Below are positions 1 to 10,642 of a stretch of DNA of 10,642 nucleotides, in pieces (positions within the stretch are counted from its first letter, which is position 1; each line of letters starts with the position of its first letter). The stretch is from positions 1-10,642 of the forward strand of contig JACPCX010000098.1 in NCBI GenBank assembly GCA_016184305.1, in the 5' to 3' direction. The DNA comes from Candidatus Rokuibacteriota bacterium (GTDB taxonomy: Bacteria > Methylomirabilota > Methylomirabilia > Rokubacteriales > CSP1-6). The notes beneath the pieces are model-generated. The model worked only from the letters and a program-made list of their open reading frames with translations, did no database searches and was not told the origin of the DNA. Position numbers and translations under genes: made by a program.

Positions 1-2
1 TC

Positions 3-74
3 CCCAAGGAGAGAGGGGAGTTCGAGTTCGCCTGCCAGATGGGCATGTTACGCGGCAAGATTGTGGTGGAGTAG
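3..74 (+). CDS. Cupredoxin-domain protein, C-terminal end (5' partial, runs off the window)
   Basis: Manual translation from base 3 gives PKERGEFEFACQMGMLRGKIVVE*. The GxFxFxCxMGMxxGxIxV ending is typical of Cupredoxin_1/CupA-like Cu-binding domains. Stop TAG at 72-74, 7 nt before the next ATG. Confidence 0.8.
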   Translation, partial: PKERGEFEFACQMGMLRGKIVVE

Positions 75-81
75 CCAGCAG

Positions 82-990
82 ATGCGACTCGTACCGTCCT
101 TCGCGATTGCCCTGCTGACGGTGACGGCGGCCTCCGCCCAGCCCGAGGCCGTCGAGGTTCATCACATCCACGGGCTTTCCTTCGATCGGCGTGAACCCGG
201 GGCGCTCCTGGTGGCCACGCATACAGGGCTTGCGCGAATCCGGCCCGGCGTGAATCCAGAGTGGGTCGGCGCAAGCCGATTCGATCTCATGGGCTTCACG
301 GTGCCCCCGGCTAGCCTTGGGATGCTCTACGCGAGCGGCCATCCTGATCTCGTCGCCTACCGGAACGAAGGCCACGGGAACCTCGGCTTGCTCCTGAGCC
401 GCGATGGCGGCCGGACCTGGGAGGGTGTGGCTCTGAAGGGCCAGGCGGACTTTCACGCGCTCACATACAGCCCGGACCGCGGGGGAGAGCTCTTCGGCTG
501 GAGTGTCGCCGGGCAAACCGGTCTTCATCGCATCTCGACCAAGACATGGGCAGCGGAGCGGCTCCCTGCCCAGGGCCTCAGAGACGTCTTGGCCCTGGCG
601 GCCAGTCACGACCTGCCGAGCCGACTGCTGGCCGGCGCGCCGGGCGGCCTCCTGCTGAGCCAAGACCGGGGTCTGAGCTGGCGTCCGGTCTCAGGTATCC
701 CGCGTGATGTCCAGGTGACGGCAGTGGCGTTCAGTCCCACCGAGAAGAGGCGCGTGTACGTCTACGTTGCCCGTGCTGGCTTTGGCCTGATGCGCAGCGA
801 CGATGCCGGCGCGACGTGGCGACCGACCGGGCTGGCGACGCCGCCCAGCCAACAGGTGATCGCCATCGCACCAGGGCCCGCCGGCAAGGTGGCGGTCGCA
901 ACGACAGTTGCGTCCGTGTTTGCGTCAGCTGACGGAGGGCAGTCGTGGAGACTCGTGCTCGACAGGGGGCGTGTCCCCACGACCCGGTGA
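82..990 (+). CDS. Secreted beta-propeller (BNR/Asp-box repeat) protein, F510_1955-like family
   Basis: ATG at 82 gives a Sec signal peptide (MRLVPSFAIALLTVTAASA/Q). Motifs HHIHGL, LLVATHTGL, DLMGF, YASGHP, DFHAL, and four Asp-boxes (SRDGGRTW, SQDRGLSW, SDDAGATW, SADGGQSW). The track start at 61 overlaps the upstream gene. Confidence 0.85.
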   Translation: MRLVPSFAIALLTVTAASAQPEAVEVHHIHGLSFDRREPGALLVATHTGLARIRPGVNPEWVGASRFDLMGFTVPPASLGMLYASGHPDLVAYRNEGHGNLGLLLSRDGGRTWEGVALKGQADFHALTYSPDRGGELFGWSVAGQTGLHRISTKTWAAERLPAQGLRDVLALAASHDLPSRLLAGAPGGLLLSQDRGLSWRPVSGIPRDVQVTAVAFSPTEKRRVYVYVARAGFGLMRSDDAGATWRPTGLATPPSQQVIAIAPGPAGKVAVATTVASVFASADGGQSWRLVLDRGRVPTTR

Positions 991-1184
991 TCGGTACCGC
1001 CCGGAAGGCTCACACGGAGGTCTCACAATTGAGAGCGTACGGGGGCTCTTCTTGTGAATCTCACGCAACCCCGGGGCCGGTGAAACCGGCTCGCGGAGTG
1101 ATGCGGAAAGGGGGTGGGTGACGGTCTACGCGGCGTGACAAATGCTCTGCTGTGACTCATGCTGTCAATTGGAGGTCCGGACTG

Positions 1185-1493
1185 ATGCAGGTGATGAGGA
1201 TGATGGCGGTGGTGATGCTCGTGGTCGCCGTGGCGACGACGGGGTACGCCCAGAGCGGAGCGATGGCTCCTGAGCAAATGAAGATGATGAGCGACCAGAT
1301 GAAGACGATGAGCGACCAGATGAAGGGCGGGAAGATGGCCCCCGACCAGATGAAGATGATGGGCGAGCACATGCAAATGATGGCCGATCGGATGAAGGAT
1401 GGCCAGATGACCCCTGACCAGATGAAGAAGATGAGCGAGCACATGAAGATGATGACCGAGCACATGAAAGGCAAGATGAAGGGCAAGATGTAG
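1185..1493 (+). CDS. Small secreted methionine-rich repeat protein, putative Cu(I)/Ag(I) binder
   Basis: GGAGG at 1171-1175, ATG at 1185, 22-aa signal peptide ending TGYA. The 80-aa mature part has 24 Met, 3 His and no Cys. Confidence 0.85.
   Translation: MQVMRMMAVVMLVVAVATTGYAQSGAMAPEQMKMMSDQMKTMSDQMKGGKMAPDQMKMMGEHMQMMADRMKDGQMTPDQMKKMSEHMKMMTEHMKGKMKGKM
1263..1478 (+). repeat. Three tandem 72-nt (24-aa) intragenic repeats with nested 21-nt (7-aa) periodicity
   Basis: Units start at 1263, 1335 and 1407: MAPEQMKMMSDQMKTMSDQMKGGK / MAPDQMKMMGEHMQMMADRMKDGQ / MTPDQMKKMSEHMKMMTEHMKGKM. gatgagcgaccagatgaag recurs at 1286 and 1307. Confidence 0.9.
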
Positions 1494-1518
1494 TCGTTCG
1501 CCCGAGACACGCATTGCG

Positions 1519-1563
1519 GCGGTCCCTCGATGGGCGATGGGGTGTCGCCCGTCGGGGGACCGC
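1519..1563 (+). terminator. Strong 19-bp hairpin downstream of the Met-rich gene (terminator or mRNA 3' stabiliser)
   Basis: gcggtccctcgatgggcga (1519-1537) pairs with tcgcccgtcgggggaccgc (1545-1563), with two G-U pairs and a 7-nt loop. No immediate U-tract; ttcttt lies about 10 nt later. Confidence 0.65.
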
Positions 1564-1872
1564 GAGCCTGCATTCTTTATGAACGCCACCAGTGATCGTG
1601 ACGCAACCCCGCAGAGCGTTGTGGGCGCACGTTGGGGCGCGACGACGGCGCCCCGAGCAGTACTCCAACCAGTGAGAGGCCGGAGCCTCTGACCAGGCGC
1701 CCCGGCCGCTCGTGAGAGGGCGAAGATCTGCCCGTGAGGAAGGAAAACGGCATGCGTCGACGACGGATGGCATGGGGTCGTGTGGTGATGGGACTGGGAG
1801 TATGGGCGCGCTCCGAAGCGCGGCCACGAGGGAAGTTCCGTGCCCGCGGATTCCCCGGAGATCTGGTTCAGT

Positions 1873-1950
1873 GAGCTGGCGGGGCGCGTCGTCTTCGTGA
1901 CCGGAGACAGCCCGGACCTTCGAACGAAGGGGTTCCTCGAGACTCGGCAT
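1873..1950 (+). pseudogene. Possible relic of a response-regulator receiver domain (C-terminal part)
   Basis: The frame reads ELAGRVVFVTGDSPDLRTKGFLETRH, resembling the 'R(I/V)VF(I/V)TGD...T..FLE' beta4-alpha4 segment of receiver domains. It has no convincing start and no KP motif. Confidence 0.3.
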
Positions 1951-1966
1951 CCGAGGGGAGCTGCGA

Positions 1967-1995
1967 TTGACAGCCCTGAGACGCCGTGGTAAGCC
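1967..1995 (+). promoter_or_regulatory. Candidate sigma-70 promoter for the leader/exosortase operon
   Basis: Perfect TTGACA at 1967-1972, a 17-nt spacer containing the extended -10 TG at 1987-1988, and -10 TAAGCC at 1990-1995. The next ATG is at 2018. Confidence 0.5.
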
Positions 1996-2017
1996 GAAGG
2001 CACACTGGGATGCGCGC

Positions 2018-2281
2018 ATGAAGCGATTTCTCGTGATTCTCTTTGTGTGTCTGCTCGGAGCAGGGGTCGCGGGCTGCGCGCTGCATCCCGACGGCCTCCT
2101 GGGCGACCAGTCCACGGCGGGCGTGGCGCACGGACCGGCGTGCGCCTACTCGCTCACCGCGACGGCGTTCGCCGCCCTCCCGGTCTTGCCGTTCGCCGAA
2201 TGGCTGGTGCGTCCCGGCCGGCTCCCGCGCCTGCCGATCCGGGCGGGCTCGCTCTTCCAGCCCCCGGAGCACTCCGCGTAG
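2018..2281 (+). CDS. Small exported protein / putative regulatory leader with C-terminal FQPP motif (DUF2946/CruR/CutF-like architecture)
   Basis: 87 aa from ATG 2018: MKR plus hydrophobic signal with possible lipobox VAGC, then CxxH (C20,H23), HxxxC (H38,C42), and a Pro-rich C-terminus ending GSLFQPPEHSA. It lies directly after the candidate promoter. Confidence 0.65.
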   Translation: MKRFLVILFVCLLGAGVAGCALHPDGLLGDQSTAGVAHGPACAYSLTATAFAALPVLPFAEWLVRPGRLPRLPIRAGSLFQPPEHSA

Positions 2282-2430
2282 TTCTCGCTGAGGCTGGCGT
2301 CCCGTCGCCTCGACCGGGGACGACCGGCGCCTGACACGCGTCCCCGTTCTTCGCTGGATCCGAACGCTTATCGGGGCCTTCTTCGCCCGGCGTAACCGGC
2401 CGTGCGTGTGGCCCCGCGGAGGTGAGAGAG

Positions 2431-3300
2431 ATGACCTTCGGGCACCACGGTCGAGCGGTCCCGCGGCCGGACCTGGCCCCTTGGGCCTGGCTGGGTCTGG
2501 GAGTGGCGGGCGTCTTCGTGGCCTACGCCCCGGTGGTCCCTTCCATGGTTGCCGAGTGGGTGGAGTTCCCGAGCCTCTCGCACGGATTCGCCATCCCGCT
2601 CATTGCGGCGTTCCTCGTGTGGGGTCGCCGCGCCCGGATCGCGGCTGAGCGTGTCGGGACTTCGGCGATCGGGATTCCGCTGGTGGCGCTCGGGCTCATG
2701 CTCCTGGTAGTCGGTTCTCTGGGGGGCGAGTCTTTCCTGGCCCGGGTCTCATTGCCGCTGACCCTGCTCGGCACCGTGCTGTACCTGGCCGGCCCCGGGG
2801 TGACACGACACGTCTGGGCAGGGATCGCCTACCTGATCTTCATGGTTCCGCTCCCGTTCGTCATCTTGAAGCCATTGACCTACCAGTCGCAGCTCTTCGA
2901 CGCGACGCTCACCGCCAGGGCCCTCCCGTGGCTGGGCGTGCCTGTCCTGCAGGAGGGAATCTTCCTGCATCTCCCGAACATCAGCCTGGAGGTCGCGCCG
3001 GATTGCAGCAGCGTGCCGGCCATCGCAGCCCTGGCGGCCCTGGGCGCCGCGTATGCTCAGTTGAAGCCCCGCCCGGCATGGATCCGGGTGCTCCTCGTCG
3101 TCGCAGCAGTTCCGCTGGGGCTGGGCTCGAATCTCGCCCGCATCATCCTCACCGCGCTCAGCGCGTACCACTTCGGTCGAGCCGCCCTGGACAACGTGGT
3201 CCACATGTTCAACGGGACCACGGTATTCCTGGCGACGGTCGCATTGCTGGTCGTCCTCGACACCGTCTTGCTCCGGCTCGACCGGACGAAAGCAGGATAG
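2431..3300 (+). CDS. Exosortase (EpsH/archaeosortase family) polytopic membrane transpeptidase
   Basis: GGAGGTG at 2418-2424 then ATG 2431. About 8 hydrophobic segments, motifs SHGFAIP and FMVPLP, and the catalytic triad Cys (VAPDCSS, 3004), Arg (NLARI, 3139), His (VHMFNG, 3202). Confidence 0.92.
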   Translation: MTFGHHGRAVPRPDLAPWAWLGLGVAGVFVAYAPVVPSMVAEWVEFPSLSHGFAIPLIAAFLVWGRRARIAAERVGTSAIGIPLVALGLMLLVVGSLGGESFLARVSLPLTLLGTVLYLAGPGVTRHVWAGIAYLIFMVPLPFVILKPLTYQSQLFDATLTARALPWLGVPVLQEGIFLHLPNISLEVAPDCSSVPAIAALAALGAAYAQLKPRPAWIRVLLVVAAVPLGLGSNLARIILTALSAYHFGRAALDNVVHMFNGTTVFLATVALLVVLDTVLLRLDRTKAG

Positions 3301-3306
3301 GGGTAC

Positions 3307-3954
3307 GTGGGCTGGCGTGCGTCGATGGTGCTGCTCCTCATGGCGATGGCTTTCGGGGTGATTGCACTTGTGCCGCCGGTCCAGGACGGTGACCGCGGCT
3401 TCGGGGTGAACGCCATTCCGGCCAGCCTTGCGGGCTGGGCGGCCACGGATGGGGCTCCCGAGGAAGCGTTGCCGAGGGACCCGAACGAGACGGTGTCGTT
3501 CCGGCGCACGTATCGGGAGGGCGACAGGGTCGCCTGGGTGTCCGTGGCGTTGTTCGTGCGGCAGGACGACCCGAAGCGGAGGGCCTCCCTCAACCTCGTT
3601 CACCCCGAGGCGAACGCGAAGCGGATCGAAGGGATGAGGGTCCCGATCTCGCTGACGGGGCCTGCGGACACCTCCGTGACGCTGCCGGCGAAGGTCATCC
3701 ACACGGGCGAAGGCCGGCTGCTGGTGGTCCACTGGTATCAGATCGGCGGTCGGATCTATGGCAGCGAGTACTGGTACCGGCTGGCGCTCTTGCGTGATGT
3801 CCTGGTCGACCGGCGGGCCGACACGGTACTGGTGCGAATCGCGGCTCCGGCGGATCGAGGCGGGCCGGAGGGAGCCCTCCGTGTCGTCGCGACCCTGGCG
3901 CCGCCCCTCTACGCTTCGGTGAGCGCCGCGCTGGCCGAAGGTCGTGCGCGATGA
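3307..3954 (+). CDS. epsI: Exosortase-associated EpsI-family protein
   Basis: Starts 6 nt after the exosortase stop. N-terminal TM/signal, IPASLAGW, RRTY, VHWYQIGGR, SEYWYRL and RRADTVLVRI match the EpsI pattern. Confidence 0.85.
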   Translation: MGWRASMVLLLMAMAFGVIALVPPVQDGDRGFGVNAIPASLAGWAATDGAPEEALPRDPNETVSFRRTYREGDRVAWVSVALFVRQDDPKRRASLNLVHPEANAKRIEGMRVPISLTGPADTSVTLPAKVIHTGEGRLLVVHWYQIGGRIYGSEYWYRLALLRDVLVDRRADTVLVRIAAPADRGGPEGALRVVATLAPPLYASVSAALAEGRAR

Positions 3955-4211
3955 CGTACGTGGCGCAGACTCGCTATGTGGATCGCGCCCTTGCCATGGA
4001 CCCGGACAATCTCCACGCACTCTGGGTCAAGGCCGTGAGCCTGTTCGAGGCCAGGGCCCACTACGCCGAGTCCATTCCGGTGTGGGAGCGTTTTCTCGGG
4101 CTGGTGCCGGAATCCACCACGGACGCCGCCACCGCTCGTGGTTATGTCTTGCGGGCCAGGGAGCGGCTCAGGGGCGCGCAGAGGCCAGCCCCGGGAAAGG
4201 GATCGCCATGA
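3951..4211 (+). CDS. Short TPR protein (CcmI/NrfG-like C-terminal repeats), probably truncated
   Basis: ATGA overlaps at both ends. YVDRALAMDPDNLHALWVKAVSLF..HYAESIPVWERFLGLVP is TPR-like. No signal or TM segment. Confidence 0.6.
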   Translation: MTYVAQTRYVDRALAMDPDNLHALWVKAVSLFEARAHYAESIPVWERFLGLVPESTTDAATARGYVLRARERLRGAQRPAPGKGSP

Positions 4212-4726
4212 GCAACGGGCAAGAGCGTCGCATCAAGAAGGACAGGAAACACCAGGAGCGGCTGGCTGCCGAGCGGCGAAGGGGGCGTGGACGGATCGCG
4301 AAACGGTGGGGCCTCTACGCGGCCGTAGGCCTGCTGGTCGTCGGGGGCGGCGGCGTGCTTGTCACGAAGGCAGTCACGGCGAAGATCTACCCGCCCACGG
4401 GCATGAATCCCCACGTCGAGTCCTACCCCGCGTGCCGGATCTGCCCGTCGTCGATTCCCGAGGAGATGCAGCGGCACATCCTGGAACACCGGGAGCCGGG
4501 AGGACCTGACGACCGGCCCGGCATCATCGTCCAGTACAGCTGCAGCGCCTGCCCCGAGGTGGTCGCGAAGTTGACGCGCATCGTGGAACGCTATCCCAGG
4601 GGCGTCTACCTTGCGCCGTACCCGCGGATGAGTCCGCGCGTGGCGCTGACCACGCTCGGCGTGCTCGAGGCCATGGAGGACGTCGATGAGAGCCGCATCG
4701 TGGCGTTCATCCAGAAACATCTGTGA
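4208..4726 (+). CDS. Membrane-anchored DUF3105-like protein with two CxxC motifs
   Basis: ATG 4208 overlaps the upstream stop. Basic N-terminus, one TM helix, then HILEH, GIIVQYSCSACPE, YLAPYPRM, VALTTLG and IVAFI, typical of DUF3105. Additional CRIC motif. Confidence 0.75.
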   Translation: MSNGQERRIKKDRKHQERLAAERRRGRGRIAKRWGLYAAVGLLVVGGGGVLVTKAVTAKIYPPTGMNPHVESYPACRICPSSIPEEMQRHILEHREPGGPDDRPGIIVQYSCSACPEVVAKLTRIVERYPRGVYLAPYPRMSPRVALTTLGVLEAMEDVDESRIVAFIQKHL

Positions 4727-4756
4727 GAGAGAACGCCTGTGCATGGAGGACATCGG

Positions 4757-5851
4757 ATGAATGAGATCGCTGCACGAGTGACGCAGGTGCTGCTCCTCAC
4801 GGGGTTGCTGCTGGGGATCCTTCCCGCCGCGGCCCAGGCGGAGACACCCGACCCTCACGCGTACCTCACGGCTGCGGCCGTCCGGAAGATTCCTCGCCTC
4901 CCGGACACCGTGGTGATCAGGCCCACCGGGCGAACCCGCGAATACACGCTCGACATCCGGCCGGGGCCGTGGGAGCCCGCGAAGGGGGTCATTGCAGCGG
5001 CCATCACCATCAACGGGACGGTGCCGGGGCCCGTGATCCGCGCGGCCGAAGGCGACAGGGTCGTCGTGACGGTGAAGAACAACCTGGAGGAGTCCACCGC
5101 GATTCACTGGCACGGGCTTCACGTGCCCAACGCGATGGATGGGGTGGAGGGTCTCACCCAGGAGGGGATCAACCCCGGCCAGGCATTTCGATACGAGTTC
5201 CTCGCCAGCCACGCGGGCACCTTCATGTACCACTCCCATTCCCATGCGCGGTCCGTGGAGCAGATCGACGCCGGCCTGTACGGGATGTTCATCATCGACC
5301 CCCAGAATACCCGGGGGCATCCGAGGTTCGACCGGGAGGTGCTCATGATGCTCTCCGCCTGGGCCATCGCCGATGGAGGCGGACACGGCGCCACGCCGGG
5401 CGGCCATGGCAACGCGATGGCGGGGATGGCGTACAACTACTTCACCATCAACGGCAAGGCGTATCCGGACACGCCGGAGTGGACGGTCAAGAAGGGTGAG
5501 GTCGTGCGGGTGCGGATCGCCAACGTGTCGAACCTCATCCATCCCATGCACCTGCACGGGCACGACTTCGCGGTCCTGGCCAAGGACGGGGAACCGCTGA
5601 AGAACCCCCAGCCGATGAACACCGTGAACGTGGCGCCTGGAGAGACCTATGACATCGCGTTCGTCGCGAACAACCCAGGCGCGTGGATGTTCCACTGCCA
5701 CGAGCTTCACCACACCATGAACGGCTCGAGCCAGCCAGGCGGCCTCATCCAGATCATCCGCTACGAAGGTGGGCCGCCGCCAGCTCAGCCGAGCTCGGCT
5801 CCGCGCCCGGCGCCCCCGTCCGGGGGCGGAGGCCGCGGGCGCGGTCACTGA
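4757..5851 (+). CDS. Two-domain multicopper oxidase (small-laccase-like, type B)
   Basis: GGAGG at 4745-4749, ATG 4757, signal peptide ending AAAQA. Motifs HWH (5105), YHSH (5228), HPMHLH (5540), HCHELHH (5693). The T1 Cys is present only in domain 2. Confidence 0.92.
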   Translation: MNEIAARVTQVLLLTGLLLGILPAAAQAETPDPHAYLTAAAVRKIPRLPDTVVIRPTGRTREYTLDIRPGPWEPAKGVIAAAITINGTVPGPVIRAAEGDRVVVTVKNNLEESTAIHWHGLHVPNAMDGVEGLTQEGINPGQAFRYEFLASHAGTFMYHSHSHARSVEQIDAGLYGMFIIDPQNTRGHPRFDREVLMMLSAWAIADGGGHGATPGGHGNAMAGMAYNYFTINGKAYPDTPEWTVKKGEVVRVRIANVSNLIHPMHLHGHDFAVLAKDGEPLKNPQPMNTVNVAPGETYDIAFVANNPGAWMFHCHELHHTMNGSSQPGGLIQIIRYEGGPPPAQPSSAPRPAPPSGGGGRGRGH

Positions 5852-5920
5852 TGCCGTCTACCCCGCCTCCCGTCAGGCTGACCGACCTGGTCGTTGCTGT
5901 CGATGGCGCTGTGATCGTGA

Positions 5921-6085
5921 GCCGCCCTTTCCAGTTCTCTCGGGGTCAAGGGCGATGTGATCGTCCTCGCGGACCCGGTCACGTCGGGTCAGGTCGCCGC
6001 GGCCGTCGTGCTCGCGGCCGCTGGGCTGCTGCTGATGCAACCGTGTCGAAGCCACCCCTCTCGGGAGAGTGAACATGACACGTGA
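5921..6085 (+). pseudogene. C-terminal fragment of a membrane protein, possibly Lgt-family
   Basis: The frame reads ...GVKGDVIVLADPVTSGQVAAAVVLAAAGLLLMQPCRSHPSRESEHDT*. This resembles the 'F.RGD....T..Q + final TM helix' end of Lgt. In-frame stop upstream at 5918-5920. Confidence 0.3.
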
Positions 6086-6376
6086 GCGCGCGTCCGTGCG
6101 CTGTACGAAGAGTTCAAGAGCCGCGGCTTCGTCCTGCTGCTTGTGAACATGGGGGAGGGTCCGGAGATGGTCCGCCGGGCGGTGAAGGCGCGGGGCTACA
6201 CCGCGCCCGTGCTGCTGGATGTCGACCGAGAGGGGTCGGATGCCTACGCGGTCACTGCTACGCCGACGGTGTACGTCCTGGATCGAAGCCTCCGCATCGT
6301 CGGCCGGGCGATCGGGCGGCGCGACTGGGCGTCGGAGCCGGGTCGCCGGCTGATCGCCGCGCTGCTCAAGCCATGA
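6075..6376 (+). pseudogene. TlpA/ResA-like redoxin lacking its N-terminal half and CxxC
   Basis: 6095-6376 reads RALYEEFKSRGFVLLLVNMGE...PVLLD...YAVTATPTVYVLDR...GRAIGRRDW, a typical TlpA C-terminal half. No WCxxC in any + frame upstream. Orphan RBS and ATG at 6075 are out of frame. The stop overlaps the ccdA start. Confidence 0.75.
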
Positions 6377-7104
6377 ACATCTCGATGCTGGTCGCTGGCA
6401 GTGCGGGGCTCCTGTCTTTCCTTTCCCCCTGTGTGCTCCCGCTCGTTCCGTCGTACCTGGCGTTCGTCGCGGGGGCGTCCTTCGGCGACCTTCGGGGCCG
6501 CCCCGACCGGGTCGTCCGGAAGGCGGTGGTGCTGAATGCCCTGGGCTTCATCCTGGGATTCTCCCTCGTCTTCATCACGATGGGTGCTGCCGTCACCCTG
6601 CTCGGGGGGTGGCTGATCGGATACCGTGGGATCGTGCAGAAGGTCGGTGGGGCGCTCATCATCCTCTTCGGACTGTACCTGATCGGGATCCTCCGGCTGC
6701 CCTTCCTGATGCGCCAGTTCCACATGTCCCTGTCGGCCAAGCCGGCGGGGCTCCTCGGGTCGGTCGCGGTCGGGATCACCTTTGGCGCAGGCTGGACCCC
6801 CTGCGTGGGCCCGGTTCTCGGGGCCATCCTGACCCTCGCGAGCACCACAGAGACGGTCGGTGACGGAATCCGCCTCCTGGCCGCGTATGCGGCCGGGCTC
6901 GGGGTGCCGTTCCTGCTGAGTGCCTTGGCCGTGGACCGGTTCAGCGTGTTCTTCAGGCGGTTCCGGCGATTCCTCCCCGTGGTCAACCGCGTCGCCGGGG
7001 CGGTGCTGGTGGGCGTGGGGCTCCTGCTCGTGCTGAACTACATGACCATTCTCAACGCCTACTTCATCAGTCTGACGCCGGAATGGCTTCTGGAGCGCCT
7101 GTGA
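6373..7104 (+). CDS. ccdA: CcdA / DsbD-beta transmembrane disulfide electron transporter (cytochrome c biogenesis family)
   Basis: ATGA-coupled start at 6373. Motifs AGLLSFLSPCVLPLVPSYL and GWTPCVGPVLGAIL, with about 6 TM helices. Confidence 0.95.
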   Translation: MNISMLVAGSAGLLSFLSPCVLPLVPSYLAFVAGASFGDLRGRPDRVVRKAVVLNALGFILGFSLVFITMGAAVTLLGGWLIGYRGIVQKVGGALIILFGLYLIGILRLPFLMRQFHMSLSAKPAGLLGSVAVGITFGAGWTPCVGPVLGAILTLASTTETVGDGIRLLAAYAAGLGVPFLLSALAVDRFSVFFRRFRRFLPVVNRVAGAVLVGVGLLLVLNYMTILNAYFISLTPEWLLERL

Positions 7105-7140
7105 CAGCGCCTCAGGCCCCACGAGGAGGCCCCTGTCTCC

Positions 7141-7242
7141 ATGCCGCAGGGCGAGAGATGCACACGGCTGACCCTAGTGGTGCTCCTCGTGCTGGGGCTC
7201 GCGTCCGCGGCACTGGGGCAAGAAAGGCTCGTGGTCGTTTGA
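7141..7242 (+). pseudogene. Signal-peptide-only stub of a secreted protein
   Basis: GAGGAGG at 7123-7129, ATG 7141, MPQGERCTRLTLVVLLVLGLASAALGQERLVVV*. It ends exactly where the copA-like sequence begins in another frame. Confidence 0.45.
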
Positions 7243-7738
7243 GGCGGCTCTTGGCGCGGTCCCCGGAGTCGCCGACGCCAGCCTGCCCCGGTCCTCGGGC
7301 GCCGTCTTCGTCCAGTACGATCCCCGCCGCGCCGACACGCGGGTGCTCCATGCGGCGCTCCAGGCGACGGGCTACCGCACTGGCAGCGCGAGGATCCGCT
7401 TCCACATCCAGGGCGTGACGTGCGCGTCCCGCGTGAGCCGCATCGAGGCGGTGGTTCGCGGCACCCGCGGCGTGCTCAGCGCCCACGTCAGCCTCGCGAG
7501 CGTGGAGGCGCTGGTGGAGTGCGTGCCGGCGCCCACGGACCTCGCCGGAGTGAAGTCCGCGGTCGCTGCGGCAGGCGACGAGGTGGCGGAGAGGTCGCCG
7601 CCCGCCGGCGAGACGGCGCTGGACCGCGAGGCCGAGGCGCGCGAGCGGGAGTCCCGGACGCTCATGCACCAGGGGTCGTTCGGCGCCGCGGTGGGCGTCT
7701 TCAGCATGATCATGAGCGACCCCTCGCCGCCGATGTGA
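7241..7738 (+). pseudogene. copA: Degenerate N-terminus of a Cu(I)-exporting P1B ATPase: partial HMA1, mutated HMA2, linker, first TM
   Basis: Reads EAALGAVPGVADA...VQYDPRRAD...AALQATGY, then IQGVTCASRVSRIE (GMTCASC degraded), and DREAEARERE.RTLM...AAVGVFSMIMS before a stop. No ATPase domains follow. Confidence 0.8.
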
Positions 7739-7899
7739 CGGGCGTCATACCGCAGCCCTCCGGCCTCACCCCACGATGTCGGTGAGAACCCGGTGGCGCC
7801 GCCCCAGTGGGATCGAGGTGCCACAGCAGCCCTGCGAGGGGTCGCCGCGAAGCCAGCGCAACTGCGTGAAAAGAAATGGTGCAGCCCCCTGGCGATCGA

Positions 7900-7915
7900 G
7901 GGCATGAACCCTGCA
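7900..7915 (+). promoter_or_regulatory. Candidate sigma-54 (-24/-12) promoter
   Basis: GGGCATGAACCCTGCA versus consensus TGGCACG-N4-TTGCW: GG at 7901-7902, GC at 7913-7914, exact 10-nt spacing, 42 nt upstream of the ATG. Confidence 0.6.
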
Positions 7916-7957
7916 AGGGCTCCGGAGAGCTACAGACCCCTGGACGAGGAGGGTGCG

Positions 7958-10642
7958 ATGGACCGACGGCGGTTTCTCGAGATGGCAGCCCTGGCCGGCC
8001 TCGGGAGCGTGGCGACCCCGGGGGACCTGCTGGCGCAGTATCGCTTCCTCGACCCGGTGAGGGTCGAGAACCCGCTGGCCCAGTACCCGCACCGGGACTG
8101 GGAGCGGATCTACCGCGACATTTTCCGTCACGACCGCACCTTCACCTTCCTCTGCGCCCCCAACGACACCCACAACTGTCTCCTCAAAGGGTTCGTGAAG
8201 AACAACGTGATGGTGCGCATCGAGCCGACCTATGGCTACGGCAAGGCGACGGACCTCTCCGGCAACCGGGCGTCATCCCGCTGGGACCCCCGCTGCTGCC
8301 AGAAGGGGCTCGTCCTCGGCCGGCGGCTCTACGGCGACCGGCGCGTGAAGGGCGCCTTCGTGCGCAGGGGCTTCAAGGAGTGGGTGGAGCGCGGTTTCCC
8401 GCGGGACCCGGCGACGGGGCGGGCGCCGGCCGAGCTGATGAAGCGTGGGTGGGACAGCTTCGCGCGCGTGCCGTTCGCCGAGGCTCATGCCCTCCACGCC
8501 AAGGCGCTGGACAATATCGCGCGTAGCTACGGAGGTGAGCAGGGGAAGCGGTATCTCCTGGCCCAGGGGTATGACCCGGCGATGGTGGATGCGGCGGGCG
8601 GCGCGGGCGTCCGGCTCCTGAAGTTCCGGGGCGGCATGGGCAAGCTCGGCGTCACCCGCATCATCGGCACCTATCGCATGGGCAATATGCTGGCGCTGCT
8701 CGACAGCCGCGTGCGGGACGTGGGGCCCGACAAGGCGGTGGGCGGCACCGCCTGGGACTCCTACTCGTGGCACACGGACCTGCCACCGGGCCACCCGATG
8801 GTGCTCGGGGATCAGACCTCGGACTGGGAGCTCTTCGCCGCCGAGAACGCCAACCTCATCGTGGTCTGGGGGATGAACTGGATCACGACGAAGATGCCGG
8901 ACAGCCACTGGCTCACCGAGGCGCGGATGAAGGGGACGAAGGTGGTGGTCCTCACGGTGGAGTACAGCGCCACCGCCAACAAGGGCGACGAGGTGATCGT
9001 CATCCGCCCTGGCACCGACCCCGCCTTCGCGCTCGGACTCGCCTCCGTGATCGTGAGCGAGAAGCGCTACGACGTGGACTTCGTCAAGCGCTTCACCGAC
9101 CTGCCCCGGCTGATTCGCATGGATAACCTCCAGCCTCTGCTCGCGCGGGACGTCTTCCCCGGATACAGGGAGGCGGAGCTGATCAACTGGATCCGCATCG
9201 TCAAGCCGGGCCAGCGGATCGAGCCGACGCCGCTCCAGAACGGCATGCAGCTGCCCGAGGCGATGCGCGGAGATTTCGCCGACTTCGTGATGTGGGACGG
9301 GCGGAGCGGCACGCCGGTGGCGGTGACCCGCGATCTGGTCGGGGATCGGTTCACCGGGACCGGGATCGAGCCGGCGCTCGAGGGGACCTTCGAGGTGGCG
9401 CTGGCCGACGGCAGCCGCGTCCAGGCCCGCCCGGCCTTCGACCTCACCCGCCAGTACCTGACGGAGACCATGACGCCGGAGGCCGTCTCCAAGATCACCT
9501 GGGCGCCAGCCGAGGCCATCGTCTCCCTGGCGCGGGCCATCGCCGCCAACCGGGGTACCACGCTGTTCCCGGTGGGCATGGGCCCCAACCAGTTCTTCAA
9601 TAACGACCTGAAGGATCGCGCCATCTTCCTCGTGGCGGCGCTGACGGCGAACATCGGCCAGCCCGGCGGCAACGTGGGCTCCTATGCCGGGAACTATCGC
9701 ACGTCGCTCTTCTCCGGGCTGCCGCTGTACGTGTCGGAGGATCCGTTCAACCCCCAGCTCGCCCCGGACGGTCCCGTGAGCGTCAAGGGCTACACTCGCT
9801 ACGAATCGCTTCACTACTACGCGGCGGGCGAAGTGATCCACCGGGAGGGGAACAAGCAGTTCACCACCGGCGCGCACGTGCCCACGCCCACCAAGGCCAT
9901 CTGGCTCAGCAACTCCAACTCGCAGATCGCGAACACCAAGTACCACTACAACGTGGTCTTCAACACCCTGCCGCGTCAGGAATGCGTGGTCGTCAACGAG
10001 TGGTGGTGGTCGGGCTCGTGCGAGTATGCCGACATCGTCTACGGCGTGGACTCGTGGATGGAGTTCAAGTACCCTGACATGACGGCCTCCAACACCAATC
10101 CGTTCCTCCAGGTCTTCCCGCGGACGCCGCTGCGGCGAAACTTCGGGACGGTGAGCGATCTCGACACCTACACGGGCGTCGCCGCGGCGCTGACCGCGCT
10201 CACCGGCGACCGCCGCTTCATCGATTACTGGAAGTTCGTCACGGACAACCGCGTGGACGTGTACCTCCAGCGGATCCTCGATGCCAGCGCTCCCACCAAG
10301 GGCTACAGCATCCGGGACCTCGAGGCCTTGGCGGCCCAGGGGATCCCGGCCCTCATGAACACACGCACCTACCCGCGCACCTTCTCCTGGGAGCAGGTGC
10401 ACGAGTCCAAGCCCTGGTACACCAAGACCGGGCGGCTGGAGTTCTACCGGCCGGAGCCGGAGTTCATCGAGGCCGGCGAGAACCTCACCGTCTACCGGGA
10501 ACCGGTGGACTCGACCTTCTATGACCCGAATGCGCTGGTGGCACGGGCGCACCCGGCGATCCGGCCCATGACGCCCGAGCAGTACGGCTTCGACCGCGCC
10601 AAGCGCGACTGGTCCGCCCGCCAGGGGCGCAACGTGGTGCTC
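7958..10642 (+). CDS. nxrA: Tat-exported Mo-bisPGD oxidoreductase alpha subunit, periplasmic nitrite oxidoreductase/nitrate reductase (NxrA/NarG)-like; 3' partial
   Basis: GAGGAGG at 7946-7952, ATG 7958, and 895 open codons to the window end by manual translation. Tat motif [23 protein letters not shown]0 motif CAPNDTHNC...RCCQKG, KFRGGMG, Mo-ligand Asp in [19 protein letters not shown], and [11 protein letters not shown]. The symbol denotes family resemblance, not proven function. Confidence 0.92.

Follow-up and report, generated by a model that had tools for sequence, protein, structure and literature searches.

What is the role of a small, apparently exported protein in which almost every third residue is methionine? 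A gene for such a protein lies in the stretch of DNA analyzed here, 10,642 nucleotides of a Candidatus Rokuibacteriota contig, which we refer to as the window. An earlier note had described the product as a secreted protein of three helical repeats and had proposed either a methionine-lined analogue of a copper storage protein or a methionine sink for oxidants. The reading that we prefer, with a probability of roughly 60%, is a periplasmic Met/His buffer for Cu(I) and Ag(I), which would resemble PcoE and SilE in its action while being unrelated to both. Features of the window are collected in Table 1.

Table 1. Features of the Met-rich gene, its flanks and other genes of the window
Feature	Position	Strand	Basis or detail
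Secreted F510_1955-family BNR/Asp-box propeller, upstream neighbor	61..990	+	NCBIfam NF045728, 184.5 bits (cut-off 175)
Conserved upstream block	1060..1184	+	Alignment of the region 5' of the start, 55-60 distinct loci
Candidate sigma-70-like promoter	1135..1163	+	-35 GTGACA 1135-1140; 17-nt spacer; -10 CATGCT 1158-1163
RBS GGAGG	1171..1175	+	9 nt 5' of ATG; TTGGAGG almost invariant across loci
Met-rich protein CDS	1185..1493	+	102 aa; stop TAG 1491-1493; translated ORF
Sec-type signal peptide, residues 1-22	1185..1250	+	Predicted cleavage between G-Y-A and Q-S; read from sequence
Repeat 1, residues 27-50 (predicted helix 1)	1263..1334	+	MAPEQMKMMSDQMKTMSDQMKGGK
Repeat 2, residues 51-74 (predicted helix 2)	1335..1406	+	MAPDQMKMMGEHMQMMADRMKDGQ; most conserved part MKMMGEHMQMMADRMKDG
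Repeat 3, residues 75-98 (predicted helix 3)	1407..1478	+	MTPDQMKKMSEHMKMMTEHMKGKM
Lys-rich tail KGKM	1479..1490	+	Directly after repeat 3
Downstream hairpin	1519..1563	+	20 bp (3 G-U pairs), 5-nt loop, without U tract; 92-nt fold
DUF3105 protein, immediately 5' of oxidase	4214..4726	+	Pfam PF11303, E 2.8e-8
Two-domain multicopper oxidase	4739..5851	+	Pfam Cu-oxidase_3/_2
CcdA/DsbD-type thiol-disulfide transporter	6082..7104	+	Pfam DsbD_TM, E 7e-13
Copper P-type ATPase N-terminus remnant, HMA domain	7343..7738	+	Pfam HMA

The translation agrees with the anatomy given in the earlier note. All three 24-residue repeats have Met at positions 1, 6, 9, 13, 16 and 20 and open with an M-x-P-[DE]-Q cap. 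Cys is absent, and Met accounts for 29 residues of the full 102-aa protein (28.4%) and for 24 of the 80 mature residues counted from Q23 (30%). With position 6 set as heptad position a, Met fills a, d, a, d and a. Three features had been overlooked: heptad c also carries Met (repeat positions 8 and 15), heptad g carries three His (repeat positions 12 and 19), and the mature part is without any Leu, Ile, Val, Phe, Trp or Tyr, so that its count of aliphatic and aromatic residues is zero. M9-x-x-H12, H12-x-x-M15 and M16-x-x-H19 spacings are found in repeats 2 and 3. The mature protein is strongly hydrophilic (GRAVY -1.10, 30% charged residues).

Among 19,214 ORFs of at least 50 aa in the source genome, this one ranks first in Met density; its best 60-aa segment contains 20 Met, compared with 16 and 14 in the runners-up, and likely genes of this genome contain 2.4% Met on average. 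The Met pattern is beyond chance. Its one-sidedness on the individual predicted helices is modest (0.022, 0.087 and 0.019 of shuffles reach the same level), and these three tests are not independent since the helices are duplicates. The leader has Arg at residue 5, a 14-residue hydrophobic run (MMAVVMLVVAVATT) and small residues at -3 and -1, and the G-[YH]-[ASG]-Q at its end is conserved across the family; such a leader would direct export of the protein. We also considered a PEP-CTERM substrate of the adjoining exosortase, which is ruled out because the C-terminus, KGKMKGKM, carries no such motif.

The Met-rich ORF is a real gene under purifying selection. Across 335 pairs among 27 distinct genes the dN/dS has a median of 0.235 (interquartile range 0.14-0.36), and leaving out shared ATG codons raises it to 0.36; GC3 at non-ATG codons is 0.88 in the reading frame, compared with 0.48 and 0.29 in the two alternative frames of 1185-1493. 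The family is narrow and unnamed, with 37 representatives among 1.84 billion proteins. Of 251 genomes in its phylum 13 carry it, as do 8 of 68 genera, and two of the genomes have two copies; this patchy distribution fits an accessory gene of resistance cassettes. Twelve mature columns are near-invariant in an alignment of 69 sequences (E39, H40, M41, Q42, M43, M44, A45, D46, R47, M48, K49 and G51), and the central-repeat residues Glu39, His40, Gln42, Ala45, Asp46, Arg47 and Gly51 are kept in at least 90% of them. Conservation of non-Met residues suggests that a specific site or fold needs them, which the mere supply of Met does not. The number of His per protein ranges from 1 to 6 among 62 family members.

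The absence of a match to a characterized family, on which the earlier interpretation depended, was borne out in all comparisons made. Searches of Pfam and NCBIfam at E <= 10 returned only chance-level matches such as DUF4818 (0.017) and Ppl (0.02), and the top match of a PDB profile search, a PP1 regulatory coiled coil (E 0.006), was judged to be compositional. Homology to a protein with shown metal binding was not detected with Pfam, NCBIfam, the PDB profile search or a comparison with PcoE. Fused forms were absent among longer proteins of 257-2000 aa, which is weak evidence. A protein from a Rhodoferax locus (42% over 61 aa), a lipoprotein that contains ERQKLMEEHMKLMEEHM and is encoded away from metal genes, was rejected as a family member and excluded from the family counts as too distant.

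The gene also has flanking elements of its own. Across 55-60 distinct loci the upstream block has conserved elements GGAGG-TG, GTGAC, GTGTGACAGATG, ACCCATGCT and TTGGAGG. Its conservation is independent of the identity of the gene further upstream, i.e. the block travels with the Met-rich gene. A dedicated promoter and an operator probably lie within it. RNAalifold found no pairs in 25 sequences of the block, which was therefore dropped as a structured RNA and treated as acting at the DNA level; the block had no Rfam match at E <= 1, and region 950-1650 gave only sub-threshold chance matches. A short ORF in the block (GTG ACG ... TGA) was likewise dropped, its peptide being unconserved and its stop absent in one relative (L023). 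The sigma-70-like promoter in Table 1 is a conjecture drawn from its hexamers: two bases of the -10, the A in second and the T in sixth place, are kept across loci, while the score of 8 out of 12 is under the threshold of the consensus scan, which called neither a promoter nor a canonical terminator in the window.

As the earlier note had stated, the gene has its own ribosome binding site and a hairpin downstream. The 92-nt hairpin fold has an energy of -55 kcal/mol (z -5.4; none of 200 shuffles is equally stable), and 27 of 54 distinct downstream sequences of the family also fold with z < -2. The hairpin is likely a terminator or a 3' stabilizer. RNA contigs from three sediment libraries span 1172-1510, which we count as weak support for our reading. 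In a fourth RNA run (X16) a single contig was found, on the upstream gene. Lack of RNA contigs elsewhere in the window carries no information.

We compared the gene neighborhood in 91 related loci, 11 from genomes and 80 from metagenomes, and labeled neighbors by tblastn with reference proteins drawn from the family's own loci. Many of the metagenome contigs may be close relatives, so locus counts are not independent. Genes found within 3 kb of the Met-rich gene include DUF302 (34 of the 91 loci; immediately upstream in 34), P-type ATPase (24), cupredoxin_1 (15), F510_1955 propeller (13), outer-membrane factor (11) and multicopper oxidase (10). All 133 neighbor matches in this range are on the strand of the Met-rich gene. 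In 71 of the 91 loci there are one or more members of a wider set, which comprises copper P-type ATPase, multicopper oxidase, cupredoxin, DUF302, F510_1955 propeller and outer-membrane factor. Much of this wider association involves genes not proven to handle copper, because DUF302, the most frequent immediate neighbor, has no assigned function and lacks a signal peptide.

With a strict definition of copper genes (copper ATPase, multicopper oxidase, HMA, cupredoxin, YHS/DUF2933), 35 of 91 loci have one within 3 kb, and the number rises to 40 when all available locus DNA is considered. Linkage of the homologs to metal loci is supported. All four ATPases tested pass the TIGR01511 model for copper-translocating P-type ATPases (591-611 bits, cut-off 397). 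The source genome (3.2 Mb) has five matches to the copper ATPase family and one multicopper oxidase gene; with so few copper genes, only a small share of the genome, by our estimate about 2%, is near one. Of the 20 loci without any gene of the wider set, which speak against a copper role, 14 have less than 250 nt of upstream sequence, and four (L004, L010, L046 and L069) have an upstream flank of at least 1.5 kb. An ECF sigma factor gene is upstream of the Met-rich gene in L046. Judging from this gene order, the Met-rich gene sits at the end of copper-export cassettes of uncultured soil and groundwater bacteria, and no single partner gene is constant across the 91 loci.

Within the window, 3.2 kb and an exosortase/EpsI pair separate the Met-rich gene from the closest copper gene, which likewise counts against a copper role. 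The multicopper oxidase is the sole Cu-oxidase_3 gene of the source genome and has no Met-rich segment (at most 4 Met per 40 aa versus 12 in plasmid PcoA). The ATPase remnant aligns with the N-terminal 129 residues of the ATPase from a related locus (L007), with 65% identity across 126 aa, and then ends; its metal motif reads CASR where that relative has CASC.

Structure prediction separates two parts of the three-helix bundle proposed earlier: the helices are supported, their specific packing is not. AlphaFold2 places helices at mature residues 7-25, 31-50 and 55-77 (pLDDT 75 with two alignments), each beginning at the Pro of the M-x-P-[DE]-Q cap. The pTM values of the two runs, 0.30 and 0.31, mean that the packing of the three helices is not confident. 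Foldseek found no matches in the PDB. A wide structural search reached a Z of 5.2 at best, with long coiled coils at an rmsd of 18-25 A; its better-fitting matches extended no further than short hairpins, such as one of two helices (residues 28-80; Z 4.9, rmsd 3.9 A for 53 residues). No three-helix bundle was among the matches, and we read no fold from this search. Homodimer prediction with two copies gave scores of 0.03 and 0.04 against a mark of 0.42, values to which the tool attaches no verdict.

These results bear on the first alternative, in which the protein is a stable storage bundle, a monomer or oligomer of three helices whose Met-only core holds a row of Cu(I) as a thioether analogue of Csp. 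Csp1 and Csp3 are four-helix bundles lined with Cys, and their inward-facing soft ligands hold many Cu(I). Because Met is the only hydrophobic residue, any folded core of the present protein must be made of Met. Conservation of Met at heptad positions a and d in all three repeats and across the family, as well as the equal length of the predicted helices and the short Gly-rich linkers between them, would suit such a bundle. Three Met per layer would provide the CuS3 geometry, described in the available part of PMC11840665 as the most favorable for Cu(I). However, the low pTM and the lack of structural matches weigh against it, natural family members with one or two repeats argue against an obligatory three-helix unit, and the hydrophilic, highly charged composition suits a disordered apo state. 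In addition, Csp stores copper, whereas the Met-rich gene is located in export and detoxification cassettes; Csp also differs in its Cys lining and its four helices, whereas the present protein lacks Cys and has three predicted helices that form no confident bundle. We consider a stable storage bundle unlikely.

A related idea is that the protein folds only around metal, so that helices from one or several chains would close into an all-thioether core with a file of Cu(I), a Met counterpart of Csp. It could also act in trans as the Met-rich domain that is absent from the two-domain oxidase, supplying it with Cu(I). We regard this as improbable. If folding only around metal were true, the same chassis would represent a minimal and evolvable unit that captures soft metals in an oxidizing compartment, and a thioether core of this kind would be a new structural principle in metal storage and a template for capturing soft metals.

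Another possibility is that the protein is a sacrificial Met sink: exposed Met would scavenge periplasmic oxidants such as hypochlorite, chlorite, peroxide or copper-driven radicals, and a periplasmic methionine sulfoxide reductase would then restore them, in the manner of MrpX and YedY/MsrP. The source genome encodes MsrP (386 bits, cut-off 207), and a NarG/NxrA-like molybdoenzyme gene is on the same contig in the window and in two near-identical relatives (L006 and L042). NarG/NxrA-like enzymes can make chlorite from chlorate. The composition also points this way: the protein has a signal peptide and contains Met and charged residues at 30% each, compared with 20% Met and 44% charged residues given for MrpX in the available part of PMC4436054. 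Periplasmic Met is, moreover, described as being oxidized by copper stress itself (PMC9302797, seen in part).

Gene context and conservation do not agree with the sink. An MsrP-like (Oxidored_molyb) gene is near the Met-rich gene in none of the 91 loci (tblastn with a single reference protein, E <= 1e-6), and MsrP of the source genome is on a different contig (C146), with no Met-dense ORF beside it. The recurrent neighbors are instead copper pumps and oxidases. In the accessible description (PMC4436054) MrpX of Azospira suillum, which we compare by description, is a small protein of the periplasm that consists of little besides Met and charged residues, is poorly conserved and is co-transcribed with yedYZ (msrPQ) under SigF; the Met-rich family, in contrast, is well conserved, with near-invariant His and other non-Met residues in the central repeat and a dN/dS of 0.24, and is found in copper cassettes. 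The earlier suggestion of an oxidant sink agrees with the composition. We consider the sink less likely than a Cu(I)/Ag(I) buffer, and improbable overall.

The Met face might also bind protein rather than metal. The protein would then be a periplasmic chaperone or adaptor for unfolded proteins or for a partner such as the F510_1955 propeller, the oxidase or an efflux adaptor. Met-rich binding surfaces occur in Spy, SRP54 and calmodulin, and amphipathic helices with a pliable Met face would be appropriate. M-x-P-[DE]-Q may be likened to the LTXXQ motif of CpxP/Spy/ZraP. Variation of the neighbors, while the Met-rich gene retains its own conserved upstream block, is also consistent with such a role. 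Yet no LTXXQ (PF07813), PF13801 or chaperone-family match was obtained at E <= 10, conserved His beside Met is more typical of metal sites, and a constant partner is missing across the loci. A chaperone or adaptor role appears very unlikely to us.

These considerations leave a new kind of periplasmic copper-binding buffer as the most likely role of the protein. We picture a soluble protein of about 9.3 kDa that Sec would export to the periplasm of its host, a diderm bacterium of the Rokubacteria/Methylomirabilota type. Each 24-residue repeat would form an amphipathic helix with a wide face made up entirely of Met (heptad a, c and d) and flanked by His or Gln (g), and with Lys, Asp, Glu and Ser on the opposite face. 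The thioether/imidazole face may bind Cu(I) and Ag(I) in the oxidizing periplasm, where Cys would not survive, with several Met from one or more helices closing round each ion. Without metal the protein probably has a loose structure, and loading would make it more helical and more compact. As the product of the last gene of copper-export/oxidation cassettes, it may buffer Cu(I) delivered to the periplasm by a CopA-type pump and hold it until a multicopper oxidase or efflux system takes it away. Such a "copper sponge" would be akin to PcoE/SilE or to the Met-rich domain of CueO, built on an unrelated repeat.

Precedents in the literature are consistent with this buffer. The accessible part of PMC11840665 describes tris-Met sites as preferring Cu(I), His as increasing affinity and Met-rich domains as a dynamic "Cu sponge". 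The same source assigns low affinity to pure thioether sites, which, together with only three His compared with ten in SilE/PcoE, argues against the buffer, as do the MrpX-like composition and the presence of MsrP in the source genome. What Met-rich regions do in copper handling is still termed elusive in PMC11840665. The best-studied Met-rich examples are irregular inserts or His-dominated sponges. The present family offers a free-standing and highly regular natural model of 80 residues, with Met as its sole hydrophobic residue and a few conserved His. Our reading provides a working annotation for about 100 "hypothetical proteins" of uncultured Rokubacteria-type bacteria from soil, sediment and groundwater, and defines a recurrent copper cassette of an ATPase, a membrane cupredoxin, an F510_1955 propeller, DUF302 and the Met-rich protein.

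Comparison with known copper proteins helps to place the family. CopM of Synechocystis, a protein with two DUF305 domains, is similar in being periplasmic or secreted, Met/His-rich and helical; it is described in the available part of PMC4335983 as a copper-induced periplasmic Cu(I) binder encoded near copper ATPase or RND genes. According to the same source, CopM differs in its size (196 aa, with 23 Met and 8 His) and in the H-H motif of DUF305; the Met-rich protein had no DUF305 match at E <= 10 and contains no HH dipeptide. The Met-rich domains of CueO and PcoA-type oxidases share the clustering of Met (and His) and are described as binding Cu(I) dynamically beside a cuprous oxidase (PMC11840665, in the part available). 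These domains are inserts or loops of an enzyme, whereas the Met-rich protein is a separate product, regular and predicted to be helical. Its usual neighbor is an ATPase cassette, with an oxidase within 3 kb in only 10 of the 91 loci. Since the oxidase of the window lacks a Met-rich segment, a free-standing module could serve instead.

By all sequence comparisons made, the Met-rich protein is not a member of the PcoE/SilE family. It had no match to the NCBIfam SilE model NF047789 at E <= 10, while PcoE of plasmid NZ_CP009466.1, our positive control, matched SilE at 2.1e-44; direct comparison with PcoE was insignificant (BLASTP E 0.082, hhalign probability 0.4%). The ten positionally conserved His of the MxxHxxxxxHxxM and HxxMxxxHxxM motifs are absent from it, only partial MxxH/HxxM spacings being present. 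Other differences are a Met content of 30% versus about 8-12%, a regular heptad repeat of 3 x 24 aa, a mature length of 80 versus about 120 residues and a different phylum. In an Atlas feature search the PcoE cluster was the nearest among named clusters, at only 0.76, which we take as a lead. The likeness is one of type: both are small, Cys-free and Met-rich proteins with a Sec leader (in our case read from sequence) and His at i, i+3/i+4 on predicted helices, and the genes of both border copper/silver export and oxidation operons, here among copper ATPase, oxidase and cupredoxin genes. SilE and PcoE are described in the accessible part of PMC5008109 as disordered periplasmic Met/His proteins that become helical on binding Ag(I) or Cu(I) through i, i+3/i+4 motifs. 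By analogy, a loose apo form that turns helical when loaded is also the likely mode of action of the Met-rich protein.

The gene context is the strongest evidence on the Met-rich protein. We surveyed 91 related loci (11 genome, 80 metagenome) by tblastn with reference proteins drawn from the family's own loci and labelled with Pfam and NCBIfam; many of the 80 metagenome contigs are probably close kin, so locus counts are not independent. The earlier note, proposing a copper-binding protein, expected homologues to be linked to metal loci, and a strict copper gene was indeed found within 3 kb in 35/91 loci and anywhere in the available DNA in 40/91. At least one gene of a wider set, which includes DUF302 and propeller genes without proven copper function, was present in 71/91. 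Neighbour matches shared the strand of the Met-rich gene in 133/133 cases, and this gene usually closes the gene row. Upstream flanks were shorter than 250 nt in 14 of the 20 loci without a wider-set gene, while L004, L010, L046 and L069 lacked such a neighbour despite at least 1.5 kb of upstream flank. All four tested ATPases scored above the curated cut-off for copper-translocating P-type ATPases. Since the window's genome (3.2 Mb) has only five copper-ATPase-family matches and a single multicopper oxidase gene, chance adjacency should be rare.

The most frequent immediate neighbour (34/91) encodes a DUF302 protein (~135 aa, no signal peptide; e.g. L007:2788-3192), pointing to a cytoplasmic component of the copper cassette that is still uncharacterised. 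The propeller recurs in copper cassettes, placed between cupredoxin and DUF302 genes; F510_1955 propellers are not known to act in metal handling.

All window genes are on the + strand. The pair formed by the exosortase (XrtW and XrtA are its top NCBIfam rows, each under cut-off) and EpsI stands between the Met-rich gene and the oxidase only here and in L006 and L042, both of them near-identical. The 131-aa ORF is 65% identical to the N-terminus of the L007 ATPase, with the metal motif CASR where this relative has CASC. Its end lies immediately ahead of the molybdoenzyme gene, so it is a truncated pump-gene remnant. The molybdoenzyme (99% identical to that of L006 over 277 aa) falls in the type II DMSO reductase/NarG-like group, below every curated cut-off, and presumably resembles periplasmic nitrite oxidoreductase alpha subunits.

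Features of the window and genes recurring near the Met-rich gene in related loci
Feature	Position	Strand	Remark
F510_1955-family BNR/Asp-box propeller	61-990	+	secreted, N-terminus with HHIHG
Conserved upstream block, ~125 nt	1060-1184		alignment; same position in related loci L003-L097
GGAGG	9 nt 5' of Met-rich ATG	+	sequence
Met-rich ORF	1185-1493	+	open frame, 102 codons
Three 24-residue repeats	residues 27-98 of Met-rich protein		sequence
20-bp stem	1519-1563	+	92-nt fold -55 kcal/mol, z -5.4, 0/200 shuffles equal
Small lipoprotein-like ORF	after Met-rich gene	+	
Exosortase + EpsI gene	2422-3954	+	between Met-rich gene and oxidase
DUF3105 gene	before oxidase	+	
Two-domain multicopper oxidase	4739-5851	+	
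CcdA-type transporter	after oxidase	+	
131-aa ORF	7343-7738	+	first ~129 residues of CopA-type copper ATPase
Molybdopterin oxidoreductase alpha subunit	7793-10642	+	Tat leader (RRRFLE); runs off contig
DUF302	within 3 kb, 34/91 loci		always directly upstream
P-type ATPase	within 3 kb, 24/91 loci		
Membrane-anchored cupredoxin_1	within 3 kb, 15/91 loci		
F510_1955 propeller	within 3 kb, 13/91 loci		
Outer-membrane factor	within 3 kb, 11/91 loci		
Multicopper oxidase	within 3 kb, 10/91 loci		
ECF sigma factor	within 3 kb, 6/91 loci		

GC3 of the non-ATG codons of the Met-rich ORF is 0.88 in frame; the other two frames give 0.48 and 0.29, and neighbour genes 0.77-0.86. Related loci supplied 66 complete genes encoding 62 distinct proteins with mature lengths of 52-86 aa, 25-32% Met and 1-6 His. 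Median dN/dS was 0.235 (interquartile range 0.14-0.36; 335 pairs among 27 distinct genes whose mature part has 80 aa), and 0.36 once shared ATG codons were excluded. Transcription is hinted at, weakly, by contigs of three sediment RNA libraries that match 1172-1510 with 90-99% identity; the libraries have three study codes from a single year and may come from one campaign. Such contigs show neither level nor ends, and DNA may occur in these libraries. The ribosome-binding site and downstream hairpin read by the earlier note were both recovered, and about half of the distinct family loci have a GC-rich hairpin 3' of the stop codon; a consensus scan called neither promoter nor terminator around the gene. 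The upstream block accompanies the Met-rich gene irrespective of which gene stands upstream and contains GGAGG-TG, two GTGAC about 20 nt apart, GTGTGACAGATG, ACCCATGCT, TTGGAGG and a -35/-10-like pair. RNAalifold found no common RNA structure in the block, and Rfam no match. The block resembles a promoter dedicated to this gene plus a direct-repeat operator, perhaps for a copper-responsive regulator.

The family is small and unnamed. A word-indexed search of 5.8 billion clusters gave 48 family proteins among 72 candidates, exhaustive phmmer 37 representatives among 1.84 billion (E <= 0.001), and a profile search 75 family proteins among 2,351 candidates; longer fused forms were not found, which we treat as weak evidence. 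The ESM Atlas includes the sequence in a cluster of 111 members. Taxon labels of 12 genome loci were Rokubacteria/Methylomirabilota (6), "uncultured bacterium" (3), Binatia (1), Opitutaceae (1) and, distantly, Rhodoferax (1). Within the window's phylum the gene occurs in 13/251 species genomes (the window's own counted) and 8/68 genera, indicating a patchy accessory gene; carriers all belong to one family (12/158 without the window's genome), and two genomes have two copies. Natural forms have one, two or three repeats, the central repeat MKMMGEHMQMMADRMKDG being nearly invariant, including its non-Met residues.

Five of the 62 proteins carry a Cys-Cys pair, as ..MMKCCMKGM at the C-terminus (L037, L039, L046, L079) or QCC at the mature N-terminus (L012), which may be an extra thiolate metal site; these variants adjoin ECF sigma factor, oxidase or YHS-DUF2933 genes. 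A lipoprotein of a Rhodoferax MAG (L014:9905-10183) carries the motif ERQKLMEEHMKLMEEHM and matches the family distantly (42% over 61 aa); its neighbourhood is non-metal, and the similarity may reflect convergence or very remote kinship.

The full-length protein has 29 Met (28.4%). Its leader, with R5, a hydrophobic run MMAVVMLVVAVATT and then G-Y-A|Q-S, resembles a Sec signal peptide on sequence reading. The 80-residue mature part (computed pI 9.5, mass 9.26 kDa, GRAVY -1.10) consists largely of 24 Met (30%), 13 Lys, 7 Gln, 7 Gly, 6 Asp, 4 Glu and 3 His, and a composition count gave zero Cys, Leu, Ile, Val, Phe, Trp and Tyr. M-x-P-[DE]-Q opens all three repeats. The absence of Cys and the invariance of Met at positions 1, 6, 9, 13, 16 and 20 in every repeat agree with the earlier note, which overlooked His and the total absence of other hydrophobic residues. 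With position 6 as heptad "a", conserved Met occupy a, d, a, d, a, additional Met (8 and 15) take "c" and His/Gln (12 and 19) take "g", so that one contiguous Met and His face lies opposite a polar face. Of the 19,214 ORFs of at least 50 aa in this genome it has the highest Met density; the mean for likely genes there is 2.4% Met.

The next most Met-dense ORFs of the genome, C103:14518-14901 (+; L098:3019-3399) and C70:14823-15440 (-; L099:3027-3641), contain 16 and 14 Met in 60 aa and are secreted-looking, with MMGG/GMMGGG runs. They have no Pfam match and no copper context; FAD oxidoreductases stand beside one and a CcmH gene beside the other.

AlphaFold2 runs with alignments of 31 and 69 family sequences both placed helices at mature residues 7-25, 31-50 and 55-77, and every helix begins at the Pro of the cap (mean pLDDT 74.8 and 74.7; pTM 0.30 and 0.31). 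Foldseek against PDB found no match to the model. In a wide structural search the top hits (Z 5.2) were long coiled coils with rmsd 18-25 A, and the best-fitting row, a two-helix hairpin spanning residues 28-80, had Z 4.9 and an rmsd of 3.9 A over 53 residues. Met one-sidedness is modest per helix (reached by 0.022, 0.087 and 0.019 of shuffles). Together, the models and searches support the three helices of the earlier note and not their packing into a compact bundle. A stable storage bundle with a thioether core is attractive in that Met is the sole possible core residue, but lacking support from the models and weakened by the one- and two-repeat forms, it seems improbable.

We propose, with a probability of roughly 60%, that the protein buffers Cu(I)/Ag(I) in the periplasm. 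Thioether ligands are soft and survive in an oxidising compartment. One study describes tris-Met as a favourable Cu(I) site, with affinity increased by His, and many weak Met sites jointly as a "Cu sponge" (PMC11840665). Encoded at the end of cassettes that begin with a CopA-type pump, or beside a cuprous oxidase, the protein would retain exported Cu(I) until this is oxidised or removed by efflux; its binding, folding and hand-off are what we infer. Another possibility, raised in the earlier note, is an oxidant-scavenging, sacrificial Met sink of the MrpX type. The composition would suit this, but gene context and conservation do not (PMC4436054), and we think it unlikely. An MsrP-like gene was found in 0/91 loci (tblastn, one reference protein), and MsrP of the window's genome lies on a separate contig from the Met-rich gene, with no Met-dense ORF close by. 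A Met-lined chaperone or adaptor is less probable still.

A match to a characterised family, which the earlier note said would tell against its reading, was not found in Pfam or NCBIfam even at E <= 10, nor among solved structures by profile search. DUF305 (CopM) and LTXXQ (CpxP/Spy) membership was rejected, neither being among the Pfam matches, and Csp identity is excluded because the protein has no Cys. PcoE is the nearest named ESM Atlas cluster (0.76), a lead only; PcoE/SilE membership was rejected, as the PcoE of an annotated pco/sil plasmid region, which matches NCBIfam SilE at 2e-44, gave BLASTP E 0.082 and hhalign probability 0.4% against the window protein. The window oxidase lacks the Met-rich segment of plasmid PcoA. 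The papers retrieved on Met-rich copper helix-bundle proteins concerned known systems only, and among the 12 listed of 107 matches on copper and Rokubacteria/Methylomirabilota/Nitrospira, no paper combined "methionine-rich" with either taxon name. SilE and PcoE lack order in the apo state and turn helical once they bind through His/Met at i, i+3/i+4 (PMC5008109). The likeness lies in this logic of Met/His binding, whereas the present protein is far more regular and Met-dominated. Periplasmic Met/His-rich soft-metal binders are thus already known as a kind; what is new here is a sequence family unrelated to these, whose architecture is distinct, regular and extreme.
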